From Acidimicrobiia bacterium (GTDB lineage Bacteria; Actinomycetota; Acidimicrobiia; Acidimicrobiales; Aldehydirespiratoraceae), in the NCBI GenBank assembly GCA_022821685.1, contig JAJEDD010000034.1:25811-89810 (forward strand): 64,000 bases of DNA, read 5' to 3'. The first letter of the stretch is position 1; each line of letters opens with the position of its first letter. The notes under the pieces are model-generated. The model was not told the DNA's origin and did not search any database. It worked only from the letters and a program-made list of their open reading frames with translations. The position numbers and the translations under genes are program-made. This document shows, piece after piece, positions 1-64,000 of this stretch.

Positions 1-822
1 CTTGGCGCCGGGGAAGGGCTGGGGCGAGGCGGCCATGACTTCGCCTGTCTGGAGGGCCGCCACCTCGGTGTCGGTGTCCTCGAGCGGGACCATCACCACC
101 CGGTCGACGAGCGGCATCCGATCGGTCACCCAGTAGTTGTCGTTGGGGACCAGGATGTGCTGCTGGGGGCTCCACGACTCTTGCAGCCAGGGTCCGCCCG
201 AGACGGGGATCGAGTCGTTCCAGCGGCCCGATATGTCGGTCTCGCCCTCGAATGCGTGGGCTGGCAGGATGCGCCCGAAGAGCTGGCGCCACGGCGCATA
301 CGGTTCCGAGAACGTGACGACCGCGGTGTGGGGATCGTCGTGGCCCACGTCGGTGATGAGGTCGTAGCCGATGGTGTCGAGCGAGCCCGCGGTGTCGAGC
401 CGGGCCCGCCAGGAGAACCACACGTCGCTGCTGGTGATGGGGGTGCCGTCGCTCCAGCGGGCGTCGGGATCGAGGCTGTAGGTGACGGTGAAGCCGCCGT
501 CGGGGCGAGTCTCCGCCGAGGGGGCCTCAACGAGCAGCGGCGACGCCCTGAGGTTGTTGTCCTCGTCGTACTCCATGAGCGTCGGCACCAGATGGACGAG
601 CACCGACCAGTTGAGCCAGCTCGAGTTGGCGCAGGATGTGAGCGGGTTGAGGCACTCGGGCCACTGCTCCACCGCCAGCACGATCTCGCCGCCGCCCGGC
701 TCGGGAACTGTCTCGGCTGTGACAGCAGATTCGGTGGCATCATCGCCGTCCTGGGACGCGGAGTCAGTCGCACCGCCGCACGCCGCTGCGGCCAGCGCCG
801 TCACCAGCAGCAAGGCTCGCAT
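1..822 (-). CDS. ABC transporter substrate-binding lipoprotein, family 5 (peptide/nickel type); 5' part, gene runs off left edge
   Basis: Own translation of the minus strand from ATG at 822: MRALLLLVTALAAAACGG (lipobox) ...FTVTYSLDPDARWSDGTPITSSDVWFSWRARLD... The frame is open to base 1 (822 nt = 274 codons). It is absent from the ORF track because there is no stop in the window. Paralogous to 19558..21396 and 21437..23248. Confidence 0.75.
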   Translation of the reverse strand, partial: MRALLLVTALAAAACGGATDSASQDGDDATESAVTAETVPEPGGGEIVLAVEQWPECLNPLTSCANSSWLNWSVLVHLVPTLMEYDEDNNLRASPLLVEAPSAETRPDGGFTVTYSLDPDARWSDGTPITSSDVWFSWRARLDTAGSLDTIGYDLITDVGHDDPHTAVVTFSEPYAPWRQLFGRILPAHAFEGETDISGRWNDSIPVSGGPWLQESWSPQQHILVPNDNYWVTDRMPLVDRVVMVPLEDTDTEVAALQTGEVMAASPQPFPGAK

Positions 823-828
823 GGGGCC

Positions 829-980
829 AAAGAGCGTGCACGGGTAGGTACAAGCCCGTCGCGTCGCTGCGGGGTCTTTCCCGCTCTTGTTGGCTGCGCT
901 CACGGGCCGCTCAAACCCCCACAACACAGTCCACGGTCTCACCCGTATGAGCCGGAATCGCTCGCCTGTTCGCTCGGCCC
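829..980 (+). mobile_element. MITE-like intergenic repeat, copy A (diverged, full length)
   Basis: Aligns by eye to copies C, D and E: ...gtcgcgtcgctgcggggtctttcccgctcttgttggctgcgctcacgggccgctc...acccgtatgagccggaatcgctcgcctgttcgctcggcc. Fills the gap between the MFS stop (1029) and the SBP start (822). Confidence 0.6.
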
Positions 981-1028
981 CCAAGCCCCGATTGTGCTCC
1001 GTCGGGCGCGCCTTCACCGATGGGCACA

Positions 1029-2363
1029 CTAGCCCCGGCGGGGGCGGCGCAGGAGGTTGGCCGCCATAGCGGAGGCTCGGGCCGGCCAGGGATCGAACCG
1101 GCCCTGCTCGGCGACTGGCGGCGCCGGTCGGGTGAGCATGCGCTTCACGACGTGGAGCGCGATGACCACATGGCAAACGATCAGCACCCAGAAATAGGCC
1201 GGCGGCGCGATGGCGGCCATCAGGAACCCGCCCACTGTCGGGCCGATCACGGCCCCGATCCCGCTGACTTGCACCAGCGAGGCGCTGGCCCCGGTGAGCT
1301 GCGCGGGCGAGACGCTGTCGGCGGTGGTGGCCACCGCCAGCGAATAGAGCGGGAAGGTGGCGCCGCCGTGGATGAACATCAGCAGCAGCGACAGGGCAGA
1401 TCCCACCGGAACCATCAGATGCAGCCCCGCCGAGCCGGCCGCCACGACGGCCACCACCGCGATCACATAGCGGCGAGGAACCCGATCGGAGGCGCTGCCG
1501 ACGAGCCACTGGAACACCACCGACCCCACCATCGACGACGCCACAAAGAGCGAGACCCGGGTGTTGGACAGGCCCTCGGAGGCGGCGTAGACCGCACCGA
1601 GGCCCATCAGGCAGCCATGGGATACGCCCACCCAGAACGCGGTCAGCAGCCCCAGCGGCACGATCTTGACCAGCTCGCGCAGCGAGATCGGCTCGGGCAG
1701 CACCAGCGGCGGCGCGGTGGACGCCGACAGCGCCACCGGCACCAGCGCGAACGAGATCAGCGCGGACGACACCACGAACAGCTTGAAGCCACCGGGGTCG
1801 GCGAGGTTGAGCATGAGCTGGCCCGCGCCGATCCCGCCCATGGTCACGATCATGTAGCGCGACAGCATCCGGCCCCGGGTGGCGTTGGTGGCCATGTCGT
1901 TGAGCCACGACTCGACGGTCACCAGGATCCCGGCCAGGCACAGCCCGTAGGCGAGCCTCAGCAGCGTCCACGATGCCGGGTGGACCCAGACCACGTGCAG
2001 GATGGCGGCGGCCGAGCCCACCGACGACAGCGCCGCGAACACCCGGATGTGGCCGACCGAGGCGATGAAGTGCTCGGCTGCCCTGGTCCCGAACAGGAAG
2101 CCCAGGAAGTAGCCGGCCATCACCACGCCGGTCACGGCCAGTCCGAAGTCCTCCAGTTCGGCCCGCACTCCCAGCGCGACCCGCAACAGACCGTTGCAGG
2201 CCATCACCAAGGTCACGCCGACCAGCAGCGACCGCACCGCGCCGAAGCTGTCTCCGCCCGGCTCGATCCAGGGTCCGCCCGCGAGTCCCTCGTCGCCGGA
2301 TTCGGGCCGCACCACCGCGCCGGAGGCCACGACGGGATCGTAGTTGCCGAGCCCGACCGCCAA
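1029..2363 (-). CDS. MFS transporter
   Basis: 444-aa ORF with about 12 hydrophobic spans (e.g. GIGAVIGPTVGGFLMAAIAPPAYFWVLIV). The overlapping plus-strand ORF 1020..2381 is Arg/His/Gln-rich antisense noise. Confidence 0.8.
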   Translation of the reverse strand: MAVGLGNYDPVVASGAVVRPESGDEGLAGGPWIEPGGDSFGAVRSLLVGVTLVMACNGLLRVALGVRAELEDFGLAVTGVVMAGYFLGFLFGTRAAEHFIASVGHIRVFAALSSVGSAAAILHVVWVHPASWTLLRLAYGLCLAGILVTVESWLNDMATNATRGRMLSRYMIVTMGGIGAGQLMLNLADPGGFKLFVVSSALISFALVPVALSASTAPPLVLPEPISLRELVKIVPLGLLTAFWVGVSHGCLMGLGAVYAASEGLSNTRVSLFVASSMVGSVVFQWLVGSASDRVPRRYVIAVVAVVAAGSAGLHLMVPVGSALSLLLMFIHGGATFPLYSLAVATTADSVSPAQLTGASASLVQVSGIGAVIGPTVGGFLMAAIAPPAYFWVLIVCHVVIALHVVKRMLTRPAPPVAEQGRFDPWPARASAMAANLLRRPRRG

Positions 2364-2501
2364 TCCGCAGCCCGCTCGTGACTTTGGTCACAGAGGCCGC
2401 GGTCAGCCCCGCCGGTTCGCCGGGGTCGGGTCAAGCGCGAGCGAGAGCGGCGGCGATGGCTTCAAAGCTCCGGTCGGCCGCGAGCGCCGCGATGAATTGC
2501 G

Positions 2502-3344
2502 TCAGGCGCGAGCCAGAGCGGCGGCGATGGCCTGGCGCGCCGCGATGGGGCTCTCGATCTGCATGAAGTGGCCCACCCGATCGAGGTATACGGCGGGACC
2601 GAACGCTTCGATCATGCCGGTGGCCGCCCGGTTGGGCGTCATCTTGTCCTCGCGGCCCAGCACGAGGGTGACCGGACACTGCACCCGGGCCGCGGCTGCC
2701 TCGGCGCCGTCGTAAGCGTTGCAGGCGGCCAGATCGCGGGCCAGCACTCCGTCGGGGGCCCGGTCCAGCAGCGATGTGTTGCCCCCGATCAACCACATGC
2801 CCGGCGAGGCGTGCCCGCCGGTGTGCGCTCGACTGCCGATGCCCCAAGAGGTGATGAGCTGTCCGGCTGCCGGGTCGTCGGCATCGGCGGCCGACTGCAG
2901 GGCGGGATGCACGGGCATGGCCCCGGCGGTGCCCAGCAGCACCAGCGACCGGACCACGCTGGGCCGCTGGGCGGCGGCCTCCAGCGCCACGAACGTGCCC
3001 ATCGAGTGCCCCACCAGATGGGCGGGCGCCAAGCCCAGGGCCTCGGTGGCTCCGGCCAGCCACTCGCCCATCTCGCCGATGCCGGCCAGCGCGGGGCCCT
3101 CGCTGCCGCCGTGCCCGGGCAGGTCCACCGCCGCGGCCCGGTAGCCGTGGTGCGCGATCCAGCGGGTTTGGAGCTGCCAGACCGTGCGGTCGCCGCCCGC
3201 GCCGTGCACCAGCACCACCGCGGGCTCGTCGCCGTCGATGCTGCGGCCCCCGGTGGCACAGCGCACCACCCGCCCGCCGATCAGTGTCTCCACTGTTGGC
3301 CGTTCCTTTCGGGCATCAGCCTGGTGAGCGTCTCCGAGCAGCAA
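2502..3344 (-). CDS. alpha/beta-fold hydrolase
   Basis: VVLVHGAGGDRTVWQ (HG oxyanion region) and HLVGHSMGTFVALE (GxSxG nucleophile elbow); 280 aa. Confidence 0.85.
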   Translation of the reverse strand: MLLGDAHQADARKERPTVETLIGGRVVRCATGGRSIDGDEPAVVLVHGAGGDRTVWQLQTRWIAHHGYRAAAVDLPGHGGSEGPALAGIGEMGEWLAGATEALGLAPAHLVGHSMGTFVALEAAAQRPSVVRSLVLLGTAGAMPVHPALQSAADADDPAAGQLITSWGIGSRAHTGGHASPGMWLIGGNTSLLDRAPDGVLARDLAACNAYDGAEAAAARVQCPVTLVLGREDKMTPNRAATGMIEAFGPAVYLDRVGHFMQIESPIAARQAIAAALARA

Positions 3345-3395
3345 CTCGGGGTCATCGGGTGGTGTGCGCCCATAGGACTTGTGCGGAGGCCCTCG

Positions 3396-4688
3396 TCAGC
3401 GCTGCGAGGCCTTCAGGGCCCGCTCCAAGTCCTCGATGATGTCGCGGGGATCCTCCAGCCCGACCGAGAGCCGCACCAGGTCCTCGCCCACCCCGGCCGC
3501 GGCCAGATCGGCGGCCGACATCTGCTGGTGGGTGGTGCTGGCCGGGTGGATCACCAGCGTCTTGGCGTCGCCCACGTTGGCCAGATGGGAGGCCAGGCGG
3601 ACCGCAGCTATGAACTTGGCCCCCGCGTCGCGGCCCCCGGCGATGCCGAAGCTCAAGATGGCCCCGGTCCCCCTCGGGTAGAGCCGGCCGGCCAGGCCAT
3701 AGTCGGGATGGTCGGGCATGGACGGGTACTTGACCCAGGTCACTGCGTCGTTGGCGTCCAGCGCCTCAACCACCGCCTCGGTGTTGGACACGTGGCGCTG
3801 CATCCTCAGCGGCAGCGTCTCGACGCCCTGAAGGATCTGGAAGGCGTTGGCCGGGCTCATGCAGGCGCCGAAGTCGCGCAGCCCCTCGGCCCGGGCCCGG
3901 CTGATGAAGGCGCTGGGGCCGAACTCGTCGCTGAAGCTGATGCCGTGGTAGCCGGCGTAGGGCTCGGTGATGGTTCCGAACAGCCCCGAGGCGTCCCAGT
4001 CGAAGTGGCCGCCGTCTACGAGCATGCCGCCGAGGGCCACCCCGTGGCCGCCCAGGAACTTGGTGGCCGAGTGCATCACAATGTCGGCGCCGTGCTCGAA
4101 GGGCCGGATCAGGTAGGGGGTGGAGAAGGTGGCGTCCACCATCAGCGGCAGGCGGTGCCGGTGGGCGACGTCGGCCACCGCGGCGATGTCGAGGACCTCG
4201 ATGCCGGGATTGCCGAGGGTCTCGGCGAAGACGAGGCGGGTCTTGCCGCCGATGGCGGCCTCGAACTCATCGGGCCGGCGGGGGTCCACGAGCGTGGCGG
4301 TGATGCCGAACCGGGGCAGGGTCAGGTTGAGCATGTTGTGGGTGCCGCCGTAGATGTTGCGACTGGCCACGATGTGTCCGCCGGTGTCCATCAGGGTGGC
4401 CACGGCCAGGAAGAAGGCGGCCTGCCCGCTGGCGGTGGCCACCGCGCCCACCCCGCCCTCGAGCGCCGCCACCCGCTCCTCGAGCACGGCCACGGTGGGA
4501 TTGGAGATCCGGGAATAGATGTGGCCGGGGATCTCGAGGTTGAACAGCCCGGCCGCGTGGTCGGTGTCCTCGAAGGAGTATGAGGTGGTGAAGTAGATGG
4601 GCACGGCCCTGGCCCCGGTGGCGGGGTCGCTGTGCTGGCCGGCGTGGAGGCTGAGGGTGTCGAAGCGAAGAAAGTCAGGCTCTACCAC
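3396..4688 (-). CDS. metY: O-acetylhomoserine/O-acetylserine sulfhydrylase (PLP-dependent, Cys/Met metabolism family)
   Basis: [10 protein letters not shown]..., [28 protein letters not shown] (PLP-lysine region); 430 aa; GTG start at 4688. Confidence 0.9.
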
Positions 4689-4699
4689 ACCGGCGAGCC

Positions 4700-4774
4700 T
4701 AGAGGCCGAGCGGCGGGGAGCGACCCGTGAGCGACCTCGCGGGAACAGCGGGGCCCTGGGCCGCGCTGCGGCGG
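4700..4774 (-). mobile_element. degenerate, internally deleted MITE-like copy H
   Basis: Minus strand reads cgcagcgcgg...ccccgctgttcccgcgaggtcgctcacgggtcgctccccgccgctcggcctcta. This matches the core (cgctcacggg) and the 3' terminus (cgctcggcctcta) of the repeat family. It ends 12 nt before the metY start. Confidence 0.4.
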
Positions 4775-4829
4775 TTTGGGCGGCCGGCGAGCGCAGCCGG
4801 CAGGCGCCGGATGTGCATGGGGCGACGCG

Positions 4830-4882
4830 TCGAGGCCCTCGCCGTATCGGCTGGGGGATTGCCGATACCGGCGGGGCCTCGA
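4830..4882 (-). other. long imperfect hairpin in the metY upstream region
   Basis: tcgaggccc tcgccgtatcggc tgggggatt gccgataccggcg gggcctcga. The outer stem is 9 bp perfect and the inner stem about 12 bp with one bulge. A second small hairpin gaggggcttcacccctc lies at 4891..4907. Confidence 0.5.
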
Positions 4883-4935
4883 GATCAGATGAGGGGCTTC
4901 ACCCCTCTTCGGAGTCGTCGTGGGCGACTACTGCG

Positions 4936-5085
4936 TCAGCGGCTGGTCCGGTAGGGGCGGGCGGCGGCATCGCCGGTGACCCGCAACAGGCTCTCGGCTG
5001 CGCCCACGGCATAGCCGGGCCCCAGCGCGTCGCGCCACACAGAGTTGGCGCCGACTCTGGCGTTGCTCAGGGGAATGGAACGCAT
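4936..5085 (-). CDS. small ORF (49 codons) with a strong Shine-Dalgarno; hypothetical
   Basis: Minus strand reads aaAGGAGGactgcaaATG. This is one of the best SDs I noticed in the window. Product: MRSIPLSNARVGANSVWRDALGPGYAVGAAESLLRVTGDAAARPYRTSR. No family recognised. Confidence 0.3.
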   Translation of the reverse strand: MRSIPLSNARVGANSVWRDALGPGYAVGAAESLLRVTGDAAARPYRTSR

Positions 5086-5134
5086 TTGCAGTCCTCCTTT
5101 GCGCTGTGTGCGCCGCGTCTCGGCGCTAACCGAG

Positions 5135-5163
5135 ATTGTCTCGGCCACGGGGGTGAATTGCAA
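5135..5163 (-). promoter_or_regulatory. candidate sigma-70-type promoter (TTGCAA-17 nt-GACAAT) upstream of the small ORF and metY
   Basis: Minus strand reads ccTTGCAAttcacccccgtggccgaGACAATctcgg. The hexamers have a 17-nt spacer and lie about 50 nt upstream of the ATG at 5085. Confidence 0.3.
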
Positions 5164-5195
5164 GGAATTGGAGGTCAGAGTGGGTGTGATATCGG

Positions 5196-6914
5196 TCACA
5201 CCCGGTAGAAGTCCACCGGCTCGGGGGCTGGCGGGGTGTTGCCCAGGATCAGGTCGGCGGCCTTCTCGGCTAGCATCATCACCGGCGCGTAGATGTTGCC
5301 GTTGGTCACATACGGCATCGACGAGGCGTCCACCACCCGCAGGCCGGTGGTGCCGTGGACCTCGAGCGAGTCCGGGTGCAGCGCCGAGTCGTCGCCGAGG
5401 CCCATGCGGGCGGTGCACGACGGGTGCAGGGCGGTCTCGGCGTCGCGCCGCACCCAGTCGAGGATCTCCTCGTCGGTGCTCACTTCGGGCCCGGGCGAGA
5501 CCTCGCCGCCGTTGAACGGGTCCATGGCCGGCTGGGTGAGGATGCGGCGGGCGTGGCGGACGGCCTCCACCCATTCGCGGCGGTCTTCGTCGGTGGACAG
5601 ATAGTTGAAGCGCAGGGCGGGCTTGGTCCGGGGATCGGCCGACACGATGGCCACCGTCCCCCGCGAGTTGCTGTACATCGGCCCGACGTGCACCTGGTAG
5701 CCGTGGCCGCCGGCGGGCGTCGAGCCGTCGTAGCGGATGGCGATGGGCAGGAAGTGGAACATGAGGTTGGGGTAGGCCACGTCGTCGTTGCTGCGGATGA
5801 AGCCGCCCGCCTCGAAGTGGTTGGTGGCGGCCGGGCCGCGCCGGGCCAGCCACTGCAGCCCGATCCAGGGACGGCGCCACTTGGCCAGGTTGGGCTGCAT
5901 CGACACCGGCTGCTTGCAGGCGTACTGGACGTACACCTCCAGGTGGTCCTGCATGTTGGCGCCGACCGCGGGCACGTCGGCCACCACGTCGATGCCGTGG
6001 CGGTGCAGCAGGCCGGCTGGGCCGACGCCGCTGAGCTGCAGAAGCTGCGGCGAGTTGATGGCGCCGCCGCAGCAGATCACCTCGCCGGCTCGCACCGTGC
6101 GGCCGCGGCCGGCCTTGGTGTAGGCCGCCCCCACCGCCCGGTTGGCCTCGAAGAGGATCCTGGTGGTGAGGGCCCGGGTGACGAGGGTGAGGTTGGGCCG
6201 GTCGAGCACCGGGTGCAGGTAGGCCCGCGACGCGCTGAGGCGCCGGCCCCGGTGGACGTTGCGGTCGAAGGCGGCGAAACCCTCCTGGCGGTAGCCGTTC
6301 ACGTCGGCGGTGCGGGGATGGCCGGCCTGCTCGGTGGCGGCCAGGAAGGCCTCGAACAGCGGGTTGGTGGCCGGGCCCCGCTCCAGCACCAGCGGCCCCC
6401 GGTCGCCCCGGTAGACGCCGCTGGCGTTGGCGCGGCTGCTGTCCGCGTCGGCGCCATCATCGGCTCGGGCATCGCGGTCGGGGCGGCTCGGGTCGTCGCC
6501 GGCCAGGCAGAGCTCCATGCGCTTGAAGTAGGGCAGGCAGTGGGCGTAGTCCCAGCGCTGCATCCCCGCATCGGCGGCCCAGCGCTCGTAGTCGAGAGGA
6601 TTGCCCCGCTGGAAGATCATGCCGTTGATGCTCGATGATCCGCCCAGCACCTTGCCGCGGGCGTGGTAGACGCGGCGACCGCCCATGTGGGGCTCGGGCT
6701 CGGAGGTGTACTGCCAGTCGTAGAAGCGGTTGCCGATGGGAAACGACAGGGCCGCCGGCATATGGATGTACACGTCGAAGCGCCAGTCCCGCCGGCCTGC
6801 CTCCAGCACCAGCACCGAGGTTTCCGGATCGGCGCTGAGCCGGTTGGCGAGGGCGCAGCCGGCCGAGCCCCCGCCCACGATCACATAGTCGTAGTGGCGT
6901 TCTGGGTCTGCCAT
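5196..6914 (-). CDS. GMC-family FAD oxidoreductase (choline-dehydrogenase-like)
   Basis: [21 protein letters not shown] (FAD GxGxxG) and [21 protein letters not shown]. The ORF track extends to 7088. I place the start at ATG 6914 ([11 protein letters not shown]) because the upstream 57 codons have no family signal and run into the divergent GFA gene. Confidence 0.85.
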
Positions 6915-7086
6915 GGTCACGCCATCGTCGGAAGCGGCCACCGGGACATCCGGGGCCCGCGGTCGTAGCAGCGTTCGCGCTCTGCCATGATCACCCTCCG
7001 GAACTTGGGCCGGGAGCGTAGGAGCCCCGGGCCGTGCAACAATCGCGACCCTACCGCTGCCGATCACAGAACAGTGAGGCGCTGGC

Positions 7087-7524
7087 ATGAGCGAGAACCC
7101 CCGGTTGGAGCCAGACTCGCCGCCCTCGGGCCACTGCCTGTGCGGCGCGGTGAGCTACGAGGTGCACGGCCCGATCCGCCAGGTCTGGAACTGCCATTGC
7201 TGGCGCTGCCGCCGCTGGACCGGCCACTACATGGCCGGGTCGGGATGCAAGCGCTCCGACTTGAGGCTCCTGTCCGACGCCAGCCTCACATGGCACCACC
7301 CCGCCGACGATCCCAACGTGGCCTACGGCTTCTGCCGAGAATGCGGGAGCTCGCTGTTCTGGCAGGTAGCGGAGGGCCCACCTCGCCAGACCGACCACAT
7401 CGCCATATGCGCCGGCACCATGGACCTGCCCACCGGCCTGCACACCGAGTGGGCTATCTTCGTAGACGACGCCGCCGACTACCACACCCTCGACCCAAGC
7501 ATCGAATCCCACCACCGCGAATAG
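7087..7524 (+). CDS. GFA (glutathione-dependent formaldehyde-activating / CENP-V-like) family protein
   Basis: Cys-rich Zn motifs: [35 protein letters not shown]. Confidence 0.8.
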
Positions 7525-7531
7525 CCAGTCC

Positions 7532-7561
7532 AGTCGGTCGACGACGCGACGCCGACCGACT
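7532..7561. terminator. hairpin between convergent genes (candidate bidirectional terminator)
   Basis: agtcggtcg-12 nt-cgaccgact, a 9-bp perfect stem between stop 7524 (+) and stop 7574 (-). No U-tract. Confidence 0.35.
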
Positions 7562-7573
7562 CGCGACCCAGCA

Positions 7574-9475
7574 CTACAGGGGCGACATCGTGACGAACAG
7601 CGGCTGCTGTTCGGCAGTGCTCGCCGGTGACTGGGGCGATTCCGCTGACGGTGCTTGGGTGGCCTCAAGAAGTGCCTCGACGTCTTCAAGGCTGGACACA
7701 GGCAGGGCGCCTCGCTGCTGAAGGGGATCGTTGCCAGGACCTTCCCCGTCGCCTCGCCACACGGCGACCGGCCCGTAGCCGTGCTTGAGGGCTTCGACGG
7801 CGCCCGACCATGTACCCCCAGTCCCATCGTCGCTCGCTACAACCACCGTGAGCGCAGCCTGCGCATAGATGAGCTTGTTGCGACCCATGGCGTTGCCCGC
7901 GCTGAAGGGGGCACTGGGACTGTAGGGCGTGCACATGACCGTGCTGCCCTCGTACACGGCCCTCCGCACGTCGGGGCTCTTCAACTTGCGCGACAGCGCT
8001 TCGGCCAGCATGCCGACAACGGCTCCTCCGGCTTCGAAGGCGGCATCCATGGCGAGTTGGTCGACGCCTCGAGCACCGCCCGACGTGAGTGGCAGACCCC
8101 GACGTGCCGCGAGCCGAGCAACCTCTCTGGCAACCTCGCCCCCTGCTTGGGACACGTCGCGGCTCCCGACCACACCCAGCCCGGGCGCGTCGAGCAGTTC
8201 GAGCGCGCCAGCGGCGTGCACCAGCGGCGGGGCCTTGGCACGGAGCCGGTCTAGCCACGTACGCGGGTAGTGCTGATCGAACGCCGTGAGCGTCTTGATG
8301 CCTGACTGCTCCAACCGGTCTAGCTCGAAGGCAACCGCCGTGGCGCGGTCCATGAGCTCAGCAATGCGCTCGCCAAGATCCTCGGGCAGACCATGATCTC
8401 GCATGAGTTGATCCGCGCTCTGTCCGAGTAGCGGTCCTGGGTCCGCCTGTTGCCGTCCATCAGCGCGGATGAAATCGCGCAGGCTCCAGTACTCGGACGC
8501 CTTGAGTGGTCGCACCCCGTCAGCGCAGAGACGGCTTACGAGCAAGATCGTGGCCAGGGAGTCGTCGTGTCTCAACTGCCCGACCTCCCGACTGTGTCCG
8601 CCAAGGCGAACGGGAGAGATGCCTTGCGTCTGGAGCCAGCCCGAGACCCGCTCGGTGTCCGCGACCGTGAGGCAGTAGACGATGCCAGTGCCGGGCAACT
8701 CGTTGATCGCCGAGGCGAGCCACACGAGCCGTTCCGCCTGAATCGGCTTGTCCAGCGCGTGGAGCCGCAGGCCGCGGCGAGCAAGAGGGCCCCTCACTGG
8801 CACGAAGTCGGCTCCGAGTTGGGCAGTCACGTCATCCACCACCCGATCATTGGCAGTGGCGGTACAGCACAGCACTGGCACGCCGGTTGGCAGCAGATCG
8901 AGCACCCGCGCCAGCCGCCGATAATCGGGTCTGAAGTCATGGCCCCAGTCAGAAATGCAGTGGGCCTCATCGATCACGAGTAGTCCGCTTCTCCGGCCGA
9001 CGATGGGTAGCACCTCATCGCGGAATTGCCGGTTCGCCAGTCGCTCAGGCGAGATCAGCAGCACGTCAACCTCGTCGTCGTTGATCCGACCTTCAACCTC
9101 GCTCCACTCTTCCTTGTTGGAGCTATTGATGGTCTCGGCACGGACGCCCAGCCGTTCAGCAGCTTCAATCTGGTTGCGCATGAGCGCAAGCAGCGGCGAC
9201 ACGAGCAGCGTCGGCCCAAGCCCCTGGTCCCGGAGCAGCCGAGTGGCGATGAAGTACACCGCGCTCTTGCCCCAGCCGGTCCGTTGCACCAGCAGCACCC
9301 GGCCCCGATCACCGGCCAACGCCAGGATCGCTTCGAGTTGGTCAGTCCGGAACTGGGCCGCGAGATCGCCGGTCAGCCGCTGGAGCAGCCCCAACGCCTC
9401 ATTCGCAAGCTCAGATTCGGAGCTCATCGGGCCCGGACTGTACGCACCGCCTGTGACAACGCTGCGCCCCCACAT
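7574..9475 (-). CDS. chimeric ORF: RecQ-like helicase N-terminal lobe fused to a complete DprA/Smf-like DNA-processing domain
   Basis: N-terminal half: QRTGWGKSAVYF (motif I), VIDEAHCISDWGHDFRPDYRRL (DEAH), CCTATA (III), GIVYCLTVADTERVSGWLQTQGIS (IV). There it stops resembling RecQ, with no YHAG or motifs V/VI in any frame. C-terminal half: DQHYPRTWL, GVVGSRDVS, LTSGGARGVDQLAMDAA, FSAGNAMGRNKLIY (DprA Rossmann fold). Confidence 0.7.
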   Translation of the reverse strand: MWGRSVVTGGAYSPGPMSSESELANEALGLLQRLTGDLAAQFRTDQLEAILALAGDRGRVLLVQRTGWGKSAVYFIATRLLRDQGLGPTLLVSPLLALMRNQIEAAERLGVRAETINSSNKEEWSEVEGRINDDEVDVLLISPERLANRQFRDEVLPIVGRRSGLLVIDEAHCISDWGHDFRPDYRRLARVLDLLPTGVPVLCCTATANDRVVDDVTAQLGADFVPVRGPLARRGLRLHALDKPIQAERLVWLASAINELPGTGIVYCLTVADTERVSGWLQTQGISPVRLGGHSREVGQLRHDDSLATILLVSRLCADGVRPLKASEYWSLRDFIRADGRQQADPGPLLGQSADQLMRDHGLPEDLGERIAELMDRATAVAFELDRLEQSGIKTLTAFDQHYPRTWLDRLRAKAPPLVHAAGALELLDAPGLGVVGSRDVSQAGGEVAREVARLAARRGLPLTSGGARGVDQLAMDAAFEAGGAVVGMLAEALSRKLKSPDVRRAVYEGSTVMCTPYSPSAPFSAGNAMGRNKLIYAQAALTVVVASDDGTGGTWSGAVEALKHGYGPVAVWRGDGEGPGNDPLQQRGALPVSSLEDVEALLEATQAPSAESPQSPASTAEQQPLFVTMSPL

Positions 9476-9491
9476 CCTCTGTCGTCTGGTT

Positions 9492-9511
9492 TATCCAATA
9501 TAAATTGGATA
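9492..9511. promoter_or_regulatory. palindromic operator candidate in an AT-rich divergent promoter
   Basis: TATCCAAT-ataa-ATTGGATA, perfect 8-bp arms, between the RecQ::DprA start (9475, -) and the HTH gene start (9522, +). Confidence 0.5.
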
Positions 9512-9521
9512 CCGTGAACGA

Positions 9522-9809
9522 GTGCCCGGCCGCGCGGACATGCAGACCGACCAGCGCGCTGAGCGCCTAAGGGTCATGCTGTTCGACGGAATCGAGGACG
9601 CCGAAGAGTCCGTCGCAAGCATTGCGAGGCGGTGTGACCTCGGCCATGAGACCATCCGACGGCTCTATCGAAATCCGGGAACCCGTCTGAGGACCGGCCC
9701 ATCCTTCTTCGTCGTAGCAGCCATTGCTCGCGCCCGTGGGCTGTCGCTCGACTCCCTAGCCGAGCGTGTCATGCAGGAACCGGCTGGACAGGAAGTCGTC
9801 GGTCAGTGA
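9522..9809 (+). CDS. XRE/Cro-like helix-turn-helix DNA-binding protein
   Basis: ESVASIARRCDLGHETIRRLYRN...FFVVAAIARARGLSLDSLAE. The start could be ATG 9540 (MQTDQ). Confidence 0.6.
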   Translation: MPGRADMQTDQRAERLRVMLFDGIEDAEESVASIARRCDLGHETIRRLYRNPGTRLRTGPSFFVVAAIARARGLSLDSLAERVMQEPAGQEVVGQ

Positions 9810-10470
9810 CACTTCCCCGACCGGCACGGACAACAAGGGGGAGGATGTGCTGGGCTCACCCCTAGAGGTAGCGCTTGCTTCGTTTTCTCGCTTGACAGGA
9901 CTTCCTGTCGTCCAATTCTCGATCGATGGGTCAGAAATGCTTGGAGCGTTGGAGATCTGCCCATCCGAGCACGAGCGCCGAAGGCAGGCCGGCGTTGGAG
10001 GCATCACCTCCACGGCATTGCTGCACGGCCTCTGGCTGTTGCCCCCGCATGGACCAACGCCGTCGGGGATGCTCCCTGAAATCAAGGTCCAGCGGTTGCG
10101 CGCCGCTCCACACGCTGCCGTCGAGACGGACGAGGGGTTTGAATTGACCTACTCGCCGCCAGGGATGTTGCGGTCGGTCGCCTTGCGCAGCCGGAGCGTG
10201 GAGCGAGCCGTGGATCGAGCAGCTCGGTTCACCCCGATCGTCGAGAGATTCGTGTTGGTTGACGAGACCCAGCAGCCTGTCGCATCGCCCACCGAGTGCG
10301 TAGCCCGAGAGTGGGGGGTCGGAATCATCTCTCTGTGCTGCGGGGATTCCCCGGAGGTCCTGGTACCTGCAAGCCCCGCGGAGACCGGCATCCCTAGCGT
10401 GTATCGCTGGTGGGTGGCCGAGCTTGCCTACGAGCGCTATCTCTACGAGAGCACCCAGCCGGTCAGCTGA
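9766..10470 (+). CDS. hypothetical protein (start uncertain; GTG 9847 possible)
   Basis: Long ORF in an accessory, more AT-rich region. It overlaps the HTH gene end and is convergent with 10443..11465. No family recognised; ends ...SVYRWWVAELAYERYLYES. Confidence 0.4.
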   Translation: MSCRNRLDRKSSVSDTSPTGTDNKGEDVLGSPLEVALASFSRLTGLPVVQFSIDGSEMLGALEICPSEHERRRQAGVGGITSTALLHGLWLLPPHGPTPSGMLPEIKVQRLRAAPHAAVETDEGFELTYSPPGMLRSVALRSRSVERAVDRAARFTPIVERFVLVDETQQPVASPTECVAREWGVGIISLCCGDSPEVLVPASPAETGIPSVYRWWVAELAYERYLYESTQPVS

Positions 10471-11465
10471 GCCTTTGGCTTTTCAGGACCGTTGAAACCG
10501 GCACGGTCGTACCACTTGGTGGCGATTCGACATTGGCCGAGGAACTCGGAAGCTCGATCTGACTTCGGAGCGTTGATTACGTAGTCCGCCAGATCTGCAA
10601 GCGCGTTCATGTTGTGCCAGTCGGCATCGAGATCGGCATCAAGGAACCGAGCGAGCGACTGCCCATGGCAGCACGGGAGGTTACAGACAATGGCCTCCCC
10701 TGCGGCCGTCCAGCCTGCGACACCGCTGGCCAAGAACCAGTCGAGCAGCGGGCGAACGAATAGGCGAGCCGATTGCCCCGGCCGGCGCCAGGCTCCCTTG
10801 ACAGGGGGTGCGTAGTGACGTGTCGAGGTCGTCAGTCCGACCGACGCGTGCCGGGCACCGAATGCCAAGGCTCCGATGGCCCCGTGATCGCTTCGCAGCA
10901 GTGACACCCGGTTGACCCGCTGAGCCACACGACGCAGACCCTGAACGGCGCCGGGTTCGGAGAGTGGGTCACCTCGATGGGCGAACACGAGTGCGACAGG
11001 CTGGTTCGCCGACATCAGCGTGTCGATCACGACTTCAGCCTTCCTGGCGATCCAGCGGGCATCGATAGCGAACAGCATCGTTGCCTCCAAGCCCGCGGCA
11101 ATTCGGCTCTGCTCCTGCACGGTCCCAATGAACTCGATGTTGTCGCTCCGGTCCCAGGCCAAGAACGCACCCGGCAAGAGTGGGCAGACTGCCCCAATCG
11201 CACGCTGTGCGCCTACCCAGCCGTCGCGAGCAGGCAAGTCCATGTCTGCGTATCCCATCCCGTCGAACAGCACGGAACAGTCGAGTCCCAAGTCGCGCAG
11301 TTTTCTGACGATCTCGGGTCCTCCAGGCCCTGCGACCGTGATAGCGCCAGCCAGATCAGCCGCAGCTGCAGCTATCTGGGGATCCCGATTACATCGGGCC
11401 GCCGTCAAGTAGAACGAGAACGTTGGTCTTGGGGCCTCCACGAGCCACTCTGCCATCGCCATCAC
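10443..11465 (-). CDS. uncharacterised 340-aa protein, third gene of the higB/higA-immA operon
   Basis: ATGA start/stop overlap with the upstream gene at 11462..11465. Regular beta/alpha alternation (FSFYLTA, AITVAG, SVLFDGMGY, AFLAWD, MLFAIDARW, VALVFAH, VSLLRSD, ALAFGA) and a C-terminal Cys/His cluster CNLPCCHG...WH. No family confidently recognised. Confidence 0.6.
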   Translation of the reverse strand: MMAMAEWLVEAPRPTFSFYLTAARCNRDPQIAAAAADLAGAITVAGPGGPEIVRKLRDLGLDCSVLFDGMGYADMDLPARDGWVGAQRAIGAVCPLLPGAFLAWDRSDNIEFIGTVQEQSRIAAGLEATMLFAIDARWIARKAEVVIDTLMSANQPVALVFAHRGDPLSEPGAVQGLRRVAQRVNRVSLLRSDHGAIGALAFGARHASVGLTTSTRHYAPPVKGAWRRPGQSARLFVRPLLDWFLASGVAGWTAAGEAIVCNLPCCHGQSLARFLDADLDADWHNMNALADLADYVINAPKSDRASEFLGQCRIATKWYDRAGFNGPEKPKAQLTGWVLS

Positions 11466-12547
11466 GACATCAACCCCGCATCTTGAAGGTCAGGGCGGAC
11501 CTTGGGGATGTGAGCACGGTGAAGGCTCCAATTGTCAGTGAGCCGCTGGATCTGTCCGATGACCACACTCGGATGCACCTGATGATCCGTCGCGGTCTGC
11601 GCGATTTCGGAAACCGTGGTCGACCTCATCATCAGCTTGCCGGGAAACAGCCAGGTTGACGCTTGCTCGTCGGCAGCGATCTCGTCAGGATGGGTCTTGG
11701 TCACCGTGAGGTCATCGTCAACAATGGCGCCGGACTGCGGGGTGATGTGACCGAGCGTCAGATGCGCGCACTCATGGAGCAAGGTGAACAACAAGCTGTC
11801 GAACCGGTTGCCGCGCGTCGTTAGACCGATCGCCGGACGACCGTCACTGAGGAAGGTAACTGCACCGTCGAGCTTGCCCCCTCGAAGCCCCTCGCAAAAG
11901 ACGAGGCAGACACCACACTCACCAAGAAGAGCGGGAAGCCGCTGGAGTTCACCAGGTCCGTTCCGCAGCAGGCGCGATAGGCGCTGCGCGAGCGCTCCGA
12001 GAGCCTCGACATCGAAGCGTTCAACCTGCTGGAGCTCGGCCATACGACGTACGCGGCCGAGCCATGCGGACTGCCGGAGCGTGATCGGTTCGGTGCGGTT
12101 GGAGCGTCTCGCAGCCACGGCGAACGCCGGCCTCTCTTCAAGAGACTCGATCTCGAGAAGATGGCATACTGCTGACTCTGTTTCATCGAGATCGCTCGTG
12201 TCGGGGATCCACCCCCGCGACCGCACTTGAGCCAGCGGAATCGCGCTGCGTAGGAGCGCCCGGCGAGCCACCGGCGCGAGATCGACACGGTCCGCCGCCG
12301 TGCGGTGCTGGTGCAAGCGATACCGCGTCTGAAGGTTCAGCCACACCTCGGGCGTCGTGCCGAGCGCCGCGGAGATGGCCATCGCTGTCTCAGCAGTGAT
12401 CTCCTTCTTGGCGTTGAGGATTTCCGACACAGCCTGGATGGGCCGGCCGATGATCTCCGAGAACTCAGTCACAGTCCAGCCTCGCTCCTCCAGTTCGTCA
12501 CGGAGGTACTCGCCGGGCGGGAATGCGTGAGCGGGAGTCTGGGCCAT
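11462..12547 (-). CDS. HigA-like XRE HTH antitoxin domain fused to an ImmA/IrrE-type zinc metallopeptidase domain
   Basis: N-terminus: PPGEYLRDELEERGWTVTEFSEIIGRPIQAVSEILNAKKEITAETAMAISAALGTTPEVWLNLQ (HigA/VapI type). C-terminus: LLHECAHLTLGH (HExxH). I prefer ATG 12547, preceded by GGGAGAAAG, over the ORF-track start at 12580. Confidence 0.75.
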   Translation of the reverse strand: MAQTPAHAFPPGEYLRDELEERGWTVTEFSEIIGRPIQAVSEILNAKKEITAETAMAISAALGTTPEVWLNLQTRYRLHQHRTAADRVDLAPVARRALLRSAIPLAQVRSRGWIPDTSDLDETESAVCHLLEIESLEERPAFAVAARRSNRTEPITLRQSAWLGRVRRMAELQQVERFDVEALGALAQRLSRLLRNGPGELQRLPALLGECGVCLVFCEGLRGGKLDGAVTFLSDGRPAIGLTTRGNRFDSLLFTLLHECAHLTLGHITPQSGAIVDDDLTVTKTHPDEIAADEQASTWLFPGKLMMRSTTVSEIAQTATDHQVHPSVVIGQIQRLTDNWSLHRAHIPKVRPDLQDAGLMS

Positions 12548-12563
12548 GTTCGTCGCTTTCTCC

Positions 12564-12863
12564 CTAGTAGTGGTTGGCAACCTCGACCACGATCAGCAGG
12601 CGTCCTTGGGCGTCTGACTCAACCCGCAGGATGAGTCGCCACTGACGGTTGAGCCGGATCGAGTGCTGCCCGGCGCGGCCCCCGCGAAGCTTCTCGAAGT
12701 GCAGTGCCTTGTAGTTGCGCAGGTCGGTCTCGGACTCGGCTTCTTCCAGGAACGCGACCTTCTTGCGGAACGCTCTGGTGACTTCCGGCCCGAACCTGGG
12801 CAAGGCGAAGTCGTGCTCCTCATGCAGCCGTCGGAGAGCATCGTCCTCGAATCGGATTCGCAT
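12564..12863 (-). CDS. higB: HigB-type (RelE/ParE superfamily, plasmid-maintenance-killer family) toxin
   Basis: MRIRFEDDALRRL...FRKKVAFLEEAESETDLRNYKALHFEKLRGGRAGQHSIRLNRQWRLIL. 99 aa, immediately upstream of the HigA-like gene. Confidence 0.7.
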   Translation of the reverse strand: MRIRFEDDALRRLHEEHDFALPRFGPEVTRAFRKKVAFLEEAESETDLRNYKALHFEKLRGGRAGQHSIRLNRQWRLILRVESDAQGRLLIVVEVANHY

Positions 12864-12865
12864 AT

Positions 12866-12892
12866 GTTCACACCTTCACCCTATAGGTGAAC
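12866..12892. promoter_or_regulatory. operator/promoter candidate upstream of higB
   Basis: GTTCACaccTTCACCctataGGTGAAC, a nested inverted and direct TTCAC half-site arrangement plus a TATAGG -10-like hexamer, 3 nt upstream of the higB ATG. Confidence 0.45.
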
Positions 12893-13034
12893 ACTACTAG
12901 ATGCAAGCACTGGTCCAGCGTGTCCTTGGTTGGTGCCGTGTGGTCCACCGCTATCGACAGAACACGATGGTGATTCGATCAGCACCACCCATTGGAGGAC
13001 AACTGCCTAGCCGACCCGCAAGCGATTCTGGCGG

Positions 13035-13385
13035 ATGGGCTGGGAGCAGCGCCAGACCCTTGTCCACAGGGCCGACGACTTGTTCCGGCTCCAGCACCGC
13101 TCGCTGATGCGACTTACCGCACTTGCAGAGTTGCACCAAGTGCTTCATGAGGGCGGTCATCCCACCCCGGCTCGTACCAGTGAATCGCCTCGACAGGAGT
13201 CCGGGTGGTTGGAGCATGCCAACGCTCTAGCCGATTGGGCGCAGCAGTGGCTGGCTTCAAAGGCCAGCGGCGAGGATCGTCTCACGGGCCTGGCCGCGGC
13301 GATTGAGGACCACCTGGGCGTGGACGTGATGGCAGAGAGCTTGGGCGAAGATGCGCCGCTGGGCCTGTCAATCACAGATCCGTGA
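13035..13385 (+). pseudogene. possible gene remnant at the island edge (hypothetical)
   Basis: 116-aa ORF. Its tail ...AAIEDHLGVDVMAESLGEDAPLGLSITDP resembles the region just before the core of ImmA/IrrE-type peptidases, but it stops where prmA begins. Weak call. Confidence 0.2.
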
Positions 13386-14212
13386 GGCTGTCGCGCTGCG
13401 ACACTGGGGTGATGATTGTGGTGGCTACCACTGTCGGCGAGTTGGCTGGGGTTCTTGGGCGGCTCCGGGATGTTGGTGTGCGCTCGTTGGAGGTGGTGGA
13501 GCCTGGGGCTGCTCGGCGAGTGGTGGTGGCGGCACTTGACGACGAAGCTGGCGCAGCCGGGCTGGCGGCGATGCTTCGAGCCGAGGGCCTGGCGGCGGTG
13601 ACGAAGCCTCAGGGCGGCGCGGCGCTGGAAAGGTGGGTCAGCGACACTCGACCGGTCTGCTTCGGTGGCCGGCTCACGGTTTGTCCGGCCTGGTCTGAGC
13701 ATGATCGTCGCGATTGGCCGGGGCTGATCGAGTTGGGCTTCGGCGGGTTCGGCAACGGCCGCCATCCCACCACCCGTCAGATGATCGAGGTGCTGCTGGA
13801 GCGGATCACTGGTGGCGAGCGGGTTCTCGATGTCGGCTGCGGCAGCGGGATTCTGGGGTTGTGCGCCCTGCGGCTGGACGCGGCCCGGGTCGTGGCGGTC
13901 GACGTCGCCGACGAGGCGGTCCAAGCCGCGAGGCGCAACGCGGCCATCAACTCCGTGGACTCCCAGCTGGAAGCGACGCTTGCACCTCTCGCGGAAGTCG
14001 AGGGCCGATTCGACGCTGTGGTGGCCAACATCGCCAGAGCGGGCGTCGCGGCGCTTGCCGAGGAACTGGTGTCGCACACTGCGCCGGGCGGCTGGCTCGC
14101 CGTCGGCGGCATCTCGCCGTCACAGTGCTCCCAAGCAGCCGGCTTTCTGAGCCCCCTAGTCGAAGTGGAGCGCCGAACCGAAGGCGAATGGTCCACCCTC
14201 GTGCTCAGCTGA
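13382..14212 (+). CDS. prmA: ribosomal protein L11 methyltransferase-like SAM-dependent methyltransferase
   Basis: LTVCPAWSEHD, FGNGRHPTTRQ, RVLDVGCGSGILGL, VAVDVADEAVQAARRNAAIN. Start uncertain (GTG 13382 or an internal Met). Confidence 0.7.
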   Translation: MRLSRCDTGVMIVVATTVGELAGVLGRLRDVGVRSLEVVEPGAARRVVVAALDDEAGAAGLAAMLRAEGLAAVTKPQGGAALERWVSDTRPVCFGGRLTVCPAWSEHDRRDWPGLIELGFGGFGNGRHPTTRQMIEVLLERITGGERVLDVGCGSGILGLCALRLDAARVVAVDVADEAVQAARRNAAINSVDSQLEATLAPLAEVEGRFDAVVANIARAGVAALAEELVSHTAPGGWLAVGGISPSQCSQAAGFLSPLVEVERRTEGEWSTLVLS

Positions 14213-15143
14213 GCAGGTGCTCTATTTCGGCTGGGGTTGGCAGGGAGGGCTGGGCGCCGTGGCGCAGCGTGGTGGCCGCTCCCACCTTGACCGCCCACTC
14301 CGCCGCGCTCACCAGATCGGCGCCGGACACGAGCGCGTCGGCCAGCGCGGCGCAGAAGGCGTCGCCTGCCGCGGTGGTGTCGACGGGCACGACCGTCGGC
14401 GCAGGCACATGGGTGGCATCGGTGGGGGTTACCACCATGGCGCCGGCCGCGCCCAGGGTCACCACCGCAGCCGCCACCGGCAGCCCTCGGGCCAGCGCCA
14501 CCGCGGTCTCGGGGTCGACGCCGCCGATGGGGGAGAGTCCGGCGTGTCCCGCCATGGTGGCCAGTTCGGTCTGGTTGGGCACGATCACGTCCACCCTGTC
14601 GAGCAGTTCGGCGGGAAGCGGCGCCGCCGGCGCGGGCGCGGGGTTGAGCACCACCGTGCCGCGGGCGCAGCGCACTGCGGCCGCCACCGCCTCCAGCGGC
14701 ACCTCCAGCTGCAGCAGCGCCACCGCGGCGGCGCCGAGCACATCAGCCGCGCGCTCTACGTCGTCGGAGCTGAGGCGGCCGTTGGCGCCCGGGCTCACCA
14801 CGATGGCGTTGTCGCCGTCGGTGCCCACCGCGATCAGGGCGGTGCCGCTGGCGGTGCCGTCGGTGGTGAGCAGGCCGGCGGTGTCGACGCCGCTGGAGTC
14901 CATGGCGGCGCGCAGCATCGCGCCGGCGTCGTCGTCGCCGACCCGCCCGATCATGGCGACCCGCCGGCCCAGGCGCGACGCGGCCACGGCCTGGTTGGCC
15001 CCTTTGCCTCCGGGAATACGCCGCAGGTCGCCGCCGCGGACCGTCTCGCCCGCCACCGGCACCGTCTCCACCTCCACCACCAGGTCGAGGTTGGCGCTGC
15101 CCACGACGACGACCTCCGGCCCGGCCCGCGGGTCATCGGCCAT
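14205..15143 (-). CDS. rbsK: ribokinase (PfkB family)
   Basis: VVVVGSANLDLVVEVETVPVAGETV, IPGGKGANQAVAASRLG, C-terminal DTTAAGDAFCAAL. Start set at ATG 15143 (MADDPRAG). The ORF-track N-terminal extension to 15647 overlaps the cyclase gene out of frame. Confidence 0.85.
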   Translation of the reverse strand: MADDPRAGPEVVVVGSANLDLVVEVETVPVAGETVRGGDLRRIPGGKGANQAVAASRLGRRVAMIGRVGDDDAGAMLRAAMDSSGVDTAGLLTTDGTASGTALIAVGTDGDNAIVVSPGANGRLSSDDVERAADVLGAAAVALLQLEVPLEAVAAAVRCARGTVVLNPAPAPAAPLPAELLDRVDVIVPNQTELATMAGHAGLSPIGGVDPETAVALARGLPVAAAVVTLGAAGAMVVTPTDATHVPAPTVVPVDTTAAGDAFCAALADALVSGADLVSAAEWAVKVGAATTLRHGAQPSLPTPAEIEHLLS

Positions 15144-15160
15144 GGCCCGAGGCGCGGGGC

Positions 15161-16123
15161 TCACAGGACGGCCACCGGGTTGACGGGGGAGCCGCAGCCG
15201 CCCACGAAGGGCTCCGGGTTGGCTTGCAGCAAGAACTCGTAGCGCTGCTCTTCGGCGCAGGCCGACGCCAGGGCCTCCAGATCCCAGTTCTGGCCCTGGG
15301 TCATGCCCATGTCCACCACATGCAGGCAGTGCACGCCCAGAGCGTCGTGGAAGCTCGGGCCGGGGAAGACTTCGAAGATGTAGGTGTCGTTGGCCACCGC
15401 GGCTACGTCGTTGCGCCAGAACCAGCGCACCGCGTCGAAGCCGGGCCCCGGGCTGGTCCCGTCGGCTTCGGGCCCGGTCACGTAGGGCTGCGCCCCCATC
15501 TCGCGGAACACCTGGATCCGACCGGTGCGCAGCAGCACGATGTCGCCGGGCCGCATGGCCACCCCGGCGTGCTCGGCCGCCTCGTCGAGGTCGTCGCCGG
15601 TGACTTCGTGATCGCTGGCGAGCCGGTCGAGGCCCTTGGCCGCGCAAACGTCGAGCAGCACGCCCCGTCCGGTGAGGTGGCGGACGTTCTCGATCCCGAG
15701 CACGGTGGCGCCGCCGGTGGGTTTGATCGACGAGACCGGCACCCCGTTGTAGAGGGTGTTGTCGTAGCTCACATGAGAGAGGCCGTCCCAGTGAGTGGCG
15801 GCCTGCAGGGGCATGGTCACGATGTCGTCAGAGAAGTGGGCGACCATTCCGGTGCCGTCGGGGTCGCCCAGATCGGGTCTGTGGATCTTGACCATGGTGT
15901 GCAGCGGGTTGATCCGCCCGTGCATCTGGCCGGTCTGCACGCCGCCGGAGTGCTTGAGGTCGAGTGCGCACGACACCCGCCGGCCGGTGCGCACCAGCGA
16001 GGAGGCGTGGGCCACCGCGTCGTCGGTGATCAGGTTGAGCGTGCCGAGGCGGTCGTCGTCGCCCCAGCGCCCCCAGTTGCGCACCTCGTCGCGCACCGCG
16101 AAGAAGGCATCGGTGAAGCTCAC
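15161..16123 (-). CDS. putative cyclase-family protein (kynurenine-formamidase-like fold)
   Basis: VRNWGRWGDDDRLGTLNLIT, ATHWDGLSHV, GDIVLLRTG; 320 aa; 17 nt upstream of rbsK. Confidence 0.75.
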   Translation of the reverse strand: MSFTDAFFAVRDEVRNWGRWGDDDRLGTLNLITDDAVAHASSLVRTGRRVSCALDLKHSGGVQTGQMHGRINPLHTMVKIHRPDLGDPDGTGMVAHFSDDIVTMPLQAATHWDGLSHVSYDNTLYNGVPVSSIKPTGGATVLGIENVRHLTGRGVLLDVCAAKGLDRLASDHEVTGDDLDEAAEHAGVAMRPGDIVLLRTGRIQVFREMGAQPYVTGPEADGTSPGPGFDAVRWFWRNDVAAVANDTYIFEVFPGPSFHDALGVHCLHVVDMGMTQGQNWDLEALASACAEEQRYEFLLQANPEPFVGGCGSPVNPVAVL

Positions 16124-16210
16124 CGCGCCTGCGGCGCCCGCCAGCAGAAAGCCAGTGCGGACCTCACGGTCGCGATACTAGCTTTGGCCCATGTTCGCCC
16201 CGGCCCTCGA

Positions 16211-16306
16211 CACCCGTGAGACCGCGGCGACTGGGGTAGGAGGCACCCATGAGACTGCGGTGATCCGTGATGCTGCGGTGTCCGGCACCCATGAGGCCGC
16301 GGTGAG
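16211..16306 (+). repeat. four short direct repeats (consensus CACCCRTGAGRCYGCGGTGA) in the cyclase/nfeD divergent region
   Basis: Units start at 16211, 16244, 16265 (partial) and 16286, with spacing 33/21/21 bp. Confidence 0.6.
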
Positions 16307-16318
16307 TGGAGTAGCCCG

Positions 16319-16858
16319 ATGACCTGGCTGTATACCTTCCTGCTGGCGGCCGGAGCGCCGGTGCTGCTGTGGTTCGTGTTCAGCGGCGGCGACGCCGAGG
16401 CGGACGCGGGCGCGGAGGCCGACGGGCTGTCGGACGTGTTCTCGGTGATACCGCTGAGCAGCCTCGCCTTCGTGGCCACGTTCTTCGGCGCCACTGGGCT
16501 GGTGTCGGAGTGGCTCGGAACCGGCGCGGTGTTCACCCTGCTGCTGGCTCTTGTGGTCGGGGTGCTGGCCGGTGCGCTCAACAGCGCCGCCTTCGCCTAC
16601 CTGCGCCGCAGCGAGGCCTCCAGCGATGTGAGCGACCAGGAGATCGAGGGCAGCATTGCCCGGGTGTCTCTGCCGATGTCGAACGAGCAGCGGGGCCGCA
16701 TCGTGCTCACCGTGGCCGGCGCCCGCACCCAGATGACGGCCGCCCCCATCGATCCCCTCGACGACGGCCGGGCCATCGAGGCCGGGGCGCGGGTCATCGT
16801 GGTGCGCATCGAGGGCGGCGTCGCCCTTGTCACCCGCCTCGACCCCGAACTGGAATAG
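16319..16858 (+). CDS. NfeD-family membrane protein
   Basis: N-terminal TM helices plus a C-terminal OB-like tail: GSIARVSLPMSNEQRGRIVLTVAGARTQMTAAP...ARVIVVRIEGGVALV. Sits upstream of a flotillin gene, the classic nfeD-SPFH pairing. Confidence 0.7.
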   Translation: MTWLYTFLLAAGAPVLLWFVFSGGDAEADAGAEADGLSDVFSVIPLSSLAFVATFFGATGLVSEWLGTGAVFTLLLALVVGVLAGALNSAAFAYLRRSEASSDVSDQEIEGSIARVSLPMSNEQRGRIVLTVAGARTQMTAAPIDPLDDGRAIEAGARVIVVRIEGGVALVTRLDPELE

Positions 16859-16861
16859 CCG

Positions 16862-16955
16862 CGCGAATTCCCGCTCTTGTTCGCAGCGCTCACGGGCCGC
16901 CCAAACCACAGCGTCACAGCCCACGGCCTCGCCCGTATGGGCCGGACTCGCTCAC
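16862..16955 (+). mobile_element. MITE-like repeat, copy B (truncated at both ends)
   Basis: aattcccgctcttgttcgcagcgctcacgggccgcccaaaccacagcgtcacagcccacggcctcgcccgtatgggccggactcgctcac. Starts 4 nt after the nfeD stop and is joined head-to-tail to copy C. Confidence 0.6.
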
Positions 16956-17096
16956 TAAGAGGGAGCGCAAATAGGTGAGAGCCGGTCGCGTCGCAGCGGG
17001 GTCATTCCCGCTCTTGTTCGCTGCGCTCACGGGCCGCTCGGGCCACGGCCTCGCCCGTATGGGCCGGAATCGCTCACCTATTCGCTCGGCCTCTAA
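16956..17096 (+). mobile_element. MITE-like repeat, copy C (reference full-length copy, ~141 bp)
   Basis: 5' end TAAGAGGGAGCGCAAATAGGTGAG and 3' end CTCACCTATTCGCTCGGCCTCTAA form imperfect ~25-bp terminal inverted repeats. Internal hairpins: CGCAGCG...CGCTGCG, GCGGG...CCCGC, ACGGGC...GCCCGT. Confidence 0.7.
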
Positions 17097-17205
17097 CTCG
17101 CTCGGCCTCTGGGCCTGAACGCGCCCTTGTGGGGCTGGGAGGGGCTGGTTACGCTCGGCCGGGCCGCGGGTTCGAGGCCCGCGGCGCGCGTGGGAGGTAT
17201 ACGCA

Positions 17206-18504
17206 ATGTCTTCAGCACTGGTGGCCGGAATCGCTGTGGCGCTGGCCGTTCTCTTTGTGATCTTGATCGTGCGGTCGCTGATCGTGATCTGTCCGCCCAA
17301 CCGGGTGGCGGTGATCTCGGGCCGCAAGCGGACCCTGTCCGACGGGCGCACCGTGGGCTACCGGATCCTCAAGGGTGGCCGCACGCTGCGGATCCCCCTA
17401 ATTGAGCGGGTGGCCTGGATGGACCTCAACACCATCCCCCTTGAGGTGGCCGTGCAGAACGCCTATTCGCGCGGGGCCATCCCCCTCAACGTGATGGGCA
17501 TCGCCAACGTCAAGGTGTCGAGCGGCGAGGGCCTGCTGGAGAACGCGGCGGAGCGCTTCCTGCACGTCGACCACACCCATATCGGCAAGATCGCCAAAGA
17601 AACCCTGGAGGCCAACCTGCGGGGCGTGCTGGCCACCATGTCGCCCGAGGAGGTCAACGAGGACCGGCTCAAGTTCGGCCAGCAGCTCATCGACGAGGCC
17701 GACGACGACATCAAGACGCTGGGACTCGAGCTCGACGTGCTCAAGATCCAGAACGTCACCGACGACGTGAACTACCTCGAATCGGTGGGACGGCGCCTCA
17801 CCGCCGAGGTGATCCGCGACGCCCGGGTGGCCGAGGCCAACCGCACCGCAGAGTCCGAGCAGGCTGAGGCGGCCGCCCGCCGCACCGCCCAGGTGGCCCA
17901 GATCGAGGCCGACAAGACCATCGTGGAGGAGCAGAACGCCCTGCGGGTGCGCACCGCCGAGCTCGAGGCCATCTCCCGGGCCCGCGAGGAGGAGGCGCTC
18001 GTGGCGGGAGAGACGGCCAAGGCGGTGGCCAGCCAGGAGCTGGAGACCGAGCGCATCGAGTTGGAGAAGCGCCGGGTGGAGGCCGACGTGGTGGTGCCGG
18101 CCCGCGCCGACCTCGAGGCCCGCCAGCTTCAGGCCCAGGCCGAGGCGGCCACCATCGTCGAGGACGGCAAGGCCCAGGTCGAGGTGTTCAAGCGTCTCAC
18201 CGACCAGTACCAGGCGGCCGGCGCCGACGGCCACGACGTGCTGGTGCTCAACATGCTGCCGGACCTGGTCGACAAGATTGTCGCCACCGTCCAGAACGTG
18301 AGCATCGACCGGGTGGCGGTGGTGGACACCGGTGCCGCCGGCAGCGGCGACAGCAGCGCAGACGGCGGGTCCCGAGGGGGGATTCCGGGGCTGATGAGCC
18401 AGCTTCCGGCATCGCTGGTGGCCATGACCGAGCAGATCGAGGCCGCCACCGGGGTGGACATCCTGGCCTCGCTGCGCCGCCGCGAGGGCGAGGGCAAGAG
18501 CTGA
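17206..18504 (+). CDS. flotillin / SPFH (band 7) domain protein
   Basis: N-terminal TM segment, an SPFH core (LKGGRTLRIPLIERVAWMDLNTIPLEV...) and a long Ala/Glu-rich coiled coil; GGGAGG SD. Confidence 0.85.
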   Translation: MSSALVAGIAVALAVLFVILIVRSLIVICPPNRVAVISGRKRTLSDGRTVGYRILKGGRTLRIPLIERVAWMDLNTIPLEVAVQNAYSRGAIPLNVMGIANVKVSSGEGLLENAAERFLHVDHTHIGKIAKETLEANLRGVLATMSPEEVNEDRLKFGQQLIDEADDDIKTLGLELDVLKIQNVTDDVNYLESVGRRLTAEVIRDARVAEANRTAESEQAEAAARRTAQVAQIEADKTIVEEQNALRVRTAELEAISRAREEEALVAGETAKAVASQELETERIELEKRRVEADVVVPARADLEARQLQAQAEAATIVEDGKAQVEVFKRLTDQYQAAGADGHDVLVLNMLPDLVDKIVATVQNVSIDRVAVVDTGAAGSGDSSADGGSRGGIPGLMSQLPASLVAMTEQIEAATGVDILASLRRREGEGKS

Positions 18505-18554
18505 GAGGGCGACCCTGAGCGCCTCAGGCTGAGGCTGAATCCGCGCAACACAGA

Positions 18555-19466
18555 GTGAGCGGGCACCTCGAGGGCAAGACCGTCGCGGTCACCGGCGGCG
18601 GGGGCGGCATCGGTCGGGCGGTGTCGCTGGCCTGCTCGGCCGAGGGGGCCAATGTGGTGGTGGCCGACTACGGCGTCGCTCTCGACGGCTCGGATCCCTC
18701 CAGCGCGGTGGCCGGGGCGGCCGTGGACGAGATCCGGGCCGCGGGCGGCGAGGCCATCGCAGTGGCTGGTGACGTGTCGCGGTTCGATGTGGGCGCCGCC
18801 ATCGTGGAAGCGGCCTGCGATCAGTGGGGGAGCATCGACGGCGTGGTGTGCCCTGCGGGGGTGCTGCGGGAGCGGATGCTGTTCAACATGAGCGAGGACG
18901 AGTGGGACCAGGTGGTGGCCGTCCACCTCAAGGGGCACTTCAACGTGTACCGCGCCGCGCTGGCCCGCATGCGCAAGCAGCCGTCGGGCGGCTCGCTGGT
19001 CGGGTTCACCTCGGGAGCCTTCTCGGCCTCCACTGCTCAGGCCAACTACTCGGCGGCCAAGGGCGGCATCGTCAGCCTCACCCGCTCGGCGGCCATGACC
19101 GCGGCCTCGATACGCCTGCGGGGCGGGCCATCGATCAACGCCAACTGCATCGCGCCGGTGGCCCGCACCCGGATGAGCGAGAAGGTTCCCTTCGAGTTCG
19201 AGACGGGCGAGCCCGAAGCGGTGGCGCCCATGGCTGTGCATCTCCTCAGCGATGCCGGCCGGAGCGTCAATGCCCAGATCTACACGGTGGTGGGCAGGCG
19301 GATCTCGGTGTGGAACCAGCCGCAGGAGGTGCGCTCGATGTGGTCGTCGGGCGACCGATGGACACCGGCCGAGATCGCCGAGCTGTTGCCGGGCGCCGTC
19401 GGCCAGGAGCCCAACCCGATGATTGCCGACCTCGAGCGGCGCATGGCCGAGATGGAGCGCGACTGA
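18555..19466 (+). CDS. SDR-family oxidoreductase
   Basis: GKTVAVTGGGGGIGRAVSL (TGxxxGxG) and YSAAKGG (YxxxK). Confidence 0.85.
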   Translation: MSGHLEGKTVAVTGGGGGIGRAVSLACSAEGANVVVADYGVALDGSDPSSAVAGAAVDEIRAAGGEAIAVAGDVSRFDVGAAIVEAACDQWGSIDGVVCPAGVLRERMLFNMSEDEWDQVVAVHLKGHFNVYRAALARMRKQPSGGSLVGFTSGAFSASTAQANYSAAKGGIVSLTRSAAMTAASIRLRGGPSINANCIAPVARTRMSEKVPFEFETGEPEAVAPMAVHLLSDAGRSVNAQIYTVVGRRISVWNQPQEVRSMWSSGDRWTPAEIAELLPGAVGQEPNPMIADLERRMAEMERD

Positions 19467-19557
19467 CCGCATGCAGTTCCTGGCAGGGTGTCATACCCGT
19501 CTGACAAGATGGCGCCGCTGACGGCTCGATCACCGGCTCCCACGGAAGGCAATCCGA

Positions 19558-21396
19558 ATGGCTGCACGACTGACTTGCAAGCGCTCGCCGGCTCCTTTGG
19601 CGCCGATCCTTGCGCTCGCGCTGGTCGCGGCCGCGTGCGGGGGCGGGGCAGACGATGGCGAGTCGCCGTCGCCGGCCGCGGTGGAGACCACGGAGGCGAC
19701 CGAGACGGCTGACGTTGCCGATGGGGCAGACGGCGCCGAGGTGACCGCCCCGGCGGCCGAGCCGGAGCCACAGGAGCCGCTGGTCGCCCCGGTGGACACC
19801 ACCACCACGACTGCCGCGCCAACCACAGGCGACACCGCGGCCGAAGCGGTGGAGGATGCGCCGGCCGAGCCGCAGCCGCAGTTCGGAGGCACCCTCCGGG
19901 TCGCGGTTGAGGCCGAGGGCGACAGCCTGAACCCGACTTCTGGCAACTTCGCAGTCTCGGCCTACGTGATGACCTATCCCGTGTTCGAGCCCGTCGCCTA
20001 CTGGGATCCGCAGGGCAACTGGATCCCGTATCTGGCCGAGTCGTTCACCCCGATCAACGGCGGCGAGTCCTGGGAGATGAAGCTGCGTGAGGGGGTGCGC
20101 TTCCACGACGGCACCGAACTCGACGCCGACGATGTGGTCGCGGCCTACGAGGCCCAGCTCCTCGACCTCGAGGTCTCGCTCGCGGTCCGGCCCATGTTTC
20201 CCGACACGGGCGGCGTTGTGAAGATCGACGACCTCACGGTTCAGTTCAACCCGCTCGACAAGACCGTCCACTTCCCCCAATTCGTCACCAGCCAACTCGG
20301 CATGGTCCCCCCGTCGGAGTGGCTGGCCCGGGCCATCGAGGATCCGACCCTCAACCAGTCCCCGCCCGGCACCGGGCCCTTCATGGTCGACAGCCGGATC
20401 CAGGACGAGGTGACGGTGCTGGTGCGCAACCCCGACTACTGGGCCGCTGACATCACCGACATATACCTCGACCGCATAGAGATCTATCCCATCACCGACT
20501 CGGTGATCGCCGCGGAGCGGCTCGCGGCCGGTGAGCTCGATCTGATGGTGACGAGCACCGCCGACGCCATCCTCACGCTGCGCGACGCCGAGGGGGTGCG
20601 AACCATCGAGAACCTTCGGGGCGAAGAGGATTTCGCCATGATGAACACGCAGAGCCCTCCGTTCGACGACATACGGGCTCGTCAGGCGCTGACGTTCGCC
20701 ACCGACCGCGACGCCTATGTGGCCCTCATCCGCCAGGGAACCGCCCCGCCGGCCGACACGATGTTCCACCCGGACCTGATATGGCACAACCCGAACGTGA
20801 AACAGGAGACCAACATGCCTGAGCGGGCCGGCCCGCTCGTGGCTGCCTACTGCGCGGACTTCCCCTCCAACTGCAGCGACGGGAAGATCAACATGGAGTT
20901 GCAGTACTCGGGCCCGTCGGTGGTGCAGACCCGCATCGCGGATCTGCTGATCGATGGCTGGGAGGACTATTTCAACGTCACCCAGCAGGAACTGCTCCAA
21001 GACAACCACATCACAGAGGTAGCCATCGGGGCCTACAACGTGGTCACCTGGAGGCAGTTCGGCGCGGTCGATCCCGACAACGACATGTTGTGGATCCAGT
21101 GCAGCTCGATCGGATTCATCTCGATCAACTGGCCCCGAAACTGCGACCCCGAGAGCGACGCCCTCATGTTCGAACAGAGGGCGACCGACGACCTCGACCG
21201 GCGGGTGGAGATCTGGCACCAGATCCAGCAGGACCTCAGGGACTCGTACATATACATCTTCTTCAACCACGCCAACTGGACCATCGGCGCGGGGGAGCAT
21301 GTACACAACGTCTGCGGACAGACCGCCCCCACCGGCGAAGAGCTTTTCTGCAACAACCAGGGCAGGGTGCAGTTGCACCAAGTCTGGCTGAGCTAG
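19558..21396 (+). CDS. ABC transporter substrate-binding lipoprotein, family 5 (peptide/nickel)
   Basis: LALALVAAACGGG lipobox, a Thr-rich linker LVAPVDTTTTTAAP, and an SBP_bac_5-like core (MKLREGVRFHDGTELDADDVV). Confidence 0.85.
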   Translation: MAARLTCKRSPAPLAPILALALVAAACGGGADDGESPSPAAVETTEATETADVADGADGAEVTAPAAEPEPQEPLVAPVDTTTTTAAPTTGDTAAEAVEDAPAEPQPQFGGTLRVAVEAEGDSLNPTSGNFAVSAYVMTYPVFEPVAYWDPQGNWIPYLAESFTPINGGESWEMKLREGVRFHDGTELDADDVVAAYEAQLLDLEVSLAVRPMFPDTGGVVKIDDLTVQFNPLDKTVHFPQFVTSQLGMVPPSEWLARAIEDPTLNQSPPGTGPFMVDSRIQDEVTVLVRNPDYWAADITDIYLDRIEIYPITDSVIAAERLAAGELDLMVTSTADAILTLRDAEGVRTIENLRGEEDFAMMNTQSPPFDDIRARQALTFATDRDAYVALIRQGTAPPADTMFHPDLIWHNPNVKQETNMPERAGPLVAAYCADFPSNCSDGKINMELQYSGPSVVQTRIADLLIDGWEDYFNVTQQELLQDNHITEVAIGAYNVVTWRQFGAVDPDNDMLWIQCSSIGFISINWPRNCDPESDALMFEQRATDDLDRRVEIWHQIQQDLRDSYIYIFFNHANWTIGAGEHVHNVCGQTAPTGEELFCNNQGRVQLHQVWLS

Positions 21397-21436
21397 ATTT
21401 CGCGGCGGCCGGCCGGGCATCGAAGGGCGATTTGGC

Positions 21437-23248
21437 ATGGCTGCTCGACGGAGCCGCATTCATCGGAGGGTCGGGCTCGCGGCCGTGATCGCCTTCGCCC
21501 TTGCGGCGGCGGCGTGCGGCGGCGGGGGCGAGAGCGGCGAGCCCCAAGCCCCCCCGGCTTCTGAGCCCGCTGCGGCCGAGCCGACGGCCTCTGGCGGCGA
21601 GGCCGACGAGGCGCCCGTCGCCGCCGAGCAGAACCCACCGGACGAGTCGGAGCTGTTGGTGGCGCCGGTGGACACCACGACCACCACCGCGGCTCCCGGC
21701 GACGGCGGCGGGGAGCCGGGACCCGTCTACGGCGGCACGCTGAGAGTGGGCGCCTACGCCGAGGGCGATGGCCTCAACCCGGCGGCCAACGCCATCTCGA
21801 CCCCCGTCTTCTTGATGGCCGGGCCGGTCTTCGACCCGCTGGCCTACTTCGACGCCGACGGCAACTGGATCCCGTTCCTGGCCGAGTCGTGGACCAAGGT
21901 CGGCGACGGCTCGGTCTGGCGGATGAAGCTGCGCGAGGGGGTGCGCTTCCACGACGGGACCGGGCTCGACGCCGACGATGTGGTGGCCACGTTCCAGGCC
22001 CAGCTGGCCGACCCCCTGATCTCGATCGCGTTCCGGCCCGGCTTCGACCCCGACGAGCCCATCCGCAAGATCGACAACCACACCGTCGAGTTCGTCGGGG
22101 TGCGGCCCTCGGCCCATCTGCCCAACGCCTTCGCCACCCAGATCGGGATGGTCCTGCCGTCGGAATGGCTACAGCGGGCCGCCGCCGATCCCGCGCTCAA
22201 CCAAATGCCGGTCGGCACCGGCCCGTTCATGGTGCAGAGCCGCATCCAGGACGAGGTGACGGTGCTGGTGCGCAACCCCGACTACTGGGCCGCCGATCTG
22301 ATCGACGTGTATCCCGACCGCATCGAGGTGTACCCCATCCCCGACTCGAGCGCGGCCGCCCAGCGGCTGATCGCGGGAGAGCTAGATCTGATGGTCACCG
22401 CCAGCACGGGAGCCATCCTGACGCTGCGCGACGCAGCGGATCAAGGCGTGACCACCATCGAAAACGTGCGGGCCGACGAGTCGGTGCTGTTCATCAACAC
22501 GAAGAGCCCGGTCTTCTCCGACATCCGGGCCCGCCAGGCGCTCACGTTCGCCACCGACCAGGACCTCTACGTGGAGCTGCTGGGCGAGGGGACGGCACCG
22601 GCGGCCGAGTCGATCTTCCATCCCGACTTGATCTGGCGCAACCCCGAGGTCGCCCAGGAGACGAACATGGCCGAGCGGGCTGGGCCGCTGGTGGCCGAGC
22701 ACTGCGCCGAGCATCCCCAGAACTGCTCGGAGGGCAGGATCAACATGCGTCTCGGCCTTCCCGGCCCTTCGGTGGAGAGCGACCGGGCCCGCGATCTGCT
22801 GGCCGCCACCTGGGGCGAGTTCTTCGACGTCGACACCACGGTGAAGCCCCTCGACGAGCTGATCGTCGACGTGGCGCTGGGAAACTACGACGTGGCGCTG
22901 AGCTCGGCCTTCGGGGCGGTCGACCCCGACAACGACGTCATCTTCATGGAGTGCGGGTCGATCAGCTTCATCTCGCTCAACTTCAGCCGCCACTGCGACC
23001 CCGAGCGCGACGATCTGATGTATGAGCAGCGGGCTATCGAAGACCTCGACCGGCGAGTGGAGATCTGGCACCGCATCCAGGCGATCAACCGCGACGCCTA
23101 CGAGTCCATCCTGCTCACCCACACCAACTGGACCGTCGGCGCCCGTGACAACGTCCACAACGTCTGCGGGGCCACGGGGCCCGCCGGCGACCCGCTCTTC
23201 TGCAACAACCAGGGACGGATCTGGCTGCACCAGATCTGGCTGAGCTGA
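21437..23248 (+). CDS. ABC transporter substrate-binding lipoprotein, family 5 (tandem paralog)
   Basis: AFALAAAACGGGG lipobox and the same LVAPVDTTTTTAAP linker. Collinear with 19558..21396 along its whole length. Confidence 0.85.
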   Translation: MAARRSRIHRRVGLAAVIAFALAAAACGGGGESGEPQAPPASEPAAAEPTASGGEADEAPVAAEQNPPDESELLVAPVDTTTTTAAPGDGGGEPGPVYGGTLRVGAYAEGDGLNPAANAISTPVFLMAGPVFDPLAYFDADGNWIPFLAESWTKVGDGSVWRMKLREGVRFHDGTGLDADDVVATFQAQLADPLISIAFRPGFDPDEPIRKIDNHTVEFVGVRPSAHLPNAFATQIGMVLPSEWLQRAAADPALNQMPVGTGPFMVQSRIQDEVTVLVRNPDYWAADLIDVYPDRIEVYPIPDSSAAAQRLIAGELDLMVTASTGAILTLRDAADQGVTTIENVRADESVLFINTKSPVFSDIRARQALTFATDQDLYVELLGEGTAPAAESIFHPDLIWRNPEVAQETNMAERAGPLVAEHCAEHPQNCSEGRINMRLGLPGPSVESDRARDLLAATWGEFFDVDTTVKPLDELIVDVALGNYDVALSSAFGAVDPDNDVIFMECGSISFISLNFSRHCDPERDDLMYEQRAIEDLDRRVEIWHRIQAINRDAYESILLTHTNWTVGARDNVHNVCGATGPAGDPLFCNNQGRIWLHQIWLS

Positions 23249-23371
23249 GGGTGTGGTGTGAGCGCAACTGCGGAGCCCTCTAGGGCGCGCCAGGCAAGCG
23301 TTCGACTGCGCCGCGCCGGCGAGCCGGCGACGGACCACTGACAGTCGAGGCGACCGGGCGGCGGGGGACTG

Positions 23372-24370
23372 GTGGCCAGGTTCGTGCTGCGCCGGGTGGC
23401 GCTGCTGCTCGCCGTGCTGTTCGCGGTGACCTTTCTGGGCTTCGCGGCCATGAACCTGCTGGGCGACCCGCTCGTGAACGTGGTGGGCGTGCTGGCCGAG
23501 CTGGACTGCGACGCCATCGAGGCCGGCACCGCCGAGGACACCACGGTGGACGCAGCCAGCCGGGACTGCGACACCGTGGCCGCGGCCCGAGCTGAATACC
23601 ACCTCGACCGGGCCGTGCCAGTGCGCTACGGGCTGTGGCTGGGCGACATGGCTACCGGCGACTTCGGCACCTCGTTCCAGAACGACCAGCCGGTGAGCCA
23701 GGTGATCCGCGAGAAGCTGCCCGAGACGGTGATCCTGCTGGTGATGGCCCAGGCCGTGGCGCTGGGGCTGGCCGTCCCGTGGGGCGTGCTCGCCGCCTAC
23801 CGGGCCAACCGGGCCTTCGACCGCGGCTCCACGGTGGCGTCGTTCGGCCTGCTGTCAGTGCCCAACTTCGCGCTGGGGGTGGTGCTGCTGTACCTGCTGG
23901 CGCTGCGTTGGCAGATCTTCCCGTCGGCCTACGAGAGCGACAGCGTCTCCGGGCTGCTGTTCTCCATGGTCCTGCCCGCCCTCACGCTCGGCCTGCCGCT
24001 GGCGGCCAGCTACCAGCGGCTGCTGCGCACCGACCTGATCACCACCCTGCAGGAGGACTACGTGCACATGGCCCGAGCCAAGGGGCTGCCGCCGATGCGG
24101 ATCATGTTCCGCCACGCCCTGCGGCCGTCGCTGTTCTCGGTGGTGACCGTTTTCGGGGTTAGCACCGGCACCCTGATCGGCGGGTCGCTGGTGGTGGAGC
24201 AGATATTCGGTATTCCGGGGATCGGCCGGGAGATCGTGACCGCGGTGATCCGCGACGACTTCCCGGTGGTGCTGGCCATCGTGATGGTGGTGGCGGTCAC
24301 CTTCGTGGTGCTCAACTTCCTGGTGGACCTGCTCTACAGCTGGCTGGATCCGAGGGTGCGGGCCCGGTGA
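23372..24370 (+). CDS. ABC transporter permease (DppB/OppB-like)
   Basis: 332 aa, multi-TM, with an EAA-loop-like LQEDYVHMARAKGLPPMRIMFRHALRPS. Confidence 0.85.
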   Translation: MARFVLRRVALLLAVLFAVTFLGFAAMNLLGDPLVNVVGVLAELDCDAIEAGTAEDTTVDAASRDCDTVAAARAEYHLDRAVPVRYGLWLGDMATGDFGTSFQNDQPVSQVIREKLPETVILLVMAQAVALGLAVPWGVLAAYRANRAFDRGSTVASFGLLSVPNFALGVVLLYLLALRWQIFPSAYESDSVSGLLFSMVLPALTLGLPLAASYQRLLRTDLITTLQEDYVHMARAKGLPPMRIMFRHALRPSLFSVVTVFGVSTGTLIGGSLVVEQIFGIPGIGREIVTAVIRDDFPVVLAIVMVVAVTFVVLNFLVDLLYSWLDPRVRAR

Positions 24371-25191
24371 GGCGTCTGGGATTCTGCTTCTGGCTGGCGG
24401 TGGGGTGGTTGGCGATGATGGCGCTGGTGGCCACCTTCGCGCCGCTGCTGCCCATAGCCGATCCCACCGAGGTGGCCTTCGGCGGACCCCGGGAGGCGCC
24501 CTCCGCCGACGCCTGGTTCGGCACCGACGCGCTGGGCCGAGACGTGTTCTCGCGCACCGTGCACGGTGCCCGCATCAGCCTGGCCGTGGGCGGCTTCGCC
24601 ATCGTGTTCGGGATGGTGGTAGGGGGCGGGCTGGGGATCCTGGCCGGCTATTTTCGGGGCCGGCTGGATCAGGGCGTGGGCTTCGTGTTCTTCGTGCTGC
24701 TGTCGTTCCCGGCGCTGGTGCTGGCCATCTTGATAACCGCCACCCTCGAGCGCAGCCTTCTGGTGGTGAGCCTCACCATCGGGATCCTGGCGGTGGCGCC
24801 GGTGGGGCTGTTGTCGCGGGCCTCCACGTTAGTGTTCGCCGAGCGCGAGTTCGTGGCCGCGGCCCGGGTGCTCGGGGCCACCCACGGCCGGATCATCGTG
24901 CGCGAGCTGCTGCCAAACGTGGTCATACCCATGGGCGCGCTGACCCTGCTCGGCATGGCCGTGGCCGTGGTGGCCGAGGGCTCGCTCGCCTTCCTGGGAC
25001 TGTCGGTGGCCGGCGACAACGCCATCTCGTGGGGCAAGATGATCGTCGACGGCTCCGGTCTGCGCGACCTGCAGAACGCCGCCCATGTGACGATGTTCCC
25101 GGTGGCGGTGATGTTCGCCACCGTGCTCTCGCTCAACTTCGCCGGCGACCGCATACGCCAGCATTTCGACGTCAAGGAGCTGGCCTTCTGA
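24367..25191 (+). CDS. ABC transporter permease (DppC/OppC-like)
   Basis: GTGA overlap with the upstream permease; FAEREFVAAARVLGATHGRIIVRELLPN. Confidence 0.85.
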   Translation: MRRLGFCFWLAVGWLAMMALVATFAPLLPIADPTEVAFGGPREAPSADAWFGTDALGRDVFSRTVHGARISLAVGGFAIVFGMVVGGGLGILAGYFRGRLDQGVGFVFFVLLSFPALVLAILITATLERSLLVVSLTIGILAVAPVGLLSRASTLVFAEREFVAAARVLGATHGRIIVRELLPNVVIPMGALTLLGMAVAVVAEGSLAFLGLSVAGDNAISWGKMIVDGSGLRDLQNAAHVTMFPVAVMFATVLSLNFAGDRIRQHFDVKELAF

Positions 25192-25258
25192 TGGATCTGA
25201 AGCGACGGGTTGCGCCCGCTCTGCATTCGCGGTGCGATCGGTGGGAGTGGGCGCGCTG

Positions 25259-26311
25259 ATGGCCGGTGATCCGCTGCTGTCGGTGCGCGACCTGCACGTG
25301 CGGTTCGCGACCGAGCGGGGCGACGTCAACGCCGTCAACGGCGTGAGCTTCGATCTGCACGAGGGCCAGACCCTGGCCATCGTGGGGGAGTCGGGGTCGG
25401 GCAAGTCGGTCACGGCCAAGACGCTGATGAACCTGCTGCCCCGCAGCGCGCGGGTGAGCGGCGAGGTGACCTACGGCGGCCACGACGTGCGGGCTCTGGC
25501 CGCGGCGGGAACCAAGCACTTCTTCGGCGTGCAGATGACCATGGTGTTCCAGGATCCGATGACCTCGCTCAATCCGGTCAAGCGGGTGGGCGAGCAGATC
25601 GCCGAGACCCTCCGCTACCACCTGGGCCGGTCCCGTTCCGAGGCCCGATCCGAGGCTGTCGAGCTGCTCGACACGGTGGGCGTGCCCGAGCCGGCCCGGC
25701 GGGTGCGACAGTACCCGCACGAGCTGTCGGGCGGGCTGCGCCAGCGGGTGGTCATTGCCATGGCGCTGGCCTGCCGGCCCCGGCTGCTGATCGCGGACGA
25801 GCCCACCACCGCGGTGGACGTCACCGTGCAGAAGCATCTGCTCGACCTGCTCGACGACCTGCGCCGCCGCCGGGGGATGTCGATGATCCTCATCACCCAC
25901 GACCTGGGGGTGGCCCGAGGCCGGGCCGACGATGTGGCGGTGATGTACGCGGGCCGGGTGGTGGAGACCGCCGACGCCGACACCCTCTTCGCCGACATGC
26001 GCCACCCCTACACCGAGGCGCTGCTGCGGTCGATCCCCCGCATCGAGGATCCCGTCCATCACCGGCTCGACCCGATCCAGGGCCGCCCGCCGGAGTCGAT
26101 CGACCCGCCCGAGGCGTGCGCCTTCGCGCCCCGCTGCGCCTACGCCCAAAGCGACTGTCTCAACGGCGTTCCGGAGTTGGATGGCCTGCTGGGACTTCAC
26201 CGCTTTGCCTGCCTGCATCCAACGGGCACCGAGCGGGGCGCGGCCGCCATGTCGGCCAACCAGGCCGCAGGAGTGACCGCGGCCGGAATGCCGGTCGGGG
26301 GCGACCGCTGA
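25259..26311 (+). CDS. ABC transporter ATP-binding protein (DppD/OppD-like)
   Basis: GESGSGKS (Walker A), LSGGLRQRV (signature), LLIADEPTTAVD (Walker B). Start taken at ATG 25259 (MAGDPLLSVRDL). Confidence 0.85.
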   Translation: MAGDPLLSVRDLHVRFATERGDVNAVNGVSFDLHEGQTLAIVGESGSGKSVTAKTLMNLLPRSARVSGEVTYGGHDVRALAAAGTKHFFGVQMTMVFQDPMTSLNPVKRVGEQIAETLRYHLGRSRSEARSEAVELLDTVGVPEPARRVRQYPHELSGGLRQRVVIAMALACRPRLLIADEPTTAVDVTVQKHLLDLLDDLRRRRGMSMILITHDLGVARGRADDVAVMYAGRVVETADADTLFADMRHPYTEALLRSIPRIEDPVHHRLDPIQGRPPESIDPPEACAFAPRCAYAQSDCLNGVPELDGLLGLHRFACLHPTGTERGAAAMSANQAAGVTAAGMPVGGDR

Positions 26312-27324
26312 TGGCCGGCAGCGGCCGGGCGCAGCTGCGGGGCCGCGACGACGTGCTGCTGGAGGTCAAGGACCTCGTGGTGCACTTCGGCGCCGGCCGC
26401 AGGCGCGTCGTTCACGCCGTGTCGGGGGTGAGCTTCGATGTGGCCGAGGGCGAGACGCTCGGCATCGTGGGCGAGTCCGGGTGCGGTAAGTCGACGGTGG
26501 CCCGAGCCATCATCCGCCTAGTCGACATCACTGCCGGAGAGGTGCTGTTCGAGGGCCGGGACCTTGCCGGCCTTGAGGGCGAGGAGCTGCGCCGGGTGCG
26601 GCCCCGCCTGCAGATGATCTTCCAGGATCCGATCTCGTCGCTCAACCCCCGCCGCCGGGTCCGCGACGTGATCGCCGAGGGCCTGGCCGTGTGGGGCGAC
26701 GACATCGGATCATGGAGCCACGACCGCATCGACGAGCTCATGGAGGCGGTCGGGGTGGAGGCCCGCCACGGCGACCGGCGGCCCCATGAGTTCTCCGGTG
26801 GCCAGTGCCAGCGCATCGGCATCGCCCGGGCCCTGGCCCTCGACCCCAAGGTGCTGATCTGCGACGAGCCGGTGTCGGCGCTCGACGTGTCGATCCAGGC
26901 CCAGATCCTGAACCTGCTCCAAGACATGAAGCGCCGCTACGGGCTGACGGTGCTGTTCATCTCGCACGACCTGGCGGTGGTGAAGAACGTCAGCGACCGG
27001 ATCGTGGTCATGTATCTGGGCAAGGTGTGCGAGATCGGCAGCACCGCCGAGATCTACTCCCGCCCCGCCCATCCCTACACCCGGGCTCTGCTGGCCTCCA
27101 TCCCCGAGCCCGCCGCCGCGGTGGCCGCCGACGAGGGCGACATAGGCGACGAGCTGCCGTCGGCGACCGCCCCCCCGAGCGGCTGCCGGTTCCACACCCG
27201 CTGCCCGCGGGCAACCGAGGTGTGCCGCGAGGTCGAGCCGGTCACAGAGCCGATTGGCGACGGTGACCACTACATCGCCTGCCACCACCCGGTGGCCGTC
27301 GATATCACCGCCCGCTCCAGATAG
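26311..27324 (+). CDS. ABC transporter ATP-binding protein (DppF/OppF-like)
   Basis: TGATG overlap with the upstream gene; GESGCGKST, FSGGQCQRIGIARAL, VLICDEPVSALD. The ORF-track start at 26116 is an out-of-context extension. Confidence 0.85.
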   Translation: MAGSGRAQLRGRDDVLLEVKDLVVHFGAGRRRVVHAVSGVSFDVAEGETLGIVGESGCGKSTVARAIIRLVDITAGEVLFEGRDLAGLEGEELRRVRPRLQMIFQDPISSLNPRRRVRDVIAEGLAVWGDDIGSWSHDRIDELMEAVGVEARHGDRRPHEFSGGQCQRIGIARALALDPKVLICDEPVSALDVSIQAQILNLLQDMKRRYGLTVLFISHDLAVVKNVSDRIVVMYLGKVCEIGSTAEIYSRPAHPYTRALLASIPEPAAAVAADEGDIGDELPSATAPPSGCRFHTRCPRATEVCREVEPVTEPIGDGDHYIACHHPVAVDITARSR

Positions 27325-27344
27325 CGCTAGCCGCGCGCTCGCCC

Positions 27345-29162
27345 TTAGGTGGCGCACTCCGAGGCGCCGGTCTGCACTGCGTATGGTCCGGTCTCGTCGA
27401 AGTCCACATAGAACGACGGATCAGTCTCGAAGGCGGGGAACTCGTCGAGATCCTTGAGTCCCTCGGCCACGGCCCGGACGCCGCCGGCGCGCTCCATCCA
27501 GTCCCGGAAGCTCTCGGTGGCCCGGCGCTCGCCGACGAAGCGGCGGATCACCCGCACGGCGGCCTCGGGGGCGTTGCGGGCGGGCAGGCGCAGGGCCTTC
27601 TCGCCGAAGTGCATCTGCTGGGCGCCGATGTAGCCGCCGAGCAGCATCTGGTAGCCGGGGGCGCTGCGTCCGTTGGCCCGCCGCTCGGCCCCGAAGAAGC
27701 CGATGTCCGACGCGTGGTGCTGGCCGCAGGAGTTGGGGCAGCCGGAGATGTTGATGCGGATGCCGCCCACCTCGGCCAGGCCCTCGTCCTCGAGGCGCCG
27801 GCCGATGGCGTCGCCCAGGCCGCGGCTCTGGGTGACGGCCAGGTTGCAGGTGTCCGAGCCGGGGCAGGCCACCACATCGCGGGCCAGCTCCGCGCCGGGG
27901 CGGGCCATGTCGATGGCGGCCAGCCGGTCGTGGACCGCCCGCAGGTCGTCGGGGTGCAGGCCCCGGAACACTGCGTTCTGGCGGTTGGTCAGCCGCACGT
28001 CGGCGCCGAGGTCGCGCTGCAGGGCGGCCAGGGCCCGGAACTGGTCGCCGGTGATGTCGCCCAGATAGGCCTGGGCGTACACCGAGACGGAGCCGTCGCG
28101 TACGCCCCGCACCACGTTGGCCCGCTCCCAGCGCTGGTAGGCGGTCCCCGTGCCGATGGTGACCGGCGTGCCGTGGCCGATGGCGGTGGCCGCGGCCGGA
28201 TCGATTGCGCCGGCGGGGTCGTCGCCGTCGATCTGCACCTCGGCGGGGATCCCGCCCGGCCAGGAGGTGGACGCCACCAGGAACTTGCGCTGGGTCAACA
28301 CGCGGCGCTGGACCTCCTCGAAGCCGAGGGTGTCGACCAGCCACTTCATGCGGGCCCGCAGCTTGTTGTCTCGGTTGCCGGCCTGGTCGAACACCCGCAG
28401 GCAGGCCTCGATGGTGGGCAGCAGCTCCTCGCGGGGGGTGAAGTCCTCGAGGGCCAGAGCCGGATGGGGGGTGGTGCCGAGGCCGCCCGCGATGAACACT
28501 CTGAAGCCCCGCTCGACCTCGCCGCGGTCGGTGCGGCGCGCCACGCCGATCACGCCCACATCGTTGAACATGGCCTGGCCGCAGTCGGTCTCGCAGCCCG
28601 AGAAGTTGATCTTGAACTTGCGGGGCAGCCGCTGGCTGATCGGGTTGCGCACGAAATGGCGGTAGGCGGCCTCGGCCCACGGGGTTATGTCGAGCTGCTC
28701 ATGGGGGCAGGCGCCGGCCAGGTGGCAGCCCTGAATGTTGCGGACAGTGTCGCCGCAGGCCTCCCGGGTGCTGAGGCCGACCGAGGCCAGATGCTCGAGC
28801 ACCTCGGGAATCCGGTCGAGCTGCACGAAGTGGAACTGGATGTTCTGGCGGGTGGTTATGTGGCCCCAGCCCCGGCTGTAGTTGTCGACCAGCCAGCCGA
28901 TCATCTCAAGCTGCTCGGGTCTGATCGACCCGTAGGGCACCTTCACCCGGACCATCTGGTTGGTGCCGCCCTGGCGTTGACCGTAGATACCGTTGGTGAG
29001 CCGGAAGACCCGGAACACCTCGTCGCTCAGCTCGCCGGCCTCGAAGAGCGCGTACTGCTGGCGGTACTTGTCGACGTCGGCACCGATGGCTGGGTCTACC
29101 GGGCCGCCGGCGGGCGGAGGCGAGGGCGTCGTGGGGGCGATGCGGGGCTCCAGCAGGGTCAT
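27345..29162 (-). CDS. ferredoxin-type nitrite/sulfite reductase (siroheme/4Fe-4S hemoprotein)
   Basis: FRLTNGIYGQRQ, TTRQNIQFHF and Cys clusters SGCPNSCGQHH / ACPGSDTCNLA; 605 aa. Lies downstream of a siroheme-synthase-like gene. Confidence 0.85.
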   Translation of the reverse strand: MTLLEPRIAPTTPSPPPAGGPVDPAIGADVDKYRQQYALFEAGELSDEVFRVFRLTNGIYGQRQGGTNQMVRVKVPYGSIRPEQLEMIGWLVDNYSRGWGHITTRQNIQFHFVQLDRIPEVLEHLASVGLSTREACGDTVRNIQGCHLAGACPHEQLDITPWAEAAYRHFVRNPISQRLPRKFKINFSGCETDCGQAMFNDVGVIGVARRTDRGEVERGFRVFIAGGLGTTPHPALALEDFTPREELLPTIEACLRVFDQAGNRDNKLRARMKWLVDTLGFEEVQRRVLTQRKFLVASTSWPGGIPAEVQIDGDDPAGAIDPAAATAIGHGTPVTIGTGTAYQRWERANVVRGVRDGSVSVYAQAYLGDITGDQFRALAALQRDLGADVRLTNRQNAVFRGLHPDDLRAVHDRLAAIDMARPGAELARDVVACPGSDTCNLAVTQSRGLGDAIGRRLEDEGLAEVGGIRINISGCPNSCGQHHASDIGFFGAERRANGRSAPGYQMLLGGYIGAQQMHFGEKALRLPARNAPEAAVRVIRRFVGERRATESFRDWMERAGGVRAVAEGLKDLDEFPAFETDPSFYVDFDETGPYAVQTGASECAT

Positions 29163-29255
29163 GGCACGGCTCCTAGCGCGGTCAGGGCTGTCGGGTGATT
29201 GCGTGTTGAGGGGCGGTGGACAAGCTGTCGGCGGCCGGCGCGGGAGAGGTGAGCG

Positions 29256-30050
29256 TCACGACGCCAGAGCCTCTAGCAGCGCGCTCAAATCGGTGTGAGC
29301 CTGGTGCGTGGCAGCGGAGTCATTCCCGCTCTTGTTCGCTGCGCTCACGGGCCGCTCGAGCCACGGCCTCGCCCGTGTGGGCCGGATTCGCTCACCTATT
29401 CGCTCGGCCTCCAGGCCGTCGGGGGCGAGTCCGAGGTGGCGCCGCAGCAGGGCCCGGGCCTCGACGGTGCGCCCGACCCTCACCAATTCGAGGAGCCCGC
29501 CGTCGAGCGCGTCCTCCCAGCCGGGCAGTTCCGAGGTGCCGAACGCGGCTTTGGCGTCGCAGCGGGTCTCGGCCAGCAGTTCCAGCAGGGTGGCGTAGCC
29601 CGAGTCGATCTCTCGCTCGATCCGCTGTCGGAGCCAGCGGGCCAGCGCGGGGCTGCGCCCGCCGGTGGAGACCGCCACCTGCAGGTCGCCGCGCCGGGCC
29701 ACCGACGGCAGCGTCAAGGTGCAGTTGTCCGGATCGTCGGCCGAGTTGACGAAGACGTTGGCCGCTTCGCAGTCCCGAGCCACCATGGCGTTGACCGCCG
29801 GGTCGCTGGTGGCCGTCACCACCAGCCGGTAGGCGCCCGACTCACCGGGTTGGTAGGCCCGCCGGTGCCAGACCACCTCGGGATTCTCGGCAATGGCAGA
29901 GACCGCGGCAGGGGCGATCACCGTCACGCAGGCACCGGCCTGCAGCAGCCCTTCCACCTTGCGGGCCGCGACCGGGCCGCCGCCCACAACCAGGACGCGA
30001 TGCCCGGCGAGGCACAGGTTCACGGGATAGGACGGTGGCGTGCTGGTCAT
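29256..30050 (-). CDS. siroheme synthase N-terminal-domain-like protein (precorrin-2 dehydrogenase / sirohydrochlorin ferrochelatase), with a C-terminal extension read from a MITE
   Basis: LAGHRVLVVGGGPVAARKVEGLL (NAD fold) and VSTGGRSPALARWLRQRIE. Start at ATG 30050 (MTSTPPSYPV). The last ~52 codons (LEAERIGERIRPTRARPWLERPVSAANKSGND...) are the MITE sequence read in frame. Confidence 0.75.
   Translation of the reverse strand: MTSTPPSYPVNLCLAGHRVLVVGGGPVAARKVEGLLQAGACVTVIAPAAVSAIAENPEVVWHRRAYQPGESGAYRLVVTATSDPAVNAMVARDCEAANVFVNSADDPDNCTLTLPSVARRGDLQVAVSTGGRSPALARWLRQRIEREIDSGYATLLELLAETRCDAKAAFGTSELPGWEDALDGGLLELVRVGRTVEARALLRRHLGLAPDGLEAERIGERIRPTRARPWLERPVSAANKSGNDSAATHQAHTDLSALLEALAS
29274..29411 (+). 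mobile_element. MITE-like repeat, copy D (full length)
   Basis: ...gcgcgctcaaatcggtgtgagcctggtgcgtggcagcggagtcattcccgctcttgttcgctgcgctcacgggccgctcgagccacggcctcgcccgtgtgggccggattcgctcacctattcgctcggcctc. Confidence 0.7.
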
Positions 30051-30053
30051 CTG

Positions 30054-30147
30054 AATCCGATAATTCCGATAAAACAAGTCAGGATTAGCGAGGGTAGCGG
30101 ACGGCCAATCGCAATACAACACAATCCCGATCAGATTTATCGGGATT
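30054..30147. promoter_or_regulatory. AT-rich promoter region with repeated TCCGAT/TCCCGAT motifs
   Basis: Tandem aatccgata / attccgata at 30054..30071, and a perfect inverted repeat AATCCCGAT-7 nt-ATCGGGATT at 30123..30147. Lies between divergent genes starting at 30050 (-) and 30335 (+). Confidence 0.4.
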
Positions 30148-30334
30148 GGGCGCTTCAAATCGCTCGGCCATTCGCCCGCCCGCTGGCGCTTGCCAGGACC
30201 CCTGTAGAGGTAGCTTCATGGCCGACGGCGGTGAGTCCACCGGAGGGTGCCGTGCCCGACAATCCTCTCGACATGACTGGCCGGACTTTGATGGCCATTG
30301 ACGCGGCGGCTCGCTACCGGCTTGACACAGGGCT

Positions 30335-30652
30335 ATGACCCGGGTCGCCTTGCTGGCTGCGGTGGTGGCCGCCTTGGTTCTCGGCGTCCAGGCCAGTGCG
30401 GCGGCCCACGAGGGCGATGACGAGCCCCTGCCCTCCGACAGCAGCGACGGTCTGCGTCCGGTGTACGAGGTTCCCTCCGGCGCCGATCGGATCATCGGCT
30501 CCCCGGATCCGGGACCCGACCCTCAGCACTCCGGTGACCGGGGTGGGTCGCTCCAGTTCGTCACCCTAGGGGCGGTGGCCGTGGCGGTCGCCTTCATCAT
30601 GTGGCGCATCGCTCGAGCCGTGCGTCGGTCGCCGGCGGACAGCCGCGCCTGA
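30335..30652 (+). CDS. small exported/membrane-anchored protein (hypothetical)
   Basis: N-terminal signal-like LLAAVVAALVLGVQASAAAHEG and a C-terminal TM segment FVTLGAVAVAVAFIMWRI. Confidence 0.5.
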   Translation: MTRVALLAAVVAALVLGVQASAAAHEGDDEPLPSDSSDGLRPVYEVPSGADRIIGSPDPGPDPQHSGDRGGSLQFVTLGAVAVAVAFIMWRIARAVRRSPADSRA

Positions 30653-30674
30653 CCGCTTCCAAGAGGTCGAGCGA

Positions 30675-31196
30675 ATGGGGAAACGGCCGGTGGTGTACAT
30701 GGTGTGCACCGGCAACGCGGCCCGGTCTCCTATGGCTGCGGCCATGCTGAGGGACCTCGACGCCGACGATGCCATCGACGTTCGCAGCGCGGGCACCCTG
30801 GCGTTGGAGGGCCACCCCGTCGGGGCGCGCACCCGGACGGCGCTGGCCCGCCACGGGCTCGTCGACCATGCCCACCGGTCGCGGCAGTTCGGCCGTGACC
30901 ACGCGGCCGACGCCGATCTGGTGGTGGTGATGGAGCCGCTGCACCTGCGGTGGATCCGTCGCAATCTGCCCGAGGCAGCCCCGATCAGCGGGTCGCTGCG
31001 CCGGCTGGCCCGCGATCTGGCCCCGCCTGTCGTCGGCGACCTCGCTCAAAGGGTTAGAGCCTTGGGCTTGCACGCGCTGGAGGTGGAGCCGTGGGAGGAG
31101 ATTGTCGATCCCGCCGCCGGCGATCAGGATGACTTCGACCGCTGCTGCGACGAGCTGCGCCTCCTGGTGGCCGAGTTATTCAGACGCTTGGTTTGA
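30675..31196 (+). CDS. low-molecular-weight protein-tyrosine phosphatase / ArsC-like
   Basis: VVYMVCTGNAARSPMAAAML (CX5R(S/T) P-loop) and a downstream DP motif (EEIVDPAAGD). Confidence 0.8.
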   Translation: MGKRPVVYMVCTGNAARSPMAAAMLRDLDADDAIDVRSAGTLALEGHPVGARTRTALARHGLVDHAHRSRQFGRDHAADADLVVVMEPLHLRWIRRNLPEAAPISGSLRRLARDLAPPVVGDLAQRVRALGLHALEVEPWEEIVDPAAGDQDDFDRCCDELRLLVAELFRRLV

Positions 31197-31269
31197 GCGC
31201 TCAGAAGGGGGCAGTGGCGCGGTCCTGCGACTGCCGTTGTCTGTCGAGTCCCACCACTGGCGTGTCCGC

Positions 31270-32061
31270 TCAGAAGGGGTTGGGCCAGTCGTCGGCGCGG
31301 AGCCGGGCGTCGATGCCGCAGTCCACGAAGAACACCGAGCCGCAGGCGAACCTCGCCGCTGGTGACAGCAGGAACTCCACCCACTGCGCCAGCGTGTCGG
31401 CGTCGGGCGTCTCGGCCACCGGCATGGGGACCGCCTCCATGACCGGGCCGTAGACCTTGTCGGCCAGCACCCGGCGCAGCAGCGGGGTGTCCACCGGCCC
31501 CGGCGCGATGACGTTCAGCCTGATGCCGCTGCCCGCCCATGGTTGCGACGCTGCGGCCCGGCGGCACCAGCGGGTGACGGCCAGCTTCGCGCCTGCGTAG
31601 GCGACGATCTGGGCAAACATCACATCGACTTCGCTCACGATGGCCACCGCGTCGTCCTCGCGGCTATCCAGATAGGCGGCCACCAACTCGTCGGGCAGAT
31701 TCGGCGTGATGGTCGACGAGTTGGAGCCGAACTGCACCACTTGGGCCGAGCCCGAGGCGGCCAGCGCAGGTCGCAGCCCCTCCAGCAGTGCCACCGACCC
31801 GAAGTAGTTGACCCGGGCGATGTGCTCTGCCGCCGCGGGCGGAGCGAGCCCTGCGGCCGAGACTGCGCCGTCGAGCACTCCACCGGCCGCGCCGACGACG
31901 GCATCGACCGCTTCAGCCCGCCCCTCGGCCGTTGCCAGGTCGGCGCGCACCTCGGCGTCGCGCAAGTCGATGCCGATCACACGGTGTCCCGCGGCCTCGA
32001 GCCGGGACCGGGTGGCCGCGCCCATGCCCGAGGCTGAGCCGCTGATCGCGTAGGTGCCCAT
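31270..32061 (-). CDS. SDR-family oxidoreductase
   Basis: Start at ATG 32061 (MGTYAISGSASGMGAATRSRL); YAGAKLAV (YxxxK); IRLNVIAPGPVDTPL. Confidence 0.75.
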   Translation of the reverse strand: MGTYAISGSASGMGAATRSRLEAAGHRVIGIDLRDAEVRADLATAEGRAEAVDAVVGAAGGVLDGAVSAAGLAPPAAAEHIARVNYFGSVALLEGLRPALAASGSAQVVQFGSNSSTITPNLPDELVAAYLDSREDDAVAIVSEVDVMFAQIVAYAGAKLAVTRWCRRAAASQPWAGSGIRLNVIAPGPVDTPLLRRVLADKVYGPVMEAVPMPVAETPDADTLAQWVEFLLSPAARFACGSVFFVDCGIDARLRADDWPNPF

Positions 32062-32128
32062 CACCCCATCTTGCTCTACTGCGAGCGCGGGTGTCGCGAC
32101 TGGAGGGTTGGGGGCCAGACTGTTGGGC

Positions 32129-32860
32129 ATGGACTCTGAGGCAATCGTCAACCAGATCGAGCTCGACGGGCGGCGCCTGATCGAGGTGGCCCGCTCCGAC
32201 CTCGGTGCGGCCGTGCCCACCTGCGGCGACTGGACGCTGCGGGACCTGGCCGGGCACATGGGATGGGTGTACGCCCTGGTGGGCGGCTACGTGGCCAGCC
32301 GTGCCACCGGGCCAATGACTCGCGAGCAGATGCCCCAAGTGCCCGACGACGACTCGGCAGTCGACTTCGCGGCCGACGCCCTCGACCGGCTCGTAGACGC
32401 TCTGGCCGGCATCGATCCCGACACGCCGGTGTGGAACTGGTCGCCCCGGCCCGACGCCGGCTTCTACTTCCGCCGGATGCTGCACGAGACCAGCATTCAC
32501 CGCTGGGACGCCGAGAACGCAGTGGGCGCCACCGCGCCGGTGGACGGCGAGCACGGCCGCGACGGGGTGGACGAGTTCTTCGAGTTCGTGCTGCCCAACG
32601 CCCAGAAGCGCAAGCGCCGGGACCTGCCGGCGGGCAGCCTGCATGTGCATCGCACCGACGGCGACGGCGAGTGGATCGTTCACGCCGACGGCGATGAGGT
32701 CGTCATGGAGCGTGTCCATGCCAAGGGCGACGCCGCGGTGCGGGGGCCGGGGGGCGCGCTGTTCCTGGCCATGTGGAACCGGCTGCCGCTCGACGACGCC
32801 TCGCTGTCGGTGATGGGCGACGAGCAGGTCCCCCGAGCCTGGGCCGCGCTCGCTCCGTGA
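32129..32860 (+). CDS. maleylpyruvate-isomerase-family mycothiol-dependent enzyme (DinB/MDMPI_N domain)
   Basis: MDSEAIVNQIELDGRRLIEVARSDLGAAVPTCGDWTLRDLAGHMG...; start at ATG 32129. Confidence 0.7.
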   Translation: MDSEAIVNQIELDGRRLIEVARSDLGAAVPTCGDWTLRDLAGHMGWVYALVGGYVASRATGPMTREQMPQVPDDDSAVDFAADALDRLVDALAGIDPDTPVWNWSPRPDAGFYFRRMLHETSIHRWDAENAVGATAPVDGEHGRDGVDEFFEFVLPNAQKRKRRDLPAGSLHVHRTDGDGEWIVHADGDEVVMERVHAKGDAAVRGPGGALFLAMWNRLPLDDASLSVMGDEQVPRAWAALAP

Positions 32861-33702
32861 ACGATCCGGCCACCGACACGCACCGGGAGCACCCCGACAC
32901 CGAGCGCTCCCCGGACATCGAGCACTCCGACACCGAGCAACCCGATAGCGAGCACCCCCTGGCACCGGCCGAACCGGCACCGCCGTCCGGACAGGCAATA
33001 GGGCGGTCTCGCCGCCTCGCTCCCAGCCGGAGCAGCCAGCTCGACCAGCTGATGCCGGTGGTGCTGTTCCTGGTGTTCTACAACCTGGACGCAGTCCGAG
33101 TGGCCGGCCTCAACAACATCGAGGTGGCGGTGATCGCGGCCACGGCCTGGTCGATCAAGGCCGCCTACAGCCGGGTGCGGCGGGGCCTGCCCATCGGCAA
33201 GTGGCTGCCCATCATCACCGCCTACCTGGTGGTGCGGGCCGGCGTCGCCGTCGCGGTGGAGCGCGAGCTGGTGGACTTCGGGGTCAGCTCCGAGGCGGTC
33301 TACTTCGGCATCGGCATCGGCACCAAGATCCTGATCGGTCTGGCCGCGGTGGCCACGATCATCGTCGGCAGGCCGTTCGCGCTGTGGGCCGTGCGCTTCG
33401 TCCCCGACCTGCCTGATGATCTGAGACTGGACCGTCGCTTCGTGTCCACTCTGCGCGACGTCACCTGGGTGATCGCGCTCTACGAGCTCGGCTCGTCGGT
33501 GTGGGACATCTGGCTGTACAACAACTCTGGGGTGAGCTGGTTCGTGGCCATCCGTTTCGTGGCCAACTATTTGGTGTCGTTCGTGCTGATCTTCGCCACG
33601 CTGGTGTACGTCGACCGCCGGTTCTCCAAGATCGAGGGCTGCCCGAGCCTGGTCGAGCTGGCAAGCCGGGCCACCCGCCGCCCCTCAAACGCCGGATCGT
33701 GA
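32857..33702 (+). CDS. integral membrane protein with an acidic/His-rich N-terminal tail (DUF3159-like from memory)
   Basis: GTGA overlap with the upstream stop. The N-terminal low-complexity tail HREHPDTERSPDIEHSDTEQPDSEHP is followed by about 6 hydrophobic helices. Confidence 0.55.
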   Translation: MNDPATDTHREHPDTERSPDIEHSDTEQPDSEHPLAPAEPAPPSGQAIGRSRRLAPSRSSQLDQLMPVVLFLVFYNLDAVRVAGLNNIEVAVIAATAWSIKAAYSRVRRGLPIGKWLPIITAYLVVRAGVAVAVERELVDFGVSSEAVYFGIGIGTKILIGLAAVATIIVGRPFALWAVRFVPDLPDDLRLDRRFVSTLRDVTWVIALYELGSSVWDIWLYNNSGVSWFVAIRFVANYLVSFVLIFATLVYVDRRFSKIEGCPSLVELASRATRRPSNAGS

Positions 33703-33735
33703 CCGGCGGTCCGCTCGCATCGCGGGGCCGATAAC

Positions 33736-35874
33736 TCACACAGCGCGGACGCGTCCCGACAGCCGTTGTTCCTGCACGGTGCGCAGCCGCTCCCATTCGT
33801 CGAGCAGACTCGAGTCCACGTCGCGCACCAGCCCGCCCAGCCAGTCGGTCACCTCGGCCAGACGTTCGTCGACCGCGGCCGCCGGCACGGTCTGCACCAG
33901 CGCCTTGTAGCAGTCGGTCAGGTAGCGCAGCACCAGGCCCTCGGAGCGCTTGAGCCCGTAGCGGCTCACGTACTGGTTGAAGGTGTCGGCGTGCTCCACC
34001 ATGTCGCGCACCACCGACTTGGGGCTGGGCCGCAGATGCCCCACCCACGGATGGTGGCGGGCGAAGGTGTCGAAGGCGGGCTCGATGAACTCGGCCTCGG
34101 GCTTGGGCCAGGTGACCTCGGCCAGCCGGGCCATCCGCTCCTGGTACTCCACCCCCTGCTCCTTCATGCGGGTCATCAGCTCGTCGCGGGCCGCGTCCCG
34201 CTGGGCCAGCAGCACCGCCATCGGGTCCTCCAGTACCGACTCCACCACGCTGAGCGCCTGCAGGCCGTAGTCGGGGGCCTCGCAGTCCAGCACCGCGACG
34301 GCCTCCACCGCGAACAGCCCCAGCGGCTGGTTGAGCCGGAACTCGTCCTGGAGGTCGATGTTCACCCGCACCGGGCGGCCCGAGGCGTCGGGCTCGGGCA
34401 GCACCTCCACGATCTCGGCGTCGATCAGCGAGCGGAACACCCCGACCGCCTTGCGGATGTGGCGGCGCTGGCGGGGGCGGGGCTCGTGGTTGTCGACCAG
34501 CAGGCGCTTCATGGCCGCGCAGCCGTCGCCGGGGCGGTCCAGCACGTTGAGCATCATGGCGTGGGTCACGTCGAAGCTCGACTCCAGCGTCTCGGGGGCA
34601 CCCTCCCACAGCCGGGTCAGGGTCTTGTCGTCGTAGTGGGCGTAGCCCCGCTCGGGAGGCTTCTTGCGGACCAGCTTGCGCAGTTTCTTGGGGTCTCCCG
34701 CGGCCCGCATCTCGGCTCGCTTGTTCTCCACCGCGTGCTCGGGGGCCTGCACCCACACGCTGCCCACGGTGTCGAAGCCGCGCCGGCCGGCCCGGCCGGC
34801 GATCTGCTGGAAGTCGCGCACCGACAGCACACGGGTGCGCCGGCCGTCGTACTTGTAGAGCTGGGTGAACAGCACGGTGCGGATGGGAACGTTCACCCCC
34901 ACCCCAAGGGTGTCGGTGCCGCAGATCAGCTTCAGGTGGCCCTGCTGGGCCAGCTTCTCCACCAGCAGCCGGTACTTGGGCAGCATGCCGGCGTGGTGGA
35001 GGCCGATGCCGGCCAGCACGAAGCGGCGCAGGTCCTTGCCGATGGGCGTGTCGAAGCGGAACCCGCCCACCGCCTCCTTCACTGCGGCCTTCTCGTCGGC
35101 GTCGAGCACCCGCAGGCTGGTGAGGCTCTGGGCCCGGGCAGCGGCCTCGCGCTGGGTGAAGTGCACGATGTAGGTGGGGGCGCGTCCGGTGGAGAGCAGT
35201 TGCTCGATGGAGACGTGCAGCGGGGTCTCGCGGTATTCGACGTCGAGGGGGACGGGGCGCTCGGCCGAGGCGACCAGCGCGGTGTCGCGCCCGGTTCGGG
35301 CGGTGAGGTCGCGGCGCAGCCCGGCGGTGTCGCCCAGGGTGGCCGACATCAGCAGGAACCGGGCCCTGGGCATCTCCAGCAGCGGCACCTGCCAGGCCCA
35401 GCCCCGGTCGCGGTCGCCGTAGTAGTGGAACTCGTCCATCACCACCAGGTCGGCGGCGGTGTCGGAGCCCGAGCGCAGCGCCCGCTGGGCCAGGATCTCC
35501 GCGGTGCAGGCCACCACCGGGGCGTCGCCGTTGACGGAGGCGTCGCCGGTGACCATGCCCACATTGGCCGGGCCGAGGGCCTCGGTCAACTCGAAGAACT
35601 TCTCGCTCACCAGCGCCTTGATGGGTGCGGTGTAGACGGTGCGGCGCCGCTGGGCCAGCATGGCGAACGCTCCGGCCAGCGCCACCAGCGACTTGCCCGA
35701 GCCGGTGGGGGTGGCCAGCACCACGTTCTCGCCCGCCAGCAGGCGCAGCACCGCCTCCTCCTGGTGCGGGTACAGCTCGAGGCCGGCCGCCAGCGACCAG
35801 TCGATGAAGGCGTCGAGCAACTCGTCGGCGCCGGGCGTGTCGGGCAGGAAACTGCCAAGAGCGGGCAGGGCCAT
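33736..35874 (-). CDS. DEAD/DEAH-box (Ski2-like) helicase with a long C-terminal domain (DUF3516-like)
   Basis: ATPTGSGKS (motif I), VMDEFHYYGD (DEFH), MSATLG (III), GIGLHHAGMLP, QIAGRAGRRG (VI). Confidence 0.85.
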   Translation of the reverse strand: MALPALGSFLPDTPGADELLDAFIDWSLAAGLELYPHQEEAVLRLLAGENVVLATPTGSGKSLVALAGAFAMLAQRRRTVYTAPIKALVSEKFFELTEALGPANVGMVTGDASVNGDAPVVACTAEILAQRALRSGSDTAADLVVMDEFHYYGDRDRGWAWQVPLLEMPRARFLLMSATLGDTAGLRRDLTARTGRDTALVASAERPVPLDVEYRETPLHVSIEQLLSTGRAPTYIVHFTQREAAARAQSLTSLRVLDADEKAAVKEAVGGFRFDTPIGKDLRRFVLAGIGLHHAGMLPKYRLLVEKLAQQGHLKLICGTDTLGVGVNVPIRTVLFTQLYKYDGRRTRVLSVRDFQQIAGRAGRRGFDTVGSVWVQAPEHAVENKRAEMRAAGDPKKLRKLVRKKPPERGYAHYDDKTLTRLWEGAPETLESSFDVTHAMMLNVLDRPGDGCAAMKRLLVDNHEPRPRQRRHIRKAVGVFRSLIDAEIVEVLPEPDASGRPVRVNIDLQDEFRLNQPLGLFAVEAVAVLDCEAPDYGLQALSVVESVLEDPMAVLLAQRDAARDELMTRMKEQGVEYQERMARLAEVTWPKPEAEFIEPAFDTFARHHPWVGHLRPSPKSVVRDMVEHADTFNQYVSRYGLKRSEGLVLRYLTDCYKALVQTVPAAAVDERLAEVTDWLGGLVRDVDSSLLDEWERLRTVQEQRLSGRVRAV

Positions 35875-35979
35875 TCGGTCCGAAGGCTAGAGCGGGGCGC
35901 GCGTGCGGGTAATCCCGGGCCTGGCGCTGGTGCCGCGCGGGCTAGGACCGGGACAGGCCCCGCTCATAGCGTTGGGCTG

Positions 35980-37278
35980 ATGCCGGTCGATCACCATCGC
36001 GGGGCTGAGCGCCACGCCGGCGACGATTCACCGGCAAGCGGCGCCGGGTCGTCGGCCCGGATCGGCCCGCGGTTGTGGGCCTTGCCGGTCGTCATCTTCT
36101 TGACCGCGGCCATGACCGTGGGCCAGATCACGATCCTGGGCAAGCAGGTGTACGACATGACTGGCGAGCCGCTCGATCTGGGCCTGCTCGGCCTGGCGGA
36201 GTTCGTGCCCACCCTGCTGCTGGCGCCGCTCAGCGGCGTGCTGTCGGACCGATTCGACCGGCGGGTGATGTACGCCTGCGGGCTGGTGGGCGAGGCGGCC
36301 GCGTCGGCGGGGTTGTACTTCTACGTGGCATCGGATCCTGCGTCGGTGGTACCGATCTTCGCTCTGGTGGTGCTCTTCGGCTGCGCTCGCTCGATGCTGA
36401 GCGCGGCCAGCCGGGTCATGCCGGTGGACATGGCGCCGCCCGGCGCGGTCGAGCGCATGGTGGCGGTGTGCATGTCGGGCTGGCAGGCCGGCTTCGTGGT
36501 GGGTCCGGTCGTGTTCAGCTTCGTCTTCGTGGTCGACGTGGCCGCTCCCTACCTGCTGGCCGCCGCCGCCGCGCTGGCTGCCGCGGCTCTGCTGGCGGTG
36601 GTGCCGGCCAGCGGCGTTGCCCGCTCCACCGCGGTTGGTGGCGGGGTGCGGGCGGTGCTGGTCCATGCCCTTCAGGGGCTCCGCTTCATCCGGCGCAATC
36701 GGGTGGTGCTGGGCATCATCTCCCTCGACCTGTTCGCGGTGCTGTTCGGGGGAGCGGTGGCGCTGCTGCCCGCCATCGCCGAGGAGCGTCTCGGCGTTGG
36801 GGCGGTGGGTCTGGGTTGGCTGCGGGCCGCGGTGGGGATCGGGGCCCTGGCCACGATGGCGGTGCTGGCGGTGCGGCCCCTGGCCCAGCGGGTGGGTCTG
36901 GCGCTGATGGCCGCGGTGGCGGTGTTCGGCCTGGGAACCATCGTGCTCGGCCTCACCCGCTCGTATGCGGTGGCCTTCATCGCGCTGCTGGCGCTGAGCG
37001 GCGCCGACTCGGTGAGCGTGTTCGTGCGCAGCACGCTGGTGCCCCTGGCAACCCCCGAGAACATGCGGGGCCGGGTCATGGCCGTCGAGTACACCTTCGT
37101 CGGAGCCTCCAACGAACTGGGCGCCTTCGAGTCCGGCGTCGCCGGGGCGCTGCTGGGAGTGGCCGGCGCAGTCGTGTTCGGAGGGGTCGGCACGCTGGCG
37201 GTAGTGGCCGCTTGGTGGCTGCTCTTCCCAGAACTGCGAAGAATCAACCGCTTCGCCGAAGTCCACCCCAACCCCTAG
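35980..37278 (+). CDS. MFS transporter (EntS/MFS_3-like)
   Basis: Start at ATG 35980 (MPVDHHRG...). Contains LSGVLSDRFDRRVMY (MFS loop motif) and 12 hydrophobic spans. It lies inside the spurious 1170-aa ORF 33766..37278. Confidence 0.8.
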   Translation: MPVDHHRGAERHAGDDSPASGAGSSARIGPRLWALPVVIFLTAAMTVGQITILGKQVYDMTGEPLDLGLLGLAEFVPTLLLAPLSGVLSDRFDRRVMYACGLVGEAAASAGLYFYVASDPASVVPIFALVVLFGCARSMLSAASRVMPVDMAPPGAVERMVAVCMSGWQAGFVVGPVVFSFVFVVDVAAPYLLAAAAALAAAALLAVVPASGVARSTAVGGGVRAVLVHALQGLRFIRRNRVVLGIISLDLFAVLFGGAVALLPAIAEERLGVGAVGLGWLRAAVGIGALATMAVLAVRPLAQRVGLALMAAVAVFGLGTIVLGLTRSYAVAFIALLALSGADSVSVFVRSTLVPLATPENMRGRVMAVEYTFVGASNELGAFESGVAGALLGVAGAVVFGGVGTLAVVAAWWLLFPELRRINRFAEVHPNP

Positions 37279-37484
37279 AGCAAGCACAACGATGGCGCTA
37301 GACGTGTTAACCGGGATCGCCTGCTACCGCTCCAGAGCCACCTCCGCACGAGTGTCACGATCACAAGCGCCATCGACGGCACGCCGAACAGTTCGCAGGT
37401 AGAGACCGACGACACTGGCTGAGGATGCTGAACTGGCGGTGGAGTCCTGCCCGACCCGAGCACTGAGACTCGAGTAGCCCGCGG

Positions 37485-37567
37485 TCAGCGGTCGGTGACG
37501 GTTCCGAGGGGGCTGTGCCGTGCGATCATGTCGAAGTCTCGGTTGTGTCGGCGAGTATCAGGTCCAT
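37485..37567 (-). pseudogene. vapC: vapC (PIN toxin) remnant with an internal deletion
   Basis: ATG overlaps the vapB stop (gaATGgaccTGA). It reads MDLILADTTETST* (PIN N-terminus (I/L)LxDT), then in another frame DFDMIARHSPLGTVTDR* (PIN C-terminal DFxxIA motif). The 83 nt total is not a multiple of 3. Confidence 0.55.
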
Positions 37568-37767
37568 TCGTGCCGGCTGGCGCGCATCTCGTCTAGGTCT
37601 CCCTCCCAGCCGGTGCCCTGCATGGCGAGGGCATCATCGAGGCTCATGGGCCCCACCGCAATGGCTCGCAATGCCAAATTGACGGCTTCTCGCTTCGTGC
37701 GCAGCCCGTATCTGCTCATCACCGACGCGCATGCCGCTTCGTCGATGTCGATGTTGGTCCTCGCCAT
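37558..37767 (-). CDS. vapB: VapB-family type II antitoxin
   Basis: MARTNIDIDEAACASVMSRYGLRTKREAVNLALRAI, typical of the VapB/DUF2191-type N-terminus. Start at ATG 37767. Confidence 0.7.
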   Translation of the reverse strand: MARTNIDIDEAACASVMSRYGLRTKREAVNLALRAIAVGPMSLDDALAMQGTGWEGDLDEMRASRHEWT

Positions 37768-37835
37768 ACACCGACGATACACCACTGTCTCCTGTGCCGG
37801 TCGCGTCCGTCGCCCACCCTGTCGGACCAAAATGA

Positions 37836-37907
37836 CTCACCGGTCGGCTCGGGCTACGGCCTTGCTGGCACGGACCGGATTCGCTTGCCTGCTTGCTTGG
37901 CCTCTAA
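37836..37907 (+). mobile_element. MITE-like repeat, copy G (3' half only)
   Basis: ctcaccggtcggctcgggctacggccttgctggcacggaccggattcgcttgcctgcttgcttggcctctaa aligns to the 3' half of copy C, including the CCTCTAA terminus. Confidence 0.5.
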
Positions 37908-37916
37908 CGTGCGGTC

Positions 37917-38291
37917 GTGGAAGCAGTGCGGGTTCTGGACAGCGGCGAGGCTTGTCCCGAACTGCCCATCGTTGAGCGGGGGGGACGGGCCCGAGCCGTG
38001 GTTTGGCCCGGGGTCGGGGCCGTGCACCGGTCTATGCACCTGCTTCGGCTCGATGGCGGCGGACGGACCAGCGTTCTCAAGCACCCCTCGGATGCCGTGT
38101 ACCACCTGTGCGAGGGATCGGCGACCGCGGACGATCCCGACGGGGGCGAAAGCTTCGAGATCGGGGTGGGGGCCATGCTCCACATCGACGCAGGCACCAC
38201 CTATCGGATAAGGGCCGGTGATGACGGGGCCCTGTTGATTGGCGGCCCCTGCCCGCCCGACCCGGCCTTGTACGGGCATCTGGAGGGCTGA
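37917..38291 (+). CDS. cupin-domain protein
   Basis: 124 aa; a diverged paralog of the next gene, sharing the ...GGPCPPD... C-terminus. Cupin motif weak (HLCEGSA). Confidence 0.55.
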   Translation: MEAVRVLDSGEACPELPIVERGGRARAVVWPGVGAVHRSMHLLRLDGGGRTSVLKHPSDAVYHLCEGSATADDPDGGESFEIGVGAMLHIDAGTTYRIRAGDDGALLIGGPCPPDPALYGHLEG

Positions 38292-38294
38292 CCC

Positions 38295-38669
38295 TTGGCT
38301 ATCCGTGTTTTTCACCGCGACGAGCCCAGCCTGTACGCGCCCATCATCTCCAGCGACGCCCGGTTCGTAGTGTGGCCGGGGGTCGGCGCTGAGACGGCCA
38401 ACATGAACTACGTCGTGCTCGAACCGGGCGAGGAGAACGTCCCCCATACCCACGACGAATCCGAGGACACGATCTTCTGCCTCGAGGGCCGGGGCACGGT
38501 GAGCGACCTCACCAACGACGCCCGGCTCGAGTTCGAGGCCGGCCAGGTCATCCATGTGCCCGCCGGCGTGGAGCACGCGGTCATGGCCGACCGGGGCGAG
38601 CGGATCGTCAGCATCGGCGGTCCCTGCCCGCCCGACTGGAACCTGCTGCGCTTTCTCGGATTCGCATGA
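38295..38669 (+). CDS. cupin-domain protein
   Basis: TTG start; VPHTHDESEDTIFCLEGRG (cupin motif 1, HxH..E..G) and VIHVPAGVEHAV (motif 2). Confidence 0.7.
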   Translation: MAIRVFHRDEPSLYAPIISSDARFVVWPGVGAETANMNYVVLEPGEENVPHTHDESEDTIFCLEGRGTVSDLTNDARLEFEAGQVIHVPAGVEHAVMADRGERIVSIGGPCPPDWNLLRFLGFA

Positions 38670-38807
38670 GAGGCCGAGCGGATAGGCGAGCGATTCCGGC
38701 CCATACGGGCGAGGCCGTGGCCCGAGCGGCCCGTGAGCGCAGCGAACAAGAGCGGGGAATACCCCGCCGTGACGAGACAGGCCTTCATCCATTTGCGCGC
38801 CCTCTAA
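38668..38807 (-). mobile_element. MITE-like repeat, copy E (full length, inverted orientation)
   Basis: The reverse complement aligns end to end with copy C (ttagagggcgcgcaaatggatgaaggcc...ccgctcggcctc). It abuts the cupin TGA and ends 13 nt before the next gene's GTG. Confidence 0.7.
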
Positions 38808-38820
38808 GGGCGACCCGCGA

Positions 38821-39681
38821 GTGAAGCCCGCCGCCTTCGACTATCGCGCCCCCCGCACGCTGGAGGAGGCGCTGGGCCTGCTGCGTGAGCATCAGGACGA
38901 GGCCAAGGTCTTGGCCGGCGGTCAGAGCCTGGTGCCAGCCATGAACTTCCGGCTGGCTCGGCCCGCGGTGCTGGTCGACATCGCCCGGGTGCCCGGACTG
39001 GACCGTATCGATCTGGACGACCCCGGCAGCGTGACCGTCGGGGCCCGGGTGCGCCACCTGGATCTGGAACACAACACCATCCCCGGGCCCCTGGGTGTGC
39101 TGCTGGCCCGCACCGGCCGCTGGGTGGGCCACTACCCGATCCGGGTGCGCGGCACTTTCGGCGGAAGCCTCGCCCACGCCGATCCGGCGGCCGAATGGTG
39201 TGCACTGGCCTGCGCCCTAGACGCCGAGATCCACTGCCGCAGCGCCAACGGTGCTCGGGTGGTGGAAGCGTGCGACTTCTTCGAGCAGATGGCCTTCACC
39301 ACCTGCCTGGCGCCCGACGAACTGCTGATGGGGGTGCGGCTGCCGAGCCTCGGCGACTCATGGGGCGTCGGCATGGCCGAGTTCGCCCGTCGCTGGGGCG
39401 ACTTCGCCATCGTGTTGGCCATTGCCGCGGTGGAGCGCGACGGAGACTCGGTCGCCCGGGCCCGGATCGCGCTGGGCGGCGTGGCCGGAGGACCGGTGCG
39501 GGCGGCCCACGCTGAGGCTGCCCTGAGCGGCCGCGCGGCCACGCCAGAGTCGGTGGCTGCGGCCGCGGCCGCGGCGGCCGAGGAGGTCGACCCCACCGGC
39601 GACATTCACGGTTCGGCCGACTATCGCCGAGATCTGGTGCGAACCATGGTTACCCGAGCGCTGAACCAGGCCCTGGCGTGA
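38821..39681 (+). CDS. xanthine-dehydrogenase-family FAD-binding subunit (CoxM/CutM-like)
   Basis: FDYRAPRTLEEALGLLREHQDEAKVLAGGQSLVPAMNFRLARP. Confidence 0.85.
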   Translation: MKPAAFDYRAPRTLEEALGLLREHQDEAKVLAGGQSLVPAMNFRLARPAVLVDIARVPGLDRIDLDDPGSVTVGARVRHLDLEHNTIPGPLGVLLARTGRWVGHYPIRVRGTFGGSLAHADPAAEWCALACALDAEIHCRSANGARVVEACDFFEQMAFTTCLAPDELLMGVRLPSLGDSWGVGMAEFARRWGDFAIVLAIAAVERDGDSVARARIALGGVAGGPVRAAHAEAALSGRAATPESVAAAAAAAAEEVDPTGDIHGSADYRRDLVRTMVTRALNQALA

Positions 39682-42038
39682 GCTGGACTGGCCGGTCGCT
39701 GCGCCGGTTCGAGGATCCGGCGCTGGTGCGGGGACTGGGCCGGTTCGTGGCCGATGTGGCCGACAATCACACCGGCGCCCGCCACGCCGCCTTCGTGCGC
39801 AGCCCGGTTCCGGCGGGCCGGATCCGCTCGATTGAGGCTCCGGCGGGCGCCTCGGTGTTCACCGCGGCCAGCTTCTCGGGGATCGGGACCATCTGTGCTC
39901 GGCTCGACCGGCCCGACTTTGTGCCGCTGGAGACGCCGGTGCTGGCGTCGGACGCGGTGCGCCATCAGGGCGAGCCGGTGGCCCTGGTGGTGGCCGGGTC
40001 GCGGGCCGAGGCCGAGGATCTGGCCGAGCAGGTGATCGTCGACATCGAGGCGACCCGCCCGGTGCTCGACGCGGCGGCGGCCACCGATCCGGACGCTCCC
40101 GCCGTCCACCGCGGCCTCGACATGCCGATGGGCAACAACGTGGTGCTCGACGCCCGCTTCGCCACCGACGAGCTGGAAGCGGCCTTCGAGGCGGCCGACG
40201 AGATCGTCGAGATCGAGATCCGGGCCCACCGGCAGAACGCGCTGCCCATCGAGGCTCGGGGCGCGATGGCGGCCCACGACCCCGGCACCGGCCGCACCAC
40301 GCTCACCGCCGCCAACCAGATGCCCCACATGCTGCGCACCGCGCTGGCCGACATCCTGAACGTCCCGGAGGCCGAGCTTCGGGTGGTGACCCCCGAGGTG
40401 GGAGGGGCCTTCGGGCAGAAGATGTGCGTGCCCCGCGAGTACGTGGCGCTGGTGGCCGCCGCCCGCCTGCTCAACACCACCATCGCCTGGATCGAGGACC
40501 GCTCCGAGAACCTGCTGGCCTCGTGGCACAGCCGAGACCACAGCTACCGGCTCGCCGGCGCATTCAGCCGCGGTGGCGCCCTGCTCGGCCTCGACGCCGA
40601 CATCGTGTGCAACATCGGGGCCTACAGCAACTATCCGGTCACCTTCGGCGTGGAGCCCCTCATGGCCCTGGCCGAGCTCCCCGGCCCGTACCGGCTGTCG
40701 CAGTACCGGGTGCGGTCCCGGGCGGTGACCACCAACCTGTGTCCCATCGCCCCCTACCGGGGCGTGTCGCGCCCGGTGCTGACCCTGGCCATGGAGCGCC
40801 TCATCGACACCGCCGCCCGCCGGCTCGGCCTCGATCCCGTCCGCGTCCGCCGGACCAACCTGGTCACCGAGTTTCCGTACTCGATGCCCACCGGGCTGCC
40901 GGTAGATCCGGGCTCCTACTCTGAGACCCTCGAAACGGCTGTCGAGGCGGTCGACCTCGAAGGTTTCCGCCGCCGTCAGCAGCAGGCCGCCGCCCAGGGC
41001 CGCTATCTCGGGATCGGGTTCTCGGTGTTCGGTGAGCGCACCGGCTACGGCACCCCCGCCTTCGCGGCCCGGGCCATGGAGATCACCCCCGGCTACGAGA
41101 CGGTTCGGCTAGAGATGAACCCGTCGGGCGACGTCACCGCCCGCATCGGCGCCTCGCCCCACGGCCAGGGGCTGGCCACCGCCCTGTCGCAGCTGCTGGC
41201 CGACGAGCTCGGCGTCGAGCCCCGGCAGGTGGCGGTGGTCCACGGCGACACCGACGCCGCCCCCTACGGGTGGGGCACCTTCGCCAGCCGGTCGATGGTC
41301 ATCGCGGGCGGGGCGACCAAGCTGGCCGGCCAGCGTCTGGCCGCGCGGCTCAAAGAGATCGCAGCCCACCACCTTGAGGCCAGCCCCGACGACATTCGCC
41401 TGGAGCAGGGGTCGGCCACGGTGGCCGGCACCAGCATCGGCATGGCCCTGCCCGAGATCGCCCGCCTGGCCCATCACAGCAGCCATCGCCTGCCCGGCGA
41501 CATGGAGCCCGGCCTGGCGGTGTCGGCCACCTACGACCCGGCCGGCACCTTCTCCAACGCCTGCCACGCGGCGGTGGTCGAGGTCGATCCCGACACCGGC
41601 GCGGTGTGCCTGGAGCGTTTCGTGGTGATCGCCGACGCCGGGGTGGAGGTCAACCCCATGATCGTGGAGGGCCAGATCCACGGGGGCGTCACCCAGGGAA
41701 TCGCCAACGCCCTCTACGAGGAGTTGGTGGTGGACGGCGACGGCAACCTGTTGACCGCCTCGCTGATGGACTTCCTGCCGCCGACTGCGTGCGAGATCCC
41801 CGACATCGAGGTGACCCACATCCAGACCGTCACCGACGCTTCGATCACCGGGGCCAAGGGCGTGGGCGAGGGCGGCGCCATCGGCGCCCCCGCCGCGGTG
41901 CTGAACGCCATCTCGGACGCGCTGGCGCCGCTGGGGATCGAGGTGAACGAGATGCCGGCCACCCCGTCGCGGCTGCGCGAGCTGATCCGCCAAGCCGTGC
42001 CCGCCAGCACAGCCGAGACCGCGGCCGCAGGAGGCTGA
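39678..42038 (+). CDS. xanthine-dehydrogenase-family molybdopterin-binding large subunit (paralog 1)
   Basis: RRFEDPALVRGLGRFVADV, APYRGVSRP, GVGEGGAIGAPAAV. GTGA overlap with the upstream gene. No CODH-type VAYRCSFR loop. Confidence 0.85.
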   Translation: MSWTGRSLRRFEDPALVRGLGRFVADVADNHTGARHAAFVRSPVPAGRIRSIEAPAGASVFTAASFSGIGTICARLDRPDFVPLETPVLASDAVRHQGEPVALVVAGSRAEAEDLAEQVIVDIEATRPVLDAAAATDPDAPAVHRGLDMPMGNNVVLDARFATDELEAAFEAADEIVEIEIRAHRQNALPIEARGAMAAHDPGTGRTTLTAANQMPHMLRTALADILNVPEAELRVVTPEVGGAFGQKMCVPREYVALVAAARLLNTTIAWIEDRSENLLASWHSRDHSYRLAGAFSRGGALLGLDADIVCNIGAYSNYPVTFGVEPLMALAELPGPYRLSQYRVRSRAVTTNLCPIAPYRGVSRPVLTLAMERLIDTAARRLGLDPVRVRRTNLVTEFPYSMPTGLPVDPGSYSETLETAVEAVDLEGFRRRQQQAAAQGRYLGIGFSVFGERTGYGTPAFAARAMEITPGYETVRLEMNPSGDVTARIGASPHGQGLATALSQLLADELGVEPRQVAVVHGDTDAAPYGWGTFASRSMVIAGGATKLAGQRLAARLKEIAAHHLEASPDDIRLEQGSATVAGTSIGMALPEIARLAHHSSHRLPGDMEPGLAVSATYDPAGTFSNACHAAVVEVDPDTGAVCLERFVVIADAGVEVNPMIVEGQIHGGVTQGIANALYEELVVDGDGNLLTASLMDFLPPTACEIPDIEVTHIQTVTDASITGAKGVGEGGAIGAPAAVLNAISDALAPLGIEVNEMPATPSRLRELIRQAVPASTAETAAAGG

Positions 42039-42041
42039 AAC

Positions 42042-42521
42042 ATGAACGCTGAGCGAGTCGAGTTGACCCTCACCGTGAACGGTGAGCCCCGCGCGGTGGC
42101 GGTGGAGCCGCGCAAGACCCTGGCCGACACCCTGCGCGAGGACTGCGGGCTGACCGGAACCCACCTCGGCTGCGAGCACGGCGTGTGCGGCGCCTGCACC
42201 GTCTTGGTCGACGACGAGCCGGTGCGGTCGTGCCTGATGTTCGCGGTGCAGTGCTCCGGCGTCGAGATCCGCACCGTGGAGGGCCTCGCCGACGGCGACC
42301 GCCTCCATCCCATCCAGCAGGCTTTCTGGGAGCATCACGGGCTGCAGTGCGGCTTCTGCACCCCTGGGTTCCTGATGCTGGCCACCTCGGTGCTCGAAGC
42401 CCGTCCCGACATCGGCGACGAAGAGCTGCGCGAGGTGCTGGCCTCGAACCTGTGCCGCTGCACCGGCTACCAGAACATCATCACCTCGGTGCACGCGGCC
42501 CGCGACCAGATGCGGCCGTGA
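42042..42521 (+). CDS. (2Fe-2S)-binding small subunit (CoxS-like)
   Basis: GCEHGVCGACTVLVDDEPVRSC and QCGFCTPGF...NLCRCTGY. Confidence 0.9.
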   Translation: MNAERVELTLTVNGEPRAVAVEPRKTLADTLREDCGLTGTHLGCEHGVCGACTVLVDDEPVRSCLMFAVQCSGVEIRTVEGLADGDRLHPIQQAFWEHHGLQCGFCTPGFLMLATSVLEARPDIGDEELREVLASNLCRCTGYQNIITSVHAARDQMRP

Positions 42522-42554
42522 TCGGACCCACTCGGCTCGGCCCATGAGACGGCT

Positions 42555-44846
42555 GTGATCGGCGAGTCGGTTCCCCGCCTCGAGGATCGGCCCCTGCTGC
42601 GGGGCGAGGGCCGGTTCGTGGCCGACATCGACCTGCCGCACCAGCTCCACATGCGCATCGTGCGATCCCACGCCGCCCACGGCACGATCACCTCTATAGA
42701 CGCGGCCGAGGCGCTGGCCGTGCCCGGCGTGGCCGCGGTCTGGACCGGCGCCGACGTGGCCGACGTGCCGCCCATCGACTTCAGGCAGGTGGGCGCCGAC
42801 CAGATGGTTCCCTACCGCCAGCCGATCCTGGCCCAGCGCCGGGTGCGCTACGTGGGCGAGCCCGTCGCCGCGGTGTTCGCAGCCGACCCGTACACCGCCG
42901 AGGACGGTGCCGAACGGGTGGTGGTGGAGGTGGCGGAGCTGCCGCCGGTGCTCGACGCCGCCGGACCGCTCGGCGACTTCGACGAACGGCTCGACACCGA
43001 GGCCTACGTCTTCACCGAGGCCACCGGCGACGTCGAAGAGGCCTTCGCCCGAGCCGAGCACATCCTGGAGGCCGAGTTCCGGGTGGGGCGCCACACCGGC
43101 GTGCCCCTGGAGTGCCGGGGCGCGGTGGCCGCGCACCACCGAGACACCCAGACGCTCGAGTTTCTGGGCGCGGCCAAGGTCCCGTTCCAGAACCGCGACG
43201 CCCTGGCGCAGATGCTGGGCCTGCCGCCGTCGCGGGTGGTGCTGCGCGAAGCCCATGTGGGCGGCGGGTTCGGCGTGCGGGGCGAGCTGTACCCCGAGGA
43301 CGTGCTGGTGGCGCTGGCCGCGCTGCGCCTCGGCCGGCCGGTGAAGTGGATCGAGGACCGCCAAGAGCATCTGGTGGCGGCCAACCATTCGCGCGATCAG
43401 CTCCACCGGCTGCGGGTGGCGACCGACGCTCGGGGAGTGATCGAGGGCCTCGAGGTGGAGTTCGTCAGCGACCAGGGCGCCTATGTCCGCACCCACGGGG
43501 CGACGGTGGCGACGCTGGCCGCGGCCATGCTGCCCGGCCCGTACCGGATCCCGAACTATCGCGTCACCGGCCGGGTGAGGCTGTCCAACAAGACCCCGGC
43601 CGGCACCTACCGGGCACCGGGACGCTACGAGAGCACGTTCGTGCGGGAACGGGCCATGGATGCCGTCGCCGCCGAACTGGGCATCGACCGAGCCGAGGTC
43701 CGCCGCCGCAACCTGATCGGATCCGACGAGATGCCCTTCGAGCGCGGCATCGACGCCCTCGGCACGCCGGTGGTGTACGACTCGGGCCGCTACGAGACGA
43801 TGCTCGACCGGGTGTTGGACCACATCGACTATTCGGCCCTCACCGAGTCGCTGGCCGAGCGGCGGGCGGCCGGCGAGCTGGTCGGGCTCGGACTCGGCTT
43901 CTTCGTGGAGAAGTCGGGCCTCGGTCCGTTCGCGGGGAGCCGGATCACCGTCGACGGCTCGGGCCGGGTCACCGTCACCACCGGGGAGGCGTCGGTGGGC
44001 CAGGGCTTCGAGACGGTGATGGCCCAGATCTGCTCGGACGTTCTCGGCGTCGGCCTCGACAGCATCTCGGTGGTCCACGGCCAGACCGATCAGATGTCGT
44101 ACGGGATGGGCGCCTTCGCCAGCCGGGCCACGGTGATGGCCGGAACCGCCACCCACGATGCCAGCGAGGCGCTGCGCCAGAGGGCCATAGAGGCGGCCGC
44201 CGAGATGCTCGAAGCCAGCGCCGACGACCTGGTGATGGCCGACGGCGCGGTGAGCGTGGCTGGCTCGCCCGCCCAGGCCGTCACGCTGGGCGAGATCGCG
44301 TCGGCTCTGGGCCCGGCGTCGCCCCTCGCAAGGGGCCGGCCCGGGCTGGTGGCCGAGGAGTGGTACACCACCAGCCACATGAACTACCCCTACGGGCTGC
44401 ACGCCGGCGTGGCCGCGCTCGACCCCGACACCGGCCGTCTGGCTTTCGAGCGCTATGTGATCGCCTACGACGTCGGTCGGGCCATCAACCCGATGCTGGT
44501 GGAGGGCCAGATCGTGGGCGGCGCGGCCCAGGGCTTCGGCGGAGCGCTGTTCGAGGACTTCAGCTACGACGAGATCGGCCAGCCCCAGGCGACCACGTTC
44601 ATGGACTACCTGATGCCCACCGCGGCCGAGATGCCCGACCTGGAGATCCTGCTGTCGGAGGACGCCCCCAGCCCGCTCAACCCGCTCGGCGTCAAGGGAG
44701 CGGGCGAGGGCGGCACCAACGCCTGCGGCGCGGTGGTGGCAGCCGCCATCGACGACGCCCTGGGCCGCCCCGGCGCGGTGACCTCGCTGCCCGTCACCCC
44801 GGAGCGCCTCCACGCCATGTGCCGGAGTCTCGCCGCGACCGGCTGA
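42555..44846 (+). CDS. xanthine-dehydrogenase-family molybdopterin-binding large subunit (paralog 2)
   Basis: RLEDRPLLRGEGRFVADI, GTYRAPGRYE, GVKGAGEGGTNACGAVV. Confidence 0.85.
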   Translation: MIGESVPRLEDRPLLRGEGRFVADIDLPHQLHMRIVRSHAAHGTITSIDAAEALAVPGVAAVWTGADVADVPPIDFRQVGADQMVPYRQPILAQRRVRYVGEPVAAVFAADPYTAEDGAERVVVEVAELPPVLDAAGPLGDFDERLDTEAYVFTEATGDVEEAFARAEHILEAEFRVGRHTGVPLECRGAVAAHHRDTQTLEFLGAAKVPFQNRDALAQMLGLPPSRVVLREAHVGGGFGVRGELYPEDVLVALAALRLGRPVKWIEDRQEHLVAANHSRDQLHRLRVATDARGVIEGLEVEFVSDQGAYVRTHGATVATLAAAMLPGPYRIPNYRVTGRVRLSNKTPAGTYRAPGRYESTFVRERAMDAVAAELGIDRAEVRRRNLIGSDEMPFERGIDALGTPVVYDSGRYETMLDRVLDHIDYSALTESLAERRAAGELVGLGLGFFVEKSGLGPFAGSRITVDGSGRVTVTTGEASVGQGFETVMAQICSDVLGVGLDSISVVHGQTDQMSYGMGAFASRATVMAGTATHDASEALRQRAIEAAAEMLEASADDLVMADGAVSVAGSPAQAVTLGEIASALGPASPLARGRPGLVAEEWYTTSHMNYPYGLHAGVAALDPDTGRLAFERYVIAYDVGRAINPMLVEGQIVGGAAQGFGGALFEDFSYDEIGQPQATTFMDYLMPTAAEMPDLEILLSEDAPSPLNPLGVKGAGEGGTNACGAVVAAAIDDALGRPGAVTSLPVTPERLHAMCRSLAATG

Positions 44847-44992
44847 CCGGTCGGGGCCTGTTCCCGCTCGTTGGCGTTCGAGTTGCCGGTTAGGTCACCG
44901 GGGATGCGTACCCTGCTGTCGGATTATCGCCGCTTCGGCGGCTGGGAGCGGACAGGGATGGGTAGCGGGACTCCAAGCGAAGGGTCGGCGGC

Positions 44993-47900
44993 GTGACGCT
45001 GGGCTTCGGTGATCTTGCTGCGGGGATGCGGCTTTCGGGGGTGGTGGCTGACGCGGATGTGACGGTGGTGGCTGTGGAGATGCACGGCACCGGCTCGGCC
45101 ACTCTCACTTACAAGACCGGTGACGGCCGCCTCGGTGACCGGGTCATGCTCGTCGACGACTTGGCCCGGTTGGCGGAGGTGTCCGAGCGGCGGTGGAGCT
45201 TCGACGCCGACGGCGCGATGTTCCGGCTGGCCTCGGAGGCTCGCCGTATGCGGCAGGCTCATCTGGCGGATCCGTTCGCGGCTGTGGACACGTCCAATAT
45301 CGATCCGTATCCGCATCAGATCGATGCCGTCTACAACCGGCTGCTCGCCCAGAGGCCGCTGCGGTTCCTGCTGGCCGACGACCCCGGCGCGGGCAAGACG
45401 ATCATGTCGGGGCTGTTGATCCGCGAGCTGGTGCTGCGGGGTGATGTGGCCCGCTGCTTGATCGTGGCTCCGGGCAGCCTGGTGGAGCAGTGGCAGGACG
45501 AGTTGTGGGACAAGTTCGGCCTGTCCTTCGATCTAATGTCGCGGGCAGCGGTGGAGGCGTCTCGAACCGGCAACCCGTTCACCGAGAAGAACCTGCTCAT
45601 CGCCCGGGTGGACCAGCTGTCGCGCTCTGACGAGCTGATGGCAAGAGTCAAGGCTTCCGACTGGGATCTTGTGATCGTGGATGAGGCCCACAAGATGTCG
45701 GCTCACCGCTACGGCGACGAGTTGCGGCGCACCGGGCGATTTATGTTGGGGGAGGCGCTGCGGGAGTGCACCCGCCATCTGTTGCTGCTGACTGCCACGC
45801 CCCACAACGGCAAGAACGAGGACTTCCTCGCCTTCATGACCCTGATCGACCCCGAGCGCTTCGCGGGCCGGCTGCGAGACGGCAGTGGCGGCGGCTCGGG
45901 GGCAGACACCGACGGTGACGGCCCGGCTATGCCCGATGTCAGCGACGTTATGCGACGGCTGGTCAAGGAGAACCTGCGCACCTTCGAGGGCAAGCGCCTG
46001 TTTCCTCAGCGCCACGCTCACAGTCTCAACTTCGAGCTATCAGAGCCGGAGGCCGAGTTATACAAGGCGGTCACTGACTATGTGCGCAACGGCATGAACC
46101 GGGCGGCGCGGATGCGCGAGGAGGGCGACAAGAGCCGCGGGATCATTGTCGGTTTCGCGCTGGCCGGTCTTCAGCGCCGCCTGGCTTCGTCCCCTGCGGC
46201 CATCTATCACTCGCTGCGCCGCCGCCGGGACCGCTTGGATGCCCAGGCCGCGGAGTTGCGCCGTCTGGCTGCTTCCGGCAGTCCGGTGCCGGTGATCGAT
46301 CTGCCGAAGGGCGTGAAGATCGCCGATCTGGAGGACTTCGACTTCGACGACTACGACGACTCCGAGCGCGAGGACCTGGAGGGCGTCGTGATCGACGCGG
46401 CCACCGCGGCCGGCACCGCCGAGGAGTTGGAGGCCGAGGTCACCGAACTCAAGGAGTTGGTGAAGCTGGCCGACGGCGTGCGTCGCAGCGGCGTCGACGC
46501 CAAGTGGCTCCAGCTGCGGGGCCTGTTGCGCTCTGACCGCTTCGCGACGGGCGCTCTCTCGGATGCGGCCGACTCTGGCCTGGATTTGAGCGCCGACTCA
46601 GATTCGGCCCGCAAGTTGATTGTGTTCTCCGAGCACAAGGACACGCTCGACTATGTGGCCGAGCGGATCGAGTCCGAGCTGGGCCGGCCGGAGGCGGTGG
46701 TCAGGATCCACGGCGGCATCAAGCGCCACGACCGCCGCAGCATCCAAGACCGGTTCCGGGTCGATCCGACGGCGCGGGTGCTGGTGGCCACCGACGCGGC
46801 CGGCGAGGGCGTCAATCTCCAGGCGGCCAACATGGTGGTCAACTACGACTTGCCCTGGAACCCCAACCGCATCGAGCAGCGCTTCGGGCGGGTGCACCGC
46901 ATCGGGCAGCATCGGCCGTGCCATCTGTGGAACCTGGTCGCGTTCGAGACCCGCGAGGGCAAGGTGTTCGAGAGGCTGTTCGCCAAGATCGAGGAGCAGC
47001 GCGGCGTCTACGGCGACCAGGTGTACGACGTGCTGGGCGACGCCCAGATCAACCTGTCGCTGCGCGACCTGCTGATGCGGGCCATTGCCTCTGATGAGGA
47101 TCCTGCCCATGTCGAGTGGATGGACGAGGTGATCGACGATGACATCGGGCGCCAGATGCAGGGCGTGCTCGACGAGCGGGCGCTGGTGGCCGGGCTGGCC
47201 GATCCTGCCGCCAACGACAAGATCCGCCGCGACATGGAGATCGCTCGGGCCCGCCGGCTGCAGCCCTGGTTCGTGGAGTCGTTCTTCACCGAGGCTCTGC
47301 GCCGCTACGGCGGCCGTATCGCGGGGCGTGAGCACGGCCGCTTCGAGATAACCCGGGTGCCGGCCGCGGTCCGCGCCTGCGCCGAGACCGACCTCGGGCC
47401 GGTGCACGACCGCTACGAGAGAGTGACCTTCGACAAGGCCCACATCCAGCCGAACCGCGCCGGCGAGGGCCCACCGGGCGCATCGGTGCGGGCCGATCTG
47501 ATCTCTCCTGGCACGCCGCTGCTGGCGGCGGTGGTGAACAAGGTGATGGTCGACTTCGGCTCGACCCTGCGGCGGGGCGCAGTGCTGGTAGACGACAGCG
47601 ATCCGTCGACCGATTCACGCCTGCTCGTCTACCTGGACCACACCATCACCGACGGACGCGAGGTCCACGGCGCCCGCCAAGTGGTGTCACGCCGATTCCA
47701 CTATGTCGAGATCGACCGTGCCGGCAATGTCGGAGACCCCGGAGACGAGCCCTACCTCAACTACGTGCCCCTGACCCAGAACCAGCAGACACTCCTGGAC
47801 GGGCAACTAGACCTCGAATGGGCAGACCGAACCGCCGAGGACGCCGCCCGGTCCTGGGCCATCGAGCACCTGGCCGGCCCCCACTTCGACGAGGTAGCCG

Positions 47901-48607
47901 CAATCACCCACACCCGGGTCGCCAAGGTCTGGAATGCAGTGCGGGAGCGCCTGGAGTCCGAGATCCGCTACTGGGACCGGCGCACAGAGGAGATCAAGGC
48001 CCAGGAGATCGCAGGCAAGAAGCCCCGCATCAACTCCGGCCGCGCCCGAACCAGAGCCGATGAACTGCAGGCCCGCCTCGCCCGACGCCGCCTGGAGCTG
48101 ACCCAAGAGGACGACCTCCACAACAGCCCACCCACCATCGTCGCAGCCGCGGTAGTAGTGCCCCAAGGTCTGCTCGATGAGCTGGCCGGCCGAACCGTCC
48201 TCTCCGTCGACCCCGCCAAGAAGGCCGAAACCGACCGCCGAGCCGTAGCTGCAGTGATGAAGGCCGAACAGAAACTGGGCCGAGTGCCCGAGGAACAAGC
48301 CCACAGCAACCCCGGCTACGACGTGCTGTCCACCGACCCAGCCTCCGGAGCGTGCTACTTCATAGAGGTCAAAGGCCACCTACCCCAAACCGAACAGATC
48401 AGAGTCAGCCGCCGCCAAGTAGGCCAGTCCCACAACAACCGCGAACGCTGGCGACTAGCCGTGGTCTCCGTCCCCGAAGACCCCGACACCGAACCCGAGG
48501 TCCACTACCTGGTCGAACCATTCAAGAACGTGACACTGCACCCAGCCCAAACCAGCGTCCCCCTGAACGTCGCCGACCTCCTCACCTACGCCGGTCCGCC
48601 CTGCTGA
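44993..48607 (+). CDS. SNF2/DEAH-family helicase with a C-terminal DUF3883-like (PD-(D/E)xK-type) domain; helicase component of the defence triad
   Basis: DDPGAGKTIMSG (motif I, ~45378), IVDEAHKMSA (II, ~45677), LLLTATPHNG (III), VLVATDAAGEGVNLQ (V), PWNPNRIEQRFGRVHRIGQ (VI). Tail: GYDVLSTDPASGACYFIEVKGH...RWRLAVVSV. Confidence 0.85.
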   Translation: MTLGFGDLAAGMRLSGVVADADVTVVAVEMHGTGSATLTYKTGDGRLGDRVMLVDDLARLAEVSERRWSFDADGAMFRLASEARRMRQAHLADPFAAVDTSNIDPYPHQIDAVYNRLLAQRPLRFLLADDPGAGKTIMSGLLIRELVLRGDVARCLIVAPGSLVEQWQDELWDKFGLSFDLMSRAAVEASRTGNPFTEKNLLIARVDQLSRSDELMARVKASDWDLVIVDEAHKMSAHRYGDELRRTGRFMLGEALRECTRHLLLLTATPHNGKNEDFLAFMTLIDPERFAGRLRDGSGGGSGADTDGDGPAMPDVSDVMRRLVKENLRTFEGKRLFPQRHAHSLNFELSEPEAELYKAVTDYVRNGMNRAARMREEGDKSRGIIVGFALAGLQRRLASSPAAIYHSLRRRRDRLDAQAAELRRLAASGSPVPVIDLPKGVKIADLEDFDFDDYDDSEREDLEGVVIDAATAAGTAEELEAEVTELKELVKLADGVRRSGVDAKWLQLRGLLRSDRFATGALSDAADSGLDLSADSDSARKLIVFSEHKDTLDYVAERIESELGRPEAVVRIHGGIKRHDRRSIQDRFRVDPTARVLVATDAAGEGVNLQAANMVVNYDLPWNPNRIEQRFGRVHRIGQHRPCHLWNLVAFETREGKVFERLFAKIEEQRGVYGDQVYDVLGDAQINLSLRDLLMRAIASDEDPAHVEWMDEVIDDDIGRQMQGVLDERALVAGLADPAANDKIRRDMEIARARRLQPWFVESFFTEALRRYGGRIAGREHGRFEITRVPAAVRACAETDLGPVHDRYERVTFDKAHIQPNRAGEGPPGASVRADLISPGTPLLAAVVNKVMVDFGSTLRRGAVLVDDSDPSTDSRLLVYLDHTITDGREVHGARQVVSRRFHYVEIDRAGNVGDPGDEPYLNYVPLTQNQQTLLDGQLDLEWADRTAEDAARSWAIEHLAGPHFDEVAAITHTRVAKVWNAVRERLESEIRYWDRRTEEIKAQEIAGKKPRINSGRARTRADELQARLARRRLELTQEDDLHNSPPTIVAAAVVVPQGLLDELAGRTVLSVDPAKKAETDRRAVAAVMKAEQKLGRVPEEQAHSNPGYDVLSTDPASGACYFIEVKGHLPQTEQIRVSRRQVGQSHNNRERWRLAVVSVPEDPDTEPEVHYLVEPFKNVTLHPAQTSVPLNVADLLTYAGPPC

Positions 48608-48658
48608 GCGCAAGGACCGTCCGGGCAGTGCCCGAAAGGCAAGCGGGCTGTGATGTTG

Positions 48659-50263
48659 TTAGTCCAGCAGGGAGATAGGTGGCCGGCCGCCTGGTGTTCC
48701 GACCATTCGCAGTTCTGCTTCTGCCCGTGCGGCGAGTGCTGTGGGCGAGGTTGCCCGGTCTGCTTGGAGTTGGGCATGAACGATGCGGTCCAAGCCTGCA
48801 CCGACCAGACTGAAGGCGGTCCTTGTGGTTGCCGATAGGGCGGCTGATCGAAATGAGCCCGAGTGCGCGATCAGGTTTCGCTGGTTGTAGAGCCGGCGCA
48901 GTGACTCCGTGACGTACCGGCGGATGCGTTGGAGCTCGCCTGAGGGATCCATCAAGATTCCGATTGTGCGGTTCTGCGCGGCGATGTCGCTGCTGTCTGT
49001 CAGCGCGAGGCGTTTTCCCGCTCTCAGGTGGCTCGCGACCAGCTTCACTCTCGCATAGTTGGACTCTGCTTCTTCTAGTTGGTTGGCCAGGGTGTCATCG
49101 GCGATTCGCATGTGCTGGTGGGCAAGCGGCGTCAACTCGGCGCGAGGCAGAGAGCAGGTCACGAGAGCGGCGAGGCGGTCCGCCGCCAGGTAGTGCTGAC
49201 CCTCACCGGGGCGGATGAGCAGTCCTTCGATCGCGGACCATCCGCCAATGATCGCCGCGCCGGCGCTCGGGGACTGCATGTACGAGGCCAGTTCCAGTGC
49301 GTCGTCGGTCGCTGCCGGAAGGCTGCCGTCAAACCGATACACGGATGCCTGTCGATCGAGGCTGCCGATTTCGACGTGGTTGACTTGATGGTTGACGTCG
49401 AAGCTGCGGGGGCTGCCCGCCACGCGGGCCCAGCCGTCCATCTGGATGCCCTCGTCGTTCAGCCGCGCTACTTTGGCTCGCGCATCAGCGCGCGCGACCA
49501 GGGATCTGGCCGCACTGACGGCGGCCCACGGGTCGCGTTGCTCGACGGCTGCGAGGAATCCCCCGCTGTGTCTTCTCGACTCTGCCTCGGGCACATTCGC
49601 GTGGAGCCATTCGGCAGCGGCGCGGCCGTCCAGCCACGTCACCGAGCCTGACGGCTCAGATGGCTTGGCATACGGAGCGGAGCAGGGCACCAGTACGGCG
49701 AACCGGCGAGGCTGCATCGTAGCGACCATCTCCGCGGCACTTTCCGCCAGTTCGGGGAGGGCCGTCAGCGAGGAGTGGTTGGCCTGTAGCCATCGGTACA
49801 GGTGTGTGCTGCTGAAGCCTGCGTCGAGCAGGTGTGAGGCGATGGTGCGTGCGGCGAACTCGACGGGGACGTCTTCCGGCGCGTCCACCCATCGGCCGAG
49901 GTAGTCGTCTCGCGCGCGGCGGACAAGGTGGTCGAGCTCATCGCGTAGGTCCCGGCGCACATCCTTGGGAGACGCGACTTCCAGTCGGCTGAGCAGCCCG
50001 CCAAGCTCGGAAGCTAGATGAGCGACACCGGGATCTCGGTCCGCTTCTCGGCGGGCGGTCTCGACGACGTACCTCAGGCCCTCGGTGTTGGATGCCCGTC
50101 CGGCCATGCAGTCGTCGGCGTACTCGAGCACCTCCCGCAGGCCGAGCGCCAGGCCTATGCTCCACAAGCGCCTGTGCCACGGAGCACGCTCGGCGAAGAA
50201 GTCTCGAAGCCTGCTGCAAACCAAGTCGAAATCAGTAGGGGAGGGTGCTTGTCGAGCGTCCAC
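48659..50263 (-). CDS. uncharacterised 534-aa protein with a C-terminal HEPN-like Rx4H motif
   Basis: SLRRLYNQRNLIAHSGSF (RNLIAH, ~48853..48900 on the plus strand). The rest has no recognised family. It is antisense to the flanking helicase and methylase genes and visibly more AT-rich than the core genome. GTG start, no SD. Confidence 0.6.
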   Translation of the reverse strand: MDARQAPSPTDFDLVCSRLRDFFAERAPWHRRLWSIGLALGLREVLEYADDCMAGRASNTEGLRYVVETARREADRDPGVAHLASELGGLLSRLEVASPKDVRRDLRDELDHLVRRARDDYLGRWVDAPEDVPVEFAARTIASHLLDAGFSSTHLYRWLQANHSSLTALPELAESAAEMVATMQPRRFAVLVPCSAPYAKPSEPSGSVTWLDGRAAAEWLHANVPEAESRRHSGGFLAAVEQRDPWAAVSAARSLVARADARAKVARLNDEGIQMDGWARVAGSPRSFDVNHQVNHVEIGSLDRQASVYRFDGSLPAATDDALELASYMQSPSAGAAIIGGWSAIEGLLIRPGEGQHYLAADRLAALVTCSLPRAELTPLAHQHMRIADDTLANQLEEAESNYARVKLVASHLRAGKRLALTDSSDIAAQNRTIGILMDPSGELQRIRRYVTESLRRLYNQRNLIAHSGSFRSAALSATTRTAFSLVGAGLDRIVHAQLQADRATSPTALAARAEAELRMVGTPGGRPPISLLD

Positions 50264-50388
50264 GGGTTCAGTATGCTCAGATCAGACCTTGACGCGAGGA
50301 GCGTCGGTCACCGTCTAGACAGGGAGGAGCCGCCCCAGGGCCGCTCCTCCCTTTGCCGTCTACACGCCATGCCGCAGGGTGCGGGGCT

Positions 50389-50505
50389 AGGGCTGCTCGG
50401 GTTGGGCCGCCCTGACTGGTTATCGGACAACTTCTTCGGCGAGAACGCCGGCTACCGCTACTTCAGGGCTGCTCGGGTTGGGCCGCCCTGACTGGTTATC
50501 GGACA
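50389..50505 (+). repeat. perfect 41-bp direct repeat pair (period 76 bp)
   Basis: agggctgctcgggttgggccgccctgactggttatcggaca occurs at 50389..50429 and 50465..50505, identical base for base, separated by 35 bp. Confidence 0.9.
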
Positions 50506-50528
50506 GGTACTTCGCTCCCGCTGCATTC

Positions 50529-50540
50529 GGGGGGGGGGGG
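50529..50540 (+). repeat. G12 homopolymeric tract
   Basis: cattcGGGGGGGGGGGGcgag, the only long homopolymer I found in the window, ~235 bp upstream of the methylase start. Confidence 0.9.
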
Positions 50541-50773
50541 CGAGAGAATCCGAGCGCCTTGAACGTTGACCGCTGGCTGGTCGCGATCAGGGAGCAGCGC
50601 ATCACTTCCTTCCTTGATGGTGCTCATGGCTGTCCCCCTGCCGGGGCCCAGGCGAATGCTCGACTGCGTTCGAGACCGCGTTTCCCGAAGCGGCCGATCG
50701 GTGCTCGTACATCGAGAATGCGGTCAGGCGAGCTACCCCTTCCTTCGGGCACCGCGCACTGGCATCGCTACCC

Positions 50774-53578
50774 TTGGTCGTGGTGGCGAGACACCGGCCG
50801 AAGTTGATTGAGGTGGCTTTGCCGTTGGCGGCGATCAACCGCGAGGCGGCTCGGGAGAAGTCGATTCGGCATGGGCACCCGTCGACGCTGCATCTTTGGT
50901 GGGCTCGGCGGCCGTTGGCAGCGGCCCGGGCGGTGATCTGGGCGTCGTTGGTGGACGATCCCTCGGGCTATGACGAGTTCGCGGCCCCAGACGACGAGAC
51001 CGACGAGCAGAAGGCAGAGCGCGAGCAGAAGATGGACGCTGAGCGGCAGCGGCTGTTCGGGATCCTGGAGCGGCTCGTCAAGTGGGAGAACTCGAACAAT
51101 CCCGGCGTGCTGGCCGAGGCCCGGGCCGAGATCGACCGGTGCTTCCCCGACGGGCCGCCGCCGATCCTGGACCCCTTCGCCGGGGGAGGGGCCATACCGC
51201 TGGAGGCCCAGCGACTCGGGCTCTCCGCACTCGCTGGAGACTTGAACCCCGTGGCGGTGCTCATCAACAAGGCGATGATCGAGATCCCGCCCCGCTTCGC
51301 GGGGATGCCGCCGGTGCATCCCGACATCGACAAGACCCTCACTACCTGGGAGCGGGCCCAGGGACTTGCCGCTGACGTCGCGGCGTACGGACAGTGGATG
51401 CGCGACGAGGCCAAGGAGCGCATCGGGCACCTGTATCCCGACGCCACCGGTCCCAACGGCGAGAAGTTCACGCCTATCGCCTGGATCTGGGCCCGCACCG
51501 TGGAGTCGCCCGACCCCAGCTGGTCAGGCCATGTGCCGCTAGTCGCGTCATGGACGCTCGCGAAGCGGCCAGGCGAGCCCAAGGTCTGGATTGAACCCAT
51601 TATCGACCGAGAGATGCAAGCAATCAGCTTTGAGATCCACCGGGGTGGTGAACCATCGCACCAACGGACTACGAGCCGAGCGGGCGGAGTCTGCATCGCC
51701 ACAGGAGCTGCAATGTCGTTTGAGTACCTCCGGTCGGAGTTCCGTGCTCGTCGGACTGGCCTTCAATTGATGGCCATCGTTTGTGAAGGTAGCGGCCGAA
51801 CCTATGTCGCCCCAGCAGAGGACCATGTCATGGCGAGCAGCGTCTCCAGCCCCCCTACGACGAGCCTCGGCGAGATATTCGACTGGCCTGGCCGCACGAA
51901 CGTTGTGCGATACGGCATGACCAGATGGGAAGAGCTGTTTACACCCAGGCAGCTTGTGGCGCTGACGACATTCTCGGGTCTCCTCGGCGAGGTGGCGAAG
52001 AAGGTGAAGTCGGATGCGATAGAAGCGGGTCTGACTGTTGACGGTCGCCGACTGCACGAGGACGGCAGAGGTGCCGATGCCTACGCGGACGCGGCTGTCA
52101 CGTACTTGGCTTTCGCAATCGATAAGTGCGCCGACTATTGGTCCACGATCTGCACCTGGCACAACTCACGGGAGTTGATTCGCAACACCTTCGGACGTCA
52201 AGCGATCCCCATGACCTGGGACTTCGCCGAATGCAATCCGTTCTCTGGATCGACTGGCAACTGGATGGCGATGATTGATTGGATCGTGAAGGCGGTATCG
52301 CATTTTCCTGCTTCGGCTTCAGGCGGGGAGGCTCTGCAGCGGGATGCGCGAGCGCGCGTCCAAGAGTCGGCAGGGGCTCTGCTATCGACTGATCCGCCCT
52401 ACTACGACAACATCTCCTATGCCGACCTGTCGGACTTCTTCTACGTGTGGCTACGACGCAATCTGGCCGACGTGTGGCCTGATGAGTGCTCAACTCTATT
52501 GACGCCCAAGGCTGAGGAATTGATCGCGAACCAGTATCGGGCTGGCTCACGGGAAGAGGCCGAGGAGCACTTCGAGTCTGGAATGGCCGAATTCATGGCT
52601 CAAGTTGCCCACGCTCAGGCAGCGGACATACCTGCCTCGATCTACTACGCGTACAAGGCTACCGAGGCCAAGGATGGGGAGATTCGGACCACAGGTTGGG
52701 ACACGTTCCTGCAAGCTGTTCTTGATGCAGGCTTGCAGATCAACGCGACGTGGCCGATGCGCACAGAACTGGGCAATCGCCTCCTCGCATCAAAGGCGAA
52801 CGCCTTGGCGTCCTCAGTGGTCCTTGCGTGTCGGCCTCGACCGTCCTCGGCAGTGCTCGCCACTCGAGGCGAGTTCATCGCTGCACTACGGCAGGAGTTG
52901 CCAGAGGCGGTGCGGGTGTTGCAGTCGGGCAATATTGCTCCGGTGGACATGGCGCAGTCCACCATCGGGCCGGGCATCAAGGTGTTCTCCCGGTATGCCC
53001 GGGTGGTGGAGGCCGACGGGTCGTCGATGCCGGTGTCGGCGGCACTGGCCATCATCAACGATGTGCTGGGCGAAGTGCTCGATGGTGAGGAGGCCGAACT
53101 CGACGCCGACACCCGCTTTGCGCTCACCTGGTTTGCCGAGCACGGCTACGACCCTGGACCCTCGGGCGACGCCGACAGCGTGGCCCGGGCCAAGAACACC
53201 TCGCTGGCTGGCATCAGGGAATCCGGCATCGGCGAGGCCCGCGCCGGCAAGTTCCGCCTCTATGAGCGGAGTGAACTCCCACCGGACTGGTCGCCGGTGC
53301 ACGACGACCGGCGCACTGTGTGGGAGGCGACCCAGCACTTGGCCGCCGCGCTGGAACGCTCAGAGTCTGAGGCGGCTGAATTGCTGCACGTCCTTGGCGG
53401 CTATGGCGACCGAGCGCGCCAGCTCGCTTACCTGCTGTATCAGAAGGCCAATGACCGTGGTTGGGCCTCAGAGGCCGGGGCCTACAACAGCTTGATCACG
53501 GCTTGGCCCAATTTGCGCACCGGCGCCGCCACCGTCGCAGCTGCGGCCGCTGGCCCCTCCCAGCAACACCTGCTGTGA
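50774..53578 (+). CDS. DUF1156-type DNA methyltransferase (N6-adenine/N4-cytosine class, DPPY)
   Basis: N-terminus KLIEVALPLAAINREAAREKSIRHGHPSTLHLWWARRPLAAARAV (DUF1156 signature). ILDPFAGGGAIPLEAQRLG (SAM motif I, ~51160). LLSTDPPYYDNISYADLSDFFYVW (motif IV, ~52390). TTG/GTG start. Confidence 0.85.
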   Translation: MVVVARHRPKLIEVALPLAAINREAAREKSIRHGHPSTLHLWWARRPLAAARAVIWASLVDDPSGYDEFAAPDDETDEQKAEREQKMDAERQRLFGILERLVKWENSNNPGVLAEARAEIDRCFPDGPPPILDPFAGGGAIPLEAQRLGLSALAGDLNPVAVLINKAMIEIPPRFAGMPPVHPDIDKTLTTWERAQGLAADVAAYGQWMRDEAKERIGHLYPDATGPNGEKFTPIAWIWARTVESPDPSWSGHVPLVASWTLAKRPGEPKVWIEPIIDREMQAISFEIHRGGEPSHQRTTSRAGGVCIATGAAMSFEYLRSEFRARRTGLQLMAIVCEGSGRTYVAPAEDHVMASSVSSPPTTSLGEIFDWPGRTNVVRYGMTRWEELFTPRQLVALTTFSGLLGEVAKKVKSDAIEAGLTVDGRRLHEDGRGADAYADAAVTYLAFAIDKCADYWSTICTWHNSRELIRNTFGRQAIPMTWDFAECNPFSGSTGNWMAMIDWIVKAVSHFPASASGGEALQRDARARVQESAGALLSTDPPYYDNISYADLSDFFYVWLRRNLADVWPDECSTLLTPKAEELIANQYRAGSREEAEEHFESGMAEFMAQVAHAQAADIPASIYYAYKATEAKDGEIRTTGWDTFLQAVLDAGLQINATWPMRTELGNRLLASKANALASSVVLACRPRPSSAVLATRGEFIAALRQELPEAVRVLQSGNIAPVDMAQSTIGPGIKVFSRYARVVEADGSSMPVSAALAIINDVLGEVLDGEEAELDADTRFALTWFAEHGYDPGPSGDADSVARAKNTSLAGIRESGIGEARAGKFRLYERSELPPDWSPVHDDRRTVWEATQHLAAALERSESEAAELLHVLGGYGDRARQLAYLLYQKANDRGWASEAGAYNSLITAWPNLRTGAATVAAAAAGPSQQHLL

Positions 53579-53611
53579 CGACGCCTCACCCCTCCATCGC
53601 GTGGCTCGGCA

Positions 53612-54010
53612 TCATTCGAAGACGACTCGCTCCTGGATCCATGCCGCGAGGGCTTGCTCGTCAATCTTGCCTGCGGCGACTGCGAGCATCGTCCGCTCGG
53701 CATCGTCGACCTCGGGTGGATCGGGCTCCCACCTACCGCCGTTGAGGTCGATGAACAGGACAAGGGAAGCCCAAGCGGCGCGCTTGTTGCCGTCGGGTAG
53801 CGGGTGATTGCGAGCTAGCCGCCAGCACAGCACGGCCGCCTTATCGCTGAGATGGGGATAGAAGTCCTCGTCGCCGAAGCCCGACTTTGGAGCATGGAGC
53901 GCAGAGTCCGCGAGTTCGATGCGGCTGGACTGGGAGAGCACCTCAGCCGAGATGCCTGTGACCTGTTCGGAGAGCCAGAGATACTCCGAGAGGCTCAGGT
54001 ATCTCGTCAC
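53612..54010 (-). CDS. doc: Doc (death-on-curing, Fic-fold) toxin
   Basis: KAAVLCWRLARNHPLPDGNKRAAWASLVLFIDLNG (Fic/Doc HxFx(D/N)GNKR-type motif). ATGA-type 4-nt overlap with the upstream antitoxin. Confidence 0.8.
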   Translation of the reverse strand: MTRYLSLSEYLWLSEQVTGISAEVLSQSSRIELADSALHAPKSGFGDEDFYPHLSDKAAVLCWRLARNHPLPDGNKRAAWASLVLFIDLNGGRWEPDPPEVDDAERTMLAVAAGKIDEQALAAWIQERVVFE

Positions 54011-54216
54011 TGGGCCAGACGATCCAGCAACTCCTGGTCCCGTTCGATCAGTCTCCTTGCGCGAGCCGTGAAGTCCTCGTCGGCTCTCACGCGCCTTATC
54101 TCTGCGCGTAGTGAGTCGACGACGAGTTGGTTCACGCTCGAGCCCCGCACTCGGGCCACGGCCTCAGCCTCCTGCGCCAAGTCTTCCGGCAGTCGCACGG
54201 TCGTCTGTCTGGTCAT
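54007..54216 (-). CDS. ribbon-helix-helix (CopG/Phd-like) antitoxin
   Basis: MTRQTTVRLPEDLAQEAEAVARVRGSSVNQLVVDSLRAEI; start at ATG 54216. Confidence 0.7.
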   Translation of the reverse strand: MTRQTTVRLPEDLAQEAEAVARVRGSSVNQLVVDSLRAEIRRVRADEDFTARARRLIERDQELLDRLAQ

Positions 54217-54297
54217 GACATCACAATATCGTGATATCACAATCGTCGCTACATCCAGGACCCTCGCAACCCGCACCCGAGTCGAGGACCAGGACGC

Positions 54298-54573
54298 TCA
54301 CCTGCGGGAGCCCTTCTGCAAGTGCTCCTTGATCGGTCGCCACCAGGCCTCCGCCTGCGCCATCTCCTCGGGCGTCGGCTCGCCGACTTCCTCAATCAGC
54401 TCAGCAACGTACTTCTCGTGCTCCCTGTGGAGCCTCTGCCTCTCGGCATCGGAGATGTGGATGCCCTCGGGAACGTAGTCGTCCCACTCGGAGAAGTCGT
54501 CGGAGAGGTCACCGTCGGCATCGGCACCAACCGCGGTCCTGCCGTCGCGCTCAGAGTTGCTGTGATCCAGCAT
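54298..54573 (-). CDS. small acidic hypothetical protein (91 aa)
   Basis: DADGDLSDDFSEWDDYVPEG...EEVGEPTPEEMAQAEAWW. Same strand as, and upstream of, the RHH/doc pair. No family recognised. Confidence 0.4.
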   Translation of the reverse strand: MLDHSNSERDGRTAVGADADGDLSDDFSEWDDYVPEGIHISDAERQRLHREHEKYVAELIEEVGEPTPEEMAQAEAWWRPIKEHLQKGSRR

Positions 54574-54745
54574 GGGCGTAGATATATCAGATCATCATGA
54601 GGGCAACAACCTTTCGGTTGATGCGTCGACGGCAACGGCCTCAGTCTGCGGCTGTCGCGCTGGCGCTGAGTGACGCGATGTCACAAGTCCGTGGCATTGT
54701 GTGCGCCGTGCATGTCGCTGCTCACACCACCCGGAGGCCGCGACC

Positions 54746-57700
54746 ATGGTGATGGCCAACACTGAGCGGGTTGCCAAGGCGTTGGATCTGCTGCGGGACG
54801 GGCTCGGTCCGGCGTGTGAGGCGACTTGGCGGGGGTCCTACGGCGACGGCTGGCTGCAGCAGGTCAACTCGCGGCTGCATCATCCCGACCGTGAGCCCTC
54901 TACCGGGGATGCTGCGTTTCTGTTCAAGGGGATCAAGGCCACCTGGAACGAGGTGTTCAGCCACGGGTTCGGGCCGTCGGTGCGGTCTCTGGTGTTCGAG
55001 GTGTCCGATGTGCGCAACCGGTGGGCGCACCAGCAGTCCCTGACCAGCGACGACACTGTGCGGGCTCTCGACTCGATGGAGCGGGTGCTGGAGGCTTTCG
55101 GCAACAGCGATCAGCGCGACCAGATCCGGGGCCTGCGCCGGGATCTGATGCGCCAGATGTTTGACGAGGAGTCCCGCAGTGAGCGTCGCCGCACCGCCGC
55201 CAAGCCGACCGAGGGGACGCCCCACGCTGGGCTCACCCCCTGGCGGGAGATCATCGCGCCTCACGCGGATGTGGCTGCGGGGCGCTTCGAGCAGGCCGAG
55301 TATGCAGCGGACCTTGCACAGGTCGCCGACGGCCGCGCCGAGGCCGAGTACCAGGATCCGCAGTCGTTCTACGCCCGCACCTACATCACCCAAGGTCTGC
55401 GCGACCTGCTGGCCGGCGCGGCCCGGCGGCTGTCGGGCTCGGGCGGCGACCCGGTGATCGAGTTGCAGACCAACTTCGGCGGGGGCAAGACCCACTCGCT
55501 GATCGCGCTCTACCACCTGGCATCCGGGGCGGACGCGGCCAAGCTGCCCGGGCTGGCGGAGATCCTTGCCGAGGAGGGCCTGACGCTGCCGGCGAAGGTG
55601 AACCGGGCCGTGCTGGTCGGTCAGAGCATCTCGGCGTCATCACCCGTGCCTGTCACCGATGGCATCCGGCTGTACACGCTGTGGGGCCGGCTCGCCTACC
55701 AACTCGGCGGACGCGACGGCTACGACATGGTCCGGGCCGATGATCTTGCCGGCACCAGCCCGGGCGCCGCGCTCACTGCGCTGTTCGAGCGGTTCGGCCC
55801 GGCGGTGGTGCTCATCGACGAGTGGGTCGCGTACGCGCGCCAACTGAGAGACGGCGACGAGGGCGGTCCCAAGGGCGAGCGTCTCGCCGGGGGGGACTTC
55901 GACACCCAGTTCACCTTCGCCCAGGCCCTGACCGAGGCCGCGGCGGCGGTGCCCGATGTGGTGGCGCTGATCTCGATTCCTGCATCTGATGTGGAGGTGG
56001 GCGGACCGCGGGGGCGGACCGCGTTGGAGAAGTTGAAGAACGTCGTGGCCCGCATTGGAGCCCAGTGGCAGCCGGCGTCGCCGGACGAGTCCTTCGAGAT
56101 CGTGCGCCGCCGTCTGTTCGACCCCGTGCCCGCCGACAAGGCCAGAGTTCGCGACGGGGTGATCCGGGCGTTCTGTGACATGTACCGCGACCAGGCCGAC
56201 AGATTCCCGGCCGGAGTCAGCGAGGGCGAGTACCGCCGCCGCATGGAGCTGTGCTATCCGATCCACCCCGAGCTGTTCGATCGGCTCTTTGACGACTGGT
56301 CCGCGCTCGACAAATTCCAGCGAACCCGGGGCGTGCTGCGGCTCATGGCGCTGGCCATCTCGCAGCTTTGGCAGCGCGACGACCGATCGCTGCTGATCAT
56401 GCCGGGCAACCTGCCCATGGACTACGGGCTGCTGGTCAGCGAGATGAAGAAGTACCTCGAGGACGGCTGGGACCCCGTCATCAAAGCCGACGTGGACGGA
56501 GCCAACTCGCTGCCGCTGCGCATAGACGGCAACAACAGCCACTTCGGGCGGCTGTCGGCCACCCGCCGTGCGGCCCGGGCGGTTTACATGGGTTCGGCGC
56601 CCCGGCCCGACGGCAGAAGGGGAGTGGACCTCAAGTCGGTGGTGCTGGGCTGTGCGCAGCCCGGCGAGTCCCCCGGCCAGTTCGCCGACGCGCTGCGGCG
56701 CCTGTCGGGCGAGGCCACCCACCTCTATGTCGACGGCGCCCAGTACTGGTACTCGCTGATCCCCAACGTCACCCGCATCGCCGCCGACCGGGCCGGCTCC
56801 AACTACGACGACCGCGACGCCGACGACGAGGTGCGGCGCCGGATCGGCAACCAGCGCGACCGGGGCGCCTTTGCGGCGGTGCAGGTGTTCGCGGAGGGCC
56901 CAGGCGATGTGCCCGACAACGACGACGGTGTGCGGCTGGTGATCCTTGAGCCCGACGCCACCCACTCGCCAAACGACGACAACTCCCCGGCAGTGGAGCT
57001 CGCGGCGCGGATCCTGGCTCAGCGCGACGCCGGCCCGCGGGTCAACCCGAACCTGGTGGTGTTCCTGGCGGGGGCGGCCAACCGCCTAGCCGAGCTGCGG
57101 GCCGCGGCCCGCATGTACCTGGCCTGGAAGTCCATCGTGGGCGACCAGTCGATGAACCTCACCGCCCACCAGCAGCGCCAAGCCGACAGCAAGCTGGCCG
57201 AGACCTCCAAACAGGTAGACAGCCTCATCGCCGAGACGTTCACTCTGGCTCTCACGCCCTCGAAACAGCCGGGCCAGCGCGACATCGAATGGCAGACCAC
57301 CCGAGTGACCGCAGTCGGCGACCTGACCCAGCGAACCAGCGACAAGCTCAGCAGCGAGGAGAAGCTCATCAGCACCTACAGCGGAGTGCGCATCCGCATG
57401 GACCTCGACCGCCGCGAGCTCTGGTCGGAGCGCGGCGACATCGCCGTCCACAAGCTGTGGGAGACCTACGCCCGGTTCGGATACATGCCCCGCCTTGCCG
57501 GCCGCGACGTGCTGTACGGCGCCATCGCGAATCGGGCCTCGACAATCACCTGGCAGGAGGACACCTTCGCCTACGCCGAAGCCCACGACGGTGAACGATG
57601 GGTGGGCCTGCACACCGACGACGCCATCCCGCCCGCACCCAGCGGACTGCTGATCCACCCCGACCATGTTCCGCAGCCCGACGAACAACCGGAGCCCGGA

Positions 57701-58000
57701 AGGAGAGAACCACCAAATGACCCCGGCGACACTGACGGCCTCACCGACCCGCCGGTTGACCCACCCGAGCCGGCGCCGAGCCTGCCCACCCAGTTCTACG
57801 CGCAGTTCAACCTCGACCCGGTGCGCTGTATCAAGCAACTCGGCGAGATCGCCGATCACGTCAGCAGCAAGCTCGGCTCCGACGTGGAACTGGTGCTGGA
57901 GATTCGAGCCAACAGCGAGGCAGGCTTCGACGAGTCCACTCGCCGAACCGTCTCAGAGAACGCCCGCAGCCTCGGAGCCCAATCCTCCGAGTTCGAGTAG
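54746..58000 (+). CDS. Swt1-like HEPN + P-loop ATPase (DUF499-like); ATPase component of the defence triad
   Basis: ATG 54746 preceded by GGAGG. HEPN: FEVSDVRNRWAHQQSL (Rx4H, ~55010). Walker A: NFGGGKTHSLIALYHL (~55466). Walker B: VVLIDEWVAY. Confidence 0.8.
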   Translation: MVMANTERVAKALDLLRDGLGPACEATWRGSYGDGWLQQVNSRLHHPDREPSTGDAAFLFKGIKATWNEVFSHGFGPSVRSLVFEVSDVRNRWAHQQSLTSDDTVRALDSMERVLEAFGNSDQRDQIRGLRRDLMRQMFDEESRSERRRTAAKPTEGTPHAGLTPWREIIAPHADVAAGRFEQAEYAADLAQVADGRAEAEYQDPQSFYARTYITQGLRDLLAGAARRLSGSGGDPVIELQTNFGGGKTHSLIALYHLASGADAAKLPGLAEILAEEGLTLPAKVNRAVLVGQSISASSPVPVTDGIRLYTLWGRLAYQLGGRDGYDMVRADDLAGTSPGAALTALFERFGPAVVLIDEWVAYARQLRDGDEGGPKGERLAGGDFDTQFTFAQALTEAAAAVPDVVALISIPASDVEVGGPRGRTALEKLKNVVARIGAQWQPASPDESFEIVRRRLFDPVPADKARVRDGVIRAFCDMYRDQADRFPAGVSEGEYRRRMELCYPIHPELFDRLFDDWSALDKFQRTRGVLRLMALAISQLWQRDDRSLLIMPGNLPMDYGLLVSEMKKYLEDGWDPVIKADVDGANSLPLRIDGNNSHFGRLSATRRAARAVYMGSAPRPDGRRGVDLKSVVLGCAQPGESPGQFADALRRLSGEATHLYVDGAQYWYSLIPNVTRIAADRAGSNYDDRDADDEVRRRIGNQRDRGAFAAVQVFAEGPGDVPDNDDGVRLVILEPDATHSPNDDNSPAVELAARILAQRDAGPRVNPNLVVFLAGAANRLAELRAAARMYLAWKSIVGDQSMNLTAHQQRQADSKLAETSKQVDSLIAETFTLALTPSKQPGQRDIEWQTTRVTAVGDLTQRTSDKLSSEEKLISTYSGVRIRMDLDRRELWSERGDIAVHKLWETYARFGYMPRLAGRDVLYGAIANRASTITWQEDTFAYAEAHDGERWVGLHTDDAIPPAPSGLLIHPDHVPQPDEQPEPGRREPPNDPGDTDGLTDPPVDPPEPAPSLPTQFYAQFNLDPVRCIKQLGEIADHVSSKLGSDVELVLEIRANSEAGFDESTRRTVSENARSLGAQSSEFE

Positions 58001-58027
58001 GCAGCCGCCGGTCCGCTGAAGGCTGCC
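58000..58027. terminator. weak hairpin between convergent genes
   Basis: ggcagcc-14 nt-ggctgcc, directly after the stop at 58000. Confidence 0.25.
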
Positions 58028-58063
58028 AAGAGCCGTTTGGTCACGGGCTGTGGCTGTCGACGA

Positions 58064-60456
58064 TCATGGGCTGCGCCTCCGGTGGTTCAGGGCCTGCCAG
58101 ACCCTCGCCGGGCTCACGGAGCTGTTGACAATCTCGGCTTCGGGTCCGAGGGCGTCGGCCACCGCGTTGGCCACTGCCCCCAGCGCGCCGACGATCCCGG
58201 CCTCCCCGCCGCCTTTGATGCCGAGAGGGTTGTCGCTGCAGCCGTACTCGAGGATGGTCACCTCCACGTTGGGCAGCTCGGCCGCGGTGGGCAGCGTGTA
58301 GTCGGCGAAGCTGGTGGTGAGGGGCTGCCCGTTGGAGTCGTAGGCGATCTCCTCGAGGAGCGCCCCGCCGATGCCCTGGGCGGCGGCGCCGGCCAACTGG
58401 CCGGTGAGCAGCCGCGGGTTGACGGCCCGGCCCACGTCGTGGGCCAGCGCGAAGCGCTCGACCCGGACCCCGCCGTCGGCGGGGTTCACCGCCACACGGC
58501 ACACTGCGCCCCCGAAGGAGGCCGTCATCTGAGCCTTCTCGAAGCGTCCCCGCACCGCGCCGATGTCGGTCAGGCTCACCGCTCGGCCCCCGTCGGCGGT
58601 CGCCGCCCCGTCGCGCAGCACGATCTGGTCGGGATCGCAGGCCAATCTCTGCGCTGCGGTGGCCCGGATCTGTTCGACCGCGTCGGCGATGGCGTTGCCG
58701 ACCAGCACGGTGGAGCGGCTGGCGAAGGCGCCGAAACCGGCCGGGATCTCGGCCGTGTCGTGGAACTCCACCGCCACCGCGTCGAGCGGCAGGCCGAGCA
58801 TCTCGGCCGCGATCTGCGCAAGGGCGGTCTCCACTCCCTGGCCCACCGATCCCACCGCGCAGCGCACCGCCGCGCCGCGGCTCTGCGGCACCAGATCGAC
58901 CTCCTCGAACGGCCCGGTCGAGCCGAACTCGACGTAGGCGGCAATGCCAATCCCGGCCCGCTCGTCTGTTGGCCCGGTCTTGCCGTTGCCGGTCTGCTCG
59001 TCTGTTGGCCCGGTCTTGCCGTTGCCGGTCTGCTTGTCGTCGTCGCGGTCTTGCCGTCGTTGCCGACTTTCTCGTCACCCGGTGCGGGCTTGTCGTTGCT
59101 GGCCTGCTTGTCGCCCGCTGCGGCGTCTCGCAGCTCGTGGTATTGCGCCGCGGCGAGCAACTCATCGAAGGCCCGGATGAAATCGCCGCTCCGGTAGGTG
59201 ATGGGCAGCACCTCGCTAGAGCCGGGACCGGGCGTGAAGCAGAACGGCAGGGCATCTTTGGGGATCAGGTTGCGGCGCCTCAGATCGGCGGGATCGATGC
59301 CGAGCTCCGCGGCCGCGACGTCGATCATGCGCTCGCGCACGAAGGTCGCCTCGGTCATGCCCGGACCCCGGTAGGTGCCGACCGGAGTGCGGTTGGTCAG
59401 CACCGCGTCGACGTCCATGCTGAACGCCTCCCAGCGGTAGGGGCCCGGCAGGTGCAGCATGGGCAGGATGGCGGGCAGCAGGCCCTGGGTTCGCACGTAG
59501 GCGCCGTGGTCGCAGCGGCCTCTTACCCGAAAGCCCAGCAGCCGGCCGTCGGCGGAGGCGGCCAGCTCGACGTCGTGCTGTTGCTCGCGGGCATGGTTGG
59601 TGGCCACCATGTGCTCCCGGCGGCTTTCACACCAGCCCACCGGCCGCTCGAGTCGCAGCGCCAGCAGCGCCACCAGCACGTCCTCGGGGTACGGCTCGCC
59701 CCTCGTGCCGAACCCGCCGCCCACCTCCACCTCGACCACCCGCACCCGGTCGGGGTCCAGTCCGGTGACCTGGCTGAGCAGGTTGCGGGTGAAGTGCTTG
59801 ACCTTGGCCCCGCCCCAGACAGTGAGCACGCCGCCGGATGGGTCGTAGTCGGCGATGAGGCCGCGGGTCTCCAGCGGGGCGGCGGCCTGCCGGTGGACGC
59901 GCAGCCGGCGGCGCACCACCACGTCCGCTGAGTCGAAGACGGCGTCGGCGTCGCCGTAGCGGTAGGCCAGTTGCTTGATGGTGTTGTTGGCGCAGGCCTC
60001 GTGAACCAGCGGCGACGACGCCAGCGCCGCCGCGGCCAGGTCGGCCACCGGCTCGAGCACCTCCAAGTCGACCGCCACCAGCTCGGCGGCGTCGCTGGCT
60101 GCGTAGGGGTCGGTGGCCACCACCACCGCCACCGGCTCGCCTGCGTAGCGCACCACGCCGTCGGCCAGCGGCGGCTGCAGGGCCAGGTTGGCCTCGGGCG
60201 ACTCCGCGAACGGCAGCCGGATCGGTATCCGGATGTCGTCGATGTCGTCGGCGGTGATGACGGTCACCACTCCGGGCGCTCGCAGGGCCTCGGCACAGTC
60301 GATGCCGACGATTCGGCCCCGGGCCGCCGAGCTTCGCACCACCTGGGCGTGCAGCTGGCCGTCGAGGCGGATGTCGCCCACGTAGGGCGCGCTCCCGGTC
60401 AGCAGGTCGAGGTTCTTCCGCCTGACGGGCGAACTGCCGATAAGACCGTTGCTCAT
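58064..60456 (-). pseudogene. xanthine-dehydrogenase-family large subunit (paralog 3), split by a frameshift inside a coding tandem-repeat insertion
   Basis: The N-terminal ORF 58576..60456 (…GTYRGPGMTE…YRSGDFIRAFDELL) and the C-terminal ORF 58064..58891 (…GSVGQGVETALAQI…GIKGGGEAGIVGA) are collinear with paralog 2 but lie in different frames. The C frame is open upstream to ~59080. The frames switch near 59040..59050, in (gtc)3. Confidence 0.75.
58960..59103 (-). repeat. 36-bp (12-codon) tandem repeat array inside the large-subunit gene
   Basis: Two identical units gctcgtctgttggcccggtcttgccgttgccggtct at 58960..58995 and 58996..59031, plus two diverged units up to ~59103. The coding-strand units read (K/E)QTGNGKTGPTDE / KVGNDGKTA..DDD / ASNDKPAPGDE. 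Confidence 0.85.
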
Positions 60457-60507
60457 CTCGGCGGGCGCCGGCCACGCAGGGCGATCAGGCCGGTCCCCGG
60501 AGCCATC

Positions 60508-60679
60508 ACGCCGCGGCGGTCGAGGCGAGTTCTCGCAGCTTTCTCGTAGTTGTCGTCCAGCATCGGCGACTCCGGCATTGCGCCGCGGCGGTTGCAGCGA
60601 GTTCTCGCAGCTTTCTCGTTGTTGTCGTCCAGCATCGGCGACTCCGGCATTACGCCGCGGTGGATGCGAGTTCTCGCAG
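60508..60679 (-). repeat. 72-bp tandem repeat (2 full copies plus the parental partial copy at the Rieske gene end)
   Basis: 60508..60579 and 60580..60651 differ at about 5 positions. 60652..60679 is the genuine 3' end of the Rieske gene. Each unit contains the palindrome GCGAGttCTCGC. Confidence 0.85.
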
Positions 60680-61642
60680 GAGCTTGCGGTAGATGATCGA
60701 TCCGGAGTCGGCCAGCTTCAGGTGCAGCTCCTCGCGGGGGTCGAGGGGCAGCTCGGCCGGGTCTTGGGCCTCGACCACGATGCGGTCCTGCTCCATCACC
60801 TCGTGGAACCCGGCCCCGAAGTCGGCGTCGGGGGTGTCGAAGGAGTGGTTGCGCGACAGCCACGAGAAGATCAGGGTCTCGGCCCGGTCGGTCGGCGAGG
60901 CGATGAACGTGATGGTGGTGATGTCGCCGGCCTTCGACTCGCCCTGCTCGGACCAGGTCACGCCCCCGGCGGCCGACACCACCGACTTGCGGTCGTGCAG
61001 CGTGAACGGCAGGTGCAGCGTGTAGTCGCGCAGCAGCACGCTGTCGTCGTAGGCGTAGGTCATGCCGCTGTCGGTGACCTCCACGTCGAAGGGCTTGATG
61101 AACGCCCCGTCGGCCAGCTCGGTGAAGCCCTCGTGCACGAAGTTGAAGTGGGCGAAGTCGATGGCGTTCTCCAGCATCCGCCCCGCCGAGGACTGCCAGC
61201 GCCACGTCCCCACCAAAAAGACGCGCCAGTCGTCGCTGGCCCAGTCGTCGTCGGGCCACGGCGGCAGGTCGGCGACCGGCTCGTCGGGCGCGATCCACAC
61301 CGCGCCGTGGTCGTCGCGCACCCGGTAGCGCTCGACCTTGGCCTGGCTGGGGATGGCTCCGCCGGATCCCAGCGCGGGGATGAACGCCACCTTGCCGCTG
61401 CGGTCGTACTGCCAGCCGTGGTAGGGGCACATCAGCCGGCCGTCGCGGATGCATCCGCCCGACAGGGCCACGCCGCGGTGCACGCACTTGTCGCGCAGCG
61501 CCACCAGACCCTCGGCATCGCGGTACACCACGATGGTCTCGCCCAGCAGCCGCACCTGCTTCGGCTCCGCCGTGATCTCCTCCGATGTCGCCACCGGATG
61601 CCAGTAGCGCCTCAGCGCCCGGTCGAATTGCTGTGCCCGCAT
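60650..61642 (-). CDS. Rieske (2Fe-2S) aromatic-ring-hydroxylating oxygenase, alpha-subunit type
   Basis: RRYWHPVATSEEI, CVHRGVAL...CPYHGWQY (Rieske CxH...CxxH), and a catalytic-domain NAIDFAHFNFVH. Confidence 0.85.
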   Translation of the reverse strand: MRAQQFDRALRRYWHPVATSEEITAEPKQVRLLGETIVVYRDAEGLVALRDKCVHRGVALSGGCIRDGRLMCPYHGWQYDRSGKVAFIPALGSGGAIPSQAKVERYRVRDDHGAVWIAPDEPVADLPPWPDDDWASDDWRVFLVGTWRWQSSAGRMLENAIDFAHFNFVHEGFTELADGAFIKPFDVEVTDSGMTYAYDDSVLLRDYTLHLPFTLHDRKSVVSAAGGVTWSEQGESKAGDITTITFIASPTDRAETLIFSWLSRNHSFDTPDADFGAGFHEVMEQDRIVVEAQDPAELPLDPREELHLKLADSGSIIYRKLLRELASTAA

Positions 61643-61671
61643 CGCAGTCCCCCGTATAGGCGACGCCTACC

Positions 61672-61761
61672 TTAGGGGCCACGCGGATAGGTGAGGAGGC
61701 TTCACGTCGAAGGGGGGTATCTCCCGCTCTTGTTCGCTGCGCTCACGGGCCGCTCGGCCTC
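61672..61761 (+). mobile_element. MITE-like repeat, copy F (internal ~50-bp deletion)
   Basis: ttaggggccacgcggataggtgaggaggcttcacgtcgaaggggggtatctcccgctcttgttcgctgcgctcacgggccgctcggcctc. Its 3' end overlaps the stop codon of 61760..62875, and its 5' end lies 30 nt from the Rieske ATG. Confidence 0.6.
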
Positions 61762-62875
61762 AGGGCGTCTTCGACATGTCGACGATGGCGGCCACCATGC
61801 CGCCGCCGGCCGGACCCTGCTGGAGGGCGGCCACCGAGCAGTACACGGCCGGATCGCCGATGGCGGCGGCCGCCACCGCCCCCACCGCCCCCTTGGTGTG
61901 GTGGGTGTGGTGGATGTCGGAGTCGTTGATCGACACCAGCCGGCGGCCCCGCAGCCGCCCCGACGGGTCGGTCTCGCATTTGATGAAGCAGTTCACCACC
62001 GCATCGCCCAGATCGCGGGGGTGGGGACGGTCGGGCAGGTCGAGGCCGGCCGAGCGGATGGCGTCGTAGATGCCGTCGAAGTCGAGGGCATCGCGCATCA
62101 CCGAGTGGCCGATGCGGAAGTCGCCGCCCGCGCCGGCTCTGTTGCCGACCACCACGATCTGGCCCGCATCCTGCTCCACCCCCGACGAGCACGACGCCAC
62201 CGACGAGTAGAGGTCGAGGTCGCTGGCGATCTGATCCTCGCGGGGCAGGTCGAACTCGCCGACCGCGTACCCGATGCCCAGCGCGGCGGTGGCATTGGAC
62301 ACCGCCATCGACTCCATGGTGTCGGTCAGGGCCACCGTCTTGCCCCGGCTGCGGGCGTCCTCGATGCGCTCGCGGGTCAGCAGCGGGGTCTTGGACTGCA
62401 CGAAGTGGACGTCGGCCGGGTCGGTGATGCCGGCGTTGGCCATGGCGACCCGCACCCCGTCGGCCACCTTCTCCACCATGGGAAGCCGGCCGATCTCCTC
62501 GGGCCGGATCGGCTCGGACATGGTCGCGCCCACCGCCAGCCGCTTCTCGCCGCCGGAATCAGCGCTGCCGCCGTCGCCGCCGACCCGGGCGAAGACGTTC
62601 ATGTGGGGGGCGATCACGCCGTCGGTGCCGCCGGACCACACGATCGGCATCTGGTCGATCTCGGCCGGCGACCGGGTGCCGTGGGTGTTGAGGAAGTCGC
62701 GGAACACCCGGTCGGCCAGGATCCGCGAGAAGTCGTTGACCCCGCCGTTGCCCTCCGTCTTGCCGATCACGCCGATGATCTCATCGGCGGTGAACGAGCC
62801 GCCCTCGATCTCGGCCAGCAGCCCGCCCATGTCGGTGACGAACTCGAAGGGGATCTTGCGAACAACTATGGGCAT
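61760..62875 (-). CDS. ring-opening amidohydrolase (AtzD/TrzD cyanuric-acid amidohydrolase / barbiturase family)
   Basis: ADEIIGVIGKTEGNGGVNDFSR, VWSGGTDGVIAPHMNVFAR. The three-repeat architecture and length (371 aa) fit the family. Confidence 0.8.
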   Translation of the reverse strand: MPIVVRKIPFEFVTDMGGLLAEIEGGSFTADEIIGVIGKTEGNGGVNDFSRILADRVFRDFLNTHGTRSPAEIDQMPIVWSGGTDGVIAPHMNVFARVGGDGGSADSGGEKRLAVGATMSEPIRPEEIGRLPMVEKVADGVRVAMANAGITDPADVHFVQSKTPLLTRERIEDARSRGKTVALTDTMESMAVSNATAALGIGYAVGEFDLPREDQIASDLDLYSSVASCSSGVEQDAGQIVVVGNRAGAGGDFRIGHSVMRDALDFDGIYDAIRSAGLDLPDRPHPRDLGDAVVNCFIKCETDPSGRLRGRRLVSINDSDIHHTHHTKGAVGAVAAAAIGDPAVYCSVAALQQGPAGGGMVAAIVDMSKTP

Positions 62876-63613
62876 CTACGTCTCTCCTGGGTTGTGGTCG
62901 ACTCCGAAGAACAGCGACTGCAGCGCGGCGTCCTCCAGCACCGCCCGGCTCGACACGGGCTTGTCGAGCACCCCGGCCTGCATCACATAAACCCGGTCGC
63001 AGTGGGGCAGGCACACCAGCGGGCTCTCCTCGATCACCCACAGCAGGGTGGTGCCCGAATCGCGGATGCGCAGGATGTCGTCGATGCGCTCTCGCACGAT
63101 CGACGGCGCCAGCCCGGTGGTGGGCTCGTCGAGGGCCAGGAAGCGGGGTCCGGTGATCATGGCGCTGGCCAGCGCCAGCATCTGGCGCTCGCCCCCCGAC
63201 AGGGTGCTGGCGTTCTGGCCCATGCGGTCGCGCAGCGCCGGGTAGGCCTCGGCCACCTCGTCCACCCGTCGCCGGACCTCGACCGGGTTGGATCCTCGCA
63301 GCGCCACGGTGAGGTTGTCGCGCACGCTCAGGTCGGGGAAGGTGTTGTTCTCCTGGGGCACATAGCCCATGCCGATCTCGGCCAGGCTGTGGGTGGGATG
63401 GCGCTGCAGGTCGGCGCCCTCGAAGCTCACCGAGCCGCCCTGGGCGGGCAGCAGGCGGAAGATCGTCTTCAGCAGGGTGGACTTGCCCGCGCCGTTGGGC
63501 CCCACCACCGCTACGATCTCGCCCGCGGCCACCTCAAGGTCTACGCCGTGCAGCACCGGGAAGCCGCCGTAGCCCGCTTCGAGCGCCTCGACCCGCAGGA
63601 CGGCGCTGCTCAT
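62876..63613 (-). CDS. branched-chain-amino-acid/urea-type ABC transporter ATP-binding protein (LivF-like)
   Basis: GPNGAGKSTLLK, LSGGERQMLALA, FLALDEPTTGLAP. Confidence 0.85.
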   Translation of the reverse strand: MSSAVLRVEALEAGYGGFPVLHGVDLEVAAGEIVAVVGPNGAGKSTLLKTIFRLLPAQGGSVSFEGADLQRHPTHSLAEIGMGYVPQENNTFPDLSVRDNLTVALRGSNPVEVRRRVDEVAEAYPALRDRMGQNASTLSGGERQMLALASAMITGPRFLALDEPTTGLAPSIVRERIDDILRIRDSGTTLLWVIEESPLVCLPHCDRVYVMQAGVLDKPVSSRAVLEDAALQSLFFGVDHNPGET

Positions 63614-64000
63614 GGTCCGTCGCCTCCGGCGCCGTCGGTGCCCAGATAGACCCGCATCACCTCGGGATCGGCCGCGATCTCCGCGGGCGGCCCCGAGGCC
63701 AGCAGCCCGCCCCGGTCGAGCACGTGCACCTCGTCGGCGATCTGCATGAGGAACGAGAGGTTGTGGTCGATGATCAGGCTGCCCAGCCCCCGCTCATCGC
63801 AGAGCCGCCGCACCAGCTGCGACAGCCGTCCGATGTTGGCCGGCGCCACCGCGGCGGCCGGCTCGTCGAGCAGCAGCATCTTGGGCTCGGCCATCAGCGA
63901 GCGGGCGAACTCCAGCAGCTTGCGGTCGCCGGCCGACAGCTCGTCGGTGCGCACGTCGAGCAGGTCGGCCAAGCCCAACTCGGCGGTGATCTCGTCGGCT
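63610..64000 (-). CDS. LivG-like ABC transporter ATP-binding protein, 3' part (gene continues beyond the right edge)
   Basis: LSAGDRKLLEFARSLM and MLLLDEPAAAVAP. ATGA-type overlap with livF-like. The frame is open to the window end. Confidence 0.8.
   Translation of the reverse strand, partial: ADEITAELGLADLLDVRTDELSAGDRKLLEFARSLMAEPKMLLLDEPAAAVAPANIGRLSQLVRRLCDERGLGSLIIDHNLSFLMQIADEVHVLDRGGLLASGPPAEIAADPEVMRVYLGTDGAGGDGP

Follow-up and report, generated by a model that had tools for sequence, protein, structure and literature searches.

Does an open reading frame (ORF) that begins as a RecQ-like helicase and ends as a DprA represent a new protein architecture, or the scar of a deletion between two adjacent genes? 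The question is raised by a locus of an Acidimicrobiia bacterium, lying in a 64,000-nt stretch of contig JAJEDD010000034.1 (hereafter, the window), where an ORF of 633 aa with an ATG start occupies the minus strand at 7574..9475. A sequence-only reading had described a single 633-codon ORF with RecQ-like and then DprA motifs, and this was borne out, since all the motifs it quoted (TGWGKS, DEAH, GIVYCLTVADTERVSGWLQTQGIS, DQHYP, GVVGSRDVS, SGGARGVD and GRNKLIY) are in the translation. Pfam assigned DEAD to residues 44-215 and DNA_processg_A to residues 388-566, plus SLOG cluster4. The switch between the halves is abrupt, as had been claimed, but not at the proposed position (about residue 295, ~nt 8590): helicase homology stops at S287 (nt 8617-8615), and the DprA-like protein begins at L301 (TTG, nt 8575-8573).

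Each half was best matched by one component of a known two-gene system. Among the PADLOC profiles, the N-terminal half matched PsyrT (E 7.8e-116, residues 25-288 on profile positions 6-268 of 689) and the C-terminal half PsyrA (E 1e-82, profile positions 6-310 of 398), the weaker profiles for the two halves being DpdF (6e-59) and ShosA (1.7e-22). A study by Sberro in 2013 is reportedly among the sources for this system, PsyrTA, also known as RqlHI. It is an anti-phage defence system composed of a toxin with a phosphoribosyltransferase (PRTase) domain and a DprA-like antitoxin (Millman 2022, bioRxiv 10.1101/2022.05.11.491447). We consider it very probable that a PsyrTA (RqlHI) toxin-antitoxin/anti-phage operon lost 1,217 bp from within psyrT, leaving the present ORF. 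This agrees with the first option of the sequence-only reading, in which a deletion had fused adjacent genes into a decaying recQ-dprA remnant of the kind carried by mobile or defence DNA; the module is here identified as PsyrTA/RqlHI. The fused ORF is ordinary gene decay of a known module and not a new protein family. The features of the locus are the following:

7574..8575, minus strand: psyrA (rqlI-like), complete DprA-like/SLOG antitoxin gene of 333 codons plus stop, with its native TTG start (PADLOC PsyrA)
8572..8616, minus strand: orphaned psyrT 3' end, translated in its original frame as LPFALADTVGRSGS followed by the stop
8584..8589, minus strand: Shine-Dalgarno-like GGGAGG, 8 nt upstream of the psyrA TTG, read from the sequence
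8614..8617, minus strand: deletion junction TCT/CCC, with 1,217 bp of psyrT gone (length difference between shared end points)
8615..9427, minus strand: psyrT (rqlH) remnant, codons 1-271 (PADLOC PsyrT and orthologue alignment; start at M17, as in orthologues)
9428..9475, minus strand: upstream in-frame extension of 16 codons, included by gene callers and matching the psyrT 5' leader of relatives
7087..7524, plus strand: GFA-family gene, conserved flank of the psyrTA slot (Pfam GFA 8e-20)

The comparison with relatives carrying separate genes, which had been proposed as a check, was run and supports a deletion, as intact two-gene loci were found in the matching slot. In five Acidimicrobiales loci (L001, L002, L003, L004 and L006) psyrT and psyrA are separate genes, coding respectively for 677-690 aa (with DEAD, Helicase_C, RecQ-Zn and PRTase) and 333-370 aa, and full-length psyrT DNA (at least 618 of 690 residues covered) is present in 84 of 84 related loci. 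The psyrT stop and the psyrA start overlap by 4 nt in the L001 and L002 gene calls, an overlap present in L087 too. In related loci the psyrTA slot adjoins GFA and GMC-oxidoreductase genes (GFA not adjoining in L004), the GFA neighbour being common to L001, L002, L003, L006 and L087. Both flanks of the window locus are collinear with those of the relatives, and the locus sits in an island of toxin-antitoxin genes. Three shorter proteins of 354-424 aa (P0091, P0042 and P0014) were considered as further truncated toxins and rejected: they derive from full-length psyrT DNA split by frameshifts, which are probably sequencing errors of these 1-6x long-read contigs, and none has the 1.2-kb deletion.

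The missing length is 1,217 bp in comparison with L001, L002 and L003, and 1,216 bp with L087, itself short by 1 nt. The deletion is wholly inside psyrT: the stub is kept up to codon 271 (S287 of the ORF), the sequence resumes 14 codons before the stop, and of the 690 codons those from 272 to about 676 are gone. Perfect microhomology at the junction is only 1-2 nt, inside an imperfect similarity of ~11 nt (CnGTT(C)GCCT). Because 1,217 = 3x405+2, the reading frame shifts and the psyrT stub therefore falls in the psyrA frame, resulting in one open frame made of PsyrT(1-271), 13 aa and PsyrA (333 aa). In the normal arrangement, the TTG start of psyrA overlaps the psyrT stop (as TTGA) and is offset by one frame; the remnant of this overlap is still found at 8575-8572, with the toxin preceding the antitoxin, and the open frame of the stub now continues over 13 out-of-frame codons and across the TTG into psyrA. 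The peptide PVRLGGHSREVGQ at residues 288-300 (nt 8614-8576) is indeed the psyrT 3' end out of frame, its last 13 codons now falling in the frame of psyrA; the C-terminus of the intact PsyrT P0004 is ...PFALADTAGRS. The alternative-frame peptide GHSREVGQL is also included in the over-extended psyrA gene calls P0022 and P0055. About one third of random internal deletions would give this frame, so that the fusion can be explained without selection for it. At the other end of the ORF, the 16-codon extension has DNA homology to the leaders of L087, L001 and L002, upstream of their ATG. Considering that PsyrT of the relatives starts with MS(S/Y/D)ESELANEAL, M17 (ATG 9427-9425) is likely the true start.

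Up to codon 271, the psyrT stub shares 88-96% aa identity with intact 690-aa orthologues; it covers lobe 1 of the RecQ-like SF2 helicase (motifs I-III) and extends ~30 residues into lobe 2. The remaining RecQ lobe 2, Zn and RQC parts had been reported as missing in all frames, and tblastn with the intact orthologue P0004 (690 aa) confirmed it: only residues 16-305 matched, residues 306-690 being absent from the whole 64-kb window in any frame. Intact orthologues carry, in the stretch deleted here, Helicase_C (242-338), RecQ_Zn (442-482) and PRTase (595-676). The deletion has removed motifs IV-VI with the remainder of helicase lobe 2, the Zn-binding/winged-helix region and the PRTase domain at the C-terminus, and the psyrT of the window has neither the complete helicase core nor the PRTase of a PsyrTA toxin. 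The SF2 ATPase site requires both lobes, thus the stub is not expected to work as a helicase. Nor should it be toxic, since in E. coli RqlH, a distant homologue of the window's PsyrT, removal of the PRTase domain abolishes both toxicity and RqlI binding (Russell & Mulvey 2015, PMC4670107). Because toxicity lies in this deleted domain, the module would be disarmed: with the antitoxin intact, it should no longer act as a toxin-antitoxin or abortive-infection device. The stub is free of secondary stops and frameshifts, and its pairwise dN/dS (0.10-0.13; 0.10 with L001) is the value observed between intact copies, so that the deletion appears to be recent; such an unrelaxed stub would fit a recent deletion and equally a stub still under constraint. 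Lineage-specific non-synonymous/synonymous changes were 4/2 in the window, 1/1 in L001 and 5/5 in L002, counts too small to decide on relaxed selection.

The antitoxin gene is complete. The PsyrA of the window shares 95% aa identity and the start codon with the stand-alone 333-aa protein P0272, retains 50 of 50 invariant columns in a 24-sequence alignment, and shows a dN/dS of 0.13 in comparison with L087; with the PADLOC match, identity and invariant columns assign it to the DprA-like PsyrA-family antitoxins of PsyrTA. Its 90% cluster has 15 other members of 259-333 aa. The GGGAGG-to-TTG layout is shared with L002 and L087, whose psyrA calls use that start. As psyrA keeps both its start codon and its ribosome-binding site, it need not be produced as a fusion; to judge from these signals, PsyrA could be made either in fusion or alone.

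Comparison with known systems leads to the same parent module. The window shares with PsyrTA/RqlHI the best matches of both halves, the toxin-then-antitoxin order, the overlapping stop/start and the location in a toxin-antitoxin island; it differs in having the toxin cut to 271 of 690 codons and joined in frame to the antitoxin, without a complete Helicase_C, the Zn-binding part and the PRTase domain, and is thus a disabled copy. ShosTA also consists of a PRTase toxin and a DprA-like antitoxin (PMC11961720, PMC12961424), a logic of PRTase toxin and DprA-like partner shared by the intact parent system, and the DprA-like half of the window does match ShosA (1.7e-22); however, the PsyrA match is far better (1e-82), and the toxin of the relatives is a RecQ-like helicase-PRTase and not ShosT. 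With RecQ, the N-terminal lobe aligns over motifs I-III and the start of IV, but it scores 163 bits against the 640-bit cut-off of TIGR01389 and 146 against 220 for TIGR00614 (a RecQ-family subfamily), the alignment ending at model position 252; the ORF is without motifs V and VI, the Zn-binding part, RQC and HRDC, and even the intact relatives are RqlH-type proteins ending in a PRTase rather than RecQ proper. With DprA/Smf, the C-terminal half shares the SLOG/Rossmann fold class and exceeds the gathering score of PF02481 (DNA_processg_A, 100.5 against 29.6 bits), but reaches only 73.7 bits against the 191-bit equivalog cut-off of TIGR00732 (NCBIfam dprA), and the context is a toxin-antitoxin operon rather than a competence locus. 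Bona fide RecQ and DprA are excluded, as the NCBIfam equivalog cut-offs are missed by far. Finally, the N-terminal lobe matches several PADLOC profiles of DpdF, from the 7-deazaguanine DNA-modification (Dpd) system, with E-values down to 6e-59, yet this is weaker than the PsyrT match, the NCBIfam DpdF score is 79 against a 550-bit cut-off, and no dpd genes are nearby.

The sequence-only reading had also paired the ORF with a divergent HTH gene through a perfect palindrome:

9492..9511, no strand: perfect palindrome TATCCAAT-ATAA-ATTGGATA with 8-nt arms, between the ORF and the divergent HTH gene
9522..9809, plus strand: divergent neighbouring HTH gene of 95 aa, with weak Pfam matches to HTH_38 and HTH_Tnp_ISL3

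This arrangement is real in the window but is not conserved in L083 and L087. The two Pfam matches (E 0.003-0.009) are both under the curated cut-offs. The HTH gene belongs to a separate block, at about 9498-13381, with homology to L082 and L083; the block is absent from L087, the closest relative, the breakpoint being at about 9497. In L083, an identical palindrome (3808-3827) lies upstream of a 97-aa HTH gene, 1.2 kb from psyrT and separated from it by another toxin-antitoxin pair. A role of the HTH gene as psyrT regulator was thus rejected, given that in L083 the palindrome accompanies the HTH gene and that L087 lacks the whole block; the palindrome is probably the operator of the HTH gene itself. 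A promoter/terminator scan of 7400-9900 retrieved no consensus sites, an Rfam scan of the window no family, and the neighbouring genes of 234 aa and 340 aa showed no family in PADLOC, Pfam or NCBIfam.

The deletion might be real and the toxin-less allele nevertheless kept by selection, with PsyrA, alone or in fusion, acting as an orphan antitoxin in a clade where loss of the toxin is recurrent. PsyrA could then neutralise a second PsyrT or a ShosT-type PRTase toxin, either genomic or carried by an incoming element (anti-addiction). We regard this as a minority possibility, well below that of simple decay. It would agree with psyrA being fully intact with its own start signals, with RqlI-only genomes occurring at 1.2% (Russell & Mulvey 2015, PMC4670107), and with two further alleles: in L001 (14692-15840) the psyrT leader plus 'MSY' is joined to psyrA, with an intact psyrTA 4.6 kb away, and in L088 (P0040) the first 83 residues of a HigA-type HTH are joined to psyrA, with no psyrT. 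On the other hand, detection favours psyrA copies whose frame has stayed open, coverage of the L088 contig is just 4x, dN/dS cannot split the periods before and after the deletion, and no second psyrT is found within the 64-kb window. Somewhat more doubtful still is the general proposal that psyrT is repeatedly deleted in these Acidimicrobiales, with psyrA kept expressed via a captured upstream translation start and the orphan PsyrA selectable; the toxin-less alleles are three, namely PsyrT(1-271)::PsyrA in the window, PsyrT leader + MSY::PsyrA in L001 and HigA-HTH(1-83)::PsyrA in L088. If true, the orphan PsyrA could immunise against the PRTase toxins of other PsyrTA/ShosTA copies or of incoming elements, or could instead be a DprA-like DNA-repair helper.

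A genuine functional fusion, that is a new architecture based on the joint action of a single RecA-like lobe and the DprA/SLOG Rossmann domain, was the second option of the sequence-only reading and is very improbable. The 633 codons are open, Walker A (GWGKS) and DEAH are unbroken in the stub, and the ORF is called as one gene in three assemblies. Many full-length homologues with a conserved junction had been named as the mark of an established family rather than a scar, and none was found among the matches listed or checked: each of the top 120 of 8,000 scored matches (from 5.8e9 clusters) covers one half, as does each of the best 150 matches from 1.84e9 representatives, six of which were checked and proved single-family, and no helicase-DprA fusion with a conserved junction occurs among the 84 related loci. 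P0174, P0180 and P0122, showing two matched stretches in the representative search, were rejected as true fusions, being helicase-only by Pfam. Moreover, the linker is the 3' end of a gene read out of frame, the break falls inside lobe 2, past its first strand and helix, and not at a domain boundary, and the nearest relatives of this psyrA, at 90% identity or more, are 333-aa proteins that stand alone.

An assembly artefact, in which the contig would be collapsed or chimeric near 8615 and the real genome would have an intact psyrT, is suggested by the metagenomic source, by the absence of the junction sequence from JGI metagenome contigs and by the split psyrT ORFs, resembling sequencing errors, of low-coverage long-read relatives, but it is highly unlikely because the same DNA is in three assemblies: the identical ORF occurs on contigs of very different size (248 kb, 198 kb and 10 kb), presumably from different pipelines, the 198-kb and 10-kb contigs, both fetched, are 100% identical to the window DNA through the junction, no repeat flanks the deleted segment to cause a collapse, the microhomology being just 1-2 nt, and both flanks are collinear with relatives. 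The three assemblies probably come from one sample and are therefore no proof of allele fixation; exact and codon-wobble scans of JGI metagenome contigs gave 0 matches to the junction DNA, leaving the allele without an independent sighting.

Returning to the decay of a PsyrTA operon, the locus is better annotated as a psyrT pseudogene followed by an intact psyrA than as a novel RecQ-DprA fusion, a misannotation from which a spurious "new architecture" could spread through databases. In counts of defence systems it should not be taken as a working PsyrTA, as the PsyrT and PsyrA profile matches fall in one gene and the toxic domain is absent. The locus is a case in which a toxin-antitoxin/abortive-infection module has lost its toxin with the antitoxin left intact, and the two additional toxin-less psyrA alleles hint that such losses may recur.

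The minus-strand ORF at 7574..9475 encodes 633 aa, and every helicase and DprA motif quoted in the sequence-only reading, which described a RecQ helicase N-lobe joined to DprA, was present in its translation. Pfam located a DEAD/ResIII helicase lobe at residues 42–215 and a DNA_processg_A (DprA) plus SLOG-cluster4 domain at residues 388–566. Both halves scored far below the NCBIfam recQ and dprA equivalog cut-offs, thus neither is a bona fide RecQ or DprA. By PADLOC, residues 25–288 matched PsyrT (E 7.8e-116, profile positions 6–268 of 689) and residues 305–607 matched PsyrA (E 1e-82, profile positions 6–310 of 398), whereas the matches of the helicase half to DpdF and of the DprA-like half to ShosA were far weaker. 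PsyrTA, the same as RqlHI, is a two-gene toxin-antitoxin and also anti-phage defence system, with a DprA-like antitoxin and a PRTase domain on the toxin (bioRxiv 10.1101/2022.05.11.491447). A tblastn search with an intact 690-aa orthologue matched residues 16–305 only, confirming that the remainder of the RecQ-type helicase is missing from the window.

Ca. Aldehydirespirator and Ca. Poriferisodalis are among the Acidimicrobiales MAGs that form the nearest genome records to the window. The contigs of the closest protein matches were retrieved, and separate psyrT and psyrA genes, psyrT coming first, were indeed found in the same chromosomal slot, of 690 and 370 aa in L001 (from a 3.9-Mb genome) and of 677 and 349 aa in L002 (a 6.3-kb contig), with a 4-nt overlap in both. 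The GFA gene flanking the ORF in the window is common to both loci and the GMC-oxidoreductase gene is also found in L001; synteny is the same in loci L003 and L006, while in L004 the upstream flank is collinear and a GFA match is absent. Intact psyrT comprises DEAD (28–199), Helicase_C (242–338), RecQ_Zn (442–482) and PRTase (595–676) domains.

In DNA alignments, the window and these relatives are collinear on either side of a single gap, of 1,217 bp against L001, L002 and L003 and of 1,216 bp against the closest relative, L087, whose sequence has its own 1-nt loss. This supports, and makes precise, the option that a deletion has left a scar in a recQ-dprA module of defence type. The landmarks of the junction are:

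8617-8615, minus strand, deletion left end, after psyrT codon 271 (ORF S287), from DNA alignment
14 codons ahead of the psyrT stop, minus strand, deletion right end, from DNA alignment
8575-8573, minus strand, psyrA start TTG (L301), the same start as in the psyrA gene calls of L002 and L087

As 1,217 = 3 × 405 + 2, the reading frame shifts: the retained psyrT tail (8616-8572) reads LPFALADTVGRSGS followed by the stop in the old frame and PVRLGGHSREVGQ in the fused ORF, and the alternative-frame peptide GHSREVGQL also occurs in over-extended psyrA calls of intact loci (proteins P0022 and P0055). The psyrA TTG overlaps the former psyrT TGA at 8574-8572, with GGGAGG 8 nt upstream, so that, judging from these signals, psyrA appears to retain everything required for separate translation. 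Because of the shifted frame, the out-of-frame psyrT tail and the retained psyrA TTG, the "fusion" is best read as a coincidence of reading frame, to be expected from roughly one internal deletion in three.

A genuine two-domain family found no support. No protein covering both halves was present among the best 120 matches inspected in 5.8 billion clusters, which were helicases, mostly of ~690 aa (41–61% query coverage), and DprA-like proteins of ~350 aa (52%). Of the 41,274 matches from an exhaustive HMMER scan against 1.84 billion representatives, the best 150 each covered one half only; the few of these with two matched stretches or an odd length, considered as fusions, were assigned by Pfam to helicase or DprA, never both. 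In the 84 related loci compared, 79 of them from species-representative genomes, psyrT DNA was essentially full length (618 or more of its 690 residues covered); truncation was seen only in L085 and L086, the window's own DNA in other assemblies. Full-length homologues with a conserved junction were therefore found in none of these comparisons, nor was the junction sequence in JGI metagenome contigs. About 30 of the 84 loci have psyrA directly downstream of psyrT; in Streptomyces and many further Actinomycetota psyrT stands alone, in agreement with the pattern of RqlH alone in Gram-positives published in the Russell and Mulvey survey (PMC4670107). Loci L011–L081 (Streptomyces, Leifsonia, Solirubrobacterales and others) carry a psyrT/rqlH-type helicase-PRTase, mostly without psyrA within the fetched flank, and the pair is present in Acidimicrobiia, cyanobacterial and deltaproteobacterial loci. 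In L082–L084 (1–6x coverage), full-length psyrT DNA is split into two ORFs (354–424 aa and 284–308 aa). Frameshifts introduced in error by long-read assembly at low coverage are the probable cause, and splits of this kind raise the apparent number of truncated helicases in protein databases.

As for an assembly artefact, the exact 633-aa protein is recorded on three contigs (248, 198 and 10 kb; listed sources include NCBI, ENA and Logan), and the two that were fetched match the window at 100% identity over 6.7–7.9 kb, junction included. The three contigs probably derive from one sample; their agreement argues against an assembler-specific error but is no substitute for read mapping. Perfect microhomology at the junction is just 1–2 nt (CT or T), inside an imperfect ~11-nt similarity, and alignments against relatives revealed no repeat there able to collapse an assembly.

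The ORF had also been regarded as divergently paired with an HTH gene through a palindrome. The palindrome is real and goes with the 95-aa HTH gene; in L083 a perfect 20-nt version lies ahead of the homologous HTH gene, separated from psyrT by a Phd-type toxin-antitoxin pair. L087 lacks the entire block at about 9498-13381, and psyrT directly follows PrmA there. Relative to L087, the block is an insertion of two additional modules that separates PrmA from psyrT, leaving ~70 nt of native psyrT leader upstream of M17 of the ORF:

9492-9511, palindrome TATCCAAT-ATAA-ATTGGATA, from sequence
9522-9809, plus strand, HTH95 gene, second module, convergent with the first
9766-10470, plus strand, 234-aa protein, second module, no family match
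10443-11465, minus strand, 340-aa protein, first module, no family match
11462-12580, minus strand, HigA-like HTH protein with M78/U49-like C-terminal part (PADLOC PD-Lambda-2_B, 3.5e-37), first module
12564-12863, minus strand, HigB-like toxin, first module
13382-14212, plus strand, PrmA

The first-module genes are joined via 4-nt overlaps, and the block also occurs in L082 and L083 (77–79% identity). Window GC is ~0.70, dipping to 0.62–0.67 over about 7–13 kb (7001-13000), which suggests an island and is consistent with horizontal acquisition of a toxin-antitoxin/defence island. The 64-kb window contains no tRNA gene.

A dispersed GC-rich intergenic repeat of ~140 nt, with the nearly invariant core …CCCGCTCTTGTTCGCTGCGCTCACGGGCCGCTCGGGCCACGGCCTCGCCCG…, was also observed:

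16958-17095, plus strand, window copy
29344-29368, plus strand, window copy, core only
38669-38810, minus strand, window copy
L002 5948-6086, L003 19446-19550 and L004 14216-14321, copies in relatives

The L002 copy lies between the GFA and GMC genes, and the matching window site (about 7062-7076) is without it. The repeat matched no Rfam family, and covariation in its predicted hairpins is slight; it may represent a REP/MITE-like element or else a small RNA.

Other altered alleles were found among the relatives. In L001, a second psyrA-like gene (14692-15840) adjoins GFA without psyrT, its ORF having a psyrT-type leader and "MSY" ahead of psyrA; a 22-codon HigA-like HTH gene fragment lies just upstream, and 136 bp of the GFA 3' end recur 3.5 kb away (12383-12518). 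This arrangement suggests that toxin-antitoxin cassettes (RES-Xre, Phd-PIN, PemK) have inserted one after another at the 3' end of GFA. L088 (4x coverage) carries no psyrT on its contig and, at 2076-3392, an in-frame chimera (P0040, 438 aa) in which the N-terminal 83 residues of a HigA-type HTH, with 60% identity to the 372-aa protein of the window, run into PsyrA from residue 3; a RelE/ParE-like gene is just upstream. In L087 (3.37-Mb contig, 123x coverage), a 1-nt loss in a psyrT G5 run (~5160-5170) splits the ORF, and could reflect a second, independent inactivation of the gene or else a sequencing error in the homopolymer. Together, the three cases suggest, without proving, recurrent toxin loss with antitoxin retention.

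The psyrA half shares 95% identity with stand-alone 333-aa proteins from the 90% cluster to which it belongs, keeps 50/50 invariant columns in a 24-sequence alignment and has a dN/dS of 0.13 against L087. The psyrT stub is without stops or frameshifts, and its dN/dS against L001 (0.10) is no different from that of intact pairs (0.11–0.14), its lineage-specific changes being too few for a relaxation test. The simplest reading is that the deletion is recent. The SF2 ATPase site forms between both lobes and requires motif VI; as the stub keeps a single RecA-like lobe plus a piece of the second, no motor activity would be expected from it. In E. coli, RqlH toxicity is lost on deletion of residues 509–690 (the PRTase domain) or on mutation of its PRPP pocket, and RqlI co-precipitates with full-length RqlH and not with RqlH 1–509 (PMC4670107). 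By analogy, the lost PRTase domain would be both the toxic part and the antitoxin docking site, and the locus would therefore be unable to work as a toxin-antitoxin or abortive-infection module; PsyrA is what would stay functional, if expressed. The feature is an inactivated copy of a known system, and the one mildly novel possibility would be a selected role for the orphan PsyrA.
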